64,000 nucleotides of DNA from positions 1 to 64,000 of IMG/VR virus record IMGVR_UViG_3300019487_000024; one strand, 5' to 3'. The notes below the pieces were generated by a model. The model saw only the letters and a program-made list of their open reading frames with translations, was not told where the DNA came from and made no database searches. The position numbers and the translations under genes are program-made. Positions 1 to 64,000 of the stretch are shown piece by piece. Position 1 is the first letter of the stretch; every line of letters begins with the position of its first letter. This DNA is from a virus.

Positions 1-2
1 GT

Positions 3-902
3 TTGGGTTGTTGGCAACAACCATCAGGTTCAAGAATGATTCTCTACGTGAATGATGCTGCTCCAACGGGAAGTATTATTGGAGGAACACGGGAAGCATG
101 GGCATGTGGCTACGAAAAAATCATAGGATTAACTGGAAGCACTTATCCAACCACAGGAACGGGATATGGAGTATTCCCTCACTATAGCTTGCTCTACGTT
201 TCCACTGCAAACGGAACTGTGCCATCATCTTCGATTTGGTGGAGAAAAAGTGCCAATGCTAACCTTGAAAATCGTCCGTGGGTTTTGTTTGGAGATGCAC
301 ATACTTTTTATTTGTTCGTTAACACAGGTGATGCGGCTGGTGTGTATTACACCTATTGGTTTGGCGATTTGTTTTCATTGCGAAATGATGATGTGCATAA
401 ATGTATAATCAAAGGAAGGATGGCTAATCAAAACAATGCTAGTTCATACAGGTTTGATGCTGGTGATCTTTTATTAAGACCTACTTCAAATGGCTGGCCA
501 CATTTTTTTGCGGCAAGACCCGCCGGTGGTGGTGGATTTAGTTGTCTTCTTAACGTTGTGGGCGACCAAGGAAAGAATACACCACAATCACTTGCTACTG
601 TACTAGGAGGGGCGGAAACCGCTAATGAAATGGCTGGAATAATTCCATATCCAAATTGGGATGGAAGTATTTTTTTAAGTCCTTTGTTTGTTACAGAACA
701 AAGTGGACTTTTGAGAGGAAGGCTTCGTGGACTATACCATGCATGTCATCCGGGAGCAAGTTTCACAGATGGACAGGAATTTGAGGGCACAGGAGAATAT
801 GCCGGAAAAAGATTTCGCTGCATTAAAAGCGGTCCCGCACAATTTGTAAATTCGACTGTGTGGTTAGTGGAAATTAGCGACACGGTTGAAACGAATTCAT
901 AA
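3..902 (+). CDS. Tail-appendage/virion structural protein, paralog 1 (5' end outside the window)
   Basis: Gly/Ser/Thr-rich. Closely similar to 905..1987 (CWQQPSGSRMILY, REAWACGYE, RG.LRGLYH, EIS.TV.TN). Lies upstream of the tail sheath. Confidence 0.6.
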   Translation: MGCWQQPSGSRMILYVNDAAPTGSIIGGTREAWACGYEKIIGLTGSTYPTTGTGYGVFPHYSLLYVSTANGTVPSSSIWWRKSANANLENRPWVLFGDAHTFYLFVNTGDAAGVYYTYWFGDLFSLRNDDVHKCIIKGRMANQNNASSYRFDAGDLLLRPTSNGWPHFFAARPAGGGGFSCLLNVVGDQGKNTPQSLATVLGGAETANEMAGIIPYPNWDGSIFLSPLFVTEQSGLLRGRLRGLYHACHPGASFTDGQEFEGTGEYAGKRFRCIKSGPAQFVNSTVWLVEISDTVETNS

Positions 903-904
903 AT

Positions 905-1987
905 ATGCCAACATCACAACTCAGAGTATTTTCATCATATGACTCAGGTGCTCCACAATTGAGGGGTATAAGCGGGTCATTGGTAGATTTATTCGATGCA
1001 GTTCTGGTGAATGGATATGGAGGAACTAGCTCATTGGGATGGACAAAGCCATTGGCAAATGATGCATCAACGGGAAGTTTGGGGTGCTGGCAACAGCCAT
1101 CGGGGTCGAGAATGATTCTCTACATCAATGATGCTGCACCAACGGGTAGTATCAATGGCGGAACACGGGAAGCATGGGCATGTGGATATGAATCCATACT
1201 TGGATTGACGAGTAGTGTGTTTCCAACAACGGGTACTGGTGGAGGACAATTTCCTACAGGAAGCCAGATAACTCCGGGGTTTGTATCTATTGCTAACGGA
1301 GGAGTTACTTCTTCATCTTTGTGGTGGAGAAAGAGTGCAACCAATGAATCTTCGAGTAGATACTGGACCATGTTTGGAGACTCTTCAACCTTTTACTTGT
1401 TTGTTCAAGCGGGAGATACGTATGGAGTTTATTATGTCATGTGGTTTGGGGATATTTACTCTTTCAAAGCCAATGATCCATACCGATGTATGATTCATGG
1501 AAGAATGGCAGATACGAACAACTCTTCCATTTATAGATTTGATGCAAGTGATTTGCTGATGTCACCACTTTCTACGGCTTGGCCATGTTTTTTTATGGTG
1601 CGAGGATTCAATGGAATTCCCGGCAGTGCTCCATGTAATAAAGTAGGAGACCGTGGGAAAAATCTATTTTTGGAGTTAACCACCCCGGCAGGAAGTTCTG
1701 AAGCGGTATGTGAATGGGGAGGACTCATTCCTCTTCAAGCAGACAATGGATTGTTATTGTCTCCTATATTTGTGGCGGATGGTGGAACGGGGCATCTAAG
1801 AGGAAAAATGCGTGGTCTATACCACACAAATCACATCGTAACTTCATTTACAGACGGTCAAGTTTTGACTGGATCGAATGAATACGCAGGAAAGGTATTT
1901 CAGGTTATAAAAACCGGACCATTTACCAATGCGGGCGTTCTATCATCTTGGGTCGTTGAAATAAGTAACACGGTCGATACAAATTAA
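905..1987 (+). CDS. Tail-appendage/virion structural protein, paralog 2
   Basis: N-terminal D.GAP.L.G..GSL..L.DAVLV.GYG...GW.KP motif of a type I recognise from phage tail-associated proteins; paralog of its neighbours. Confidence 0.6.
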   Translation: MPTSQLRVFSSYDSGAPQLRGISGSLVDLFDAVLVNGYGGTSSLGWTKPLANDASTGSLGCWQQPSGSRMILYINDAAPTGSINGGTREAWACGYESILGLTSSVFPTTGTGGGQFPTGSQITPGFVSIANGGVTSSSLWWRKSATNESSSRYWTMFGDSSTFYLFVQAGDTYGVYYVMWFGDIYSFKANDPYRCMIHGRMADTNNSSIYRFDASDLLMSPLSTAWPCFFMVRGFNGIPGSAPCNKVGDRGKNLFLELTTPAGSSEAVCEWGGLIPLQADNGLLLSPIFVADGGTGHLRGKMRGLYHTNHIVTSFTDGQVLTGSNEYAGKVFQVIKTGPFTNAGVLSSWVVEISNTVDTN

Positions 1988-2995
1988 ATGGCATTCACAA
2001 TTTACAACTGGTTTGACACTGGTGCTCCGACACTGACGGGGTTAACTGGTTCTTTGCTTTCTCTTCTTGACGCTGTGTTGGTGACTGGATATGGAACTAA
2101 GCCCGGTGCGGGATGGACCAAGCCATTAGGAAATACAGGTAGTTATGGAATGTACAAATTGGGGAATGGAACTACAGCGTCATTGTTTGTATATGATGCT
2201 GGTTCTGGAAGTGCCGGGGGATGTGAAGCTTTGATGACGGGGTGGGATTCTATTACATCAATGGATGCCGGTGCTGTTACTGGAAGCAATGCTTTTCCTA
2301 CATATGCTCAGGTTTCCCTTGGATTGGGTTCGGCGGGAAGTGCGGGAGCTATTGCAGTAAGAAAAAGTTCCATAACATCTTCGGCTCCAAGACAATGGAT
2401 TGCTTTTGCTGATAGTGCATCGTTGTATTTGTACACCAGAACCCTAGATGTTTCTTTTGCATCCAGATATTCTGCATTTTTCTTTGGAGATATTTATTCC
2501 TTGAGGAGCGGCTCAATTGATTCGTCTAGGTGTATGATTATCGGACGAAATGTTTCTAGTAGTTCAGTGGCGACAAGTGATTATTTGGATCAAGTTCTTA
2601 CGGCAGGAAACACATTAGTCACTCCGCTCCTTGGACATTATGCGGCTCATGGATTTAGTGGAAGTGGAACGAGTATGGCAATGAGCAAGCATGGCAACAG
2701 CTTTTTGGCAAACAACAGTTCCGTTTTGTTGGGGTCTTTACCATATCCAAATGGAGCAGATAATTCCGTATATTTAAGTCCACTGTGGATTGTAGAATCT
2801 CCTACTGGAACAATCCGTGGAAGAATGCGAGGGCTTTGGCACATTCTTCATGCATCCGCAAGTGTGTATGATTATCAAACATTTTCTGGTTCGGGAGATA
2901 CGGCAGGAAAAATTTTTCAAATCGTGGCTGGTTCTGTAAACACAGCCAATTTCACTATGGAAATTAGTGATACCTTAGAAACAAATAGTCAATAA
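1988..2995 (+). CDS. Tail-appendage/virion structural protein, paralog 3
   Basis: Same N-terminal motif and C-terminal RGRMRGL.H...EISDTLETN. Confidence 0.6.
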   Translation: MAFTIYNWFDTGAPTLTGLTGSLLSLLDAVLVTGYGTKPGAGWTKPLGNTGSYGMYKLGNGTTASLFVYDAGSGSAGGCEALMTGWDSITSMDAGAVTGSNAFPTYAQVSLGLGSAGSAGAIAVRKSSITSSAPRQWIAFADSASLYLYTRTLDVSFASRYSAFFFGDIYSLRSGSIDSSRCMIIGRNVSSSSVATSDYLDQVLTAGNTLVTPLLGHYAAHGFSGSGTSMAMSKHGNSFLANNSSVLLGSLPYPNGADNSVYLSPLWIVESPTGTIRGRMRGLWHILHASASVYDYQTFSGSGDTAGKIFQIVAGSVNTANFTMEISDTLETNSQ

Positions 2996-2998
2996 CGT

Positions 2999-4021
2999 AT
3001 GGGATTCACAGTATATGCATCTACAGATTCCGGTGCCCCGACATTGAATGGGCAAACGGGGTCTTTGTTGTCCGTGCTTGATGCCGTATTGGTTAATGGT
3101 TACGGAGCCAAAATTGCTGCGGGATGGACGAAGCCATTTCCTAATACAAGTAGCTATGGAACATTTCGACTTGGAAATGGTTCCACTGGTTCTTTATTTG
3201 TCAATGATGCTGGTTCTGGAAGTGCGTCCGGGGCAGAAGCTTTGATGACTGGATGGAGTTACATGTCGGCGATTACCAATGGTGCTGTGACGGGAAGCAA
3301 TCCATTTCCAAGTTATCAAGCTCTTGCTATTGGTCCCGGTGCTGGTGGTGCGGCTGGAGCCGTTGTACTGAGAAAAAGTACGGTTACTACTGCCGTTGCA
3401 AGATCGTGGATTGCTTTTGCGGATAGTGCATCGCTTTATTTTTTTACTAAACCCGCCGACCCTGCTACATTTGCAAATAATCGTTGGTCAGCATTTTTCT
3501 TTGGAGATATTTATTCTTTGAGAAGTGGTTCGGTAGATTCGTCTCGTTGTATGATTATTGGGCGAATCAATCCAAGTTCATCGGCTGTAGCAGATGATCG
3601 CATGGATGTTACGAATACGGTTGCTCTTGGATTGAATGTCAGTGTAACCGGACATTTTTTGGCAAATTTTTTCGGCGGAACATCAAGCAGCGTTCTTGTA
3701 GGAAAGTTTGGAGACTTGAATAAGTCTGCAAATAATAGCATATTAGTTGGTTCTGTTCCTTTCTTAAACACTTGTGACAATTCATTACACATAAGTCCAT
3801 TGTTCTTGATGGATGCGGCTTTTGGTACTGTTCGTGGTAGAATGAGAGGATTTTATCACATTCTTCATGCTTCGGAAAGTGTTAGTGATGGGCAAGTATT
3901 TACAGGTTCAGCAACCTTTGGGGATTATCAAAATAGAAGCTTCCAAGTCGTCGCAAGTTCGGCGAATGCTGCTATGTATTTAATAGAAACGAGTGACACG
4001 TTGGAGACCAACGTTCCATAA
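2999..4021 (+). CDS. Tail-appendage/virion structural protein, paralog 4
   Basis: Nearest to paralog 3 (WIAFADSASLY, SAFFFGDIYSLRSGS.DSSRCMIIGR shared). Confidence 0.6.
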   Translation: MGFTVYASTDSGAPTLNGQTGSLLSVLDAVLVNGYGAKIAAGWTKPFPNTSSYGTFRLGNGSTGSLFVNDAGSGSASGAEALMTGWSYMSAITNGAVTGSNPFPSYQALAIGPGAGGAAGAVVLRKSTVTTAVARSWIAFADSASLYFFTKPADPATFANNRWSAFFFGDIYSLRSGSVDSSRCMIIGRINPSSSAVADDRMDVTNTVALGLNVSVTGHFLANFFGGTSSSVLVGKFGDLNKSANNSILVGSVPFLNTCDNSLHISPLFLMDAAFGTVRGRMRGFYHILHASESVSDGQVFTGSATFGDYQNRSFQVVASSANAAMYLIETSDTLETNVP

Positions 4022-4022
4022 T

Positions 4023-4541
4023 ATGCCCATTGCCAAAACAAATCGTACTACTGCTGCATACAATCAAGGCACAATTGAACGTCGTGCTTTGAATATCTCA
4101 TCGAGTATTAGTAGTTGGAATCAGGGGGTGTCTATCGGTGGTCCAACAAGTATAAGGGGAGATGACTCTTATGTTCGGTCTCTTCAATTTGGTGTTACTA
4201 AATCCCTTGCAGAAGGTAATCCTGCGACACCCGTCCTTCAACTTACTCAAGTAAGCATGTGGAAGTTTAGATGGGTTGTTAAGCCGGGACAACGTAGAAT
4301 TTCCGTTAGAACAAAACAAATCAGATACTATCCGGGTTGGCGTCCTACGATGACAATCAAGGCAAATCCGAACGTTGGATTAAATTCTGATGCCGTAATC
4401 ACAGCCAATGATAATGTGGACTGGGTGATTATGCAACATGTTTTTACGGCAACGGGCACAGATGTAGTGTTCGTTGAGCTTAGGAACAACCTATTTATAG
4501 ATGGTTATCCTGCATATTTTGACCATATTGTCGTCACATGA
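4023..4541 (+). CDS. Hypothetical virion protein, possibly a beta-sandwich domain
   Basis: ATG at 4023, 1 nt after the previous stop; beta-rich C-terminus ending YFDHIVV. Confidence 0.5.
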   Translation: MPIAKTNRTTAAYNQGTIERRALNISSSISSWNQGVSIGGPTSIRGDDSYVRSLQFGVTKSLAEGNPATPVLQLTQVSMWKFRWVVKPGQRRISVRTKQIRYYPGWRPTMTIKANPNVGLNSDAVITANDNVDWVIMQHVFTATGTDVVFVELRNNLFIDGYPAYFDHIVVT

Positions 4542-4705
4542 ACATCCAACCTATCCCCCATGAATTTTTAGTGTGGTATGTCGGTGCTCCGGTAGTATGT
4601 ATTAACGTCGATCTTGAGTTTGAAGTATGGGCACCCCAAGGGTATCCCGTTGAAGAGATTGACGAAACGTGGAATCCAGAACGCCGCAGAGCGGACTTAT
4701 TTTAA
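4538..4705 (+). CDS. Small hypothetical protein (55 aa, not in the ORF track)
   Basis: ATGA overlap with the upstream stop; reads MNIQPIPHEFLVWYVGAPVV...ERRRADLF* and fills the gap to the next gene. Confidence 0.55.
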   Translation: MNIQPIPHEFLVWYVGAPVVCINVDLEFEVWAPQGYPVEEIDETWNPERRRADLF

Positions 4706-4718
4706 CCAAAGGAAAGTT

Positions 4719-5012
4719 ATGAGCGAACCATTAAAGATTTCGGCAGAAGAACTTGCAGAAATAAAATTACTTCAGTCGAAGTTTCAGGAAAGTATTTATA
4801 AGTTGGGAAATCTCCAAATTGAGAAAATGGAGCTTGACCGACTCGTCACAGAATTCGTTGAACGGGAGAAACGGCTCAAGGAAGAGTGGACCTCTTTACA
4901 AAAGCTCGAACAGGGTTTAATGGACAAGATTGTGCAGAGGTACGGAGAGGGAAATCTCAATATGGCGGATGGAACTTTCATTCCTTCTGCCACAGTTCCA
5001 AAAGTTGTTTGA
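4719..5012 (+). CDS. Small coiled-coil protein
   Basis: Probable start ATG 4719 after GGAAAG; heptad-rich, ends with a ..YG.G.LN..DGTF motif. Confidence 0.6.
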   Translation: MSEPLKISAEELAEIKLLQSKFQESIYKLGNLQIEKMELDRLVTEFVEREKRLKEEWTSLQKLEQGLMDKIVQRYGEGNLNMADGTFIPSATVPKVV

Positions 5013-5044
5013 GTTCGCTATAAATATTTGCTTCTTGAGTTTTT

Positions 5045-5060
5045 GGCATATATTTATAAC
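5045..5060 (+). promoter_or_regulatory. Putative late promoter GGCATATATTTATAAC (tail sheath)
   Basis: An identical 16-mer lies upstream of the tail tube gene (14708..14723). Confidence 0.6.
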
Positions 5061-5112
5061 TGAAACGAACTTTCATTAGACGAACAATCATTTTGAAAGA
5101 AGGATAAAGCAT

Positions 5113-8100
5113 ATGCCAATCACAGAAGGTGGAAGATTTACTCCAAACGACCGCATTGTAAGTCCGGGTGTATTCACTCGTGAAAATGACCTCTCAGGCA
5201 TCGCTCAAGGCGTTGCTGACATTGGAGGCGTTGTTGTAGCCCCATTTGCCAAAGGTCCGGGATTTTCCCCTACTCTGGTCAGAAGTGTCGCTGAACTCGA
5301 AAGCAAATTCGGCATCGCCGATGGAACCCTCTATGGACCATATACGTCCAAGCAGTACCTCCAAGAAAAAGGATTTGTAACTGTTTGCCGTGTTGGTGCT
5401 CTTACTGGTTATCACCAGAAGTATCCGTGGGTCATTTGGGCTGAAAAGGGCACATGGCTCCGAGCACCAGATTCCGCCTCCATTGTAACTTCCGAATCAA
5501 TTCTCTCCCAAGATGGACTCACCTTCTCCACCGCTGGGCAGAACACAAGTGCTTCGGTTCATACTTACACTGGCTCGGTCAATTTTGTAAGCCAATCCGT
5601 AACGTTGGTTCTTTCCGGTAGCACTTTGTATAATGGTGCAACCGTTGAAGGAAACATCAGCGGAAAATTCAACTTCACAGGTTCTTTGAACCTCTCCACG
5701 GCTTCTGCAACTTCTGCATCTATTCTCCAAGCAATCTTTGATGCAGGTCTATTCACTGGAAGCGTAGCTCAAGCTCTGTTCTCAAGCACTCAGAAACCAT
5801 TTGACACGGTTGTCTGGACTGGTGGATTCGTCAGTCAATCATTGGATGCTTGTGGAAACCTTGAACTCAATGTTGGTGGTGTTCTTACGGGAAGCATTGG
5901 AAACTACGATGGAAACTTCACTAGCGGAAGTGGAACGTTTGACCCATGCACCGGACAATGGACCTTCAGCGGAACCGAGTATAAGGTTCTCGCAGTCCTT
6001 TCCGACACTCAAAACGCAACGATCAACGCACAGCTTCAGGCTCCCGGTTTCTTGGGGTCTGTTCAAAGCTATGCTCCATCTCCTTCTGGCAGCGATGCTG
6101 TAGGAGTGGCATTTGACCTTGCACTCAGCCAATCCGAAGACGGTGGATATGGTATCTACAATTTCTCGCTTGACCCGGATAGCGTCAAATACATCACGAA
6201 TGTATTCGGACACGACCCACGAGCAGGAGACCCAGAAACCCATGCCGCTGGAACAAAGATTGAAGCTGCATATCTCTACAAGATTTTTGAAGATGACATC
6301 GCATCTATCGCAAATGATCCATCTTCATGGAGAATTCATGGTGATGCAATGCCTTCTGGCTCTTGGAACGGAGAACCTCTCCAATTCACTGACCAGTACT
6401 CGCTGGATTTGACCAACGGAGATTCTTCGTTTGGCTTGACCAACGCCGCAACTCCTTGGGTTGTGTCTCAGCAAATCGCACCGTTCAATGGTGGAAACCC
6501 AACCCGTTTCCCACTGTTCCGCTTGTTGACTCTGAGCGACGGTACGAACATGAACACGTCCTACAAGATTGAAATCTCCAACGTCCGTCTTGCCGGAACT
6601 GTGGCAGGAAGCGATTGGGGAACTTTCACTCTGACGGTTCGTGACTACAGCGACACCGACAAGAAGCCAAAGATTTTGGAACAATTCAACAATCTTAACC
6701 TTGACCCAACCTCTGCGAACTTCGTTGCTCGCCGTATTGGTGACAGGTACAATTACATCCGTTTCGATGGAAAGATCATTGAATTCGGAACTTACGACAA
6801 CCTCAGCAACTATGTTCGTGTTGAGGCAGCAGATAATCCATATCCAAAGTCTTCGGTCCCATACGGCTTTGAAGCTTATGTGACTCCGGTCAACGGAGCA
6901 CTCGGACAGCAATGTCACGCAGTTGGATATACAAAAGCATCTGTCTATGGATTGTTCCCCGGCAAGTATCCATCTGGTGTGGACTTCAATGGTCCTCCGG
7001 TTGGTGCTGATGCTCAACTATCCGCACTGTATCCAACTTCTTCGGCAGGAGTTGAGCATTGGAGAGACAATCTCCAGTACTTCGCACCACTGCCAGTGGA
7101 TGCAACTATCGGAAACAACGTAGTATTTGCTCTTGACGAAGAAATCAGTGCAAACGGTGTTGGAACGGGGTCGTTCATTGCTTCAAGCAATGTGGTTCCA
7201 TCAACATACGATGCATCGAAAGAAACCACCTACGTCAAGATGCGTAAGTTCGTCTTCGGCTTCCAAGGTGGTTTTGACGGTCAATCGCCAGCTATTCCGC
7301 TGAACACAGGTGCAGACATTACTGCGGGCAACACCCAAGGTTTGAACTGTGCTTCGAGCACAACGGCAGGATCGATTGCTTACAATCAGTGTATTGGTGC
7401 CCTCGGCAATGCAGACGAGTTTGACATCAATCTCATTGTGACTCCGGGTATCATCTACTCGTTGCACTCCTACGTGACTATCATCACTCTGGAAATGTGC
7501 GAACGCCGTGGTGATTGTTTCTACATCCCCGATCTGTATCAAGACGATGGTAATCCAACGGCTGGTCAGATCGATGAAGTGGTCAATCTTGCCAAGGAAT
7601 TCGACACAAGCTATGCAGGAACATACTATCCTTGGATCAAGATCAAGGACACGAATATCAACCAAATCGTGACCGTTCCTCCATCCGTTGTGATGCCAGC
7701 AGTTTACGCCGCTAACGACCGTGTTGCGGGTGAATGGTGGGCAGCAGCAGGCTTGAACCGTGGTGGTATCCCACAGGCAGTTCAAGTAACTGACCGCACA
7801 ACTCACGTTGAGCGTGATTCGCTCTACGAAGGTCGTGTTAACCCAATCGCAGCATTCCCCGGACAAGGAATTGTGGCATGGGGACAGAAGACCTTGCAGG
7901 TTGAATCTTCGGCACTTGACCGTATCAACGTTCGTAGGCTGTTGATTGAAATCAAGAAGTTCTTCGCTTCTACGGCTAGGTTCTTGGTGTTTGAACAAAA
8001 CACTGCGGCAACCCGCAACAAGTTCTTGGCAATTGTGAATCCTTATCTGGAAAGCGTGCAGCAACGTAGTGGTCTGTATGCCTTCCAAGTCGTGATGGAC

Positions 8101-8238
8101 GCAAGTAACAACACAGCAGACTTGATCGACCGTAACATCCTTTATGGTCAAATCTGGCTCAAGCCAACCAAGGCTGCGGAATTCATCGTGTTGGACTTCA
8201 ATGTCCTTCCAACGGGAGCTTCCTTCCCAACGGCATAA
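5113..8238 (+). CDS. Contractile tail sheath protein (gp18-like)
   Basis: N-terminal SPGVFTREND; C-terminal YYPWIK..W.A.AGLNRG..RVNPI..WGQKTL..DRINVRRLL..FEQN..AEFIVLDF sheath signature. Confidence 0.95.
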   Translation: MPITEGGRFTPNDRIVSPGVFTRENDLSGIAQGVADIGGVVVAPFAKGPGFSPTLVRSVAELESKFGIADGTLYGPYTSKQYLQEKGFVTVCRVGALTGYHQKYPWVIWAEKGTWLRAPDSASIVTSESILSQDGLTFSTAGQNTSASVHTYTGSVNFVSQSVTLVLSGSTLYNGATVEGNISGKFNFTGSLNLSTASATSASILQAIFDAGLFTGSVAQALFSSTQKPFDTVVWTGGFVSQSLDACGNLELNVGGVLTGSIGNYDGNFTSGSGTFDPCTGQWTFSGTEYKVLAVLSDTQNATINAQLQAPGFLGSVQSYAPSPSGSDAVGVAFDLALSQSEDGGYGIYNFSLDPDSVKYITNVFGHDPRAGDPETHAAGTKIEAAYLYKIFEDDIASIANDPSSWRIHGDAMPSGSWNGEPLQFTDQYSLDLTNGDSSFGLTNAATPWVVSQQIAPFNGGNPTRFPLFRLLTLSDGTNMNTSYKIEISNVRLAGTVAGSDWGTFTLTVRDYSDTDKKPKILEQFNNLNLDPTSANFVARRIGDRYNYIRFDGKIIEFGTYDNLSNYVRVEAADNPYPKSSVPYGFEAYVTPVNGALGQQCHAVGYTKASVYGLFPGKYPSGVDFNGPPVGADAQLSALYPTSSAGVEHWRDNLQYFAPLPVDATIGNNVVFALDEEISANGVGTGSFIASSNVVPSTYDASKETTYVKMRKFVFGFQGGFDGQSPAIPLNTGADITAGNTQGLNCASSTTAGSIAYNQCIGALGNADEFDINLIVTPGIIYSLHSYVTIITLEMCERRGDCFYIPDLYQDDGNPTAGQIDEVVNLAKEFDTSYAGTYYPWIKIKDTNINQIVTVPPSVVMPAVYAANDRVAGEWWAAAGLNRGGIPQAVQVTDRTTHVERDSLYEGRVNPIAAFPGQGIVAWGQKTLQVESSALDRINVRRLLIEIKKFFASTARFLVFEQNTAATRNKFLAIVNPYLESVQQRSGLYAFQVVMDASNNTADLIDRNILYGQIWLKPTKAAEFIVLDFNVLPTGASFPTA

Positions 8239-8251
8239 TGCAAAACTCACC

Positions 8252-8280
8252 AAAAAGGCGGGCTTAGTGCCCGCCTTTTT
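8252..8280 (+). terminator. Rho-independent terminator, likely bidirectional
   Basis: AAAAAGGCGGGC-ttagt-GCCCGCCTTTTT immediately after the sheath gene. Confidence 0.85.
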
Positions 8281-8293
8281 GTTTTATAGAATG

Positions 8294-8326
8294 TTGACTT
8301 TGAGAGTACGTTCAGCTATATTTATA
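8294..8326 (+). promoter_or_regulatory. Composite promoter: TTGACT-N17-TATATT overlapping TATTTATA
   Basis: -35 at 8294, -10 at 8317, TATTTATA at 8319-8326, ATG at 8331. Confidence 0.5.
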
Positions 8327-8330
8327 CGTT

Positions 8331-10532
8331 ATGGCAGACCAAGAGTATTTACAAAACATTGCGGGTTCTCCTCACATTGATGAAGGTCTAGGCGACAGAA
8401 TTTTCTCACGAGGAAGTTCCGCCCTCCAACGTTTGGGTTCCGTCGCAGGTGGTTCATTTGCAGACCCAAACTACACAAAGGTTGAGTCTCTCTTCAACAC
8501 TTTCCTCAAGAAAATAATTCCTGTACTGAAGGATTTTTCCGAAGGTCCACACAGCGTCGCCAATCGCCTTGGACAAATGCGACCCGGACTTACCCCTCAA
8601 CACGAATCGGAAATCCAAAAGCTTCAGGGATTGTATGACTTATTGGTTCCATCTCAATTTCGTCAGCATCAAGTAGCCAATAGTGTTTTGGCTCCTCGCA
8701 ATCGTTCTCAACTTGGAGAATTGTTAAAGGAAGGTCTCTTCACAAGAGACATGGCTCTAAACAAAGCTTTGTATTCCAACGACCCAAAGAAAATTATTGA
8801 TGCTTACACAAACAAAATCAAAGGTGCTTACGATACATTCATTACGGATGCAATGAAAGTTACGGGAGCACCAAAGGATTACATCAAGAGAGTTGTTAGT
8901 AATCTAAATACAAAGTGGGCAAACGTCATAAACAAAGTTGAACAGTCGGTTGGTCCCTCGGTTCCTGCCCCTTCTGCTCCAACTACCCCACCACCAACAC
9001 TTGCGGCACCACCCACTGCACCATCTCCTGCTGATGCTACAGCAACGGCGAAACCTGAAAATGAGCCTCTTCAAGCAAAGTCTGCGGAAGATGATTTTGT
9101 TGTTCTAACTTCAAATGTAATTGACATTCTAATTGAAGCAGTTAAGGGTGATGAAAAACTTGCTGCGGCATTTTTCAAACCATCTAAAGATGGAGGACCG
9201 GGACTTGATCCATTGCCACAAAATTGGAATGAACCATCCATTACCAAAGAAGCAGATGAACCCGAACCTGCGGCTGAAAAAGATGCGTCCGATCCCACAG
9301 GAGATGTTGAAGATGACGCAAGTGGAGAAAACCACGAATTCCTTTACAATTTTCACTCTCTTTATCGAAAGCAACGTAATTTTGCCATTGATGTTCCAAT
9401 CCATGACAAGAGCAAGGCTACCTTCGTAAATCGTCGCAGTAAAACGACGAGTGATATTCAAGTCACTTGGAGCAACGCAAGTCATGAAAATAGCATTTAC
9501 GTGAAGTACACTCCACGAGGAGAAAAGAAAAACGAACCCGCAACGAAATCCAAAGGTGGGCAAATTCTTCTCTTCAAGTTTTGGGACAACCAAGTCAATC
9601 CACGTAATCCAGAGTCTAACAAGTTTAGTATCAAAACACTCTTGACACAGGCTAATCAAGGTGCTGACAAATTGATTGCGGGAGCTAATCCCGAACTGAT
9701 TGCTTCCACCGAGAAAAAGACCGATCAACTTCAACGATCACTTTACGCTACGGTCAGTCGTAAACGAATGGAATTCAAACCAAAACCATTCCAACTCACT
9801 CATGATGACGATGGAAATGTATTCCGTGTCAAACGTGATGGAACAACGGTAGCAGTATCAAAAGAAGAATTGAAAGCACACCTTACAAGTAAGGATGCTT
9901 CGGAACGTGAACGATGGACTTCTTCGTTGGAGAAGATTGGATACTTCAAAAAATTCCCAATGGATTCAACTCCAAAAGAAGAGATTACAATAGACAAGAT
10001 TCCTGCTGCAATGGATGCTGTAAAAGCTCTTGGAACTCTTGGTCATAAGTCCATTGCCTCTATGAAGGCAGTTCAATCAGCCGTAGATGAACTTGGACCA
10101 AAAGCATCAACGGAGGAGTATCTGAAGCTTGCTTTGTCTAAAGCGTCGGGAGTTACTGCAACAACTTCCACATCTTCTACACCAGTAAGTGCTCCTGTAT
10201 CAGCACCCGTGACTGCCCCGGTGTCCGCCCCCGTTTCGGCACCTGTGACTGCACCAGTTTCTACTGAAAAACCAACACCGGAAAAGGCTCCATCCAAACC
10301 CGGAAAACAAGAATTGGGCAAGGCAACATTTGATGACACAGGAGTTATCACATGGGAAAAGCCAAATGGAAAAACAGTCAAAATGACTCCTAAGCAGTTG
10401 AAGAATATGAAAAGCCCTCGGCTTGAGCTTCTTTTGACTAAGATGGGGTACTTCAAAAAGTTTCCTGCGGCAATGAAAGAGTGGTTGGACGAAGAAACGG
10501 TCAATCCGTTTGATCCCGCCAATCTGCTCTAA
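8331..10532 (+). CDS. Multidomain putative head-internal protein with a RuvA-C-like domain
   Basis: Pro/Ala linkers, duplicated L.K.GYFKKFP module, DAVKALGTLG...STEEYLKLAL segment, PV(S/T)A x7 repeat. Confidence 0.6.
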   Translation: MADQEYLQNIAGSPHIDEGLGDRIFSRGSSALQRLGSVAGGSFADPNYTKVESLFNTFLKKIIPVLKDFSEGPHSVANRLGQMRPGLTPQHESEIQKLQGLYDLLVPSQFRQHQVANSVLAPRNRSQLGELLKEGLFTRDMALNKALYSNDPKKIIDAYTNKIKGAYDTFITDAMKVTGAPKDYIKRVVSNLNTKWANVINKVEQSVGPSVPAPSAPTTPPPTLAAPPTAPSPADATATAKPENEPLQAKSAEDDFVVLTSNVIDILIEAVKGDEKLAAAFFKPSKDGGPGLDPLPQNWNEPSITKEADEPEPAAEKDASDPTGDVEDDASGENHEFLYNFHSLYRKQRNFAIDVPIHDKSKATFVNRRSKTTSDIQVTWSNASHENSIYVKYTPRGEKKNEPATKSKGGQILLFKFWDNQVNPRNPESNKFSIKTLLTQANQGADKLIAGANPELIASTEKKTDQLQRSLYATVSRKRMEFKPKPFQLTHDDDGNVFRVKRDGTTVAVSKEELKAHLTSKDASERERWTSSLEKIGYFKKFPMDSTPKEEITIDKIPAAMDAVKALGTLGHKSIASMKAVQSAVDELGPKASTEEYLKLALSKASGVTATTSTSSTPVSAPVSAPVTAPVSAPVSAPVTAPVSTEKPTPEKAPSKPGKQELGKATFDDTGVITWEKPNGKTVKMTPKQLKNMKSPRLELLLTKMGYFKKFPAAMKEWLDEETVNPFDPANLL
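10181..10262 (+). repeat. Coding tandem repeat PV(S/T)A x7
   Basis: 12-nt period; near-perfect peptide repeat with diverged synonymous codons. Confidence 0.8.
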
Positions 10533-10575
10533 TTATAACCCCATATTTGGTCAGTTTGATCATATTTATAAACGT

Positions 10576-11964
10576 ATGACCAAGTTCAAACACCTACTTA
10601 GAGAGATTCATGATGCTGAATCGTTAACCCCACGGGACGTTTACAACTTCTACTATCTTTGGCATACCGCCGTAAACAATCCCCAATCGGTTGAGACTCA
10701 ATATGGAAAAGAAATTCTCAACTACTATCTAGATCAGTTTAAGGCAAAATACGTTAAGCTTTTCACCCGAATAATGGCAAAGCAAATTGCCAAATACGTT
10801 GCCCGCAAACGTGTGGATGCCGACTTCCCAAGCGGACAAAATCTCGATACTGCAAATCCAGAAACTCTATTGGGTTTGATGAAAAAGACCCTCCGCTCGG
10901 ACATGCAACGCCGAAATGATAAGTGGGAAATGGTTGGTGAATTTTTGATCAACCTTGCAAAAGCCAACTCAGCCAAAGACAAATTTCTGTGGATCAATCA
11001 AATTAACAACGCTGTACATAACACTCAAACACGAGTGATGGACAAGCTTCCAAACTATCACAGTGAACTCACACGAGCGTTTGGGGTTGTTGACAAGGCA
11101 AAGAATGCTGATGCTCTGCGTCAATTTGTTGATAAAGACATCCGAGATTTGAGAGATCAAGAACACGAAATGACAGAGGGCGTTGGAAAAACTACTGTGG
11201 TTTGGACGGGAACTATTTCGGAGGGACTTGAAAAAATTGTGATGTCTCCACACATGTTGGCTCAACTTGATGTACCAACTGCCCCGGCATCTACATTTGC
11301 AACGGATAAGCCTGCCTTCATACAACCACCCGAAGGAGAAGGAACGGACGACCGTGACGCCGGTGGTAATTTGAAAGACTTGCCAATTGCTGAAGAAGAT
11401 GATTTTGATTTCTATGGTAATTTGGGTAAGAAGATTGACGCATCTACTCCACATGGAAAACAAACCGGAATTCCTTTGATCAAAAAGCCCGTTGGAAAAC
11501 CATCCGACGATGATAAACAGGACGACAAGTTCAAATTGGGTGCTCTGCAAGAGGAAGAAGATTTTGATTTCTATGGAAACAAGGGAAAGAAAATTGATGC
11601 ATCTACCCCAATGGGAAAATCTACAAACATTCCAACTTTCAGTAAAGGAAACCCATCTACCAAGAAGCCCGAAGACAAGGGAAAGACTGGTGGAGATACT
11701 GATCAGTTCAAATTGGGAGCTTTGCAAGAAGCACTCAAAGGAAGCATTTCCGATGAAGATCGGCAGAACGTAGCCTTTATGTCTGGCTTGAAGTTAGCAA
11801 CTAATGACAAGGTACAAGGTAAAAAACGTAATTTGAGCGGATACCCCTCGGATTTTGTACGTGGGTATAAAATGGTAGGGCAGGAAGGATTTTGGTCCAA
11901 GTTCAATGACAAATTGACTCAGTGGGCGGCAAGTTTTGGGAGCAGCTATGGGCGACGATTCTGA
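10576..11964 (+). CDS. Putative head-internal protein with an internal duplicated module
   Basis: Start 10576 just after TATTTATA (10563). N-terminus KFKHLLREI; two copies of EEDFDFYGN.GKKIDASTP.GK...FKLGALQE. Confidence 0.65.
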   Translation: MTKFKHLLREIHDAESLTPRDVYNFYYLWHTAVNNPQSVETQYGKEILNYYLDQFKAKYVKLFTRIMAKQIAKYVARKRVDADFPSGQNLDTANPETLLGLMKKTLRSDMQRRNDKWEMVGEFLINLAKANSAKDKFLWINQINNAVHNTQTRVMDKLPNYHSELTRAFGVVDKAKNADALRQFVDKDIRDLRDQEHEMTEGVGKTTVVWTGTISEGLEKIVMSPHMLAQLDVPTAPASTFATDKPAFIQPPEGEGTDDRDAGGNLKDLPIAEEDDFDFYGNLGKKIDASTPHGKQTGIPLIKKPVGKPSDDDKQDDKFKLGALQEEEDFDFYGNKGKKIDASTPMGKSTNIPTFSKGNPSTKKPEDKGKTGGDTDQFKLGALQEALKGSISDEDRQNVAFMSGLKLATNDKVQGKKRNLSGYPSDFVRGYKMVGQEGFWSKFNDKLTQWAASFGSSYGRRF

Positions 11965-12042
11965 AAACTCCCTGTATATCGAATATCCTGATCTTCATTC
12001 TTTATTTCTTAGTACTTATTCTTTCGAATCGAAGTACTTCGA

Positions 12043-12071
12043 ATTATAACAGGATGAAAATTTCCTGTCAA
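12043..12071 (-). promoter_or_regulatory. Perfect sigma70 consensus promoter pointing antisense
   Basis: Minus strand reads TTGACA-GGAAATTTTCATCCTGT(17)-TATAAT. Confidence 0.7.
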
Positions 12072-12087
12072 GTTTTTATAAACAAGT

Positions 12088-12681
12088 ATGAATGACGCAG
12101 CAACAATAGCTCCTCCCGCCAGTAAAAATAATGACTACATCCTGTACCTAGACATGGATGGTGTGTTGGTTGATTTCAATGGAGGATTCTCCAAGCTTTC
12201 AAATGGCATGGATTTGAAGCAATTTGCTCAGGATAAGGGAGATGCAGCCGCTCGTGATCAATACCTTCAAGCGGGAGCAAAGTTTTGGGCAGGTTTGGAT
12301 TGGATTCATGGAGGAAAAGAACTATGGGAAGCCTCTTCTCGTTTATTCGAAAGGGTCTGTATCCTGTCTTCGGCTGGTACAACGAACGAAGAGAAGGCTG
12401 CGGTCGTTGCCACTGGTAAAAGGGCATGGTTAAAGAAGCATATTCCATCCCTTCCTTCTGACCGAATTTTTATAGTTCCCGGTAAACACCGTAAACAAGA
12501 GTTTGCTGCCAAAAATACCATTTTGGTGGACGACGTAGCAGTTACCATCAAACAATGGAATCAACAAGGTGGATACGGCATTCTCCACGACTCCCGTCAA
12601 TATAAAAAGACCATTGAAGATTTGGAGGATATTGCGGGACCAATCAAGCTTTCAGAAATCGTGAAACGCTTCAAGAAGTGA
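12088..12681 (+). CDS. HAD-superfamily 5'(3')-deoxyribonucleotidase-like phosphatase
   Basis: Motif I YLDMDGVLVDF, ILSS, GK..W, ILVDD. Confidence 0.85.
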   Translation: MNDAATIAPPASKNNDYILYLDMDGVLVDFNGGFSKLSNGMDLKQFAQDKGDAAARDQYLQAGAKFWAGLDWIHGGKELWEASSRLFERVCILSSAGTTNEEKAAVVATGKRAWLKKHIPSLPSDRIFIVPGKHRKQEFAAKNTILVDDVAVTIKQWNQQGGYGILHDSRQYKKTIEDLEDIAGPIKLSEIVKRFKK

Positions 12682-12693
12682 TATTTATAAAGT

Positions 12694-13791
12694 ATGGACA
12701 AGGATTTACAGAGAGTCATTAACGAAACCATCATTGAGTTCTTTGAGAACTCTCCTATTAAGATGGTTGAGAAGGGCACTCGTGTAGAGGAATTTGATGT
12801 CTGTCCACATTGCAAAAAGGAAATCTACGAGCGTCATGAGTACACCGAAGATGGTGGAAAAACTTGGAGACATTCTGAGTGCAAAGGTCTGATTGACCGC
12901 CCTCCAATTGATCCCAATACGGTTGCTCCTTGGCTTCGTAAATATCTCACTGAGAAGATTGACATTCCAAGTGGAGAGGAAAAGTATTCCAAACAAGAAC
13001 CGGGTGGTGAAATGTCGGCTGTGAACTGCAACGAAGCCGCATTCCGAATTTACAACGAAACACTATGTCCCGATTTGTGGGATGAATGTCAACATCTTGA
13101 CCCACGAGTTCGTGTGAATCTTCTTAGAGCCGCATATGATTTTTACAAGAAGACAAAATTCGCTGCACCAATTATTGATGTTTGGTTGATGGGGTCTATT
13201 GCCAACTACAACTGGACGCCTGAAAGCGATGCCGATGTTCATATCATCATTGATTTTTCGGCATTAAAAATGCCGCCCGAAACTGCTTCCAAAGTTGCTA
13301 AAGCTGCCGGGGCTGCTTGGAACAAAGAGCACAACATTTTTGTCAAAGGTCACAAGGTAGAAATCAACATCCAAAGTGTAAAGGCTGAGAAGCCATATGT
13401 GATGGGTATCTACTCTTTGGTGAAGGATGAATGGATTCGTCAACCACGAAGAATCAACGTCAACATCGACAAGTCACTTATTCAACAAAAATTTGGAGAG
13501 ATGAAGAAGTATGTTGAGTTTGCACTCAAATCCGGTAATAGGGAAGAGATGAAAAAGACCAAGGACTTCTTGGATGACTATCGTCAATATGGACTTGATA
13601 CAGGTGGAGAATTGAGTGTTGAAAACATTGTTTACAAAATCCTCCGAGCGAAGGGACTTGTCAAGCAACTAAAGGATTCAATCACGGCGACATACGATCA
13701 AGAAATGACTGTGGATGAAATTACTCAGAAAGAGATTCCTGCTAAACATCCCGACCATACTGCTCTGAATCCAGACAAAAACAGACTATGA
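12694..13791 (+). CDS. Pol-beta-superfamily nucleotidyltransferase-domain protein with N-terminal Zn ribbon
   Basis: hGS(IANYNW)...SDADVHIIID motif, later VEINIQ and GELSVEN; CPHC...HSEC at the N-terminus. Confidence 0.7.
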   Translation: MDKDLQRVINETIIEFFENSPIKMVEKGTRVEEFDVCPHCKKEIYERHEYTEDGGKTWRHSECKGLIDRPPIDPNTVAPWLRKYLTEKIDIPSGEEKYSKQEPGGEMSAVNCNEAAFRIYNETLCPDLWDECQHLDPRVRVNLLRAAYDFYKKTKFAAPIIDVWLMGSIANYNWTPESDADVHIIIDFSALKMPPETASKVAKAAGAAWNKEHNIFVKGHKVEINIQSVKAEKPYVMGIYSLVKDEWIRQPRRINVNIDKSLIQQKFGEMKKYVEFALKSGNREEMKKTKDFLDDYRQYGLDTGGELSVENIVYKILRAKGLVKQLKDSITATYDQEMTVDEITQKEIPAKHPDHTALNPDKNRL

Positions 13792-13792
13792 C

Positions 13793-14677
13793 ATGTCCAA
13801 GCTTACTCTTGGAAATTTGAAGTCGCTCATTGCAAAAGATAGAAGTTTTCTAAAAATTGCTCGGCGGGATGAACGATGGGCAGCACAAATTCCAACATTT
13901 GAAGCAAGGATAAAGTTGTATGTTGCTGAACTGAAGCGAAGACTTAAATACATCAACGATCCGGTCATGGAGGGACACGACGCCGGTTATGATGCTGCCG
14001 TCGATTTTCACGAACGCCGTGACCGAGAGTTAGAGGACTTGGCACGGCTTTTGAAACAAAGCCAAGGAAAAGGCAGAGTTCCTTGGAAGACTGTACCCGC
14101 CTCTTTATTGAAACGTGTATGGCTCCAATTTGGAAAATATCATCGCATCAAGGAAAATGATCTTGATAAGATTGCCGATCAGATTATGACTAACATTGCT
14201 CGTCTTCAAGCATCTACTGAAATGATGGGACATACTTCTCATGATGTTCGTCCAGAATTGGCTGACAATGGATATGAGTTTTCGGATGAAGAATGGGAAG
14301 ATTGGATGACCAGTTATTTTGCAGACGAAGAAGGAAGTTGGAGACTTAGTGATTATGGACTTGAGCCATTGAAGCACATTTACGTTGACATTTTCAACGC
14401 CCAAACTCCCGAAGAAAAACTTTATGCATGTGACAAGGCATTGAATGTCGTTCATAGACGTAGTGACTTGGCGGCAATGTTTATTGAAGGTGGAACAGCT
14501 ACCCTCAACGCTGTAGCAAGTCAAGGAGGATACACCGCTCCCGACGATGTAACAGAAGGATTTGGGTGGGTTCATCAGAAAGACATCAAAAAAGACCCAC
14601 TTCACATTCCCGGCGAAAGATGGCGGATTAAGTGGTATTCCAAGCGAAAAACTCCTAAAATGAAAGAGGAGGAATAA
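13793..14677 (+). CDS. Hypothetical helical protein, putative head-internal
   Basis: Long ORF between the NTase and tail tube; LSDYGLEPL...LNVVH...FIEGG. Confidence 0.6.
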   Translation: MSKLTLGNLKSLIAKDRSFLKIARRDERWAAQIPTFEARIKLYVAELKRRLKYINDPVMEGHDAGYDAAVDFHERRDRELEDLARLLKQSQGKGRVPWKTVPASLLKRVWLQFGKYHRIKENDLDKIADQIMTNIARLQASTEMMGHTSHDVRPELADNGYEFSDEEWEDWMTSYFADEEGSWRLSDYGLEPLKHIYVDIFNAQTPEEKLYACDKALNVVHRRSDLAAMFIEGGTATLNAVASQGGYTAPDDVTEGFGWVHQKDIKKDPLHIPGERWRIKWYSKRKTPKMKEEE

Positions 14678-14751
14678 CACACAATTTTCTGAATTATTCT
14701 CGTGACAGGCATATATTTATAACCTAGAGACGAAAACAAAACGAACCTATT

Positions 14752-15243
14752 ATGGCAGACCTTCTCACAAATAATGAAATGTTCTATACGATCTGGGAGC
14801 CAAAGACCAAGAATCGCTTCCTGATGTATATTGACGGCATTCCAACCTACCTCATTCGCAAGACTGACCGCCCAAAGTGGACGCAGGAGCGTAAGACCAT
14901 TGATTACATCAATCTCCAATGGTTCTACAAAGGAAAGACGGTATGGGATCAGATTACCGTGGAACTTTACGACCCCGTTGTTCCTTCGGGTGCTCAAACC
15001 GTTTTTGAATGGTTCCGTCTCTCTCACGAATCTGTCACTGGTCGTGACGGCTATCAAGACTTCTATAAAAAGGAAGTCACCATCGACGTTCTTGGTCCCG
15101 TTGGTGATAAGGTTGAGGAATGGACTCTCAAGGGTTGCTTCCCTACCTCCTTTGATGGTGGTGAACTTAACTGGACGGACAGTGGAGACCCCGTAATCAT
15201 CACGCTCCAATTGAGCTACGATTACGCAATCCTCCAGTACTAA
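14752..15243 (+). CDS. Tail tube protein (gp19-like)
   Basis: EPK..NRF, KGKTVWDQITVELYD, FEWFRL, EEWTLKGCFP, LSYDYA; 163 aa. Confidence 0.9.
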   Translation: MADLLTNNEMFYTIWEPKTKNRFLMYIDGIPTYLIRKTDRPKWTQERKTIDYINLQWFYKGKTVWDQITVELYDPVVPSGAQTVFEWFRLSHESVTGRDGYQDFYKKEVTIDVLGPVGDKVEEWTLKGCFPTSFDGGELNWTDSGDPVIITLQLSYDYAILQY

Positions 15244-15261
15244 GGATTCGTTTCTTTCAAG

Positions 15262-15289
15262 AAAGCCCCGCATGATGTGGGGCTTTTTT
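15262..15289 (+). terminator. Rho-independent terminator
   Basis: AAAGCCCCGCA-tga-TGTGGGGCTTTTTT after the tube gene. Confidence 0.85.
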
Positions 15290-15327
15290 GTTGTACTTTA
15301 CTTGTGCCTTGCGATATTTATAACCAT

Positions 15328-16197
15328 ATGAAGCAAGAACTCTTGGAATACATCATCCGTGCCTGCGTAAAGGAAGTTTTGACTCAAGTCAATGAATCTG
15401 AGATGGACGCTAAAACTTATGCAGATACGTTTAAGATTCCGGAAAAAGATTTGCCATTTGTTCAAGATTTAATGTCCAAGCATGGACTTTCATATGCCGA
15501 GGCAGTAAGAGACTATTTGGAAATGTATGGTTCTAATCAAAAAGGAAAGCCGATTAAATTTGATGATCAACCGTCACATATAGGAAGACGCTTCAAAGAG
15601 GAAGAAGAGAAAGGTGCTCCTGCTCCACCCGCAGACGGTCAAGGAACGGCAGACCAACCACCAATTCCAAAAGCAGACGCAGCCGACACTTCCACTGAAG
15701 AGCCTAAACAAGATGAACCAGAGGCACCGGCACCAGATGTAAAAGGTATTTTTCTTGTAAATCCAAGAGACAAAGCCAAGCGTCAAAAAGTTCCTCTTCG
15801 TGATGGAGACGATGCTTCTTTGGAACGTAATCTCCATAGTGTAGCTGCTGCGTTAGCAGGCTCACAAGTTAAGATTGCAATTTCTACCATGCGAATGGTA
15901 AAGGATGCCGTTCGTAATCCAAATGCATCTGTCTATCTTTATCTCGGAAAATACGACCCACAATCCGATGAAGTCTTTTTGATGGCAGATAAGAGTCTTC
16001 AAGTAGCTAAAGACTCAAGTGTTCCTCCCAATGAAATTGCATCGGGACCAACATATGTTTCTCACATCAAAAATCCAACTGATCAAGAGCTTGCTAGGAA
16101 CATGGCAACTGGCGGACGCACCGTGCCCGTTCCTGTGAATGAAAATTTGAAAGCCAAAATCAAGTCTATGGTCAATGAACTTTTGGACTCTAAGTAA
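15328..16197 (+). CDS. Hypothetical, putative head-internal protein
   Basis: Start after TATTTATA (15315). N-terminal LEYIIRACVKEVL and C-terminal LKAKIKSMVNELL motifs. Confidence 0.6.
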   Translation: MKQELLEYIIRACVKEVLTQVNESEMDAKTYADTFKIPEKDLPFVQDLMSKHGLSYAEAVRDYLEMYGSNQKGKPIKFDDQPSHIGRRFKEEEEKGAPAPPADGQGTADQPPIPKADAADTSTEEPKQDEPEAPAPDVKGIFLVNPRDKAKRQKVPLRDGDDASLERNLHSVAAALAGSQVKIAISTMRMVKDAVRNPNASVYLYLGKYDPQSDEVFLMADKSLQVAKDSSVPPNEIASGPTYVSHIKNPTDQELARNMATGGRTVPVPVNENLKAKIKSMVNELLDSK

Positions 16198-16199
16198 TT

Positions 16200-16532
16200 A
16201 TGTCAAACATCAAACGAAGTCAACTTGAGTCTCTGATTCGTCAAATTGTGACTGAGATTCTATCATCGTCTGATATTCAGGCGATGGTTGACAAGAATCC
16301 TGAATTGGATTCGTCCACGGCTCCAGAAGATGCTATGACTCCTGCGGAAAAGGCTCGTATTGAGCGTGACGCAGAACTTCAGCGTCAAAAAGACATTCGT
16401 CAAAAGAGCACGGAATTGGATGCAAAGAAGAAGGAAATGGAATTCAACAAGAAGAAACTTGACCAACAAAAGCGGTTCGACATTCCAAACGCCACGAAAG
16501 ACCTTCAACGCCTCAAGGGAGCAAAAATCTAA
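16200..16532 (+). CDS. Small coiled-coil, putative head-internal protein
   Basis: IKRSQLESLIRQIVTEIL N-terminus. Confidence 0.6.
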   Translation: MSNIKRSQLESLIRQIVTEILSSSDIQAMVDKNPELDSSTAPEDAMTPAEKARIERDAELQRQKDIRQKSTELDAKKKEMEFNKKKLDQQKRFDIPNATKDLQRLKGAKI

Positions 16533-17044
16533 AATTTTTTATTTTGTTTTGCAGTTTCGTAGAAACTTTTGAGAGCTTGGTACATTATTTCTGGAGTACT
16601 AGTTCCTTTTAACGCATTTACTCCCCAACAACAGAATACGATGTTTTCTGGTAAATATCCAATGTCTGAATTTATTCTATCCAAAGAAATGGAAAATAGA
16701 CTCCTAGACGGGTCTTCCAACCGTTTTATTTTCATCTCAACTCCGGTATAATAACACTTTCCTCCTTGTTTTTCATACTGATTTTTGAGATCATTTATTG
16801 TCAATGTGAATTCAAGAGGTATTCCTTTCTTTTTATGTCGTGGTGAAACTGAAAGGAAATCATAAAATCGTTTCATTAGTAATTGTTTGGGGTCATTACT
16901 AGAACGTAACTCTTGTCTGCTTTTAACTGCTCTAGCTTTTCCACATGTTTTACACCAAGACAGATAGACGTTTTTCTTTTTGTTCAAATAGAATTCGTCT
17001 AAGGATTTAACTTGTTTACATTTTGGACATTGTTTGTGAGTCAT
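16529..17044 (-). mobile_element. Free-standing HNH-type homing endonuclease
   Basis: CPKC...CKTC, Q.GKCYYTG, SLDRINSDIGY..ENIVFCC..VN..K. AT-rich; opposite strand; own TATTTATA (17060-17067, minus). Confidence 0.8.
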
Positions 17045-17144
17045 AATATATCTTGTGATTATAAATATATTTTTTTGAAGAAAAATGATGAATTTTTTGA
17101 GAATTTGTCTATGTATTCTCAAAGGTAACAACCATAGAAAGTTT

Positions 17145-17969
17145 ATGCCAGATCAAATGATTCCAATCACCCGGCCAACCGTGAGCAATCCGGTGCCGCC
17201 AGTTACGCCTGTAGAGTCTAAATTTCCAACCGAAGTCATCGGTCTTCCAAGCAAGGGATGGTTCTATCCAACGGACAACCCACTGTCGTACGGCACGCTT
17301 GAACTGAAAATGATGACTGCCAAAGAAGAAGACATCCTCACGTCACGCAACCTTATCCAAAAGAACATTGTCCTTGACAAGCTTCTTGAGTCTATCGTCA
17401 TTGACAAGACCATTAAGTTGGATGACATGCTCATTTGTGACCGAAACGCCGTGTTCTTTGCCATTCGCCGCCTTGCGTATGGTGATCAATACGATGCCAA
17501 GATTACTTGCGGTCGCTGTGCAAAGGAGAATGATATTTCTATCGATCTGGCAAAGCTTGACAACCGCCCATTCAAGTTTGAAGAGCATACCAAGGGTGAG
17601 AACAGCTTCAAATTTGATCTTCCATTTTCCAAGAAGACAATCACGTTCAAACTTCTGTCCAAGAAAGACGAATCGGCGATTGACTTGGAACTTCAAGGAT
17701 TGACAAAAGTTTACAAAGATGTCAGTAAGGAAGTTACTACTCGCCTCGCACATTTGATTACGAGTGTTGATGGTAACACCGAGACTGCTCGTATTCGTAA
17801 ATTTGTCAACGAAGAACTTCCTTCCAAAGACAGCTTGGCTCTACGTCGCCACATTCGGGAAACCATGCCCGATATTGACTCCACCTTCGATTTCGCTTGC
17901 GGACATTGTGGGTTGGAGCGAAAGGAGGAGACGCCGATGGGCGTATCCTTTTTTTGGCCTAACGGATGA
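17145..17969 (+). CDS. Baseplate hub/tail assembly chaperone (T4 gp26-like)
   Basis: LPSKG.FY, MTAKEEDIL, CxxC pairs, terminal FFWP; lies upstream of the tape measure gene. Confidence 0.75.
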   Translation: MPDQMIPITRPTVSNPVPPVTPVESKFPTEVIGLPSKGWFYPTDNPLSYGTLELKMMTAKEEDILTSRNLIQKNIVLDKLLESIVIDKTIKLDDMLICDRNAVFFAIRRLAYGDQYDAKITCGRCAKENDISIDLAKLDNRPFKFEEHTKGENSFKFDLPFSKKTITFKLLSKKDESAIDLELQGLTKVYKDVSKEVTTRLAHLITSVDGNTETARIRKFVNEELPSKDSLALRRHIRETMPDIDSTFDFACGHCGLERKEETPMGVSFFWPNG

Positions 17970-18195
17970 GTACAAAGTAAATCTTCACGATCTTCTCTTT
18001 GATCTATGCAAAATCGGTAACTTAGGTTACGATGCTGCATATTCCATGCCCGTCCATTACAGGACATTCTATATTCGTAAACTTATCAAGGACCAAGAGA
18101 AGGACAAGGTGAGATACGAGAAAGAGAAGGCAGCAGCAGAAGGAAAGACCACGAGTCAAGGATTTGCTCGTGGTCCTGCCGTTGAACGCCGTTAG
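17950..18195 (+). CDS. Probable frameshifted extension of the tail chaperone (GT-like product)
   Basis: The +1 frame is open from the T7 run (17949-17955), reading FFGLTDEYK...AYSMPVHYRTFYIRKL; it has no suitable start of its own. Confidence 0.6.
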   Translation, partial: FFGLTDEYKVNLHDLLFDLCKIGNLGYDAAYSMPVHYRTFYIRKLIKDQEKDKVRYEKEKAAAEGKTTSQGFARGPAVERR

Positions 18196-18485
18196 TAATT
18201 GTTCATACCCGCCAAGATTGCAAGAGTCACAATCCAAGTGGCGATGCAGACAATCCAAAGTCCAATTCGCATCCGGCGAAGTTGACGCTGTGCGACACGA
18301 ATCTTGTTTGCGTCGTTTCCCCAGCATCGGTCGTACATCCCTTTGCAGAGAAGTGGCTCCAATGCGGGAGCAAAGAGCAAACCAATGAACAGCGTCAGAA
18401 ACGCCACACCCGCCAACGTGGAGAGAATTCGCTTTGAATCGGCGACCAATCCACCCAAGAACGTGTTTTCATTTTCCAGCATCAT
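18192..18485 (-). CDS. Small two-TM membrane protein
   Basis: Two hydrophobic segments; own minus-strand TTGACT-N16-TAGATT promoter (18492-18519). Confidence 0.6.
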   Translation of the reverse strand: MMLENENTFLGGLVADSKRILSTLAGVAFLTLFIGLLFAPALEPLLCKGMYDRCWGNDANKIRVAQRQLRRMRIGLWIVCIATWIVTLAILAGMNNY

Positions 18486-18575
18486 GGCATCAATCTACCA
18501 TGCTTCTATAAAAAGTCAAGTGCCAAATTGAAATCCGCAAGAAAATCTTGATGACAGGCTATTTATAATAAGAGT

Positions 18576-20891
18576 ATGCCCGACATCAACGTGCCAAATA
18601 GTATTCAGAATGTTGTCCAAGAGAGTATGGACGCTCTGAATGTGCAACGCCAGCTTGAGCAAAGCCTTGCCAATCAAACAACTGCCTTGGAGCAGATGCT
18701 CGGTATTTCCTCCGCACTGAAGAATTCCTTCGTTCAACGTCTTACCCGTGAAGTAGAATTGGGTCGCACAGTTAAGAACATTGAAAAGCAACTTCAAGAT
18801 CAAAAGAAACACACGGCAACTTTGACCGACGAGGCAAAACGTGCCGAATCAAAACTTGTTGAAGATGGTCTTGCTCAACAACTCTCTGCATACAGTAAAG
18901 AACTTGAAATACTTCGCAAGGTCAACGGAGCAGCAATTGGTCCTATGCTTTACTTCTTGGGACAAGCATGGGAACTATTCAAGAGTCTTGACAAGGCGGC
19001 AGCGAATTTCAGACAAACGATGGGATTTGTTCGTGCCACGGCATCTGATTTGAGAAAGGTTGCCGAACAGACCGCAATTGATTTCATGCATGTTGGTGTT
19101 AACATTGACACTGCATATTCTTCCATTTTGGCTTTGGGTAAAGAAATGGGAAGTGTTCACGCAATATCTTCTGATTTGGTTAAAACGACCGCAGTATTAA
19201 AATCTCAGTTGGGAGTTTCGGAAGACGCCTCGGCAGGTTTCTTGAGAAATATGGCAGCGATTGCCGGAAGCTCTATGGAAGCTCAGAAGGACATGGCATT
19301 CATGGCGGGGGCTTTGTCTAATGCCGCTGGTGTTCCTCTCCCTGCCATTATGAAGGATATTGCAACGAAGTCCAATACTACGTTGACAATGATGTCTCGT
19401 CTTCCTACTCAAGTCATTCGTACGGCATTAGAACTTCGCAAGATGGGAACTGACTTGGATAAGGCGGCAAAGTCTAGTCGTGAAATTTTGAACTTCACGG
19501 ACAGCGTGAATGCAGAAATGGAAGCCTCAGTATTGTTGGGACATTCCATCAACTTGCAACGTGCTCGTGAATTGGCATATCGCCGTGATATTGCAGGTTC
19601 CACTAAAGAGATTCTTAGAATTACTAAGAGTATCAGTTTTGAAAACCTAGACGTGTCTCAACAAGAAGCATTTGCTCGTGCGACGGGAAAGAGCGTGGAC
19701 GAATTACTTTCATTGGTACAATCCGAGAAGCAATGGCAAGCAGCCCGCAAAGACCCTGCGTTAGCGGGACGTGTCGCTGCTTATGAAAAGTTGAGAGAAT
19801 CCAACGAAGCCGCAGCAAAAGCCGCAGGAAAGAATTTGGAGTTCTTGATTATGACCAGTTCTAATCAGGAACGATTGACCGCCATCAGCCAGAAATGGAG
19901 TCAGATTCTTGCACAGGCAGGACAGATTCTTCTTCCAATCATTGATGTTGCTCTTGACTTGGTTATTCCAGTAATGGACATCGCCCGTGGTATTGCAGGA
20001 TGGTATTTGGCATTGAAAACTGTCGGACCAATCCTTGCACCTATCGTCAATTTCGTGACGAAGATATTTGAATGGGTTAAAGCTATTGGTGTGGCTGGCA
20101 CTACGGTTGGTGGGGTATTTGCACGGGTTGGTGGATTTTTTGGAAGAATTTTCGGATTCGTGGCAGAGCTTTTCCCGTGGGTAGGACGTTTGTTTGGAAT
20201 GTTCGGAAAATTCTTGGGACCAATTGGTCTTATCATCACGGCATTTCAATTTGTTGTCAACTTGTTCAAACGATTGCATGGTATTGGCGATGCATTTAAG
20301 GAAGGTATTTTGAATGGTATCTGGTTTGGTATCAAAGCAATTGGTGGGGCGTTGTATGATACATTGCTCAAACCATTTGTGGATGCATGGAACTGGATTA
20401 AGGGAATTTTCATTGGAAAGTCTCCCTCGGCTCTTGGACTTGGAATAGTTAAGGGCATTATGTCGGTTGCAGCTATGGTATTTGATGCTCTTACTTATCC
20501 GTGGAGAAAGTTCTTGGCTTGGGTCTTGGACAAGATTCCCGGTATGGGCAAGTATGCCAAAGGATTGCGTGAAGGTGCTGGTGGATTGCTCGCTAAGTCA
20601 GTTGAGAGCGAAACCAAGGCAGCAAATGTACCGGCACAAAAGATTGCTCCCGAACCTGCGAAAGTTCCCGGAACAAATGAAAAGCCTAATGGTGCGGTTG
20701 CTCCTGCGGGCGAGATGCCTCCAATTGAGTCCCCCGATAAGGTGTTTCAAGACATCTTGTCTTCAATAAAGGAACTGAATGCTAATCTTCAAAGCGGAAA
20801 GATTGGTATTTATTTGGATGGACAGTTAGTGTCTGCAACTCTGGCTCGTCAAAGCGAGTTCCGAGGCGGTTTCGGCGTGAATAAGGTCTAA
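18576..20891 (+). CDS. Tail tape measure protein
   Basis: Ala/Leu-rich helical protein with amphipathic aromatic-spaced C-terminal half and terminal IYLDG; follows the chaperone. Confidence 0.8.
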   Translation: MPDINVPNSIQNVVQESMDALNVQRQLEQSLANQTTALEQMLGISSALKNSFVQRLTREVELGRTVKNIEKQLQDQKKHTATLTDEAKRAESKLVEDGLAQQLSAYSKELEILRKVNGAAIGPMLYFLGQAWELFKSLDKAAANFRQTMGFVRATASDLRKVAEQTAIDFMHVGVNIDTAYSSILALGKEMGSVHAISSDLVKTTAVLKSQLGVSEDASAGFLRNMAAIAGSSMEAQKDMAFMAGALSNAAGVPLPAIMKDIATKSNTTLTMMSRLPTQVIRTALELRKMGTDLDKAAKSSREILNFTDSVNAEMEASVLLGHSINLQRARELAYRRDIAGSTKEILRITKSISFENLDVSQQEAFARATGKSVDELLSLVQSEKQWQAARKDPALAGRVAAYEKLRESNEAAAKAAGKNLEFLIMTSSNQERLTAISQKWSQILAQAGQILLPIIDVALDLVIPVMDIARGIAGWYLALKTVGPILAPIVNFVTKIFEWVKAIGVAGTTVGGVFARVGGFFGRIFGFVAELFPWVGRLFGMFGKFLGPIGLIITAFQFVVNLFKRLHGIGDAFKEGILNGIWFGIKAIGGALYDTLLKPFVDAWNWIKGIFIGKSPSALGLGIVKGIMSVAAMVFDALTYPWRKFLAWVLDKIPGMGKYAKGLREGAGGLLAKSVESETKAANVPAQKIAPEPAKVPGTNEKPNGAVAPAGEMPPIESPDKVFQDILSSIKELNANLQSGKIGIYLDGQLVSATLARQSEFRGGFGVNKV

Positions 20892-20894
20892 AAT

Positions 20895-23144
20895 ATGGCA
20901 TTTCAACCAATAACGATTCCGACGAATTTCCCAAACATTCCAACGCCGGGAAAGATTCAAATCCTGTGGGATGCCAATAGCACTAAGCTTTATCGTCGGC
21001 TGTCTCCTTACACAGACTATCATCAAAGTTTGATTGGTGGAGCAACACAAGAACCATTTTTCTATACTTTCATCGACCAAGCTGGTAAAGGAGTTTCAGG
21101 ACTCAAGAAGTATGAGTCCCGACTTTTTCCCATTGGATCGGCACCAATTGATGTAATCCGAACCTCCAAATTCTTGGCTTCGGGTAATGGTATCATTTTC
21201 TTGGGTAAGCAGTTCTTGCTGCAAACCGGAAATGCATACAACGAAACTCGTATTTACAACCCAACCTCTCCAATTGTGGCAGCGGGTATGGGATTGGCTT
21301 TGGGAGCGGTTCGCCCGCAACGCAATTTTGATACATCGGGGGGCTTGGGCGGCATTGCTCGTACATTGATTGGTAATCAAATTCCAGATGCTCTGTTTGG
21401 AGCACCTAAAGTAAGTCCTCCTAGCGGAACGGTTAGTGGTGCATTACCCGATGCAACCCTGAATACGGGTGGAAAGGGATTGCTTCGTGCAGGCACGGCA
21501 AATCGTGGACTTAGCCATTTGAATTTGGCTTGGCCACAAAACACCAAAGGGTCAAGCCTCGCAAGTAGTTTCGGAGCAGCCGTCAAGGGACTGGTTACTT
21601 CCATGTTCGCCAATTTCATCCCACAAAACCAAAATGGAATGGTTGCAAGAAGTGATGAAGGAACTTATGGAATGATGGTTGGAGCAGGTTCGGCAAAGTT
21701 TACGTATGTTGGACGTGATGGTAGCACGTTTGGATTCGTTCAACAATGGATTGCAGGATCAAAGACGATTCGTAAGGCGGGGCAATATCCATCACGTCCA
21801 TCACGTCTATTCGTTGGACCATTTGGAGAACCAGTTGAAGTTCTCAATGATAATCTTCAAAGCAAAGACATTCCCGGTATTGGTGAGGTTGGTTATACCG
21901 TTGCGGAAAGTACTAAAGCCAACAACCCCGGATTTCGGTATGGTGATAGTCTAGGTAAAGACAAAGATGGAGATTATGCGGCGTCTGACGTGATGATTCA
22001 ATACTCAGAATTTGTCAAGGAAGCAAATGAATTTCCAACCAAGCAAACCAATCAAGACCTTGTTGCTAAGACCAACATTGCCTTGATCAAGACGCTTGAT
22101 AGAATTCGAGCGGCTAGTGGTGGGACTTATACGGTTGATGTTCCTGACAATGCCAAAGTAATCAGTAGTGGACAGGCGGACAAGAATGGATATGATCGTC
22201 TCTTTGCTACGAATAAGAAAGGCGTCGGACCAATCAACTACCCTATTGGTGTTCTTCAGGATTATCGCACGAGTCGTGTGGTTGACAATACGTTGACTAC
22301 AAATGCAGCGTTGAAGTCTTTGAAGCTTCCAACAGCAGGACATTTTGATGCACTGAATACGCTCACGGTTCTTAATAAGGATCAAAAAATACCCAACTCT
22401 AAACTGAAGGGATGGACCCAATGGCAACCTTATGTGGACGATCAGATTGCATTGTATTTCTATGACGTTGTAAATGAGAAATACATTCCATTCCGTGCAT
22501 CCATTAAGGGACTTTCAGAAACCGACACGGCAAATTGGGAAGAACTCCAATTCATCGGTCGTGGTGATAAAGTGTATGCCTATGGAGGATTCAATAGGAA
22601 TCTTTCGTTCGGAATCAGCATATGTATCAACAGTATTGCGGAACTTGCCCCATCGTGGCAGAGAATTAACTATTTGACTACGTTGGTAAAGCCAGCAAAC
22701 TATACTGTGGCTAAGTTTAATGATGCCGGGTTGAATCGGTCGGTTACAAATCGTTTCATGATTCCTCCGATGATTATGCTTACTCTTGGAGACATGTATA
22801 AAGATCAACCAGTGCTTATACAATCCATTGCAGTCACGGTTCCCGATGATGCAACGTGGGAGACACAGAACCAATTTAATACTGACGAATGGGAGTATTT
22901 GGCGTCATACATCAAAGCCCCCGGAGTTCTTTATGGACAGCTTCCAAAACAAGTGGAGATTTCCTTGGGTCTTGTTCTTCTTGAGAAAGAGAGGGCAATT
23001 GTTGGTGGTGCAAACTTTGGACATGCTCCGAGAATGGATGATGACCAATCCAAATGGAATACGGAAACTATTCCGACTGGTGGAACTCCATCTAAGCTTC
23101 ATCAATCGTGGGTTGTGAGCAAGGATAATACCACTGTAGAATAA
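20895..23144 (+). CDS. Baseplate/tail-tube-initiator-like protein
   Basis: C-terminal FRA.IKGLSE...W...IGRGDKVYAYGGFNR...PP...LTLGD.Y tube-fold-like motif; follows the tape measure gene. Confidence 0.6.
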   Translation: MAFQPITIPTNFPNIPTPGKIQILWDANSTKLYRRLSPYTDYHQSLIGGATQEPFFYTFIDQAGKGVSGLKKYESRLFPIGSAPIDVIRTSKFLASGNGIIFLGKQFLLQTGNAYNETRIYNPTSPIVAAGMGLALGAVRPQRNFDTSGGLGGIARTLIGNQIPDALFGAPKVSPPSGTVSGALPDATLNTGGKGLLRAGTANRGLSHLNLAWPQNTKGSSLASSFGAAVKGLVTSMFANFIPQNQNGMVARSDEGTYGMMVGAGSAKFTYVGRDGSTFGFVQQWIAGSKTIRKAGQYPSRPSRLFVGPFGEPVEVLNDNLQSKDIPGIGEVGYTVAESTKANNPGFRYGDSLGKDKDGDYAASDVMIQYSEFVKEANEFPTKQTNQDLVAKTNIALIKTLDRIRAASGGTYTVDVPDNAKVISSGQADKNGYDRLFATNKKGVGPINYPIGVLQDYRTSRVVDNTLTTNAALKSLKLPTAGHFDALNTLTVLNKDQKIPNSKLKGWTQWQPYVDDQIALYFYDVVNEKYIPFRASIKGLSETDTANWEELQFIGRGDKVYAYGGFNRNLSFGISICINSIAELAPSWQRINYLTTLVKPANYTVAKFNDAGLNRSVTNRFMIPPMIMLTLGDMYKDQPVLIQSIAVTVPDDATWETQNQFNTDEWEYLASYIKAPGVLYGQLPKQVEISLGLVLLEKERAIVGGANFGHAPRMDDDQSKWNTETIPTGGTPSKLHQSWVVSKDNTTVE

Positions 23145-23147
23145 TCT

Positions 23148-23444
23148 ATGAAACGCTACGCAAACATCCCGGTGCAGAACCGATACGATGGAAAACGAGT
23201 CTATAAGACAACTGTTTATCCAATCATTTTGCCTGCGGACACAGACCTTCAAGTAGTATCAAATGAAGGAGACTACTTGGACACCTTGGCATACAAATAC
23301 TATGGAGACCCAACTCTCTATTGGATCATTGCCATTGTAAACAAAATTGGAAAAGGACGCCTAAGTGTTCAAGGAGGATTGACTCTTAGAATCCCCACAA
23401 ATGTCAATGACATCATAGACCAATTCAACAGACTGAACGTTTAA
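23148..23444 (+). CDS. LysM-like baseplate wedge protein (gp53/tail-X-like)
   Basis: GDYLDTLAYKYYGDPTLYWIIA..N...LRIP. Confidence 0.8.
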   Translation: MKRYANIPVQNRYDGKRVYKTTVYPIILPADTDLQVVSNEGDYLDTLAYKYYGDPTLYWIIAIVNKIGKGRLSVQGGLTLRIPTNVNDIIDQFNRLNV

Positions 23445-23450
23445 TAAGTT

Positions 23451-25925
23451 ATGCCAGCACCTATCATACCGTGGGAACCATGTAACATCCCCGAAGAGAT
23501 TCAGGCAGAACTGAATCGTCGCAAAATCAATCGTAGTTTTCATTATATTGATGGTGCCAAGGGAGAGTGGGACGGAAACACTGGTGAATGGACCAAATAT
23601 CGTGGTCCTATGACGCCGTGGATTCGTTTTTGTTCCAATGGTGCGGGCAGAGTTGGAAAAGATGGTCGTGAGGACAAACAAGGATTTGTGTTCTCCGGGG
23701 GAAAGAATTTCTATAATGGTTATGGATTCGTTCAAAACGCTAGTGGAAGTATGGATAGCATCATTGGCTACATGCCCGATGGAACCCCTCACATCATTGA
23801 TAATGACATTCGCACGAGTGATTATCCAATCCATGTTCCTTCTCCTGAGATTGAGAAAATTAGCGTCACAATTCAGAAGGAACTGTTCCGCCGAGCATCG
23901 GTTGAGTGGGTGTGTTTCTCTAAGAAACAATTGGAGTACATGACTCCCTACTTCTTGATTCCCGGTCTTACATGCATACTTGAATGGGGATGGAACCACT
24001 ATGATGCAACATCTCTTCTTCGCCTAGATAAGATTGATGAACTAAAGAGATTGAATGACAATCCCTACCCACTCTATACAGATCACATTCTTAGGTCCAA
24101 AGGAAATTATGACGTTTTGTTCGGAAAAATCACTCATTTTGAATGGTCGGTGGATGGAAACAAAATCCGATGCAAGACCGAAATCACATCGCAAGACAGA
24201 ATCTATGCGGGGTTGGTCGTTGATTCCAATTCGGTTGATCAGGTTAAGAATTCCAAAGGAGAGAAGACGGATGTTAAACCGCTCAACAACCTCACTCAAT
24301 TTGTTGATAAAGTGTTGACAAAAATGAAAGAAATCAACACGAACAAGGCTGAACCATCTTCCGAACTGAGGGGGTTTTTGAGGTATTTGCAGAAAGTCCA
24401 TCCAACCAATTGGAAAGAATATTGGTATGGTGTCTTCTATGGACGTGACCCCGAAGACACAAAAAAGGATGTCATTCCATACGACAACAAGAAAGAAGAC
24501 TTTGATCGAAAGGCTCCAAACCAAGAAGTATGGATCAACCTTGGTCTTTTGATGGAAGCAATCAATTTCAATACTGATGCCCTCAAGTCATTTAAGAATC
24601 ATCCAATGTTTAGGGTTGATATTGATGATTGCGTCATCAGTGGGCATCCAAATTTGATTTCCACTGACGGAAGTGTGTTGCTGATTCCAAACGCCGAAGC
24701 TCCCAAGTATTTCTCTGGACGCTTTGGGTTCACTCCTGCCGAAGCCAAGAACAACAAAGAAGCCGACTTCAAAGCTCTGGATAACATCAACAATCCACTC
24801 GTCAAAGTTCCCGACAAGAAAGAAGAAGCTCAGAAGCAAAACAAGCTGGCAGATTATCGGGTGTTTATGATTTGCAAACAGCGTGGGGGTGCTCGTCGTG
24901 ATAATTTGGATGAAGTAATAAACCGCATTCGTTACGAGAACAACCCAAAAACCAAGAGCACGTTTGAATTTCCGTTTCTGAATGATGTTCCAAGCGTACC
25001 GGGGTCTAAAGACTATCCACGTCGTTATGCGGGCTTCCTGAAGCATTTGTATTTCAATGTTGGATGCTTACAAGATATGTTGTCTAAAGATGCAGACATC
25101 AAAACATATCCACAATTGATTGAGAAAATCATGGAGAAGATTAGTGATTCGGCTGGAAATTTTTGGGATTTCCGTCTGGTATCTGGAACTGGAAAGAAAG
25201 ATTTGAATGGAAATGAATTGGCAACAATGAAAATTGTGGACTACCGATTCATGAGCACTGCCAACCGTGGTGTTCCTTATAGCTTTGATTACTTTGATGC
25301 AGACAGCTTGCTTCAAGGATTTGGTTTTAAGCCAACCTTGAGTAATGCCCAAGCAATCCGAACAATTTACGCTCAAACCAACAATCCAGATAAAAAGACT
25401 GCGTTGACCAATGGTGAAAATGAATTGTTGGACTATCATTTCCGTGACCGATTATTTTTGGATGAAGACCGTAAAGTGACTACAAGCACCACGCCCGACA
25501 CGTCTCAATTTTATGAAAGGATGCGAGAGTTACAACAGATTGCTCCGGTCGCCGGTGTGTATCAGATTACATCCAAAAACCAAATTGGTCTGCCATTTGT
25601 TCGTCGCTTGGTTCTTCCTTCTCCCGACGTGTTGACGCTTTTGTTGGATGACGACGATGAAGATAATAATCCAAAATACACGGGTATCATGCCGGGTATT
25701 CAGGCAAGCATTACTATTCAAGGAATCGGTGGACTGAGAACATTCATGATGTTTTTGGTTCGCAATGTTCCAGAACCATACTCTCACCAAAACATTGTCT
25801 TTCGTATTGTTGACGTGCAGGAAACGGTTGAAGCAAGCCGTTGGACGACGACAGTCACGGCTGGCATCATTCCTCTACGGGAGCAAATAAAGAAACGCCT
25901 CGGTTTCAACAGTAAAACAAATTGA
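23451..25925 (+). CDS. Baseplate hub-like large virion protein
   Basis: Follows the LysM gene; PG.T.ILEWGW, terminal GIGGLR...FRIVDV...WTT motifs. Confidence 0.6.
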   Translation: MPAPIIPWEPCNIPEEIQAELNRRKINRSFHYIDGAKGEWDGNTGEWTKYRGPMTPWIRFCSNGAGRVGKDGREDKQGFVFSGGKNFYNGYGFVQNASGSMDSIIGYMPDGTPHIIDNDIRTSDYPIHVPSPEIEKISVTIQKELFRRASVEWVCFSKKQLEYMTPYFLIPGLTCILEWGWNHYDATSLLRLDKIDELKRLNDNPYPLYTDHILRSKGNYDVLFGKITHFEWSVDGNKIRCKTEITSQDRIYAGLVVDSNSVDQVKNSKGEKTDVKPLNNLTQFVDKVLTKMKEINTNKAEPSSELRGFLRYLQKVHPTNWKEYWYGVFYGRDPEDTKKDVIPYDNKKEDFDRKAPNQEVWINLGLLMEAINFNTDALKSFKNHPMFRVDIDDCVISGHPNLISTDGSVLLIPNAEAPKYFSGRFGFTPAEAKNNKEADFKALDNINNPLVKVPDKKEEAQKQNKLADYRVFMICKQRGGARRDNLDEVINRIRYENNPKTKSTFEFPFLNDVPSVPGSKDYPRRYAGFLKHLYFNVGCLQDMLSKDADIKTYPQLIEKIMEKISDSAGNFWDFRLVSGTGKKDLNGNELATMKIVDYRFMSTANRGVPYSFDYFDADSLLQGFGFKPTLSNAQAIRTIYAQTNNPDKKTALTNGENELLDYHFRDRLFLDEDRKVTTSTTPDTSQFYERMRELQQIAPVAGVYQITSKNQIGLPFVRRLVLPSPDVLTLLLDDDDEDNNPKYTGIMPGIQASITIQGIGGLRTFMMFLVRNVPEPYSHQNIVFRIVDVQETVEASRWTTTVTAGIIPLREQIKKRLGFNSKTN

Positions 25926-25950
25926 CAGTTTCTATATCTTGTGGTAGTCT
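25922..25950 (+). promoter_or_regulatory. sigma70-type promoter
   Basis: TTGACA-N17-TAGTCT with extended -10 TG, 9 nt before ATG 25960. Confidence 0.7.
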
Positions 25951-25959
25951 GAATGGTTG

Positions 25960-27312
25960 ATGATAGAGACAGATTCAGATTTTCGCCGTTTCAAGACAGA
26001 AAATGCCGAAGGCGATTTGTTCGTGCATGTTGTTCCCACAGAGGAACAACAGCATCCAGTTGCCAATTCTCCGTCCGTCGTATTCATCCGAAACCTCTCA
26101 ACTGGAAGGACTTACTACTATTCCTTCAATCATCCAGATTCTCTTCCAGAAGTTTCTCGGCAAGACTTTTTTGAAGAGCTTGATTGCATGTCTGACCGTT
26201 TGTGGGCGATTGATAAGAAGGCAACGATCCAACTTCTCGGAGCAACGAAGGTCAACGACGTGAATCTTGTGAGCTACTTGAAAGACAACACCACCGTTGA
26301 CTTGTCGGAGTATGACACAACATCTCACTTTCTTGTTCGCAGCCATTCGGTTGGTCTTGGAAAGGTCGGGCTTGCGGTGCCTCTGATGAAGCATCTTGAA
26401 GCATTTGACGAATTGGCAGACGATGTTAAGAAGATCATCAAGAAGGCTGAAATCGACATTCCATTTGTCAGGTTCAATGATTTGATTATAGGAACTCTTG
26501 GGGAGATGGAACGTCAAGGAATCCATGTTGATCGAGAGTTGTTTAAGAAACACTTTGAAATTGACGTGGGGGAGAAGTCTATAACTCACAGTCAGTACAA
26601 CGTTTACACATCCACGGGAAGACCAAGTAATCGGTTTGGAGGCGTAAACTATGCGGCGTTGAATCAGACCGATGGTAGTCGTGGTTGTTTCCGTTCTCGG
26701 CACGGTGACAAAGGAAAGATTGTGGTTATTGATTACACTGCATTTCATCCTCGCATCATTTGTGCTCTCACCAAGTATCCAATATCGGTTGAGACGGACA
26801 TTTATGAGTATCTGGCTCGGCTCTTCTTCAAGAAAAAGGAAGTGGATGAAACCGACATCAAGAATGCCAAGCAATTGACGTTCCGGCAGCTATATGGAGG
26901 CGTGGAGGACAAGTATGCTCACATCAAATACTTGGCTAATCTCAAGACCTACATTGATGAACAGTGGGATTTCTTTCAGAAGAACGGGCACATTGTAACC
27001 CCATTCTTCAAGCGTAAAATCACGACTCACCACATTCAAGACCCGAACCCAACCAAGATTTTCAACTATATTCTTCAGGCAGTAGAAGGTGAGATTTCAA
27101 TCCCCAAATTGAAGGAAGTTCAGTCGTTCTTGGATGATAAAAAGACACGGGCAATCCTCTATACCTATGATGCTGTGTTGTATGACTATCACCAAGACGA
27201 TGGTATGGAGACCTTGAATGAAGTGTGTAAAATAATGAGCTTTGATGGCACATTTCCCATGAAAACATACATTGGGGACTCCTACCAAGACGTTCGTCTG
27301 TTCACAGTGTAA
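25960..27312 (+). CDS. Short family A DNA polymerase-like protein
   Basis: TGRPSN, motif A IDYTAFHPRI, motif B AKQLTFRQLYG, NYILQ, motif C-like YTYDAV. Confidence 0.75.
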   Translation: MIETDSDFRRFKTENAEGDLFVHVVPTEEQQHPVANSPSVVFIRNLSTGRTYYYSFNHPDSLPEVSRQDFFEELDCMSDRLWAIDKKATIQLLGATKVNDVNLVSYLKDNTTVDLSEYDTTSHFLVRSHSVGLGKVGLAVPLMKHLEAFDELADDVKKIIKKAEIDIPFVRFNDLIIGTLGEMERQGIHVDRELFKKHFEIDVGEKSITHSQYNVYTSTGRPSNRFGGVNYAALNQTDGSRGCFRSRHGDKGKIVVIDYTAFHPRIICALTKYPISVETDIYEYLARLFFKKKEVDETDIKNAKQLTFRQLYGGVEDKYAHIKYLANLKTYIDEQWDFFQKNGHIVTPFFKRKITTHHIQDPNPTKIFNYILQAVEGEISIPKLKEVQSFLDDKKTRAILYTYDAVLYDYHQDDGMETLNEVCKIMSFDGTFPMKTYIGDSYQDVRLFTV

Positions 27313-27356
27313 AATATCGTTTTTGGGTATCCTTTTGATATTTATAAATCAAAGAT

Positions 27357-28055
27357 ATGTCATTACGCAGAACAACATCAGAGTTTATTTCGGCTTCTAA
27401 AAAGATTCATGGTGAGAAGTATGATTACTCCAATGTAGAATATACTACCAGATTTACAAAAGTAAAACTTTGTTGTTATAAACATGGAGAGTTTTTTCAA
27501 CAACCTTGTCACCACTTAAAAGGGCATGGATGCCCGAAATGTATGGGAGAAGGCATCGGCAATCAATTTAGAGAAAATCTAAATGTGTTTATTTCCAAGG
27601 CCATAAAAATCCACGGAGATTTATATGATTATTCCAGATCGGTATATGTAGGAAGTAAGCATAAAATAGAATTGATTTGTAAAAAACATAATACATCATT
27701 CTGGCAGCAAGCAGGAAGTCATTTGCGTGGTGCGGGATGTCCACACTGTAAATGGGATTTGCTCACAAGTGAGGGAATAATGGTTGATAAGGGATCATTA
27801 CGTCTTAAAGAATGGCTTGAAAGTCGTGGTTATTTATTCCATTTTCAATATTTTGTTCCTACTCTTCATGTTTCAATTGATTTTTACGACCCAACATCCA
27901 ATGTAGTTATTGAATATGATAGTCGGTATCATCATTCCAAAACTCAACAGAGAAAAGATCGTCTTAGGGAAGAAAAGATTATTGCATATTTACAACCAGT
28001 CGAGTTCTGGCGGATTGATGGAAAAACAAAAACAGCTAAAAATATATTAGTATGA
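27357..28055 (+). mobile_element. Homing endonuclease (repeated HG..YDYS/Zn-ribbon units plus DUF559/Vsr-like nuclease)
   Basis: Two IHG..YDYS...HL.G.GCP.C repeats; IDFY...IEYD..YH; AT-rich. Confidence 0.8.
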
Positions 28056-28789
28056 TCTCTAACATATTAGATAAAGTTTTTAATGAAGTCTGCTTAGACG
28101 AACGTATCAAAGACGGCATTTTCAAACTGGAAGAGGAAGAGCATATGAACGCTCTTCGTGATTACTTTGTCAAGAAAGGAATCGCCCAAGAAGCCGCAGT
28201 CCATGTGACGAACCGAATGGTAGAGGGAAGGTTCCCGGAACGTCAGGCGTATAACAAGGATGGAATTTTGGTAACATTTCCTACCCCTCAACACAAAGCC
28301 AAGGCTATTCAACGTGGGACACATTTTGAGAAGAATCCTGCTCCTCAAAATACTACTCCTCCAAGGGAACAACCAAAGAAAGAACTTCCACCCGCACCAC
28401 CAAAAGAGAAGGAATTGCCTCCTCAAGAAGAACCCGCTCCGAAGGAAGTGCCCGCAGTCGATGACAAAGAGCCTGAAGGCGGTTTGGTAAATAAAGTGAC
28501 TCAAGGAGATACCGAATTGGAAGTTGAGCCTCCTCGTGGATCAGAAAAGCCAGAACCTGCCCCACCACAATCTCCAACGCCTCCACCGGCACCAAGAACT
28601 CCTGAACGAATCGCAGCCGAGAAAGAAGTGGCGAAACAAATTTTTGCGACAGATGATACCGCACTCAACCCCGTTGCTCCACAGCTTGATGAAGCATTGC
28701 TTCGTCATCAGATAACCTCTATGTATCAAAAATGTGATGAATGGGGATTCAGAGAATTGCAAAAGTTCCTGAAACCACATTTGAAATAA
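28052..28789 (+). CDS. Hypothetical Pro/Glu-rich protein, putative head-internal
   Basis: ATGA overlap with the HEG; ILDKVFNE N-terminus; long Pro-rich linker. Confidence 0.6.
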   Translation: MISNILDKVFNEVCLDERIKDGIFKLEEEEHMNALRDYFVKKGIAQEAAVHVTNRMVEGRFPERQAYNKDGILVTFPTPQHKAKAIQRGTHFEKNPAPQNTTPPREQPKKELPPAPPKEKELPPQEEPAPKEVPAVDDKEPEGGLVNKVTQGDTELEVEPPRGSEKPEPAPPQSPTPPPAPRTPERIAAEKEVAKQIFATDDTALNPVAPQLDEALLRHQITSMYQKCDEWGFRELQKFLKPHLK

Positions 28790-28810
28790 GTGCGTGTTAC
28801 ATCAACTGCT

Positions 28811-29209
28811 ATGAATCCCTCTGACAATCGCCAGCTATTGTGTACTTTCACCAACTCCAAAGACGTTCGCCAGTGTGCGGTTGATGTTCTGAAGTTTTAC
28901 GAAGTTTACAGCAAAAGAATTTTCGCATTCACAAATGCAAAAAGCCCCAAAGAAGTTTATCTCACTTACAACGTTTTGAACATGCAGCGGGGTGCCCCAA
29001 AGTTTCCAAATACCATTCTGATTCATCGCAAAAAGCAGACGAATACTCTCTACACTTTGAACGCAATGAATCGTTTGATTGAAGAAGAAAATGGTCGAGC
29101 CGACAACACGTACATCGTAAACTGGAAGCTCTACGAAAACTCTTTGATCATCACCGGCGAAGTTTCAATTCGTGTAATTCCCTTGAAAATCTTCAATGTT
29201 TTTGAGTGA
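28811..29209 (+). CDS. Conserved phage hypothetical protein
   Basis: LLCTF...TYN...NTILIHRKKQTNTLYTLNA.N. Confidence 0.65.
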   Translation: MNPSDNRQLLCTFTNSKDVRQCAVDVLKFYEVYSKRIFAFTNAKSPKEVYLTYNVLNMQRGAPKFPNTILIHRKKQTNTLYTLNAMNRLIEEENGRADNTYIVNWKLYENSLIITGEVSIRVIPLKIFNVFE

Positions 29210-29226
29210 TAATCTTCAAATAAGTT

Positions 29227-29616
29227 ATGACCAACGAAGAACGTAAAAAGAAACAGCGAGAATACTATCTCCAAAATAAAGAAAGATTTCGTGAGAATCA
29301 TCGCCGGTGGTGTTCTAAAAACAAAGAAAAATTAGCTAAGAGAAATGCCGGTTACGTAACGGAGTGGATATTGAAAAAGAAATATGGGATAGATGGGGCC
29401 GAATATAATCGTCTTTTTACATTACAATCGGGTCGTTGTGCTATTTGTCTTAGAGAAGCAAGTGAGTTCAAACGAAAGTTGGCAGTAGATCACAATCATA
29501 CAACAGGACAAGTTCGGGGATTGCTTTGTGTGAAATGTAACCGTGGTATTGGGTGCTTTGAAGAAATTTCCATTCGTTTTGATGCAGCAAGAGAGTATCT
29601 TTTACGGTTCACTTAA
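29227..29616 (+). mobile_element. Endonuclease VII-family homing endonuclease
   Basis: Q.GRCAIC...LAVDHNHTTGQVRGLLCVKCNRGIG. Confidence 0.85.
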
Positions 29617-29642
29617 AATAATTCCTGATTTCATAAAATAAG

Positions 29643-29671
29643 TTTACAATTGATCTTTCGTGTGATAGACT
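29643..29671 (+). promoter_or_regulatory. sigma70-type promoter for SSB
   Basis: TTTACA-N17-TAGACT. Confidence 0.6.
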
Positions 29672-29761
29672 TCTACTTATTATGGTGAGAGTAGTTAAGA
29701 CTTGATCTTCCGATTAACGATTAACGCTTAAACCATTTAATCAATTAACAGTTTAACCATT

Positions 29762-30610
29762 ATGGCAATTAACGTCCAAAAACTCGCAGATCGCCTTCGT
29801 GAATTCGAAGATGGTCAAAAATCCTCAGAATTTTCCAAACTCCTATGGAAACCCAAAGAAGGCACCCAAACAGTCAGAATTGTTCCGTACAAGTTCAATC
29901 CTGATTCCCCGTTCATCGAATTGCAGTTCTACTACAATCTCGGTGGAAAGCATTACTTGGCTCCCGTGACCTTCGGCAAGCCCGACCCGATCCAAGAAGT
30001 CATTGAGACCTTGCGTTCCAGCGGAAGCAACGAAGAGAAGGAAATCGCCAAGAAACTCCAAGCAACCCCTCGCACTTACGTTCCAGTGTTGGTTCGTGGT
30101 GAAGAAGAACAAGGTGTTCGCTTTTGGGGCTTCGGCGTCCAAGTCTATAAGCAGCTTTTGAAGCTGATGACCAATGCAAATTGGGGCGACATTACTTCCT
30201 TTACGGAAGGGCACGACATTGAAATCGAATTCAAGAAGGTCAGTGCAAAGAAAAATGTCAAGACGGGACAAGCCTTCCCTGAGACAATCATCACTCCAAT
30301 TCCAACCAAGACACCAGTCGTCAATCCGACTCGCCGTGATTTGATGGAAAAGGTCAAGGAACAGACGGACATTCTGAAAATCTTCCCTCTCAAGTCGTAT
30401 GACGAATTGAAGGAAGTCGTTCAGAAGTGGCTCAACCCTGAAGACGCTGCTGTGGAAGCTCCCGCAGAAGATCAGGCTCAGTCAACCGCAGCCCAAACCA
30501 CGGCTCCTGCGGCTGCAACTCCTCCAACTCAATCCTCGGCTGCTGGTGCTCCAGTTGCCGCAGGCGGCAATCTTGCCGACGAGTTCGAGAAGTTCTTCCA
30601 AACCAAGTAA
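29762..30610 (+). CDS. Single-stranded DNA-binding protein (T4 gp32-like)
   Basis: WKPKEG...VRIVP, FGKPDPI, GVRFWGFG..VY, GDIT...GHD; acidic/aromatic tail DEFEKFF. Confidence 0.85.
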   Translation: MAINVQKLADRLREFEDGQKSSEFSKLLWKPKEGTQTVRIVPYKFNPDSPFIELQFYYNLGGKHYLAPVTFGKPDPIQEVIETLRSSGSNEEKEIAKKLQATPRTYVPVLVRGEEEQGVRFWGFGVQVYKQLLKLMTNANWGDITSFTEGHDIEIEFKKVSAKKNVKTGQAFPETIITPIPTKTPVVNPTRRDLMEKVKEQTDILKIFPLKSYDELKEVVQKWLNPEDAAVEAPAEDQAQSTAAQTTAPAAATPPTQSSAAGAPVAAGGNLADEFEKFFQTK

Positions 30611-30625
30611 TTGGTGAACTCAAAC

Positions 30626-30666
30626 ACGCTTGGGGTATGCCGGACATTCCGGTGTACCCCAAGTGT
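30626..30666 (+). promoter_or_regulatory. 19-bp RNA hairpin between SSB and recombinase
   Basis: ACGCTTGGGGTATGCCGGA-cat-TCCGGTGTACCCCAAGTGT, three G-U pairs, no U tract. Confidence 0.65.
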
Positions 30667-30691
30667 AACCAAAATTTAATCCTTTCCTCCT

Positions 30692-31861
30692 ATGGCAAAA
30701 AAGACATCTAAACACGTAGAGAGTGATGCCCAAGTTGAACGTGACGACTTGGCATTGCTTCTCCAAAAAGAACTCAACAAATCCCAAAAAGACGGCAGCA
30801 AAGTCTCTTACTTTTTGGACGAAGGCGAAAATCCGTGGGACATCCTTGAGTGGGTTTCCACAGGTTCTACGCTTTTGGACTTAGCAGTTTCTAATCGCCC
30901 GCACGGAGGACTTCCTGTTGGTCGTATGATCGAATTGAGCGGTCTTGAAGGCACAGGAAAATCGCTTATCTGCGGTCATTTGATTGCAGAAACTCAAAAG
31001 AAGGGTGGACTTTCAGTATTTTTTGATTCGGAATCCGCCGTGGACAAAGCATATTGGACTGCTCTTGGTGTGGATGTACGCAGCGTGAACTGCGTGCCTT
31101 TCACAACTCTTGAAGAGTTGTTCAACAAATTGGAACTTTGTATCGGAGCATTCCGAAAAGCATCCAAAGATCGTCTTTTGACTATCTTCGTTGACTCCAT
31201 TGCCCAAGCATCCGTTGAAAAAGAAATGGAATCTGAGCACGGTGTTGATGGATACAACACGGGCAAGTCCATTATCATCAGCAAGGCTATGAGAAAGATT
31301 ACCAATCTCATTGCCAAACAACGCATTCTGTTGGTGTTCACCAATCAACTCCGCTACAACATGAACGCCGGACCTTTCGGCGATAAGTGGATTACTCCCG
31401 GTGGAAAAGCACTTCCATTTTCTTGTTCCGTTCGCATTCGTCTCGCCAATCTTGGTAAACTTACCAAGGGAGATGAAGTGATCGGAATGAAGGCTCAAAC
31501 ACAAGTCATCAAGAATCGTTGCGGTCCAAACTACAGGACTGCGGCATTTGAGATTCACTACGACTCAGGAATTCAAGACCTTTCAAGTTGGGTTAAGTAC
31601 ATGAAAGAACATGGACTTGTCAATGGCGACGGTCATGGATATGACTACAAACGTGCCGATGGCAGTGAAATCACCTTCAAGACCGACAAGTTTGTGGAAT
31701 TGGTAAATACCGATCCTGTGTTCAAAGAGGAAGTGTATCAAGCCATTTGCAACAACTATGTCATGAAGTATCGTGACCCCAACAGCAAGATTGTTGAGGA
31801 CGTGGTAGAAGTTGAGGGTGAGAATGATGACATTACGAAAAATTCCGTCAAGGAATCGTAA
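30692..31861 (+). CDS. recA: RecA/UvsX-like recombinase
   Basis: STGS..LD, GGLPVGR, Walker A GLEGTGKS, FVDSIA, FTNQLR, TPGGKAL, KNR. Confidence 0.92.
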   Translation: MAKKTSKHVESDAQVERDDLALLLQKELNKSQKDGSKVSYFLDEGENPWDILEWVSTGSTLLDLAVSNRPHGGLPVGRMIELSGLEGTGKSLICGHLIAETQKKGGLSVFFDSESAVDKAYWTALGVDVRSVNCVPFTTLEELFNKLELCIGAFRKASKDRLLTIFVDSIAQASVEKEMESEHGVDGYNTGKSIIISKAMRKITNLIAKQRILLVFTNQLRYNMNAGPFGDKWITPGGKALPFSCSVRIRLANLGKLTKGDEVIGMKAQTQVIKNRCGPNYRTAAFEIHYDSGIQDLSSWVKYMKEHGLVNGDGHGYDYKRADGSEITFKTDKFVELVNTDPVFKEEVYQAICNNYVMKYRDPNSKIVEDVVEVEGENDDITKNSVKES

Positions 31862-31863
31862 TC

Positions 31864-31983
31864 ATGAACCTTAGTCCCGAAGAAAGAAGCCGTCTTGCGA
31901 ATATCCTAAAAAACAAGGGTAATCAACTCCAAGATGCACATAAGAATTGGTCTCGTTTGACTAACTCCGATATTCTGATATGA
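31864..31983 (+). pseudogene. Orphaned 39-codon N-terminus of the 5'-3' exonuclease gene
   Basis: MNLSPEERSRLANILKNKGNQLQDAHKNWSRLTNSDILI* aligns with the N-terminus of 33829..34905; its stop overlaps the HEG ATG. Confidence 0.75.
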
Positions 31984-32912
31984 AGTCTATAGACTTAACT
32001 GGATATAAATATGGAAGGTGGACGGTTATTTCTAAGTCCGATAGTAAGCGGTGGAATTGTATTTGTGAATGTGGTTCGGAAAAACAAGTAAGTAGGTCAA
32101 ATCTACGAAGTGGCAAGTCTGTTTCTTGTGGATGTTTTGCTCGCCAGAAATTGAGTGAACGAATGCAAGGAAATACTCTTGGTCTTATAGATTTAAGTGG
32201 CACAAAAATTGGACGAATTTCCATACTTCGTAGGATAACAAAAAACGAGTCTGAATTCAGAACATTAAAAGGTCGAAATTCACAATATCTGTGTAGATGT
32301 GACTGCGGTAAAAAATATGTTTGCAGTGCTCATGTTCTAACCAGCGGTCGAGCAATAAGTTGTGGTTGTTATAATCGAGAAGTTCTTAAATCTCATACAC
32401 AAAGCAATCATCCGGGGTGGAAAGGATATAAAAAACTTTCTGGCAATTACATAACGGAAATTAAAAAAGGTGCGGTTTCTCGTGGGTTAAAATATGATGT
32501 AAGTAAGGAATATCTATATGGTTTGTTTGTATTTCAAAATGAACGATGTGCATTGTCGGGAATTCAACTATCATTAGAATTTTGTCGAGGAAAACGACAG
32601 ACAGCATCATTGGACCGCATAGACTCTTCCAAAGGATATGTTGAAGGAAATGTTCAATGGGTTCATAAAGATGTTAATAAAATGAAGCAAGATTTGCCTC
32701 AGAATACTTTTTTGAATTGGTGTAAACTTATCGAAGAAAATATGAAAACAATAAAGCGAGTAGTTAATGGTGTCCTTGTTGAAATATGTGAAAATGGGGA
32801 TGTATTTGTAGATAATTCGGTTCTCCCTGATTATGGCGGGACAGAGGAAAATCTAAATAAAGTGTGTCGGGAAATTGGTGAAAAAAATTATTCAAACCAA
32901 AGATTTGTCTGA
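31980..32912 (+). mobile_element. HNH-type homing endonuclease
   Basis: DLTG..YGRW...C.C.CG...SCGC repeats; ASLDRIDSSKGYVEGNVQWVHKDVNKMK. Confidence 0.85.
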
Positions 32913-32953
32913 ACATATCGCAGTGAAATAATTACACTTTTCTACGATGTTTC

Positions 32954-32980
32954 TCCGCTAATCCGCTAATCCGCTAATCC
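32954..32980. repeat. Tandem 8-mer (TCCGCTAA)x3+
   Basis: TCCGCTAA TCCGCTAA TCCGCTAA TCC between two HEGs. Confidence 0.85.
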
Positions 32981-32995
32981 ACTATTTATTAGTGT

Positions 32996-33841
32996 ATGAT
33001 TGATGAACAAAAAATAGTGGATGAAATGTATCGGAAATTTATTTCTGATGAATCTATCATTGGATTTGAAGGATTGTTTCAACAGTTTGGAATTAAAAGT
33101 GGTAGAAAAAAAAAATAGAATTCGAGCGTTAATATATGATAAACATGGTAAAGATAATCTCATTACCATATATCGTAGTCGGTTAGCAAAATCCGCTCAT
33201 AAAAACAGAACTGCTGATGACTATGTAATTTTAGCCGATCAGCGTTGTAGAATGATTGAGGGAATACGGCAAAGTTGGAAAAATGCAAATGAACGAAAAA
33301 AACAAGCCCAACAATTGATGGTTAATTATTGCCATTCAAAAGCATGGTCAACAGAAACTAATGAGAAGAGAATACAATCTCGTAAGGACGGGGTAGGATG
33401 GAATAAACATTCGGATTCCACTCGGCAAAAGATTTCTTCCGTTTTGAAACAAAAATGGAAAGATGGATGTTTTGATAATCGTCGTCCGACTATAAAGAGT
33501 AAGGGTCAACTTGAATTGTGTTCTTTGTTACAAAAATTAGAATTAGATGTTATTGAAGAATTTCGAGTTAACAGTAAACCGTTTGATGCTTGTTTACCGA
33601 AAAAAAAAAATTACTTTTTGAATTTAATGGAACTTACTGGCATTTAGACCCAAGAATATATGAGCCACGATATTGGGATAAGTTTCGAAAACAATTTGCA
33701 TTCCAGATATGGCGAAAAGATAATCTTAAAAATATGGAAGCCCATAGGAATGGATATAAGGTCATTACTATATGGCAAAAGGATTGGGATGAATGTCAGA
33801 ATAAAGAAGTATATCTGAAAGAATTGATATGCAACATCTGA
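32996..33841 (+). pseudogene. Homing endonuclease (NUMOD3-like plus DUF559/Vsr-like) broken at two poly-A runs
   Basis: ATG 32996 after TATTTATT; frame changes at A10 (33106-33115) and A11 (33600-33610); C-terminal FEFNGTYWH...GYKVITIWQKDW. Confidence 0.7.
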
Positions 33842-34905
33842 ATAATACCGAGAAGACAAATTTGTATTCCATTTTCAAAAAAATGGGAACAAAAACTATG
33901 GATGACCATCGTCGGAATACGAATAGTAACATCTTGATAGTGGACGGAACCAATACATTTTTAAGATGTTTTATGGCAAATCCGGCAATGGATGAAAATG
34001 GAAATCACACTGGTGGCGTAGTCGGCTTTCTCAAATCAGTCGGCTACGCCATCAAACTTTTGGCTCCCACTCGCTGCGTTATCATTTTTGATGGTGTCGG
34101 CGGCTCTTTCAAACGTCGCCAAATTTATCCCAATTACAAAGAGAAGCGTAAGGGTCGTATTCGTCTCAATCGTGCATACGAAGACATGTCCGACATGACG
34201 ACTGAAGAGGAAAGTTGTATCAAGCAATACCTTCGCCTTACGAAATATCTTCAAGTCCTTCCCGTCAACATTCTTTCTATAGACCACGTTGAGGCAGATG
34301 ACGTAATTGCTTATCTTGCAACGGAACACTTCAAAGATTCTCGGAAAGTTTTTATCATGTCGTCGGATAAGGACTTTTTACAGCTATCAACCGAAAAGAT
34401 TTCCGTGTATTCTCCTACGAAGAAGCGTATTTATGGACCGGCAGAAGTCTTGGCAGACTATCAAATTCATCCCAATAACTTTGTGATGTTTCGTGCAATG
34501 GACGGAGACGACTCAGACAACATTGATGGAATTGAAGGAGCAGGACCAAAGACGGTCGTCAAGCACTTCCCGTGGTTGAACGAAGACAAGGTTCATACCA
34601 TTGACGAGATTGTGAATCACGCAACGAATTTGAGAAACAAATACAAAGTGTGTGATCGGATTGCAGAAGGTAAGACTCTTCTTGAGAGAAATTACGCATT
34701 GATGCAATTGAAAGAAACGATGTTGACCACAACGGCTCAACTTCATTGCAACGATTGTTTGGAGACGGCTAAAATTCCACGACTGGATCGTGGAGCATTC
34801 TTCAAGCTCGTCCGAGAAGATTTGATTGATGGAAACTTGCCAAACCATACAAGCTGGATCAACGAAGTGTTCTCTCCACTTGATATGGTAACAAGAACGG
34901 AATGA
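33829..34905 (+). CDS. 5'-3' exonuclease / T4 RNase H-like flap nuclease
   Basis: IVDGTN, FDG, YKEKR, EADDVI, SSDKDFLQL, GDDSDNIDGIEGAGPKT. Confidence 0.92.
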   Translation: MQHLNNTEKTNLYSIFKKMGTKTMDDHRRNTNSNILIVDGTNTFLRCFMANPAMDENGNHTGGVVGFLKSVGYAIKLLAPTRCVIIFDGVGGSFKRRQIYPNYKEKRKGRIRLNRAYEDMSDMTTEEESCIKQYLRLTKYLQVLPVNILSIDHVEADDVIAYLATEHFKDSRKVFIMSSDKDFLQLSTEKISVYSPTKKRIYGPAEVLADYQIHPNNFVMFRAMDGDDSDNIDGIEGAGPKTVVKHFPWLNEDKVHTIDEIVNHATNLRNKYKVCDRIAEGKTLLERNYALMQLKETMLTTTAQLHCNDCLETAKIPRLDRGAFFKLVREDLIDGNLPNHTSWINEVFSPLDMVTRTE

Positions 34906-34906
34906 T

Positions 34907-35224
34907 ATGAAAAAGTTCAAGCTATTGCGGATCGGAAAGTGCTACCTTAACCGTGAGGGTGATATGGTCGTTGCACTTGTCAAAGCCCACAAAAATCCCG
35001 GATTCAAAACACAGAGCTATCAGTTCGTGGGCAGTTTTGTCAACAAATTCTTTCCAGTGTTCAAATTCCAACTTTTGTCCCGCATTGTTCCCAACGACGG
35101 AAGCTGGACTGAAGTGGACACCCACATGTTCAAAGTAGTGCAAGCACTTCATAATTCTGGACACGTTGTCAAACTTCCCGACCCAAACTCTCCAAGCGAT
35201 TTGCCTGTGATTGCAAAATACTGA
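34907..35224 (+). CDS. Hypothetical protein
   Basis: Tight operon spacing. Confidence 0.55.
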   Translation: MKKFKLLRIGKCYLNREGDMVVALVKAHKNPGFKTQSYQFVGSFVNKFFPVFKFQLLSRIVPNDGSWTEVDTHMFKVVQALHNSGHVVKLPDPNSPSDLPVIAKY

Positions 35225-35225
35225 T

Positions 35226-36053
35226 ATGAGATTCATTCGTTATCATAGCTGCAACGAGAACACCTTCAGAGACAAGGTAGTTGGTTCCATTCTATTTGCC
35301 GGAAGAAACTGGCTCCACATTGGAAAGAGGACGATCAATGCCGAATGGTCGTTCTTTCATAAGTGTCGTAGCCATCCTGCCTTGAAAATGGAATTTGGTG
35401 GTGGTGATGGAGACGATGGATTGATGTTCCATGTTGCCATTCCATATCTTTTTTCCATTTTCCTCTCTGTGGATTGTGTATTTGGAAAACTTTTTTGGGG
35501 AGATGTTGAAACCCGTGAGACAGGAATTGCCTTCCACAACGGAAGTTTCTGGTTTTACCCGTTTTCAAAAACAATGTCATGGTCAAGCCGTGACCCGTGG
35601 TGGAGAAAGTCTCATTCATTCTCCCCCGCAGAATTTATCTGTGGACGCAACAAGTACTCGGAAGAGAACGACCAAGGATGGCAACCTATTGAAATAACTA
35701 TGCCCGAAGGAAAATACAAGGGCAAGTTGCGTCTCTACACAGGTGCGTGGAAGAATCGCTTCCGCACAATGAGAATTTCACGAGCAGAAATTGACATGGA
35801 AGAAGGAATCCCCTTTCCCGGAAAGGGCGAGAGTTCTTGGGATTGTGGCGAAGACGCTACGTATGGAATGACATGTCCTGCCCGTGATGAAGCGGAGGCA
35901 ATTGCAGCAATGATTGAATCTGTGCTGTCTCGTCGCCGCAAATATGGTTCCCGCAATTGCTTGTTCAATTACAAGCCCGTGGAACGTCATGTCCGAAGTG
36001 CTGTACATGAAAAAGCCTCAGAAGCATGTTGTGCTTCCGAGGCTTCTTCGTGA
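35226..36053 (+). CDS. Hypothetical protein
   Basis: Start 35226; Trp-rich; GKGESSWDCG.DA motif. Confidence 0.6.
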   Translation: MRFIRYHSCNENTFRDKVVGSILFAGRNWLHIGKRTINAEWSFFHKCRSHPALKMEFGGGDGDDGLMFHVAIPYLFSIFLSVDCVFGKLFWGDVETRETGIAFHNGSFWFYPFSKTMSWSSRDPWWRKSHSFSPAEFICGRNKYSEENDQGWQPIEITMPEGKYKGKLRLYTGAWKNRFRTMRISRAEIDMEEGIPFPGKGESSWDCGEDATYGMTCPARDEAEAIAAMIESVLSRRRKYGSRNCLFNYKPVERHVRSAVHEKASEACCASEASS

Positions 36054-36063
36054 GTCCTACTGC

Positions 36064-37008
36064 TTATTGTTTCCAACCCTTCGGTGGTTTCGCATACTTA
36101 GAGTCTGCAAATGGCTCTGGAAAGCTCACTTGCTTTTCATTGCCGAGAGGGACTCCCATCTCTAACAACGATTGACGACTAGCGTAATAGATGTTCGTGG
36201 TCAGAACGACAACTCCTCGTTCAAACTCGACCTCGACTACCCGACTTTCCTTTGCTTCACCCCATTTGGTTCCCATATCAAAGCCACGAGGCTTTTCATC
36301 GACCTTGGTGCTGCAATTCATGGCTCTCAAGACATTGGAGGTTGCAGACTTGGTAATTCCCTTGGTAGGAATTTTGTCGCAACTGTATTGAGCACTTCCG
36401 GCACCCAAGGCTTCCCCACCCGAATTGGACAGAGTTTGTCCGCTCAAGGAAGAGCCAATGGGGTCTCCAAGGGAGTCGCAGCTTGTGCTGTAAGTGGTGT
36501 CGCACCAGATGGTTGGTTGGTGTGGCCATACCCAAGGTGGATTACCCGTATCCCACGGATCGTAGGGTGGATACGTCGGGCGTCATTTTGGATAGTGATG
36601 GTGATGAATTTCAACCGGGGGTGGAGGAAGGACGATCTTCTCATCAAAGAGACGAACGCCAATTACACCAACATTTTTCTCGGAGCCATCGCTCTTGGAA
36701 GCGGCGTAGGATTGGTTCTTGTAGTCAAAAACGAACTTGGCAACTTTGTCATCAGAAACACGGAAGCCATCAAAGCGAGCCGAGTTGTTTCCACTGACAA
36801 CATAACCGGGACCGTCTTGTTTGGCGAGCTTTCCATTCAGAATGTCAAGCCCGTCAACAGAGCAGACTGCGAGAATGCGGCTCCAATTGTTGTTTTTGAT
36901 TTCAATGGCATACTCAGAGCCTTCTTTGGCTTCGATGAAAGTTTTACCTTCAAAGAAGTATTTTTTGCAGGGATTTCCATTAACCAGTATATTTATTTTG
37001 TAGGACAT
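36064..37008 (-). CDS. Conserved hypothetical gene interrupted by a single in-frame TGA (36583-36585)
   Basis: Track ORFs 36583..37008 and 36064..36447 are in the same frame and the sequence between them is open; motifs SVDGLD, NVGVIG, GTKWG..FER. Confidence 0.7.
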
Positions 37009-37097
37009 AGTATTTACCTTTCTTTAGTTAGAGTTAAAGATTTAGCCGCTCATACTGCGGATTTCATCTTGTTAACAATAAATACTATGTTACATTG

Positions 37098-37115
37098 AAA
37101 GTCAACTTTTTATAT
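37098..37115. repeat. 18-bp direct repeat, left copy
   Basis: AAAGTCAACTTTTTATAT, identical to 37787..37804. Confidence 0.9.
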
Positions 37116-37788
37116 GAAACTTGAAAAATCAAAAATCAAAAAATTGTATCAGGAAGAAAAAATGGATACGGCTGAGATTGCTAATTTACTAAACGTGAGT
37201 CAAAAAACGGTATGGTATTTCATGGTTAAAAATGGAATACCCAGAAGAAACAAAAAACAAACGGGAGCAAGCGATCTTATTGGTAAACAAATCGGAGAGT
37301 TATTTGTTATTCGTCGAGCCGAAGAAGTAGAAACAAACCAAGGAACAATGTGGGAATGCAAATGTTCGTGTGGAAATACAAAGATAATTCGAGGAAGTAG
37401 TTTGACAACGAAAAACGCAACCTCATGTGGATGTAAATGGAGGCGAGCGTCCTATGAAGAAATATCGGGGAGTTACTGGTGGGGGTTAAAGCGAAATGCC
37501 CAAAAGCGAAAGTTTGCGTTTGAAGTGACGCAACAAGAAATGTGGGAGTTGTTCTTAAAACAAAACAGACAATGTGCGTTGAGTGATGCTGAAATAGGGT
37601 TTGGAAAAGGGTTGAATAGAAATGGGCAAACGGCATCATTAGACAGGATCGATTCTTCTAAAGGTTATGTCATTGGAAATGTAAGATGGGTTCATAAAAC
37701 GGTCAATCAAATGAAGTGGGATTTGTCTGACGAATCCTTTTTTCAATGGGTTCATAGAGTTGCTATGAAGTATGATATTGGAAGATAA
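37114..37788 (+). mobile_element. HNH-type homing endonuclease with N-terminal HTH
   Basis: EIANLLNVSQKTV; WECKCSCG..SCGC; ASLDRIDSSKGY..GNVRWVHK.VN.MK (paralog of 31980). Confidence 0.85.
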
Positions 37789-37804
37789 AGTCAACTTTTT
37801 ATAT
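37787..37804. repeat. 18-bp direct repeat, right copy
   Basis: AAAGTCAACTTTTTATAT, overlapping the HNH stop codon. Confidence 0.9.
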
Positions 37805-37847
37805 CGAAAAACTTAAACCCGCAGTATCCCGTTTTCGATATTATAAG

Positions 37848-37876
37848 TTTACACTCGGAACAAAATGAAGTAGGAT
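37848..37876 (+). promoter_or_regulatory. sigma70-type promoter for the helicase
   Basis: TTTACA-N17-TAGGAT. Confidence 0.5.
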
Positions 37877-37903
37877 ACTGCACAACAAAACGAAGAAAAG
37901 AAT

Positions 37904-39310
37904 ATGGAAAATGGTCAAAACGAAGTGAACACACTAAAGAAGTTTGGAAACGTGTTCCAAGCCAAATGCATCGCAATCCTCATATCAGACAGAGCTTTCC
38001 TTGAACGAATTTCGGACATTATCTCACCTGAATACTTTGAAACTGATGCCCACAAGTGGATCATCAAATTGATTGCTGAATACTTTCCTCAGTATCGTGA
38101 AATTCCTACGATGGAAGTGTTCAAGGTTGAGATTCAAGGAATTCCCGACGAGGTTTTGAAGGCGGCAGTCTTTGAGCAAGTCAAGTCTGCTTACAAACAT
38201 GTTTCCTCTACCGACACTGAATACGTTAAGGAAACTTTCTTGGAATTCTGCCGTAACCAAAAATTGAAGAACGCAATTTGGGACGCACATGAATACTTGA
38301 AGCAAGGTGATTACGACAACATTTGGAACGTAATCAATGAAGCATCCCGTGCCGGTATTGAGAGAAATCTCGGTCACAATTACTTTGATGACATTGAATC
38401 CCGTCACACGGCTGCGGCTCGTGACACCATCAAGACGAATTGGACAATCATTGACACACACTTGGATGGTGGTCTTGGAAAGGGTGAACTTGGATTTATC
38501 GTTGCCCCCGCAGGTAGCGGAAAGTCTTGGTTGCTTGCTCGTCTCGGTGCCGAGGCGATGAAGCAGGGCAAAAACGTGATGCATATCACTTTGGAGTTGA
38601 ACGAAAAGTATGTCGGTCTTCGTTATGACGCCATTTTCTCTGGCATTGCATTCCAAGAAGTCCGAAAGAACGCTGATGTTGTCAAGAAACACATTGATGA
38701 CATGAAGGCTCAGGGTGGTGGAAAGCTCTTCATTAAGTATTTCCCGATCAAGACCGCTTCTTCGGCAACAATCAAGATGCACATTGATCGTCTCCAATTG
38801 ATTACGGGGACAAAAATTGATTTGTTGGTCGTTGACTATGCCGATTTGCTACGTCCATTTGCCGCAGACAAAAACAGCAATTCTTACACTGAAGCAGGCG
38901 GCGTTTACGAAGAACTCCGTGGTGTATTGGGCGAACTTCAAATCCCCGGATGGACTGCTTCTCAATCAAATCGTGGTGCCCACGAAGAGGAAATCATTGA
39001 GGCACATAACGTCGCCGACAGTTATCGCAAGATCATGACAGGTGATTTCATCATGTCGTTGTCCCGAAAGATGGAGGACAAGCTTGCGGGGACTGGACGC
39101 ATCCACGTTATGAAGAACCGCTTCGGTGCTGATGGTATTACTTACGTCTGTGAGTTTGATACGTCTTGTGGAAAGATCAACATCTTTGATTCAAAGTCCG
39201 TTGAAGGAATGGAGATTTTGAGCAAAGCGAAATCCGAACAAGAAAACATCAAAGACATTCTCAAGAAGCGTTGGAAAGAAACGCATGGGAATGAAGATTC
39301 GTCAGAGTAA
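37904..39310 (+). CDS. Replicative DnaB/gp41-like helicase
   Basis: APAGSGKS, TLEL, VVDYADLL, WTASQSNR, VADSY.K, KNRFG. Confidence 0.92.
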   Translation: MENGQNEVNTLKKFGNVFQAKCIAILISDRAFLERISDIISPEYFETDAHKWIIKLIAEYFPQYREIPTMEVFKVEIQGIPDEVLKAAVFEQVKSAYKHVSSTDTEYVKETFLEFCRNQKLKNAIWDAHEYLKQGDYDNIWNVINEASRAGIERNLGHNYFDDIESRHTAAARDTIKTNWTIIDTHLDGGLGKGELGFIVAPAGSGKSWLLARLGAEAMKQGKNVMHITLELNEKYVGLRYDAIFSGIAFQEVRKNADVVKKHIDDMKAQGGGKLFIKYFPIKTASSATIKMHIDRLQLITGTKIDLLVVDYADLLRPFAADKNSNSYTEAGGVYEELRGVLGELQIPGWTASQSNRGAHEEEIIEAHNVADSYRKIMTGDFIMSLSRKMEDKLAGTGRIHVMKNRFGADGITYVCEFDTSCGKINIFDSKSVEGMEILSKAKSEQENIKDILKKRWKETHGNEDSSE

Positions 39311-39426
39311 GTACAAACTTCTCAATTCATAAATCTGTCGGACAGGAAATTTTCATTCCTGTTCGAGATTAGAAATATCTACTTATACCTACGGCAAAAA
39401 CAGGCAGCGAAAGAATTTTGGTAATT

Positions 39427-42051
39427 ATGGAAACAAACCCGACACGTTTTGAAGATGTCAAAAAATTAACCACTGAAGAATACTTTCAAGGAAACGATTT
39501 CAGTGTTGATGCATTTCACAAGAAGTACTCACTTACTCCAACTGAAACTTACGTACATGCGGTCAAACGTGTGTGTGATTTCATCGCTTCGGTAGAAAAG
39601 ACAGAAGAGCTTCGTCAGTATTGGAGTGCAAGGTGGTTTGACGAAATCTTCAATGATTGGTGGCATCCCGCTGGCTCAATCATGCAAGGAGCGGGTTCTG
39701 GACGAAAAATTTCTCTCGCAAATTGCACTACGATTTCTCTTGGTGCTCGTCGTGAAGACGAAGAGTGGGACAGTCTTGAGTCCATTATCAAAAACGCCTC
39801 ATATACGATTGCAAAGTGTGCCGCCTATCGTCAAGGGTTGGGGGTTGACTTCTCACGATTACGACCCAACGGAACTCAAGTATTGAACAGTGCCAATCAG
39901 AGTACCGGAGCGGTTCATTGGATGCAATTCCAAGACAAGATTGGATACTTCGTGGGACAAAAGGGACGTATTCCTGCCATGTTATTTAGTATCTCATGCG
40001 ATCACCCTGACGTTGAGGAGTTTATCCAAGTCAAGGGTGATTACACCAAGATTCAAAACGCCAACATCAGCGTGCAATGTTCGGAAAAGTTCTACAAGGC
40101 GGTGGAAAATGATGCTGATTGGGAATTGTATTTTGAAATCCCTGCCATCAAACAAGGCGACAAAATCTACGTTGACGTTCACAGCGTTGACATGAATTGC
40201 ACCAAGGAGAAAGAGACTGGTCGTTATTATAAGGTAGCCACACATGATCGCAAGAAAGAGGCATTTACGAAGACCGTGAAGGCTCGTAAGCTCATGGAAT
40301 TGATTGCGAAGAACATGCATACCAACGCCGAGCCGGGAATTCAGAACATTGACATTGCTCGTAAGTACAGCAATAGTGATGCTTTGTACGACCCGAATGA
40401 CGAATACGATTCTCGCATTCTTTCTACCAATGCTTGCTCCGAGCAATATCTTTCTCGTGAATCTCTTTGCGTTCTAGCCTCCATCAACTGTGGCAAGTTT
40501 TCCCCAAATGTTGAGACTTACATTCATCAACTTGAAAAGATTTCCAAGTCGGTTAACCGATTCTTGGACAACGTTAACGAATGTGAATTGGCATATCAAA
40601 CTTTCGCCACACCCCATCAAGAGTTGGCAATTCGTAAACTCCGTCGCACTGGAGCAGGTTTAACTAATATAGCTGCATGGTTGTTTCGTCAGAAGCTTTC
40701 GTATGGAAGCAAAGATGCCAACGATGCGACTGAAGAGTTCACCAAATGGTATAACTACTGGCTCTATGTTTCTACAGAAGAGCTTGGTAAAGAAAAGGGA
40801 GACTTCGGTCTATTCAACAAAGAGAAGTGGCAGAATGCTCCGTTTGTTTCTCGTATCATGAAGGAGTCTGAGAAGCTTCACGCCGCTCATGGTGTTCCCG
40901 TCCTGAAAGGAACCCATGCTCGAAATGTGACCGTCAGTTCTATTGCTCCAACCGGCACCTTGTCGTTGATGTTCAGGGACTTTGTGTTTAGCTATGGAAT
41001 TGAACCTGCGTTCTTTCTCTATTACTGGAAACGCACTCGTATGGCAGGAAAGTATGAGTATTACTTCTGTGTCCCACGAGTTGTCCGTGAAATGTTTGAA
41101 GAAGCGGGACACCCGATTCCAATCGCATCAGATACCATGCGTGATGATTGGGATGGAAGGAATGGCAGACCAATTGCTGCGTTCATCGATCAACACAAGG
41201 CAAAGTTCAATTTCAAAGACTCAACCGAAATTGATCCGCTCCGCAAGCTTGAGCTTATGTCTCAGGTCATGAAGTGGGTGGACAGTTCCATTTCAGTCAC
41301 TTACATGTTGCCAATTGGCTCTTCGTGGAAGGACGTTTACAACTTCATCATGGAAGCACATCGCAAGGAAGTGAAGAGCATCGCCGCATTCCCCGACAAG
41401 AAAATGTATGGAATTGTCTCCAGCCTGTCTTTCAAAGACTTGGCATTCAAGTTGAAGGATGAAGGCGTCTCCATTCATCATCAAAATTTCTCGGACGATG
41501 AATTGAAGGTGTTGAACCTTTCTCGTGAAAGCATTGAGCCGCACTCACATTCTATTCCAAAGCGTCTTACCACGTTGGACGCAGACATTTACGTTGTGTC
41601 CGTCAAGGGAGAAAAGTATTGCGTTGTCGTTGGATTACAAAACGGACAGCCGTACGAAATTTTTGGCGGACATTTGAATGGGTTTGGATTTAAGTTCACT
41701 CATAAGAAAGGCAAAATCATCAAGATCAAGCAAGGACAGTATTCCTTGGAGTTTGATGATATTGCTATTGAAGACTTCTCCAAGCAATTCACTCCGACCG
41801 AACAAATTCTATTCCGAATGGCATCAATGTCATTGCGGCATGGTGTTCCAATTCAATTCGTTGTGGAACAACTTCAAAAAGCAACCAACGACATTACAAG
41901 CATGGCATCCGCTGCGTCACGCTGTCTGAAAAAGTATATTCAAGACGGCACTAAGATTACAAGTCAGAAATGCCCAAGTTGCGGAAAAGAGCTTGTTTAC
42001 ATTGAAGGATGCTCTACCTGTACCTCATGCGGACATAGTAAATGTAGTTGA
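39427..42051 (+). CDS. nrdJ: Class II (B12-dependent) ribonucleotide reductase
   Basis: SLANC, GLGVDFS.LRP, NANISV, TNACSE, IAPTGTLS, GIEP; C-terminal TSCPD-like domain and Zn ribbon (CPSC..EGC..C..CG.SKC). Confidence 0.88.
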   Translation: METNPTRFEDVKKLTTEEYFQGNDFSVDAFHKKYSLTPTETYVHAVKRVCDFIASVEKTEELRQYWSARWFDEIFNDWWHPAGSIMQGAGSGRKISLANCTTISLGARREDEEWDSLESIIKNASYTIAKCAAYRQGLGVDFSRLRPNGTQVLNSANQSTGAVHWMQFQDKIGYFVGQKGRIPAMLFSISCDHPDVEEFIQVKGDYTKIQNANISVQCSEKFYKAVENDADWELYFEIPAIKQGDKIYVDVHSVDMNCTKEKETGRYYKVATHDRKKEAFTKTVKARKLMELIAKNMHTNAEPGIQNIDIARKYSNSDALYDPNDEYDSRILSTNACSEQYLSRESLCVLASINCGKFSPNVETYIHQLEKISKSVNRFLDNVNECELAYQTFATPHQELAIRKLRRTGAGLTNIAAWLFRQKLSYGSKDANDATEEFTKWYNYWLYVSTEELGKEKGDFGLFNKEKWQNAPFVSRIMKESEKLHAAHGVPVLKGTHARNVTVSSIAPTGTLSLMFRDFVFSYGIEPAFFLYYWKRTRMAGKYEYYFCVPRVVREMFEEAGHPIPIASDTMRDDWDGRNGRPIAAFIDQHKAKFNFKDSTEIDPLRKLELMSQVMKWVDSSISVTYMLPIGSSWKDVYNFIMEAHRKEVKSIAAFPDKKMYGIVSSLSFKDLAFKLKDEGVSIHHQNFSDDELKVLNLSRESIEPHSHSIPKRLTTLDADIYVVSVKGEKYCVVVGLQNGQPYEIFGGHLNGFGFKFTHKKGKIIKIKQGQYSLEFDDIAIEDFSKQFTPTEQILFRMASMSLRHGVPIQFVVEQLQKATNDITSMASAASRCLKKYIQDGTKITSQKCPSCGKELVYIEGCSTCTSCGHSKCS

Positions 42052-42122
42052 GAGTGAACTTTTTTTAAGTTTACTTATCTCATTTTATATTTATTGGCAT
42101 AACACTGCGTTCGTGTATTGCT

Positions 42123-42512
42123 ATGTTTGATTTAAGTATAATCATTACGGTCGTCCCACCCATTGTCACGGGCATTTTTGCCTATCTAGTTGCCCGCAAG
42201 AAAAACATTGTGGCTGAACGGATTAGCCGTGCTAAGGTTGATGCCGATGTCCAGACACAAGCCTTGGTTATTGTCCGACAAGTCATGAATGACATGCGGG
42301 ACGATTTCCATCGTGAGATGGCGGTTATGAGAACCGAGAATGAGAAACTCAGATCAGAGATTGAGGAGAACAAGTCCCGTCTTCAATCGCTCCAAGAACA
42401 GTTGTTGGCAAGTGACGAACTCATAGAAACGCTCAAATCCGAATTGTCAACCCTCAAAAAAACCTTGGCTTTGTACGAGGAAGAAATTGAACGGTTGCGA
42501 AAGGGAAGCTGA
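42123..42512 (+). CDS. N-terminal TM plus coiled-coil protein (holin/spanin-like?)
   Basis: Hydrophobic N-terminus followed by a long heptad region; TATTTATT upstream (42088). Confidence 0.55.
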   Translation: MFDLSIIITVVPPIVTGIFAYLVARKKNIVAERISRAKVDADVQTQALVIVRQVMNDMRDDFHREMAVMRTENEKLRSEIEENKSRLQSLQEQLLASDELIETLKSELSTLKKTLALYEEEIERLRKGS

Positions 42513-42519
42513 AACAACT

Positions 42520-42834
42520 ATGACTGGTTTACTGATGAAAAAGTATCATATTGCCATTTTGGATAACGATGATGGGTTTGTTACAAAAGTGGTGGGAGCC
42601 TTAAAGCTGTGGTACAGTAACAAAATTGTGATTCAAACATACCGAGATACTCACTCCATGTTTGAAGCCGTAAGTCTTAACAAAGCCAAGAATAAGCCCT
42701 TTGATATGGCTGTGGTCAGCCCCGAACAAATGGCAGAGAGATTGATTCTTCAACGAGCCAATCCCGCTCTAAAAGTGGTCTGTTGTGAAGACGAACAAAC
42801 TCTCAAAGCAGCAACCGCAAAGGTCTTGTTATAA
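42520..42834 (+). CDS. Stand-alone response-regulator receiver-like protein
   Basis: IAILDND, PFDMAVV, P..KVV pattern of a CheY-like fold. Confidence 0.5.
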   Translation: MTGLLMKKYHIAILDNDDGFVTKVVGALKLWYSNKIVIQTYRDTHSMFEAVSLNKAKNKPFDMAVVSPEQMAERLILQRANPALKVVCCEDEQTLKAATAKVLL

Positions 42835-42892
42835 AATCACTTTTCCTTCATCGAAGCCATATTTATAAGGGTAGCGATTTATAAATACGTCT

Positions 42893-43621
42893 ATGAACCC
42901 AGAAAATTTCCAAGGTCTGATTCGCCGCATTCTCAAAGAAGAAGTTGAGAAGCGTAGCGATACCAACAAGCCAACATATAGTCGTGTCCCCGAAGTGGTT
43001 CATGGCGAAGATTACCAGAAGAAAAAAATTTCTCCGCAGCCACGGGACACTATGACCAAGCAGGAGATGCTTGAGGACATGGACAAGGTAGTCAAAGCAA
43101 TCAACAAGGAGTACATGGTCGTATGGGATGACCATGACGACATGTCAATTCATGCCAAAGACTTGTTCACGATTCGCATCATCCCCAAGTGGGAAAACAA
43201 TTTCTGCATTGAAGCAATGACCCGCAACGAAGATCGCATTTTCATCACTGGACAAAATTGGGATCAAGTCAAGGAATTCGTCAAGGTCAACTTGAAGGAT
43301 GACAAGACTTCTCAAGAGATTGCTTACAACAAAGCCATTGCAAATGTCACTGGCAAGAATGACACCACTTCAAAAGCTGACAAGGATTTACCTCAGAAAG
43401 ACAAACCAAAAACTTTACCGCTTACCAACGAACCTCCAAAGAAGGACAAGAACAAAGACAAGGATTACACGGAAGACTCGGTTAAGAAGGACGATGATTT
43501 GCCTGAGAAACCAATGAAGGAAGTTAAGGATTTCGAGAAACAAATTGATCACAAAGTTAAAGACCCGGTTAAGCTTCGCCGTCGCAACCCCGACACCAAG
43601 TTGACAATTAAGCAGTCTTGA
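42893..43621 (+). CDS. Lys/Asp-rich putative head-internal protein
   Basis: LIRRILKEE N-terminus; TATTTATA at 42860. Confidence 0.6.
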   Translation: MNPENFQGLIRRILKEEVEKRSDTNKPTYSRVPEVVHGEDYQKKKISPQPRDTMTKQEMLEDMDKVVKAINKEYMVVWDDHDDMSIHAKDLFTIRIIPKWENNFCIEAMTRNEDRIFITGQNWDQVKEFVKVNLKDDKTSQEIAYNKAIANVTGKNDTTSKADKDLPQKDKPKTLPLTNEPPKKDKNKDKDYTEDSVKKDDDLPEKPMKEVKDFEKQIDHKVKDPVKLRRRNPDTKLTIKQS

Positions 43622-43639
43622 TTTTGATTTTCTCCACTG

Positions 43640-43667
43640 AAGGCGAGACGCAAGTCTCGCCTTTTTT
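43640..43667 (+). terminator. Rho-independent terminator
   Basis: AAGGCGAGAC-GCAA-GTCTCGCCTTTTTT. Confidence 0.88.
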
Positions 43668-43668
43668 A

Positions 43669-43697
43669 TTGACTTTGGACGGCACATGTGCCATAAT
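43669..43697 (+). promoter_or_regulatory. sigma70-type promoter
   Basis: TTGACT-N17-CATAAT, 6 nt before ATG 43704. Confidence 0.65.
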
Positions 43698-43703
43698 GCT
43701 AGA

Positions 43704-44606
43704 ATGATCAACATGGACTTTTCCAAGGCTTCCGACCTTAAACCCAAAGAGCTAATCATTAGCGATTTGAAGTGGAAGTACCTTGTCCGAGCAGTGATGC
43801 GTGCCAAGAACATCATGATTATTGGACCTTCTGGCTGTGCAAAAACGATGGCGGCAAGGTGTGTGGCAACGGCTCTCAAACGTCCCTTTCAGAAGTTCAA
43901 CATCGGTTCTACACAAGATGCCCGTGCAACTTTGATTGGCAACACGACCTACAACAAGGAGTCGGGCACCGTGTTTCATAAATCGGGGTTTGTTAAAGCA
44001 ATCACTACTCCAAACACTATCGTTCTTCTTGACGAATTAACCCGTGGAACACACGACGCATGGAACATTCTCATGCCGGTTACTGATCCCACACAGCGTT
44101 GTCTTCAATTAGACGAAGACGAAAATAGCACAGTAGTCAATGTTGCTGAAGGAGTATCGTTTATCGCCACAGCCAATATCGGCAATGAGTACACGGGAAC
44201 CAAGGTGCTAGACAAAGCAAATTCTCGTCGGTTTCCAGTCAAACTTGAAATGAATCCATTGGAGCCAGACGAATTGAAAAATCTCTTTGGTATTCTTTTT
44301 AAGGATGCCACAAGTCAACACAAAGCAACGATGAATGTTCTCGTTGAGATTTATGACGACATCATCAAGCAGTGTCAGTTAGAAGATGCGTCAATTTCTA
44401 CGATTATCCCACCAGCCAACATGGTGGAAATGGCTGAACTTGTCATGGATAATTTTGACCTTGAAGAAATCGCAGAAGCGGCTATTTATCCCGAATATGG
44501 CGATGAAGGAGGGGCAGATAGCGAACGAGCGTTCGTCAAATCCATCTTGCAGAAATACTTTCCGAAAGATGTAAAGAGTCCAATCAAAGACCCTCGCCGA
44601 AAGTAA
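43704..44606 (+). CDS. MoxR/CbbQ-like AAA+ ATPase
   Basis: Walker A variant GPSGCAKT, LIG, Walker B VLLDEL.R, ATAN.G..Y.G...LD.A..RRF. Confidence 0.88.
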   Translation: MINMDFSKASDLKPKELIISDLKWKYLVRAVMRAKNIMIIGPSGCAKTMAARCVATALKRPFQKFNIGSTQDARATLIGNTTYNKESGTVFHKSGFVKAITTPNTIVLLDELTRGTHDAWNILMPVTDPTQRCLQLDEDENSTVVNVAEGVSFIATANIGNEYTGTKVLDKANSRRFPVKLEMNPLEPDELKNLFGILFKDATSQHKATMNVLVEIYDDIIKQCQLEDASISTIIPPANMVEMAELVMDNFDLEEIAEAAIYPEYGDEGGADSERAFVKSILQKYFPKDVKSPIKDPRRK

Positions 44607-46913
44607 ATGAGCAAAGGTATATCACCAGCCGAAGCTGACTTCTGGTTGGATACTGATAAGTATGCCAACTTCTTTGAAGAGCAACTAGACCCAAATAAGG
44701 GTCTGGTCTTCAGCATAGATATGGTTCGCCTTTCATCCATCAGAAAGGCAATCTCCAACTTTGTTCGCATTCTCACCCGCAAAAACATCCCGGTCTATTT
44801 CAATGACATGGACGCCAACGTCAACTTTGGTGGGAAGATCATCTATATCTCGGCGAAGATATTGAACAAGCAGGACTTTGATGTAGCAGTTGGACAAGCA
44901 CTCCACGAAGCTGCCCACACCCTCAAGACCGATTTTGATACCGTAAAGCTGGCATGGACCAATATCCCACACAAGATATTTCAACTGTCCGACTCAAAAG
45001 GAATCCGCCGTGCATCATTGGAGAAATTCATTCACACCACTTGGAACGTCATTGAAGACCGCTACATTGATGACTACGTGTTCAATTCGGCACCGGGCTA
45101 CCGTGGATACTATGTCTCGCTCTATGACCGATTTTGGCACTGTCCAGAAGTAGATGAAAATCTCTTGAGTGATAAGTTTAGGTATCCTAGCTTGGATTCC
45201 TACATGTTCCGAATCATCAACTTCACCAATGATAACACGGATTTGCTTGCTCTTCCACGCTTGGATGAAATTGCCGACGTGATTGACATTGAGAACATAA
45301 GCCGATTAAAGACAACTCAAGACCGAGTTAAGACGGCGTTTGAAGTTGTTGAGATTGTCTTGAACTGTCTTGACGTAAATCCACCACAAGCAGGAAAAGG
45401 AACTCCAAACAAAGGAAAGGGAAAGAACCTTGCTCGCCCCGAAGATTTTTTCGACTTTGATGGTGAAGAAGGCGAAGGAGACCCCCAAGAGTCCGATGGT
45501 TCTGGCAAAGAGTCCACCCCATCCGAAAGTCCACAAGAGGAAAAGGAAGTGGGGAATAATCCGAAGGATGAATCAAAGGATGTTGATGTTGGAAAGCAAA
45601 TGGTAGAGGAAATTTCCGACGTAATGAGCGGGCGTGACCAGACACCGGAGATTCTCAAGGAGAACAAAGATGTCGTGAATAAGGTGTCCGAGGACGAGCT
45701 TTCCGATGGAGAAGTCAAAGAAATCAAGAACATGGTTGAACAGCAGAGGAAGTTTCTGCTTGGGGAATTGCCGAAGGAAGTCGTTACGCCAGAACAGAAA
45801 CAGCTACTTGACTTAATTGAAAAGCATGGCATATTACTCGTGAAAGTTGATGCACCCACTCTCCTAGCAGGAGATGACAAGAACTTGAAAGTGGATTGTA
45901 TTGTGGTTCAGAAGATGACCAAAGAACTCATATTGGCGGGACAAGAAGTATTCCCTCTCTGTGGAGTCATGAAGCTTGGAAATGAGACGCCCGACCCTCC
46001 CAAAGAAAACGCCGAAGCAGTCAAAAAGGGCATAGTGCTTGGCACCAAGCTCGGTAGAAAACTTCAAATCCGAAACGAAATCAATCCCACCAAGACAATC
46101 CGAAAGAAGTGGGGAAAGATTCATCGTCGTCAACTTCATGAAGCAGCATTTGATGCGGAGGATTTGTTTTACAAAATCACCATTGACGAACATCAGAAGG
46201 CAACCCTCCACATTACAGTTGACGCCAGCGGGTCTATGTCAAGAGGCAACAAGTGGACACAAACCATGATTGCCGTGGTTGCCATCTGCAAGGCGGCATC
46301 CATGATTGACAATGTTCACGTCACGGTTTCATTCCGGTCCACACAGAATGTTGGAATGACTTGTTTGCCGCATATCATTCTCGCCTACGATTCAAAGGTG
46401 GATAAGTTCTCCAAAGTCCGAAACTTGTTCCCATATCTCAGTCCCAACGGCTATACGCCAGAAGGATTGGCATTCAGTGCCATCATGAATCTGTTTGAGA
46501 ACATTACTCCCGACGAAACGGATCGTTATTTCCTCAATCTCTCCGATGGTGAGCCATGCTATGCTATCAAGGTCGCATCGACAGGAATGCACATTTCATA
46601 TCAAGATGAAGTGGGCGTAACCCATACCAAGGGGCAGGTAGATAAAATAAGACGCCACGGAATTGAAATCCTGAGTTACTTCATTGATGAAGATTATGAA
46701 GGTCCATTGGGCAAGGTAAATAAAGAAACAAAGCCCGCAGACATTGCCAAGGCTAAAGAAACTCAGAAGGAATTGGACGAAACGCCACTACGAAAAAACT
46801 TCCGCAAAATGTATGGTAAGAACGCACAATTCATCAATGTTGAAAGCATAGTTGACTTGGCTCGTACAATTAACCGACTTTTTTTAACAAAGCAAAATGA
46901 AAAAAGGACTTGA
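44607..46913 (+). CDS. Metallopeptidase-like plus VWA domain protein (CobT-like MoxR partner)
   Basis: HEAAH, NVIED.YI, acidic linker, MIDAS DASGSMS, TPEG, LSDGEP. Confidence 0.85.
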   Translation: MSKGISPAEADFWLDTDKYANFFEEQLDPNKGLVFSIDMVRLSSIRKAISNFVRILTRKNIPVYFNDMDANVNFGGKIIYISAKILNKQDFDVAVGQALHEAAHTLKTDFDTVKLAWTNIPHKIFQLSDSKGIRRASLEKFIHTTWNVIEDRYIDDYVFNSAPGYRGYYVSLYDRFWHCPEVDENLLSDKFRYPSLDSYMFRIINFTNDNTDLLALPRLDEIADVIDIENISRLKTTQDRVKTAFEVVEIVLNCLDVNPPQAGKGTPNKGKGKNLARPEDFFDFDGEEGEGDPQESDGSGKESTPSESPQEEKEVGNNPKDESKDVDVGKQMVEEISDVMSGRDQTPEILKENKDVVNKVSEDELSDGEVKEIKNMVEQQRKFLLGELPKEVVTPEQKQLLDLIEKHGILLVKVDAPTLLAGDDKNLKVDCIVVQKMTKELILAGQEVFPLCGVMKLGNETPDPPKENAEAVKKGIVLGTKLGRKLQIRNEINPTKTIRKKWGKIHRRQLHEAAFDAEDLFYKITIDEHQKATLHITVDASGSMSRGNKWTQTMIAVVAICKAASMIDNVHVTVSFRSTQNVGMTCLPHIILAYDSKVDKFSKVRNLFPYLSPNGYTPEGLAFSAIMNLFENITPDETDRYFLNLSDGEPCYAIKVASTGMHISYQDEVGVTHTKGQVDKIRRHGIEILSYFIDEDYEGPLGKVNKETKPADIAKAKETQKELDETPLRKNFRKMYGKNAQFINVESIVDLARTINRLFLTKQNEKRT

Positions 46914-46938
46914 CATTTTATACCAAATGGCGTATCCT
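46910..46938 (+). promoter_or_regulatory. sigma70-type promoter
   Basis: TTGACA-N17-TATCCT. Confidence 0.6.
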
Positions 46939-46982
46939 TGCCCTCGATTCACCAAGGAGTGATCTCACTTCCTAGTTAAATT

Positions 46983-47357
46983 ATGAAACAAAATACTCGT
47001 AAGAACAAAACCAATCAGTCGGTTACTTGGCCAACTACTGCGTACTTCACCATTGCCGACTTGCACAAGCTTAATCCAAAGTTCGTCAACATCACTTTGA
47101 GAGTTCGTCTCGCCAATGCGATTGAAGATGGCAAGGTTGCCGAAATTGGTTGGGTGCCCGGAGGAAAGGGTCGTCCACCAAAGGTTTTCTCGTTAACCCC
47201 CGTCCAACAAACAACCCTCAACAAAGCCAAGTCTGAGAACGTCAACTTGGTTGACAATGCCGAGAAGCTCGTCAATGTCATCAATGTCTCCACTCCGACC
47301 CCTGCCACGGTGCCTGCTTCCACAGTGCCCGACGCTGCGACTCCCGCAGTGAAGTAA
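46983..47357 (+). CDS. Winged-helix DNA-binding protein
   Basis: FTIADL...ITLRVRL...G.V...GKGRPPKVF wing motif. Confidence 0.6.
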   Translation: MKQNTRKNKTNQSVTWPTTAYFTIADLHKLNPKFVNITLRVRLANAIEDGKVAEIGWVPGGKGRPPKVFSLTPVQQTTLNKAKSENVNLVDNAEKLVNVINVSTPTPATVPASTVPDAATPAVK

Positions 47358-47404
47358 GGTCTGAGAATCAAATAGCCGTATATCGGCGTAATCTAGGGAC
47401 AGTT

Positions 47405-47608
47405 ATGGCAAAGAAGAAGAGAACCAAGCAACAATTGTTGGACAAAATCAAACCCAAAGATTACCTGATATACGGCATTTTTGATTTCGAGAAACAGACG
47501 CTTGTATATGTCCACATGGATTACGACCAAGTGGAAATGGAGTTTGAGTTGGAAGGATATTCCGAAGAGCGGTATGACATTGTTGAGTTCTACATCCGCT
47601 TGATTTAG
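47405..47608 (+). CDS. Small hypothetical protein
   Basis: Clean ORF with a TTATG start context. Confidence 0.5.
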   Translation: MAKKKRTKQQLLDKIKPKDYLIYGIFDFEKQTLVYVHMDYDQVEMEFELEGYSEERYDIVEFYIRLI

Positions 47609-47907
47609 TAGCGTCGGATGTATTTCCCAATCGTTTCAATGGGACCGTTGTAGGTGTCGATGCGGCGGAAACCTTCTTGAGTCAAAATGTAGGAGTAGAT
47701 ACGAACTTTGGTGATGGGTTTCACTCCCATCAACTCGTCCAATTTTTTCACTTGCGTCATAACGACGTTTTTCGATCCCCAAATGATAGGTGTCTCAAAA
47801 TCCCTGTCAAAAAGGATTGACGTGTTCGAGTCGGGATAAAATAAATGGAACACCGACCCCGCAATTTTCCCCTTCTTTTCTGGATTGATAACATTTTGTG
47901 CGAGCAT
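47605..47907 (-). CDS. Hypothetical protein
   Basis: Start 47907 preceded by TATTTATG on the minus strand. Confidence 0.55.
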   Translation of the reverse strand: MLAQNVINPEKKGKIAGSVFHLFYPDSNTSILFDRDFETPIIWGSKNVVMTQVKKLDELMGVKPITKVRIYSYILTQEGFRRIDTYNGPIETIGKYIRRY

Positions 47908-47986
47908 ACTCATAAATAGAGATAAAATAACTTGAACCACTATCTATACTGTGGTAATGTGACCGTTGAACAAGGAAACCCGTAGT

Positions 47987-48154
47987 ATGGGCAAGACCTA
48001 TAAACGAAATGATCGCCATCTGAACAAAGATGGTAGGACTTTTACCAAACCACAGAAGAAAACGTCTGGCAAACAAGACTCTCAGGAAAACAAACAGCGA
48101 TGGAAGTTTTCCGCTCGTGAAGAGGCTCAAATACTGGACGACATGAGATTATGA
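47987..48154 (+). CDS. Small basic protein
   Basis: MGKTYKRN start; ATGA overlap with the next gene. Confidence 0.5.
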   Translation: MGKTYKRNDRHLNKDGRTFTKPQKKTSGKQDSQENKQRWKFSAREEAQILDDMRL

Positions 48155-48396
48155 TTTACGCCGTTATCGTTCTTTCCGTTTTAGTTATCTTGCTCGGTGT
48201 TTTGTTTTTCTTCCTTGAGAAGAGACAACAATCATTGCTCAAAGCATTCTCCGAGACATTGGAGCGGATTGAATTGATAGAGGACAACTGCCGAACGCTT
48301 CGTCAAAATGATGACATTCTGGCAAATGACTTAAAAATGTTACTGCATGAGTTCAAAGGTGTCGAAAAGAAAGTCGTCAAGCCAGTCGCCAAGTGA
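48151..48396 (+). CDS. Small membrane-anchored coiled-coil protein
   Basis: N-terminal TM segment. Confidence 0.55.
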   Translation: MIYAVIVLSVLVILLGVLFFFLEKRQQSLLKAFSETLERIELIEDNCRTLRQNDDILANDLKMLLHEFKGVEKKVVKPVAK

Positions 48397-48859
48397 CGGA
48401 CCAAAGAGACGTTCTCTCTTTGATCATGTGAAGCACATCCGGCAAGTCCAAGACCCGGATTACTACAACAATTTGTCTGAGGACGACCGCAAGTCGTTCA
48501 ATCATTTCATGATCATCCGTGCTCTCTCAATGGATGAAGAAATCCTTGAGACGATGGCACAGCTTTATCAGATTTTCGACAAGATTCCCTCGGCTCAGTT
48601 CTATAAGCTTCTCATTGCTCTCGTTCCAAAAAGCATGAGATTCTATCCGTGGATAAAATCCAAGAAGATGAAACACGACAAAGAGCTTTTGGCTCTGGTC
48701 GCAAAACGATTTCAAGTCCCAAGCTATCAAGCCAATGATTACGTCAATCTTTTGCTTCGCACTGAGAACGGTCAAGCGGAACTGGTAAGCATTTGCAAGG
48801 CGTTTGGACTTGAGGACAAAGAAGTGGAAGAACTTTTTGCGGAGAAGAAAGACGAATGA
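48347..48859 (+). CDS. Clamp-loader small subunit-like protein (T4 gp62-like)
   Basis: LFDHVKHI...F.HFMIIRALSM...FYPWIK...V...F.V...A.DY. Confidence 0.6.
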   Translation: MSSKVSKRKSSSQSPSDGPKRRSLFDHVKHIRQVQDPDYYNNLSEDDRKSFNHFMIIRALSMDEEILETMAQLYQIFDKIPSAQFYKLLIALVPKSMRFYPWIKSKKMKHDKELLALVAKRFQVPSYQANDYVNLLLRTENGQAELVSICKAFGLEDKEVEELFAEKKDE

Positions 48860-49392
48860 GAGGAAAAACTGCCAACGAATTGCCTCCAATGGACCCGAAC
48901 ACATTGGAAGATGATGATTTGTTAATCATTTGGGATAAGAGTGCATACGATCTGAGGGAGCATGTTATTCGATCAAAGGACGATGCTCCTCTTCCCTTTA
49001 CAACAAAACACATTCGCCTTGGGGATTTGAAAGCATATCTTCAAAAGAAGCCTACACCAGTAAGTTCTGGATTTACTGCGGAGACTTTGAAAGAAATGTT
49101 TGAGTCTGCAAAGCGGGTTAAGGATGACGCTTTGGCGGCAGCAAAACAAGCATTGGAAGAGGCGTATGTAAAGTATCATCCGTCGTCTAGGAGCAAAGAA
49201 TTTAACAAATGGGCAGCAAGCTTTTTTTCTTGGGAAGACCCAACCCCCGAAAAAGATATTGAAGCCTGTGAGCTTGCATGGAATGCGTGCAAAAACCGAG
49301 TTTTGAAGATTCTCGAAACCCCAATACAAAATCTTGACCTAAGCACCGAGGAAGTTGATCGACGCTTCATCGACAAAATCAAAGAGTTATGA
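48856..49392 (+). CDS. Hypothetical protein
   Basis: ATGA-coupled on both sides. Confidence 0.55.
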   Translation: MRGKTANELPPMDPNTLEDDDLLIIWDKSAYDLREHVIRSKDDAPLPFTTKHIRLGDLKAYLQKKPTPVSSGFTAETLKEMFESAKRVKDDALAAAKQALEEAYVKYHPSSRSKEFNKWAASFFSWEDPTPEKDIEACELAWNACKNRVLKILETPIQNLDLSTEEVDRRFIDKIKEL

Positions 49393-50075
49393 AAGTAATC
49401 GGAGTTGGCGGATATGCCCGTTGTGGCAAGGATACCTTCGTTAGCATTGCGAAGAAGATTCTCACAAAGAACAATTACGAACCCCTTCGTGTGGCGTTCG
49501 CTGATACTTTGAAGAATGAAGTTCAAGCCATGTTGAAAGTCAACGACTTTCCGCTCGATGTTTACACCACCGATACAGTGGAAAAGACAAAAATTCGTCC
49601 GTTGCTTGTTTGGTGGGGTTGTGCGAGACGAGATTTGAGTGAAGATGGACTGTATTGGGTAAACGTAGTGGACAAACAACTTCGGTCGGTGAGTGCTACC
49701 GATTCAAGAGACGATGTTATTGTCTTGGTTTCTGATGTACGGTTCCCAAATGAGGCGGCGTGGATTCACAAGAGTTGGGGTGGAGAAGTGATTCATTTGA
49801 AACGCTATTCTGTCCATTGTAGTGCTTCGCCGGTATTTGATCCGGCGACTAAGACTTTTGGAAACTCCGCACCAATCAAGACATTTGATCCCGCTCCAAA
49901 CGAAGAAGAATCCAAAAATGATCCACTCGTTCAAGCAGTTGCAGACGTTTCCGTTTCTTGGGAAAGTCGTGGGATTCCTGCCGGTGGATGCGTTACCGAA
50001 GACACATATCTTCAAGAGCAAGTTTTGAATGCTCTCAATTCTACTGGAGCATTTAACGGGAAACTATCACTATAA
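49389..50075 (+). CDS. Deoxynucleoside monophosphate kinase (T4 gp1-like)
   Basis: G.ARCGKDT, AFAD.LK, RPLL..WG, SDVRFPNE. Confidence 0.82.
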   Translation: MKVIGVGGYARCGKDTFVSIAKKILTKNNYEPLRVAFADTLKNEVQAMLKVNDFPLDVYTTDTVEKTKIRPLLVWWGCARRDLSEDGLYWVNVVDKQLRSVSATDSRDDVIVLVSDVRFPNEAAWIHKSWGGEVIHLKRYSVHCSASPVFDPATKTFGNSAPIKTFDPAPNEEESKNDPLVQAVADVSVSWESRGIPAGGCVTEDTYLQEQVLNALNSTGAFNGKLSL

Positions 50076-50346
50076 GTTGTCCAGCTTCGGTGTAAAAGAT
50101 GAGTTGCCTGTCTGTTGTCTTAGATAGGAACTCGTTTTTTAGTCTTGGGACAATGTGTCTGGCTCCATCCAAGTAAAGCTTGGAGCATACAGCATAGAGT
50201 TTGGCTTTGTCTTCTTTTCGGAAGCAATTACAATCAACCGCATAGTCATTGATGCAGTTAATGAGTTGTGTGAAGGTGCTATCCAACCTTGATAATTCAT
50301 GTGTGCTCAAGAACCGAGCAAACTCAGTTGGATTTCGGAACTCCAT
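50053..50346 (-). CDS. Hypothetical protein
   Basis: Follows 50350..50700 in an operon. Confidence 0.5.
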   Translation of the reverse strand: MEFRNPTEFARFLSTHELSRLDSTFTQLINCINDYAVDCNCFRKEDKAKLYAVCSKLYLDGARHIVPRLKNEFLSKTTDRQLIFYTEAGQLIVIVSR

Positions 50347-50349
50347 GCG

Positions 50350-50700
50350 TTACCCCAACAATTTGTCTATGACTGCGTAGATGAACAGTCCTCCCAAGAT
50401 CACAAGTGGTAATTGTGCAAACACCCCGATGGAAACCAAGAAGCCTTGAACACAGCACACCAATAAGCCTAGCCACACAGACAGACAAATCGGACAGCTA
50501 ATCAAACGTACGAAGAAGCAGTTGCGGTGCCTTAGAAGGTAAAGACGGTAGGTTAACGACACATCGTTGTATTTCTTATCGTCGTAGTCCTTGTAAAAGG
50601 ATATAAAATTGAGTCTCAGTAGGCGGCAGTATTCCACCCAAGCATCGGTTCTGAACCAAATCAGAAGGAGAAGACCTATAATGGAGATAGACAGTAACAT
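50350..50700 (-). CDS. Membrane protein with a CPICLSVW (DUF1360-like) motif
   Basis: TM segments, LISCPICLSVW; TATTTATT upstream on the minus strand (50705-50712). Confidence 0.6.
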   Translation of the reverse strand: MLLSISIIGLLLLIWFRTDAWVEYCRLLRLNFISFYKDYDDKKYNDVSLTYRLYLLRHRNCFFVRLISCPICLSVWLGLLVCCVQGFLVSIGVFAQLPLVILGGLFIYAVIDKLLG

Positions 50701-50715
50701 CAACAATAAATATCC

Positions 50716-51987
50716 TCAAAGGATAGTAAAGTTGATGTCGTCTATGGGAGGATTTTTTACAATCAGGCTGTCCTGAATGTGGTTTGTAATGCGATTGATG
50801 GTAAGAACTCCGTTGGCACATTCATACTGCCCCGGTTCGGCAGTGTGAATTATGTCATTCAGGTGAAGAATTGTTTGGTCGGTGAAAACATTCGGAGCGG
50901 CTTTGGAAAAATCCAAGTCCAATACGATTTCATCGTCAATTGCCGCCTCCACAAAAACATCTTCATCCAGTCGGTAATACTTTTTGTAAAGCTCCCATTG
51001 TAGCTGGTTAATATCCAAGAGTTGATTTGCAAACTCATGAAGTTGCTTCAATGATGCTTGAAGATTCTGTCGTATTTCTGGATTATCAACGAAAATCCGG
51101 CTGAAACGAAAGTGGTTTTGAAAAATTCCGCTTGCATCATTCCACTTCACGTTTTTGAGGTTTGCTGCTACGGGATATTTGTATTCCTTTGTGGCGTCAA
51201 ATGCGGTGTCGTGTTTGAAATGTGGCCACTTTCGTAGAAAGCGAGTCATTTCTACCGTATCGGCTTGTTGTTGAAGCTGTGTGCGTGCTTTTGCCTTCTC
51301 AGTCCACCATTCAATGCCACGAGAAGATGTGCAAGTGAAGTGATATACAATGGCATTCCACACTTGGTCAATTTTCACGCCCTTCATGGTGAAGCGATAT
51401 AACAAGTCTGAATCTTCACGAGACCGGCGAAAGAAAGTGTCATGTCCCCCAATGTCCAACCAATCCTTTTTATACAAACTGAAGGGAGCAAACCAAAATT
51501 GGGTCACTCGGTCGGACTTTTTCTGCTCGGCAAACTTGGAAAAAGCATCCAAGTCAAATTTTTGAGGGTCTAGCCCGAAATCATGGGTAATTTTCTCTGG
51601 AGAAGGAGGATGAAGCGGCGGTTCAATGCGGGTAGAGGAAACGATTCGTCCGGGAGCCAAATGCTTGCCCAATTCTAAATCATAAAGCGGTCCTATAACC
51701 ATGTCTGACTGCAAATACGACACAAAGTCCGTCTCAGCCATCTCAAACATCAAATTGATGTTTCGAGCATATCCAATAGGGACCGGAAGCGGGTTTATTA
51801 TAACCTTCAGGTTAGGAAAGTGCTCTTTTTGAGTCTTGAGAAATCCAACGGTATCTTGATTGTCGTTTTCTACATAAACCAAGATGGGGTGGTTTCGGTG
51901 GGAGAGGTTTTTATAAAGAGAACGAAACAACAACTCTATGTGATGCCGTTCGTTCCTTGCTGTATTGATACAAAATGTGATGTTCAT
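50716..51987 (-). CDS. GT2-family glycosyltransferase
   Basis: ITFCINT..N, YARNIN, QSDM, IGGHD..F...REDSD, VYH. Confidence 0.85.
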   Translation of the reverse strand: MNITFCINTARNERHHIELLFRSLYKNLSHRNHPILVYVENDNQDTVGFLKTQKEHFPNLKVIINPLPVPIGYARNINLMFEMAETDFVSYLQSDMVIGPLYDLELGKHLAPGRIVSSTRIEPPLHPPSPEKITHDFGLDPQKFDLDAFSKFAEQKKSDRVTQFWFAPFSLYKKDWLDIGGHDTFFRRSREDSDLLYRFTMKGVKIDQVWNAIVYHFTCTSSRGIEWWTEKAKARTQLQQQADTVEMTRFLRKWPHFKHDTAFDATKEYKYPVAANLKNVKWNDASGIFQNHFRFSRIFVDNPEIRQNLQASLKQLHEFANQLLDINQLQWELYKKYYRLDEDVFVEAAIDDEIVLDLDFSKAAPNVFTDQTILHLNDIIHTAEPGQYECANGVLTINRITNHIQDSLIVKNPPIDDINFTIL

Positions 51988-52850
51988 GCCAATGCTTCCA
52001 CCATTCGCTTAATTCCGGCATCCATACCAATCAGGTTTAGGTTTTGACTTCTAAGTCTTCCACCGTCACCCGTGTAAGGATGGTCTTTTTCCACTTGCTT
52101 AACAACAACATTGATTGGAACGTTCATTGCCTTGCAAATCTTCGCACCAACGTCGGCAAGGGTTTCTTTATGCCCCATGTCTTGTTCATAAACCAGATTC
52201 ATGTGACAAAGCTCTTTAGAGCGAGTTTTCAAAACGTGATCTATGACGACAGCAACATCATCCACAAAAAAGAAATCCATCTTCTTGTTTTTTTCAATCT
52301 CAATCGGAAGTCCTTCCTTTAGGCGAAGGATTGATCGCTTGATAAATCGAAAGTCGGGTTCATCTGGACCAAAACATCCAAACAACCGAAGAAGATATGG
52401 TTCGGACAATTCCACTTCATCTTCGTTGTACTGTCCCATGCCCAAGGCTCGCTTTGCTATTATGTTTTTGGAGAGTCCGTATAAATCAACCGGCCAAGAC
52501 TTGTAAAGTTCTTCTTCGTCCACTTGGTCTATATCAAAGCGTCTGTCAAATTCTGCCCCCGAACCAATAATGATGGTTGGTCTGTAATCATCAATCCAAG
52601 TGAGGACTTCATACATTTTGATGTTGTCCACAAAATCTTGATGTTGGTTTTGGGATGCAAAATGACCTTTGAATCCGGTGTGGACGATAGCAGTTGGGCA
52701 ATGCTTATTGAGATACATCATGCATTTCCCAAGGTCGGTCATGTCCAATTCTTGACGGGTTGGTGCCAGAACATCATGCCCAAGACTTCTAAGAGCACGG
52801 GCGACGTTTCGACCAACAAATCCTCCCCCACCAGTGACTAATGTTCTCAT
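51984..52850 (-). CDS. NAD-dependent sugar epimerase/reductase
   Basis: GGGGFVG, GSGAEF, YGLSK, LRLFGCFG. Confidence 0.88.
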   Translation of the reverse strand: MRTLVTGGGGFVGRNVARALRSLGHDVLAPTRQELDMTDLGKCMMYLNKHCPTAIVHTGFKGHFASQNQHQDFVDNIKMYEVLTWIDDYRPTIIIGSGAEFDRRFDIDQVDEEELYKSWPVDLYGLSKNIIAKRALGMGQYNEDEVELSEPYLLRLFGCFGPDEPDFRFIKRSILRLKEGLPIEIEKNKKMDFFFVDDVAVVIDHVLKTRSKELCHMNLVYEQDMGHKETLADVGAKICKAMNVPINVVVKQVEKDHPYTGDGGRLRSQNLNLIGMDAGIKRMVEALA

Positions 52851-53323
52851 TTTACAAGGTTCATGTAAGACGGACGACCGTTGAACAGGTAATGGTGCAG
52901 CAAATTTTGCATATCAACCTCGGTGGTCGGCTTGAATAATACCAAATTCTGAAAAGGAGTCAACACCGAAATATCTTCTTCTGCCCAATGGGTATATCCA
53001 AGGTATCCGTAGTCACGATCACGCCCTCCACCGGCAATTTTGATGGGCAAAGACTCGTATTGCATGAAGTTTCGGATGAATTCAAACGGACGAAAGACTG
53101 CAAATGAGGAAATGGAATAGCAAACTGGAAGTTTTCCTTCCATTGCCATACCCGCTGCACAAGCAATCATCAATTGTTCGGCTGAACCTACGTTAAAAAA
53201 GCGATTTGGATAGGTATCACGAACTTTGTCCCATAAACCATAGCCCATGTCGGCAGTGATAAGCACGATGGAATCGTTCTCACCCATCTTTGTCAGTAAT
53301 GCGTCAGCAAATGCACGTCTCAT
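52847..53323 (-). CDS. Transketolase-like protein, pyrimidine-binding (C-terminal) subunit
   Basis: TADMGYG, FFNVGSAEQ, AGMA.EG, RPFE.IR, G.TH...ED. Confidence 0.85.
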   Translation of the reverse strand: MRRAFADALLTKMGENDSIVLITADMGYGLWDKVRDTYPNRFFNVGSAEQLMIACAAGMAMEGKLPVCYSISSFAVFRPFEFIRNFMQYESLPIKIAGGGRDRDYGYLGYTHWAEEDISVLTPFQNLVLFKPTTEVDMQNLLHHYLFNGRPSYMNLVK

Positions 53324-54048
53324 AAAACTTGATATATTAAAGGAATGGTATGAACTCCTCGTTTGAATTTTCTCCAATCATTCTCCCAAATATATTTTAC
53401 TTTGTACCCAAGAGATTTCATTTTGGTTAGTTTCTCGTATGTTTTCTTTAACAAGATTCCATATTTCAATTTGGTGTCAGGATTTAGGTCTGTTTGTTTG
53501 TATATTTCGGGATTTCCGTGCCAATAATCACCAAGAAATTCATAAACCGTATTGTTTTCCCGATCATATCCATCCACTTTCTTCTTTTTCCATTTTGGAA
53601 GCGAGTAGTTTGTAGTTTTAATTCCCATCCACAATAAAAAGTCACGTTCAAGTCTTGAAATTTTATGTAAACAAGTAGGACACTTACTACCACGCAAATG
53701 ATGATATGGACTTTGAATAAACGTGCCATGTTTATGACAGATTATTTTTACCTTGTGGTGAGAATGAATATAGTTGACCTTAGAATAATTATATTCATTT
53801 TTATGAACTTTGTTTGCCTTAGTTATAAATTCATAGTTTGAATACAAATATCTTCCGGAACATTTGATACAACCTTTCCCCATTAAATGGTCATTTGGTC
53901 TTTGAGAAAACATGTGTTGACATGCATTACATTTAATGTCCACTTTTTCTCTGCTTGATTTGTACAACACATGAGAATAATCATATTTTTTGCCATGAAT
54001 TTTTATGGCTTTTTCGATAAATTCTTTTGTGTTAGAAAACTTTGGCAT
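53320..54048 (-). mobile_element. Homing endonuclease (HG..YDYS repeats plus DUF559/Vsr-like)
   Basis: IHGKKYDYS, HL.G.GC..C, VDGY...YEFLGDYWHG..GYKVKYIWENDW; AT-rich. Confidence 0.85.
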
Positions 54049-54111
54049 TACAATGGTTCCATTTATCCAAGTGAGTTTTTACGAAAACTTCCTTACTATC
54101 TTTGAATAATT

Positions 54112-54753
54112 TTACTTCAGAATTTCAAGTGCAACTGCATATTCTTCCGGGCACATTATTTTGTAGTGAGCATTTTGACCTTTGAGAAACGAAAATTCCT
54201 CAGTAGCTTGTTGTGTGTCTCCAATGCAGGCAATGTTTCCGATGGAAAATGCTGCCAAACGTTTTTGAAGCTTATCATATGGGATTTCGCAATATGCTCC
54301 ATATCCATTATGAACCACGTAAACCTTGATGTTCTTCACGGGATGGTCCGCAATGAATCGAAGGGCTTCCCAAATGACTCCTTCGGCACATTCGCCATCA
54401 CTTACCATCACATGCACGCCACGATTGGGGTTTGCAAGTGCCCGACCTACAGCGGCGGCTAATCCCATACCCAAACTTCCCGTTGAACACCAAAGATGAT
54501 TCGCTTCGTCCAGATGTGGGTGCCCGCCATGCTTCTTGAACAACTCCTCAGCATTATGTCCGTGATGTTTTTCCAGCACGACGTATTGTGCCAAAGAAGC
54601 ATGTCCGTTAGAAAGGATGAAAATGTCATCCACAGGCTTGTTTCTGAAAATCCAGTCAATGATGTCCACACAGGACAAATAGCTCCCCAAGTGAGAGAGT
54701 TTGTTCTTGTAGGCAATCTCAATGATGCGTTTCTTTAGGTCTTTGTTTACCAT
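54112..54753 (-). CDS. Transketolase-like protein, ThDP-binding (N-terminal) subunit
   Basis: SHLGS, ILSNGH, STGSLGMG, SDGEC.EG..WEA. Confidence 0.88.
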   Translation of the reverse strand: MVNKDLKKRIIEIAYKNKLSHLGSYLSCVDIIDWIFRNKPVDDIFILSNGHASLAQYVVLEKHHGHNAEELFKKHGGHPHLDEANHLWCSTGSLGMGLAAAVGRALANPNRGVHVMVSDGECAEGVIWEALRFIADHPVKNIKVYVVHNGYGAYCEIPYDKLQKRLAAFSIGNIACIGDTQQATEEFSFLKGQNAHYKIMCPEEYAVALEILK

Positions 54754-55724
54754 ACGAAATTCTTCTTGTAGTATTCCACAATCTCAGGAAGTTTTTGATC
54801 TAGGGAACATTGATTCTTCCACCCAAGCTTTTTCAGCTTACTATCATCCAAGCTATAACGTACGTCTTGTCCGTCACGGGAATATGTGAAGTCACAGAAT
54901 TCCAACAATCGGTCCATGTCGTTGTCGGGATTGAAATCAACGGTTGACGGATGGAACGTGAGAGCATAGACCTTCTTCACAATGTCAATGTTGAAACATT
55001 CTTCTGGACCGGAAATGTTGTAAATTTCATTCGTCACACCGGCATCAATGATGGTCATGACAGCATCGGCAGTGTCTTGAGCATGAAGCCATACACGTCT
55101 TGGCGATCCTCCATTGTGCAATGGAACCTTGCTTTCCAAATGAAAGCACTTGCATGTTTTTGGAATGAGTTTTTCGACGTATTGTCCAACACCATAGTTG
55201 TTCGTGGGTCGGACAATAACATACGGAACCTTGAAAGTCCGTGCCCAAGCGAGAATCAACATGTCAGCCGCAGCTTTCGTAGCCGAGTAGGGATTGCTTG
55301 GCTTCAACAAGTCGGTTTCCGTATGAGACCCCGATTCAATGTCTCCATATACTTCATCGGTACTGAAATGAAGCAGGGTGGGCATCTTTAACCGTTTGGT
55401 ACGGATAAGATCGAGAAGGTGCTTTACTCCATTGACATTTGAGTGAAGAAAGGCATCGCTGTTGGTTATGGAATTGTCAACGTGGCTTTCGGCGGCAGTA
55501 TTGATGACATAATCACAATCATAGAGGCTTTCCAAATTGCAAATGTCTTCCTTGATAAACTTGAAGTTTGGACCGTAGCAATGAAAGTCAATCAATCGGT
55601 GTGGTTGAGCCGCATAGGTTACTTTATCGACGCCAATGACATACCACCCACGACGAAGGCAGGCTTCGGTCACATAGGCTCCGATGAATCCAAGGCATCC
55701 CGTAACGTAAACGATTTTTTTCAT
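54747..55724 (-). CDS. rmlB: dTDP-glucose 4,6-dehydratase-like
   Basis: TGCLGFIG, DKVTYA, AAESHVDNSI, STDEVYG, PYSATKA, NNYG..Q..EKLIP. Confidence 0.85.
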   Translation of the reverse strand: MKKIVYVTGCLGFIGAYVTEACLRRGWYVIGVDKVTYAAQPHRLIDFHCYGPNFKFIKEDICNLESLYDCDYVINTAAESHVDNSITNSDAFLHSNVNGVKHLLDLIRTKRLKMPTLLHFSTDEVYGDIESGSHTETDLLKPSNPYSATKAAADMLILAWARTFKVPYVIVRPTNNYGVGQYVEKLIPKTCKCFHLESKVPLHNGGSPRRVWLHAQDTADAVMTIIDAGVTNEIYNISGPEECFNIDIVKKVYALTFHPSTVDFNPDNDMDRLLEFCDFTYSRDGQDVRYSLDDSKLKKLGWKNQCSLDQKLPEIVEYYKKNFVW

Positions 55725-55727
55725 AAC

Positions 55728-56378
55728 TTATTGGTAGTTGGCTTCCAGCTCTTCCTGCGTATAAGTATAAGGCAGTTTCTTCACAAACACTTGCCATCCA
55801 CCATGCAAAACTTGAGTGTGTCCGTCATACGCTGTAAGAAAACTGTCCACGGCGAGCTTCGGCTTCTGCTTTTCGTCTGTAGTATGAGCACCCCATCCAT
55901 AATCATCAAAAATCAGGATGCCGTTGTCCTTGAGGATGTACCAAGCGAGCACGGCATCTTGCATAACATCAATTGCCAAGTGAGAGCCATCAATGTAAAC
56001 ATAGTCGGCGAACCCTTTGGTTTGACCGTTATGAGTCAACGAACGGAGAACATCGTAGGAGCTTCCCTTGATGAAATGGATGTTGGGGAAGGAACCAATG
56101 TTATGGCGAAGGCATTCGTTATCATTGATGTCAATGGCATAGTGAACGCTTCCCGGACCATTGGCAATTCTCTGAGCACAAAACACGGCACAGTCGCCAT
56201 GCAAGACTCCAATCTCAACACCAACCACGTTTGGTCTGCCTGCAATGAAGGCAAGATGGTTTTGCCAGTCGGGAATCCACTTCTCAAAGAAATTTGAGCC
56301 GAAGAACCCTTCGGGGCGTTTCATGAAGGCTGGATATGTGTAACTTGTGATGTCTCGTTTAAGTGTGTATTCGCTCAT
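55728..56378 (-). CDS. Class I SAM-dependent methyltransferase
   Basis: VEIGV..G, YVYIDGSH, LK.NGILIFDDY.W. Confidence 0.85.
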   Translation of the reverse strand: MSEYTLKRDITSYTYPAFMKRPEGFFGSNFFEKWIPDWQNHLAFIAGRPNVVGVEIGVLHGDCAVFCAQRIANGPGSVHYAIDINDNECLRHNIGSFPNIHFIKGSSYDVLRSLTHNGQTKGFADYVYIDGSHLAIDVMQDAVLAWYILKDNGILIFDDYGWGAHTTDEKQKPKLAVDSFLTAYDGHTQVLHGGWQVFVKKLPYTYTQEELEANYQ

Positions 56379-57730
56379 AACGTTTTGAAGAAGTTGTCAA
56401 CCTGTTCCTTTACATAGTCCAATTGAACGGGAGTTATCACTGGACTTGTGCCCAAGAAAAAGGTGTCTGTTGTGACCTTGGTCGCCGCACTAAACAATTG
56501 TTTGGCAACGTGTTGTGATTTATGGAATTCGCCATACATATCCATCCATTTGATGTCATTGTATGCTGGCTGCAATAAGAGATTGCCGCCGAAATAGTTT
56601 CGAGTCTGAATCTTACGATCCTCAAGATACGCAGTGAACTTGGAACGTTTGAAGACAGATGGATTCTTTACAGTAACGGGGAACGCAAACCACGAAGGGT
56701 CAGAGTTCTCGGTTGCTTTATGAACAATGAAAAACTCTTCATAGGGAGCGAAGATTTCTGTCAGTATCTTGTGATTTCTCCTTCTGAGAGAATGAATCTC
56801 GTCCAACTTATTCAGTTGAACAACTCCCATTGAGCATTGCAACTCGATTGGTTTCAAGTTGTAGCCCACATTGTCATAGACATACTTGTGATCGAAAATT
56901 TCATCGGGAATGGCGGGGAGCCAATTGCTGAAGCGGCATCCACAAGAACCCTTGATTGAAAGATTTGCCTTTCGTCCCACGCAGTAGCATCCACGACCCC
57001 ACTCACGGAAGCTTCGTGCTACTTTTTCTTGTTCGGCTGTTTTGCAAGCCACGAATCCGCCTTCACCCATTGTCATATGGTGGGCGGGATAGAAAGAGCA
57101 CGTTGCCATGTCACCATCGGTTCCGACAGGCTTTCCATCGTAGGTTGAACCAAGGGCGTCACAACAATCTTCCAAGAGAATGATGTCTGGGCGAAGCTCT
57201 TTGATTATCTCTTTGAGCTTCTTCATGTTCGGAGGGTTTCCGAGAACATGGGCAAAGGTAATGACACGGGCATCGGTGTTTCTGAGGGCTGTAGCAACTT
57301 GCTCCAGATTCAAATTGAGAGAATCCAGTTCAATGTCAACAAAGACAGGCGTAAGTCCACATTGAAGAACCGGATTGACTGTTGTTGGGAAGCCAGCAAC
57401 AGGAACGATGACTTTCTCTTCGTCTTTCAGACCATAGAGACGTTTGGCAGTCTCCATCATTAAAAGATTGGAGCTTGACCCGCTGTTGGTCACTATTCCA
57501 TATTGTTTTCCAAGAAGGGGTGGGAAGTTCTTTTCAAACTTCATGGCATCTTCCCCAAGGACAAGCCATTCGTTTAGCAAAGCATTTGTAGCTGCCACAA
57601 ACTCAGCCGAATCAAAGTATGGACCAGCATATTGAACCCAATCTTTTCCGGGGGTCCATGTCTTTGCTGCGTGCTTTTCCCCAATGTATTCGGAGACAAG
57701 CTTCAGGATGTCTTCTTTGCTGACTGGCAT
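56375..57730 (-). CDS. rfbH: CDP-4-keto-6-deoxyglucose 3-dehydratase (E1, DdhC/RfbH)
   Basis: NSGSSSNL, FPTT.NP, EDCCDALGS, SFYPAHHMTMGEGG (His for Lys), GRGCYC..CGCRF Fe-S motif, DHKYVY..GYNLK. Confidence 0.88.
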   Translation of the reverse strand: MPVSKEDILKLVSEYIGEKHAAKTWTPGKDWVQYAGPYFDSAEFVAATNALLNEWLVLGEDAMKFEKNFPPLLGKQYGIVTNSGSSSNLLMMETAKRLYGLKDEEKVIVPVAGFPTTVNPVLQCGLTPVFVDIELDSLNLNLEQVATALRNTDARVITFAHVLGNPPNMKKLKEIIKELRPDIILLEDCCDALGSTYDGKPVGTDGDMATCSFYPAHHMTMGEGGFVACKTAEQEKVARSFREWGRGCYCVGRKANLSIKGSCGCRFSNWLPAIPDEIFDHKYVYDNVGYNLKPIELQCSMGVVQLNKLDEIHSLRRRNHKILTEIFAPYEEFFIVHKATENSDPSWFAFPVTVKNPSVFKRSKFTAYLEDRKIQTRNYFGGNLLLQPAYNDIKWMDMYGEFHKSQHVAKQLFSAATKVTTDTFFLGTSPVITPVQLDYVKEQVDNFFKTL

Positions 57731-57731
57731 A

Positions 57732-58679
57732 TCAAATGTCGGAGAACGGGCAATTGGTGTTCTTAATGATTGGGCAAGCCGCAAGAACTTCACGAATAGA
57801 ATCATCCAATGAAAATTGGGGTCTCCACCCAAGCGATTCCAACTTGTCATTTGAGACAATGTAGTTTCTTTGGTCGGGGTCTTTGTTGATTTCCGATGTA
57901 GTGATGAAAAAGTCGGGTACTTGTTTCTTGATGGCGAGACAGAGTTCCATTTTGTTTACGTTGGCACTGGTATTGCCGACGTTATAGACTTGTCCTTGCA
58001 TTGAAGGAGTTTTGAGAGCCAATGACATAGCACTTACTACGTCTCGGATGTGTACGAAGTTTCTAGCGAAGTGGGATTCAAATAAGACAATGAACTTGTC
58101 GTTCCATGCTCTCCAAGTGAAATCATTGACGAGCAAATCCATACGCATTTTGCGGGAGACTCCCATTACTGTAGCCAAACGAAATGACGTTGCATTTCCA
58201 TTTTGCATGAGAGCCTTTTCAGCCGCACATTTGGTTTCACCATAAAGAGAAATTGGTCTTAATGGAGTCTCTTCCGTGCAGAAGATGGCTTTTCCATCCG
58301 AATGCTCTCCCAATCCATATCCAGAATTGGTTGTGGCATAAATGACGATTTGATCCTTGCTAACCTTGCTGGCTAGAAACTCCGAACTCTCTTGGTTTAC
58401 CTGTTTGGTTTCGATGGGGAATCGGTTGCAAAGGGGCATTCCAACGTAGGCGGCGAGATTGATGATTGCATCGTGTTGGGAAATTAAAAAGGAATAGCGG
58501 GCTGTATCACGAACATCGCCATAAACAAATCTGAAGTTAGGATTGGAACAGTTTTCCAAAATCCCATGTTGACGATGAATCAGATTGTCCAACACCGTGA
58601 CCGAATAACCTTGGTCAAGAAGATTGGGAGCCAATATGTTTCCAATGTAGCCAGCACCACCAGCGATCAGTATTCTCAT
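57732..58679 (-). CDS. NAD-dependent epimerase/dehydratase
   Basis: GGAGYIG, YGETK, RLATVMG.S..MR.DLLVN. Confidence 0.88.
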   Translation of the reverse strand: MRILIAGGAGYIGNILAPNLLDQGYSVTVLDNLIHRQHGILENCSNPNFRFVYGDVRDTARYSFLISQHDAIINLAAYVGMPLCNRFPIETKQVNQESSEFLASKVSKDQIVIYATTNSGYGLGEHSDGKAIFCTEETPLRPISLYGETKCAAEKALMQNGNATSFRLATVMGVSRKMRMDLLVNDFTWRAWNDKFIVLFESHFARNFVHIRDVVSAMSLALKTPSMQGQVYNVGNTSANVNKMELCLAIKKQVPDFFITTSEINKDPDQRNYIVSNDKLESLGWRPQFSLDDSIREVLAACPIIKNTNCPFSDI

Positions 58680-59098
58680 AGTTTCTCTAAAAGTTTGCTT
58701 GAAGCATACAACTTTGGAAGAGAAATTGCAACATATTTTATTCCCAATTCTTTACACAATATGACTTCAGCAGACTCGGCGTTGATTCCTACACGGTCTC
58801 CGCTGTTAAAAAAATACATCTCGTCATCAGGAAACTCTTTCCTGACCTTTTTTATACTCTCACAGACCGTTTTGTCCTTGTCCACAGAAATCCACGCCTC
58901 GCTAATCGGTTTGAGGGTCGCAACGATGTTTCGGCGGTGATCTTGGTCCATGAACACTCTGGAACCCTTGACCGTTACTTGATGGTCATTATTTATGATA
59001 GCAATTAAGTAATTGCATTGATCCTTGGCGGCTAGGAAGTACTGAATGTGCCCGTAGTGCAAGGGATTGAAATAACCCGATACGATTCCAATTTTCAT
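58676..59098 (-). CDS. HIGH-family cytidylyl/adenylyltransferase
   Basis: SGYFNPLHYGH, N.GDR, SSKL. Confidence 0.85.
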   Translation of the reverse strand: MKIGIVSGYFNPLHYGHIQYFLAAKDQCNYLIAIINNDHQVTVKGSRVFMDQDHRRNIVATLKPISEAWISVDKDKTVCESIKKVRKEFPDDEMYFFNSGDRVGINAESAEVILCKELGIKYVAISLPKLYASSKLLEKL

Positions 59099-60048
59099 GA
59101 GTGGATTCTGGATACTCCGGTGGATTCAAACTTGAACGGAAGAACATCGTCTCCAAACACTTCAAGTAGTTTGGCTTTGGTGTGTGGGGTGCAGATAGCC
59201 AAAACAAATCCACATCCTCCGCTGCCAAGTAACTTAGCACCATACGCACCGTTATCCATTACAGTCTTGACAGTATGGTCAACTTTTGGGGTAGAAATCA
59301 ATGGTGACAAGTCTTTCTTCTGTCTCCACGTTTCATATAGAAGGTTCCCAATACCCTCAATGTCTTCTTCGACGAAGCGGTCATATGCTTCACGAGCAAG
59401 CGACAAGATTTGCATCTTATCTTTGTGGTTATGAGATTTGGCAATCTCTTCTTGGCTTCTTTGCTCGTTGGTGTAAATTAGAACCATTGAGTCTTCAAGC
59501 TCTTGCTTGAAATCCTCGGTGATGGGGAGCGGCTTGACCGAAAAGTCGCCCGTGGAGTGAATCTCAATTGAGTTGAGTCCACCGTAAGCTGGCCAAATTG
59601 AGTCTTGAATACCTCCCGCCTCTTTCAAGATTTCTCTTTCTACCTTGATGGCATCATATACCAACTTCTTTTTGTCTATGGGGCGTCCATAGAGTTGATT
59701 GATTAGATAGAGAAGTCCAACACAGTAGGAAGAAGACCCACCAAGACCCGTCCTTGATGGAATGTCGGCAAAGGAGAAGAGTTCCACGAAATCTTTGACA
59801 TCACCATACTTCAAAGTTTCACGAATGAGTGGGTTTTGGATAGAATCAAATTCCTTGACATAATCCATCTTGGAATAAACGACCAATGTCTCTTTGGATA
59901 GAATCTTGGGACGAAACCGCATTGACAAGTAGGAATACTTGTCGATTGTGGTGCCAATCAAAAACGAACCGTGTTCTTTGTAAAACGATTCATAATCAGT
60001 TGACCCACCAAACAGGGAAATGCGTAATGGCGTCTTGGCGATTATCAT
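59095..60048 (-). CDS. GHMP sugar kinase (HddA-like heptose-7-phosphate kinase)
   Basis: PLRISLFGG.TD, P.RTGLGGSS, G.QD..YGG, GAKLLGSGGCGF. Confidence 0.85.
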   Translation of the reverse strand: MIIAKTPLRISLFGGSTDYESFYKEHGSFLIGTTIDKYSYLSMRFRPKILSKETLVVYSKMDYVKEFDSIQNPLIRETLKYGDVKDFVELFSFADIPSRTGLGGSSSYCVGLLYLINQLYGRPIDKKKLVYDAIKVEREILKEAGGIQDSIWPAYGGLNSIEIHSTGDFSVKPLPITEDFKQELEDSMVLIYTNEQRSQEEIAKSHNHKDKMQILSLAREAYDRFVEEDIEGIGNLLYETWRQKKDLSPLISTPKVDHTVKTVMDNGAYGAKLLGSGGCGFVLAICTPHTKAKLLEVFGDDVLPFKFESTGVSRIHS

Positions 60049-60560
60049 TGGTCACGTTTGGAAAGAATTGGAGTTTGAGTTGGCCAGATTAGATTGAACA
60101 ATGGGTCGTTCCACTTAACCGACAACTGGTCCGATTGGGGAGTGAATCCATGACTCAGGCGATAGTGAAACAAAGCATCGTCGCTCATTACGCAATGACC
60201 ATTGACACAGCCGGGAGGAAGAAAGGCTTGAAATCGGTTTCCGGCAGTCAGCACGACTTCTTCTTTCCCCTTATATGTTGAAGACTTGGGGTTCATGTCT
60301 ATCACCACAAAGTAAACTTCTCCATGTAACACTTCGATGAGTTTCCAATTGGTGAAGTCACCATGTAATCCCCGCAAAACGTTCTTAGTAGAATGAGCAT
60401 ACGAATCCACTAGGAAATCAATTTCTCGCCCAAACAGTTGGTTGTAAACCTCTTTGTTGTAGGCTTCGTAGTTGTAGCCCCGATGATCGGAGAATGCTTC
60501 GGTACGAATGAGAAGAAAGTCATGTATCTTCTCGCTTTTATACTCTACTTTCGGATTCAT
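60045..60560 (-). CDS. rmlC: RmlC-like NDP-4-keto-sugar 3,5-epimerase
   Basis: DHRG, NVLRGLH, PPGCVNGH, WNDP...W...ILSKRD. Confidence 0.82.
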   Translation of the reverse strand: MNPKVEYKSEKIHDFLLIRTEAFSDHRGYNYEAYNKEVYNQLFGREIDFLVDSYAHSTKNVLRGLHGDFTNWKLIEVLHGEVYFVVIDMNPKSSTYKGKEEVVLTAGNRFQAFLPPGCVNGHCVMSDDALFHYRLSHGFTPQSDQLSVKWNDPLFNLIWPTQTPILSKRDQ

Positions 60561-61723
60561 ATGCTGTTCAAGATTTGACAGAGTTCCAAGATTTTACTGT
60601 GTTCCAGTTCTGGATAGTTTCCAATATACCATCCGAAATGATGGACGAAATTGCAGACTGGATAACTCAGATATTCATTTCCATAAAGCTTTCGCAAATA
60701 GGGTTGGGCAAGTTGATTGCCTCCACCAGACATACCACGGCGGAATTCAATTACGTTTTGTGAAAGAACTTCTTCAACGTAGTTTCTCTTTGCAACGTCG
60801 GGAGAAGCCAACAAAAGGGTGAACGCATAGTTGCTATTTCCTTCACGATCAAAGTCGGTGTAATACTTGGTCTTATCAAGGTTGTCCAAGAATACATCCA
60901 AGTTTTCCTTACGCTTCACGTTATTTTCGTCCAAGCGTTTCAATTGATTCAGTGCCATGACTGCATTGATTTCTGTAGAACGCATGTTATAGGAAGCAGC
61001 AAGGAAGATGAAATCCTTATTCAATTCGGGATTGGCAGCAACGATGTTGTTTTTCATCACTACATCGTCCATTTCCCGTGCCATAGAATGAGAGCGAAGC
61101 GAACGACAAAAGTCGTAGAACAATGGGTCGTTGGTGCAAATCATTCCTCCTTCAATCGAAGTCATATGATGTGCGTAATAGAACGAGAAATTGGATGCAT
61201 ATCCAAAGGAACCTAGTTTCCGACCATTGAAAGTGGCTCCATGAGATTCACACACGTCTTCAATGATTTTGATGCCTTGATTTTCGCATACATCCAACAA
61301 CTTTTGTGACAAGCCATTGTATCCGAGGATATGAGTCAACAAAATCGCCTTTGTTCTTGGGGTGATCTTCTTGATAATCTCGTCCACATCCGCCGCCAAG
61401 TTCTTTTGGTTAATGTCCACAAACACCGGCGTAAATCGGGCATGAAGAATTGCCGCTACGTCGGAAACCCATCCCAAAGGAGAGGTAATAATTTCTCCAT
61501 CACCATAAAGTTCCTTCAAGGCAAGGAGAGTCAATATGTTTGCAGAACTTCCAGAGTTAACGAACACCGAATACTTGACGCCCAACCATTTACTCCATTC
61601 TTCCTCAAATTCCCGAACCTTCTTACCATTGGTAAGAATGGGGATGGGGCGTTGAGATAGGAACTGTACAAGGACATCCATATCCGACTCTACAATGTTG
61701 TTATGCATCAGTGGCCAATTCAT
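60557..61723 (-). CDS. ColD-like PLP-dependent sugar 3-dehydratase (DegT family)
   Basis: FVNSGSSAN, EDVCESHGA, FSFYYAHHMTSIEGG (His for Lys); lacks the Fe-S Cys cluster. Confidence 0.8.
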   Translation of the reverse strand: MNWPLMHNNIVESDMDVLVQFLSQRPIPILTNGKKVREFEEEWSKWLGVKYSVFVNSGSSANILTLLALKELYGDGEIITSPLGWVSDVAAILHARFTPVFVDINQKNLAADVDEIIKKITPRTKAILLTHILGYNGLSQKLLDVCENQGIKIIEDVCESHGATFNGRKLGSFGYASNFSFYYAHHMTSIEGGMICTNDPLFYDFCRSLRSHSMAREMDDVVMKNNIVAANPELNKDFIFLAASYNMRSTEINAVMALNQLKRLDENNVKRKENLDVFLDNLDKTKYYTDFDREGNSNYAFTLLLASPDVAKRNYVEEVLSQNVIEFRRGMSGGGNQLAQPYLRKLYGNEYLSYPVCNFVHHFGWYIGNYPELEHSKILELCQILNSI

Positions 61724-61724
61724 A

Positions 61725-63257
61725 TCAATCTCCAAGAATCTTTCTCTTTAGTTTGATTTTGGTCATTTCCAAAATGTTCTTTGCTTCCTCGGCACCAAAG
61801 ATTCTTTCAATCCTCGCCAAGAATGCCGGATCAGTGTGATACTTCACAAATGCTTCATCACGGAACTTTAGAACCTCGGCAGCAGTCAAGTGCTTGGTTG
61901 GCATCGGAACCGTTGTATAGGAGTGGAATGAGTATCCTGAATACTCCTTCGGCAATTCATATCCATTCTCCAAGGCATCCTTGTAGAGCTTACTACCGGG
62001 GAATGGCATAACTGCATAGGCATTCCACCCCGACGTACAAAGCTCAAGGCTAAGATCAAGTGTTTTCTGCATTGATGCCATATCGTCTTCAGGAAGCCCG
62101 AAGAGATAGTTGGCAAGGACTTCAATACCCGCCTCTTGAACGGATTCAATTACTCGGCGAATGTCGGTGTCTTCAAACTTTCCTTTGGAGACTTCCAAAC
62201 GGACATTACGGTCTCCGCTTTCAATTCCGAGGCAGAGCCAACGGAAGCCTGCTCTACGCAAGAGCTTCAAAAGTTCTGGATTTTTACCAACCGTGTCAAC
62301 ACGAGAATAAGCCCAAATGAGAACCTTGTCGGCATATGGTTTTGCTGCCAATGCTTCACAGATTGGGACGTAGTTCGCAGGACTGAGCAAAAACATTTCG
62401 TCGGTGATACGAATGGTGTAAACACCCGCAGCGACTAGCTTGTCAATCTGATTGACAACAAATTCGGTGGACCAGTGACGCATCACACGATAATTGCTTG
62501 CGACACCGATTGGATCGTTGTCTGTACGGTTTAGGATGTTAATCATACAGAAGTCACATCCGAACTTACATCCAAGCGATGTATAGAGCGTAGCATACGG
62601 ACTGCGTTTAGCAGGGTCGTAATTAGCGTGCCACATTGGAGAGCGGTACAAATCAAATGGACGTTCCTTCTGAGGAAGCAAGTCCCACGCATATCCCGGC
62701 AAATCCTTATCCAAAAGAATCTGAGGAACCAAACGCTCGGCGGGAGTCAGCGTAGGAACACCGTTTTTGCGAAAGCCGATCCCCTTGATGTTATCCATAT
62801 TGGTTACATCAATGGATGGCTCCTTGAGCAAGTTATGAAGAGCATAGACACCTTCATTGGTAAATACAAAGTCCACGTTCTTTTCATCTTCCAATGTTTG
62901 AAGTGGGAGAGCTTGCATGTAAGACCCCAAGAACCCAAGAGGGATGGTTACGCCTGCACCCTTGATGTCATTGGCAAGCTTTACGGCACCGCTCATACTG
63001 ACAGAGCCAGCGTTGACGTTCTGCCCATAAACAACAAAGCACAAAAGGCGTGGGTTGAGTTGGTTGATCCGCTCAATGATTTTGGAATTTGGAAGCTTTT
63101 CAGCATTCACGTCAATCAATCCAACTTTGAATCCTTTACTGCGGCAAGATTCGGCTAGTAAGAGTGCCCAAGTTGGTGGTTCGATGGATGAATAGCTGGT
63201 TGCCAAATCTTGATAGATTTCGGAGGCATTGCCGGGAGCGATGAATAAAACGTCCAT
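61725..63257 (-). CDS. B12-binding radical SAM enzyme (class B methyltransferase-like)
   Basis: N-terminal cobalamin-binding-like domain, TSLGCKFGCDFC, DEMF, GIESG, FGLP.D, PFPGS.LY. Confidence 0.88.
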   Translation of the reverse strand: MDVLFIAPGNASEIYQDLATSYSSIEPPTWALLLAESCRSKGFKVGLIDVNAEKLPNSKIIERINQLNPRLLCFVVYGQNVNAGSVSMSGAVKLANDIKGAGVTIPLGFLGSYMQALPLQTLEDEKNVDFVFTNEGVYALHNLLKEPSIDVTNMDNIKGIGFRKNGVPTLTPAERLVPQILLDKDLPGYAWDLLPQKERPFDLYRSPMWHANYDPAKRSPYATLYTSLGCKFGCDFCMINILNRTDNDPIGVASNYRVMRHWSTEFVVNQIDKLVAAGVYTIRITDEMFLLSPANYVPICEALAAKPYADKVLIWAYSRVDTVGKNPELLKLLRRAGFRWLCLGIESGDRNVRLEVSKGKFEDTDIRRVIESVQEAGIEVLANYLFGLPEDDMASMQKTLDLSLELCTSGWNAYAVMPFPGSKLYKDALENGYELPKEYSGYSFHSYTTVPMPTKHLTAAEVLKFRDEAFVKYHTDPAFLARIERIFGAEEAKNILEMTKIKLKRKILGD

Positions 63258-63260
63258 AAC

Positions 63261-64000
63261 TTATTGGTTGAGGAACGAAACGATTCGTTCGTGTAACTGA
63301 GGCACCGAAAGACCGTTCATATCAAGAACTTCCTCTCGTGTGCCGTTATCAAATATGTATCGTTCAGGAAGCCCCAAACGCAAAATTTTGTGGTTCAGTC
63401 CAAGGTCACATACAACCTCACAAACCGAAGAACCAAATCCACCGGAAAGTGTTTGTTCTTCGAGGGTTATGACGTGTGAGTACGGATTAAAAGTATTCAC
63501 AAAGACCTGAAGATCGATGGGTTTAATCTTCCAAAGGTCAACTACACCCACGTCTAAATTGTGACTTTCCTTCAAACTGTCACGGAGCTTTAAGGCTCGT
63601 GGCAATAGGTGTCCACTGGTCGTAATACATACTTTGTGACCTTGATGTAAGGTACACATGCCACGTTCCACCGTGTCTGTCGTGGCATCCTTGTAGAAAT
63701 CCACACAGGATTTGTCGGTGCCACGCTCCAAACGAACATAGCGGAACTTTGGCTTGTCCAAGGTCAACTTGACCAACGGACGAATGAGATTGTTGTTGGC
63801 GGGAGAGTGAATCTCCAAACCAAGTAGCGAACGCATGTAAGCAATGTCTTCGTTTGGCTCATGGGCAGGACCGGACGGAACATATCCGAGACCGACACCA
63901 CATGCCAAGAAGGTGATTGGATTGTTTGCCATTGCACAGGAGTAACGCATCTGCTCAAAGCATCGTGCCGCCCACGAACCCATCGTATAAACATAGACTT
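63261..64000 (-). CDS. Second transketolase-like C-terminal subunit (5' end outside the window)
   Basis: RCFEQ.R, GPAH..EDIA.MR, YVRL, DLWKIKPID, TLEEQ...GGFGS; frame is open to the window edge. Confidence 0.85.
   Translation of the reverse strand, partial: VYVYTMGSWAARCFEQMRYSCAMANNPITFLACGVGLGYVPSGPAHEPNEDIAYMRSLLGLEIHSPANNNLIRPLVKLTLDKPKFRYVRLERGTDKSCVDFYKDATTDTVERGMCTLHQGHKVCITTSGHLLPRALKLRDSLKESHNLDVGVVDLWKIKPIDLQVFVNTFNPYSHVITLEEQTLSGGFGSSVCEVVCDLGLNHKILRLGLPERYIFDNGTREEVLDMNGLSVPQLHERIVSFLNQ

Follow-up and report, generated by a model that had tools for sequence, protein, structure and literature searches.

A displaced gene start next to a homing-endonuclease cassette that probably carries its own start for the flap exonuclease gene of an uncultured cave phage

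Homing endonuclease genes must enter essential, conserved sequences without killing the gene that receives them, and to our knowledge the solutions to this problem are introns, inteins, split-protein tails and the bypass of phage T4 gene 60. A locus in an uncultured cave phage (a 64-kb window, part of a 100-kb record, was analyzed) raises the question of whether phages have another. Here two endonuclease genes lie between a short open reading frame (ORF) that resembles the beginning of a flap exonuclease gene and a complete exonuclease gene. It may be asked where the short ORF came from, how the endonuclease genes arrived and from which start the exonuclease is now translated.

All genes of the locus are on the plus strand. 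A recA/UvsX-like recombinase gene (30692–31861; PF00154, E 1.2e-44) is the upstream neighbor of a 39-codon ORF, the stub (31864–31983), which lies directly behind it as the earlier note had reported. The TGA stop codon of the stub (31981–31983) was generated at the junction and overlaps the ATG (31980–31982) of the first endonuclease gene, HEG1, as ATGA at 31980–31983, also as first read. HEG1 (31980–32912) is an intact HNH homing-endonuclease gene of 310 aa (phrog_374, E 1.6e-34). A spacer with three tandem copies of the 8-nt unit CCGCTAAT (32954–32984, no strand; found in a repeat search) separates it from HEG2 (32996–33841), a putative Vsr/I-Bth0305I-like (PD-(D/E)XK) endonuclease gene with a NUMOD3-like region, assigned by alignments and a fold match, and the exonuclease gene follows (33829–34905). 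The GC content is 0.30–0.37 from about 31900 to about 33950 and 0.44–0.50 on either flank. Comparison with the relative L005 by blastn and alignment, together with the GC profile, delimits an AT-rich insert of 1959 nt, or 653 codons (31981–33939), and the blastn break points are sharp: window positions 31863–31980 correspond to L005 5997–6114, and 33935–34905 to L005 6110–7080. The insert is thus flanked by native codon 39 (ATA) and by the GTG that opens the VDG motif, and TGATA is present at each junction; these 5 nt are all that the junctions share. Apart from the 8-nt tandem repeat, the repeat search of the locus gave nothing above chance-level short repeats, a promoter and terminator scan of 30400–35300 gave counts no higher than in shuffled sequences, and no DNA relative of the window was found among the INPHARED phages.

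The gene at 33829–34905 encodes a 358-aa 5'-3' exonuclease/flap endonuclease (FEN) that scores 110.9 bits with PF02739 (cut-off 34.3) and 39.0 bits with PF01367, just below the cut-off of 40. Its ORF spans the full length and aligns colinearly with those of 26 relatives, it is the sole PF02739 gene in the 100-kb record, and the closest exonucleases from cultured phages are 39% identical. The earlier description of a split replication gene is apt for the native 5' end, which has been displaced, and not for the working gene, which is unsplit. That working gene is a chimera of a foreign 5' end and a native body. The body groups with its relatives as (window,(L005,P0002)) with support 96/96, inside a 100/99 clade in which all other members have what is here called a type A N-terminus, contiguous with VDG. 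The present N-terminus (codons 1–37, 33829–33939; assigned from its tree position, its likeness to P0002 and its GC content of 0.33–0.36) is an orphan long branch on the N-terminus tree. It has its own ATG in frame with the native body, so that a replacement N-terminus was indeed supplied with the insertion, and its first 13 nt are shared with the end of HEG2, an overlap that recurs in all cassettes of the family. Foreign sequence probably continues past codon 37, up to codon 49 or so (VDGTNTFLRCFM, 33940–33975), a boundary placed from the alignment of the conserved block: L005 is the best nucleotide match to the window exonuclease only from about codon 58 onward, and the block reads FLRCFM in the window and P0002 and FIRCWS elsewhere in the clade, L005 included. 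The cassette-derived part would thus be codons 1 to about 49, with native codons 40–51 lost. Within codons 38–49 the window reads GTG GAC GGA ACC AAT ACA without interruption. An initial assignment of the foreign N-terminus to a "type C" (LYSIF motif) was rejected, as the tree gives a separate type, W, and a scan of JGI metagenomes with it found no W-type N-terminus. Its characterization as recoded did not hold up, since its pS of 0.7–0.9 is at the saturation level found for synonymous sites whichever two lineages are compared.

The stub tells the other half of the story. It was examined by tblastn, blastn and tree building; against the real N-terminus of L005 it is 77% identical (tblastn E 3e-16), and against five other relatives, in which the N-terminus runs contiguously into VDG, it is 54–64% identical. 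The earlier alignment of the stub with the start of the downstream exonuclease is far beyond chance when the relatives are used and weak with the present N-terminus (about 33% identity). In the N-terminus tree the stub falls inside the type A clade (95/90) while the gene body is sister to L005, the outcome sought from separate phylogenies. The stub ends in ILI, and counted from the break the catalytic Asp of VDG would come second, in agreement with the first reading of the break as two residues ahead of that Asp. Its native start codon and an AAGGA ribosome-binding site are retained, and its pN of 0.16 and pS of 0.70 against L005 give the lowest ratio among type A pairs. In insert-free relatives the recA stop is directly followed by the exonuclease start (gaps of 3–9 nt in L008/L009, L012 and L016–L019), and the stub-type N-terminus is contiguous with VDG in L008/L009, L005 and others, as had been predicted for relatives that lack the endonuclease genes. 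By sequence comparison, then, the 39-codon ORF is confirmed as the native start of the flap exonuclease gene. No second N-terminus copy was present in any of the 134 other loci examined, and a search of 5.8 billion proteins for stub-like small ORFs returned only the window's own.

HEG1 has no Shine-Dalgarno sequence of its own, and its ATG overlaps the stub stop, so it is plausible that its translation is coupled to that of the stub. Its closest relative in IMG/VR is only 37% identical, and no donor was found there. HNH genes also lie directly behind recA in two relatives, L014 (with the same ATGA overlap) and L021. HEG2, on the other hand, is not intact, a correction to the first reading: it is spread over three reading frames by frameshifts at runs of ten (33108–33117) and eleven A residues (33601–33611). 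It is otherwise colinear with intact homologs of 281–283 aa and differs in frame from P0005–P0008 only by these two indels, and the lengths of both A runs are reproduced, at contig level, in a Logan contig. An "internal deletion" of about 35–41 aa was considered as a further sign of decay and rejected, as the intact homologs P0005–P0008 share it. The modeled C-terminal domain of an intact HEG2 relative matches 3r3p (TMt 0.75) and Vsr (1cw0/1vsr), and the PF18741 and NUMOD3 scores of the family are under their thresholds. HEG1 is thus placed among homing endonucleases by phrog_374, and the HEG2 family would be placed there by its predicted fold. No HEG2 family member was found in cultured phages, and an IMG/VR scan with the window's HEG2 piece gave no match and no donor.

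Does the foreign start belong to the endonuclease? P0002, the only other protein found with the same MQHL-type N-terminus, is 76% identical to the window over this part, and P0005, an intact endonuclease of sublineage W, to which the window's HEG2 also belongs, matches the latter at 77% identity. For the two proteins the listed longest contig has the same length, 63,269 nt, and the sources agree as well, which is the basis of their linkage. P0002 is uninterrupted at the site where other sublineages have a gap (see below), and its body is 90% identical to that of L005, which has neither a W-type N-terminus nor HEG2-W. Relatives with the MQHL N-terminus that lack the endonuclease would have spoken against a joint origin; none was found, P0002 being apparently linked to P0005. 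In other clades the N-terminus likewise tracks the endonuclease and not the body. For the pairs L156/L157 and L112/L114 the HEG2/N-peptide pS values are 0.05/0.05 and 0.19/0.00 with body values of 0.60 and 0.81, and in trees of the body and of recA alike the cassette type comes out polyphyletic. The cassette is also polymorphic for presence and absence: L114 and L162 are 100% and 99.55% identical in their two flanks, with a 1094-nt cassette (HEG2, N-terminus and gap) in place of 128 nt; L023 and L010 show the same pattern at 96–98%; L008/L009 are insert-free; and the phage of P0002 differs from L005 in the same way. Since the W-type N-terminus occurs together with HEG2-W and diverges together with the endonuclease, the replacement start is taken to be cargo of the cassette.

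The best explanation, to which a probability of roughly three in four is given, is that a homing-endonuclease cassette with its own exonuclease start entered the gene and that one-sided repair left the native start behind as a stub. Its evidence is the homology and phylogeny of the stub, foreign N-terminus, body and HEG2, the break points and the linkage of the N-terminus with HEG2; the site of cleavage, the one-sided repair, the gene order of the donor, the translational coupling and the immunity of the new allele are proposed steps. In the ancestor, a type A start (MNL...TNSDILI-VDG) would have lain directly downstream of recA. The core of the cassette would be free-standing HEG2 of sublineage W and, overlapping the 3' end of HEG2, a cassette-borne copy of exonuclease codons 1 to ~49. 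In normal homing the endonuclease would cut an insert-free allele in the conserved VDG-x-N-T-F-I-R-C-W block, and donor-templated repair would use recA homology on the left and exonuclease body homology on the right; such two-sided homologous repair would therefore replace the native N-terminus cleanly. In the window, repair would have been homologous on the right side only (crossover near codon 49–57), while the left break end was trimmed to native codon 39 and joined without homology (at most 1–2 nt) to donor DNA, in which HEG1 lay upstream of HEG2, exactly at the HEG1 ATG. The product would be the native ribosome-binding site, the 39-codon stub, ATGA, HEG1, HEG2, the foreign N-terminus and the native body, with the exonuclease translated from the foreign start and the stub now probably having no role but to supply HEG1 with ribosomes through termination-reinitiation. 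Because every other cassette member has a clean N-terminus replacement, the stub is best read as the product of a one-sided, illegitimate break repair that lies outside the normal design of the cassette. One-sided homing with illegitimate, microhomology-mediated break repair has been observed experimentally in T4 (Parker et al. 1999, in the account of PMC2988022). Two points sit less easily with this scheme: the donor order recA-HEG1-HEG2 was observed nowhere among the loci examined, and random end joining would hit the HEG1 ATG exactly only by a striking coincidence.

The insertion event is judged to be recent, because substitutions in the stub still bear the mark of purifying selection on coding sequence and HEG2 is separated from its intact relatives by two poly-A length changes only. 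A counterpoint is that HEG2-W and the N-terminus have diverged between the window and the phage of P0002 (77% and 76% identity) about as much as the bodies have (81%), which is compatible, too, with vertical descent of an old cassette and its later loss from L005. In the strongest competing account, a single origin of both cassette and stub predates the divergence of the window's phage, L005 and the phage of P0002. A type A gene would later have been restored in L005 when the insert was removed, either by exchange with a phage that lacks it or through recombination of the stub with the duplicated TNS-ILI codons; in the window the stub would have been kept because HEG1 needs its ribosome traffic. 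One gain and one loss are the same number of steps as two gains. However, the lowest pN/pS ratio of all type A pairs is unexpected for a stub that was long non-coding or merely kept open, no further stub-like ORF occurs in the protein collection that holds P0002's contig, and HEG2 has accumulated nothing beyond its two homopolymer indels; this history is considered unlikely.

Less probable again is a rearrangement that was independent of the endonucleases, either illegitimate or unequal recombination between co-infecting phages or a 5' tandem duplication followed by divergence, with the endonuclease genes as passengers. T4-like phages recombine heavily, and the left junction is essentially without homology. 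The break, however, lies 12 nt from the gap site of other sublineages of the same family, inside the block that cassettes replace, and the downstream N-terminus overlaps the HEG2 3' end as it does in every cassette. A duplication would also have to account for a downstream N-terminus that is far too diverged for a copy made after the split of the window and L005 (33% versus 77%).

That the 1959 nt are a group I or group II intron with endonuclease genes, from which stub and body are spliced together, is very improbable. Stub and exonuclease ORF do share a frame, and the insert comprises a whole number of codons (653), but no Rfam family was found at E <= 1 on either strand of 31500–34400, no rotation of TGATA yields an exon-terminal U plus an intron-terminal G, and the GUGYG...AY signature is also missing. 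Moreover, a complete alternative N-terminus with its own ATG exists, and members of this endonuclease family are free-standing in every relative; judged from the nucleotides, the insertion thus appears to be splice-free, as first proposed. A chimeric assembly, in which a strain with the type A gene was merged with a cassette-bearing strain, might be suspected in a metagenome contig of modest depth (8.4x) and is the least probable account of all, since an independently built Logan contig from the probable source run (19,147 nt, depth 8.4) is identical over 31500–34300 without alternative joints or loose ends, the 5 nt shared by the junctions are far under any assembler's k-mer, and two 151-nt unitigs from another cave sample are exact matches to HEG1 and HEG2.

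The closest known parallels to the preferred reading, a cassette that brings its own gene start, are the "gene hybrids" made by mobile ORFs in fungal mitochondria, in atp6 of Allomyces macrogynus and in atp6, atp9, cox2 and nad3 of Glomus (PMC3630166). There, too, an endonuclease ORF moves with a foreign gene terminus that is used, while the native terminus remains adjacent and unused and matches close relatives, the inserted terminus clustering elsewhere. The window has the same three parts, an endonuclease ORF, an in-frame foreign terminus and a displaced native one, in mirror-image order: replacement concerns the 5' (N-terminal) end, and the remnant, upstream, still has its start and ribosome-binding site. 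It differs as well in its host, a dsDNA phage, and in its target, a flap exonuclease. The MobA element of T4 gene 60 combines an HNH endonuclease, a replacement region (homR) and a 50-nt bypass (bioRxiv 10.1101/2022.08.31.505936). Like the window's cassette it sits at the conserved catalytic block of a replication-protein gene, from which it has deleted a short stretch, and it supplies a diverged copy that shares an out-of-frame overlap with the endonuclease ORF; the endonuclease may come from different families and is often pseudogenized after insertion. A stop-led coding gap at the target site is a further likeness, shared by the window's sister sublineages, whereas the window has no such gap. 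Unlike gene 60, the window's target is not split into two working polypeptides and has no CTE or NTE tails, and the whole N-terminus including the start codon is replaced while the native remnant survives. The intronless homing of T-even phages (SegF, SegG, MobE), as treated in PMC2988022, resembles the window in that a free-standing endonuclease between conserved genes cuts a neighboring gene and flanking markers are co-converted, one-sided homology leading to microhomology junctions (Parker et al. 1999, cited there). Those one-sided products came from engineered crosses, whereas the window's is natural, fixed in a wild phage and accompanied by a duplicated gene start. Finally, the Vsr-like (EDxHD) endonucleases of the I-Bth0305I/Hef type share with the HEG2 family the predicted C-terminal fold and a neighborhood of phage recombination and replication genes. 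I-Bth0305I, however, is encoded by an intron in phage recA, whereas HEG2 is free-standing, has NUMOD3-like repeats and putatively targets the exonuclease gene, and its sequence similarity to I-Bth0305I and Vsr is under family thresholds.

If the preferred reading is right, the locus represents another way in which phages accommodate homing, a cassette that carries its own copy of the gene start, and the stub is a rare natural fossil of its invasion. Because the displaced native start is preserved, the break in the recipient can be placed within ~36 nt of the catalytic Asp codon, which gives a concrete candidate target site for an uncharacterized family of Vsr-like endonucleases. It would also mean that natural invasion can run by one-sided, non-homologous repair, until now known from engineered T4 crosses. 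For annotation, small ORFs behind recA-like genes can be fossils of gene starts, and the 5' ends of replication genes may differ in history from their bodies.

A bolder proposal may be entertained tentatively, although it is more probably wrong than right: that a Vsr-like family undescribed so far targets the catalytic VDG-x-NTF block of phage flap exonucleases and always brings a gene start, that the stub is an in vivo footprint of the break, and that in the window an unrelated HNH gene captured the orphaned high-efficiency start. Alleles would then protect themselves in most sublineages by a 5–6-nt stop-led gap after VDG-x, passed by a ribosome hop or a restart, and in W by an amino-acid-changing block (FLRCFM versus FIRCWS), a natural comparison between gap-protected and substitution-protected alleles should both kinds of protection be real. 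In other HEG2 sublineages, a stop-led gap of 5–6 nt does lie four codons downstream, after VDG-x (for example ACC-TAA-AAT in L249 and CTC-TAA-CGC in L265). Folding of the RNA around the window's junction and the relatives' gaps gave no shared structure (z-scores –2.6 to +1.4), and restart codons behind the gaps are not universal among gap-bearing relatives. The GAC codon for Asp is present in all 15 gap alleles, and is a weak marker of the cassette because 27 of 100 contiguous alleles have it too.

The record that holds the window is 100,409 nt long in IMG/VR (estimated 28% complete), and the window is its first 64 kb. Its best match among sequencing runs is a cave metagenome. A gp32-like gene (29762-30610) and a recA/UvsX-like gene (30692-31861) are followed by a 39-codon ORF (the stub; 31864-31983), a 310 aa HNH gene (HEG1; 31980-32912) whose ATG is overlapped by the stub TGA, a second endonuclease gene spread over three frames (HEG2; 32996-33841), and a 358 aa 5'-3' exonuclease / flap endonuclease gene (33829-34905) whose ATG sits 13 nt within the 3' end of HEG2. 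GC content falls from about 0.45 to 0.30-0.37 over approximately 31900-33950, and 31500-34300 is identical in an independently assembled Logan contig. The HEG1-HEG2 spacer carries three tandem copies of the 8-nt unit CCGCTAAT (32954-32984, found by repeat search); near these repeats, the start of HEG2 lies within an imperfect hairpin (32977-33022). The same genome has two more HNH paralogues of HEG1, at 37249-37758 (40% identical) and G000:C1:100031-100372 (31%).

Comparison with 26 related contigs shows that the stub is the native start of the exonuclease gene. Of the three N-terminus types that occur among these relatives, the stub is of type A: it shares 77% identity (E 3e-16) with the real N-terminus of contig L005 and 54-64% with those of L007, L008, L029, L014 and L015. 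In all six, this N-terminus is contiguous with the catalytic VDG motif, as the earlier note had predicted for insert-free relatives. The separate phylogenies it proposed point the same way: the stub falls within the type A clade (support 95/90), the present N-terminus stands alone on a long branch, and the body of the window's exonuclease is sister to L005 (100/97). An exonuclease start 3-9 nt past the recA stop is also found in L008/L009, L012 and L016-L019. The nucleotide match to L005 reaches the last sense codon of the stub, ATA (31978-31980), and resumes at 33935, which defines an insert of 1959 nt (31981-33939); TGATA is the sole sequence common to both junctions. An inverted repeat, ACATCTTGA...TAAGATGT, can form a hairpin (33928-33970; fold z = -1.8) over the point where the foreign N-terminus meets VDG. 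Between stub and L005, pN is 0.16 and pS 0.70, the lowest ratio of all type A pairs; for almost the whole of its divergence from L005 the stub was therefore under selection as coding sequence.

The replacement start is in turn cargo of HEG2. Residues 1-45 of the exonuclease, searched against 5.8 billion proteins, found one relative, exonuclease P0002, which shares the VDGTNTFLRCFM block with the window's protein and is 76% identical to it over the N-terminus. The remainder of P0002 is 90% identical to L005, with which it groups (100/99); the window is their outgroup (96/96) within a clade (100/99) that is otherwise type A. A search with HEG2 found P0005, an intact 282 aa protein 77% identical to the window's; P0005 and P0002 have their longest listed contig (63,269 nt) and their sources in common. 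L005 has neither this N-terminus nor this HEG2. Thus, the foreign (W-type) N-terminus and its HEG2 sublineage co-occur twice, while the nearest backbone kin lack both. Since the differences between P0002 and L005 are confined to codons up to 49, the tract derived from the cassette should end on the right near 33975, consistent with both the GC step and the fact that L005 is the best nucleotide match from about codon 58 only. A distant exonuclease clade (metagenome contigs L258-L263 and L265/L266) natively has VDGMNTFLRCFMAI, with the FLRCFM block characteristic of the W cassette, and is possibly the source lineage of that block; two of its members also carry the gap discussed below.

Several further lineages also have HEG2 homologues in the recA-exonuclease interval. 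The flanks of L114 and L162 are 100% and 99.55% identical, and between these flanks a 1094-nt cassette in one contig, made up of HEG2, 41 codons of foreign N-terminus and a 5-nt gap, takes the place of 128 nt of spacer and native N-terminus in the other; L023 and L010 show a similar pattern. Synonymous divergence of HEG2 and N-peptide is 0.05 and 0.05 (L156-L157) or 0.19 and 0.00 (L112-L114), far below that of the bodies (0.60 and 0.81, respectively), so the gene start travels with the endonuclease. L169 (2283-2500) is a decay state, in which the foreign N-terminus and 5-nt gap are kept and HEG2 is lost; L183/L184 (1468-2520) are an exception, with HEG2 intact and the exonuclease gene uninterrupted.

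The W sublineage is gap-free; other sublineages interrupt the exonuclease ORF directly after VDG-x with a stop-led insert (TAGCT, TAGCG, TAGTG, TGACTN, TAAAAT or TAACGC). These gaps are 5 or 6 nt (e.g., ACG-TAGCT-AAT, TTG-TAGTG-AAT, CTT-TGACTC-AAT, ACC-TAAAAT-AAC, CTC-TAACGC-AAC), absent from insert-free relatives, and occur in L023 (~6112-6125), L025 (~2794), L026 (~6115), L112-L132 (e.g., L114, ~4996-5008), L133 (~3303-3314), L156, L157, L160/L161, L249, L264 and L265/L266. Their association with HEG2 is tight (both at 56 loci, neither at 97, HEG2 only at two, insert only at one), the loci not being independent. The arrangement is similar to the MobA/gene 60 cassette, and the gap looks like a minimal gene-60-like gap, crossed perhaps by a ribosomal hop or by termination-reinitiation; the take-off/landing match expected of a hop fits most variants, though not all. 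A 2016 review has no natural stop-hops on record. To this the window adds a gap-free sublineage and a preserved native start.

In an AlphaFold model of an intact HEG2 member (pLDDT 72), the C-terminal domain matches both the catalytic domain of I-Bth0305I (TMt 0.75) and Vsr; Pfam gives only sub-threshold matches, to PF18741 and NUMOD3. The window's HEG2 is colinear with intact homologues P0005-P0008 (266-283 aa) and free of in-frame stops. It is interrupted only at A10 (33108-33117) and A11 (33601-33611), where a run of A9 or A12 would keep the frame; both runs encode Lys-Lys-Lys, the intact homologues are in frame there, and both lengths are reproduced in a second assembly (contig-level comparison). 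It is therefore a very young pseudogene or a slippage-dependent gene: the runs may have arisen by recent slippage mutation, or transcriptional slippage at them may restore a small amount of full-length product.

The simplest account of the stub would be one-sided homing. The recipient exonuclease gene would have been broken within the VDG...RCW block, the right end mended through homology with the donor body, and the left end cut back as far as codon 39, then fused to donor DNA at the HEG1 ATG with no homology involved. In T4, such junctions were obtained experimentally where homology came from one exon only. A survey of 134 other exonuclease loci found no second copy of the N-terminus, no stub-like ORF turned up elsewhere among the 5.8 billion proteins, and the native start is absent in all HEG2-bearing relatives compared. 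A donor with the order recA-HEG1-HEG2 was not observed among the sequences examined; it is plausible because in L014 and L021 HNH genes lie directly behind recA, the one in L014 overlapping the upstream stop by the same ATGA. An older architecture, with the insert lost later in L005, is a less likely reading; in its favour, the parts of the cassette have diverged between the window and the phage of P0002 to roughly the same degree as the bodies. That the insert is an intron is unlikely, since an Rfam scan of 31500-34400 (E <= 1) matched no family. HEG1 is likely coupled translationally to the stub, because it lacks its own Shine-Dalgarno sequence and the stub retains the native AAGGA site. The replacement 5' end had also been described as recoded; the nine differences in the 21 nt of TNS-ILI are, however, what saturated synonymous divergence between lineages would produce in any case.

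The recA/UvsX gene is itself interrupted in three relatives: by 0.5-1.5 kb at about residue 87, near the P-loop, in L019 (3535-5090) and L027 (1118-1605), and further downstream (about residue 235-250) in L156 (180-1494), where the insert contains a HEG2-like fragment. This makes recA a second hotspot of the phage group for the insertion of introns, inteins or endonuclease genes. The recA-exonuclease spacer serves generally as a landing pad. Its occupants are a small HNH gene that overlaps the exonuclease start through ATGA in L005 (5585-6001), two tandem endonuclease genes in L014 (2043-3055), a further occupant in L021 (2868-4189), a different ORF type of 248-266 aa in L020/L028 (~5220-6020), and a DNA methyltransferase-like gene in L011 (5072-6052).
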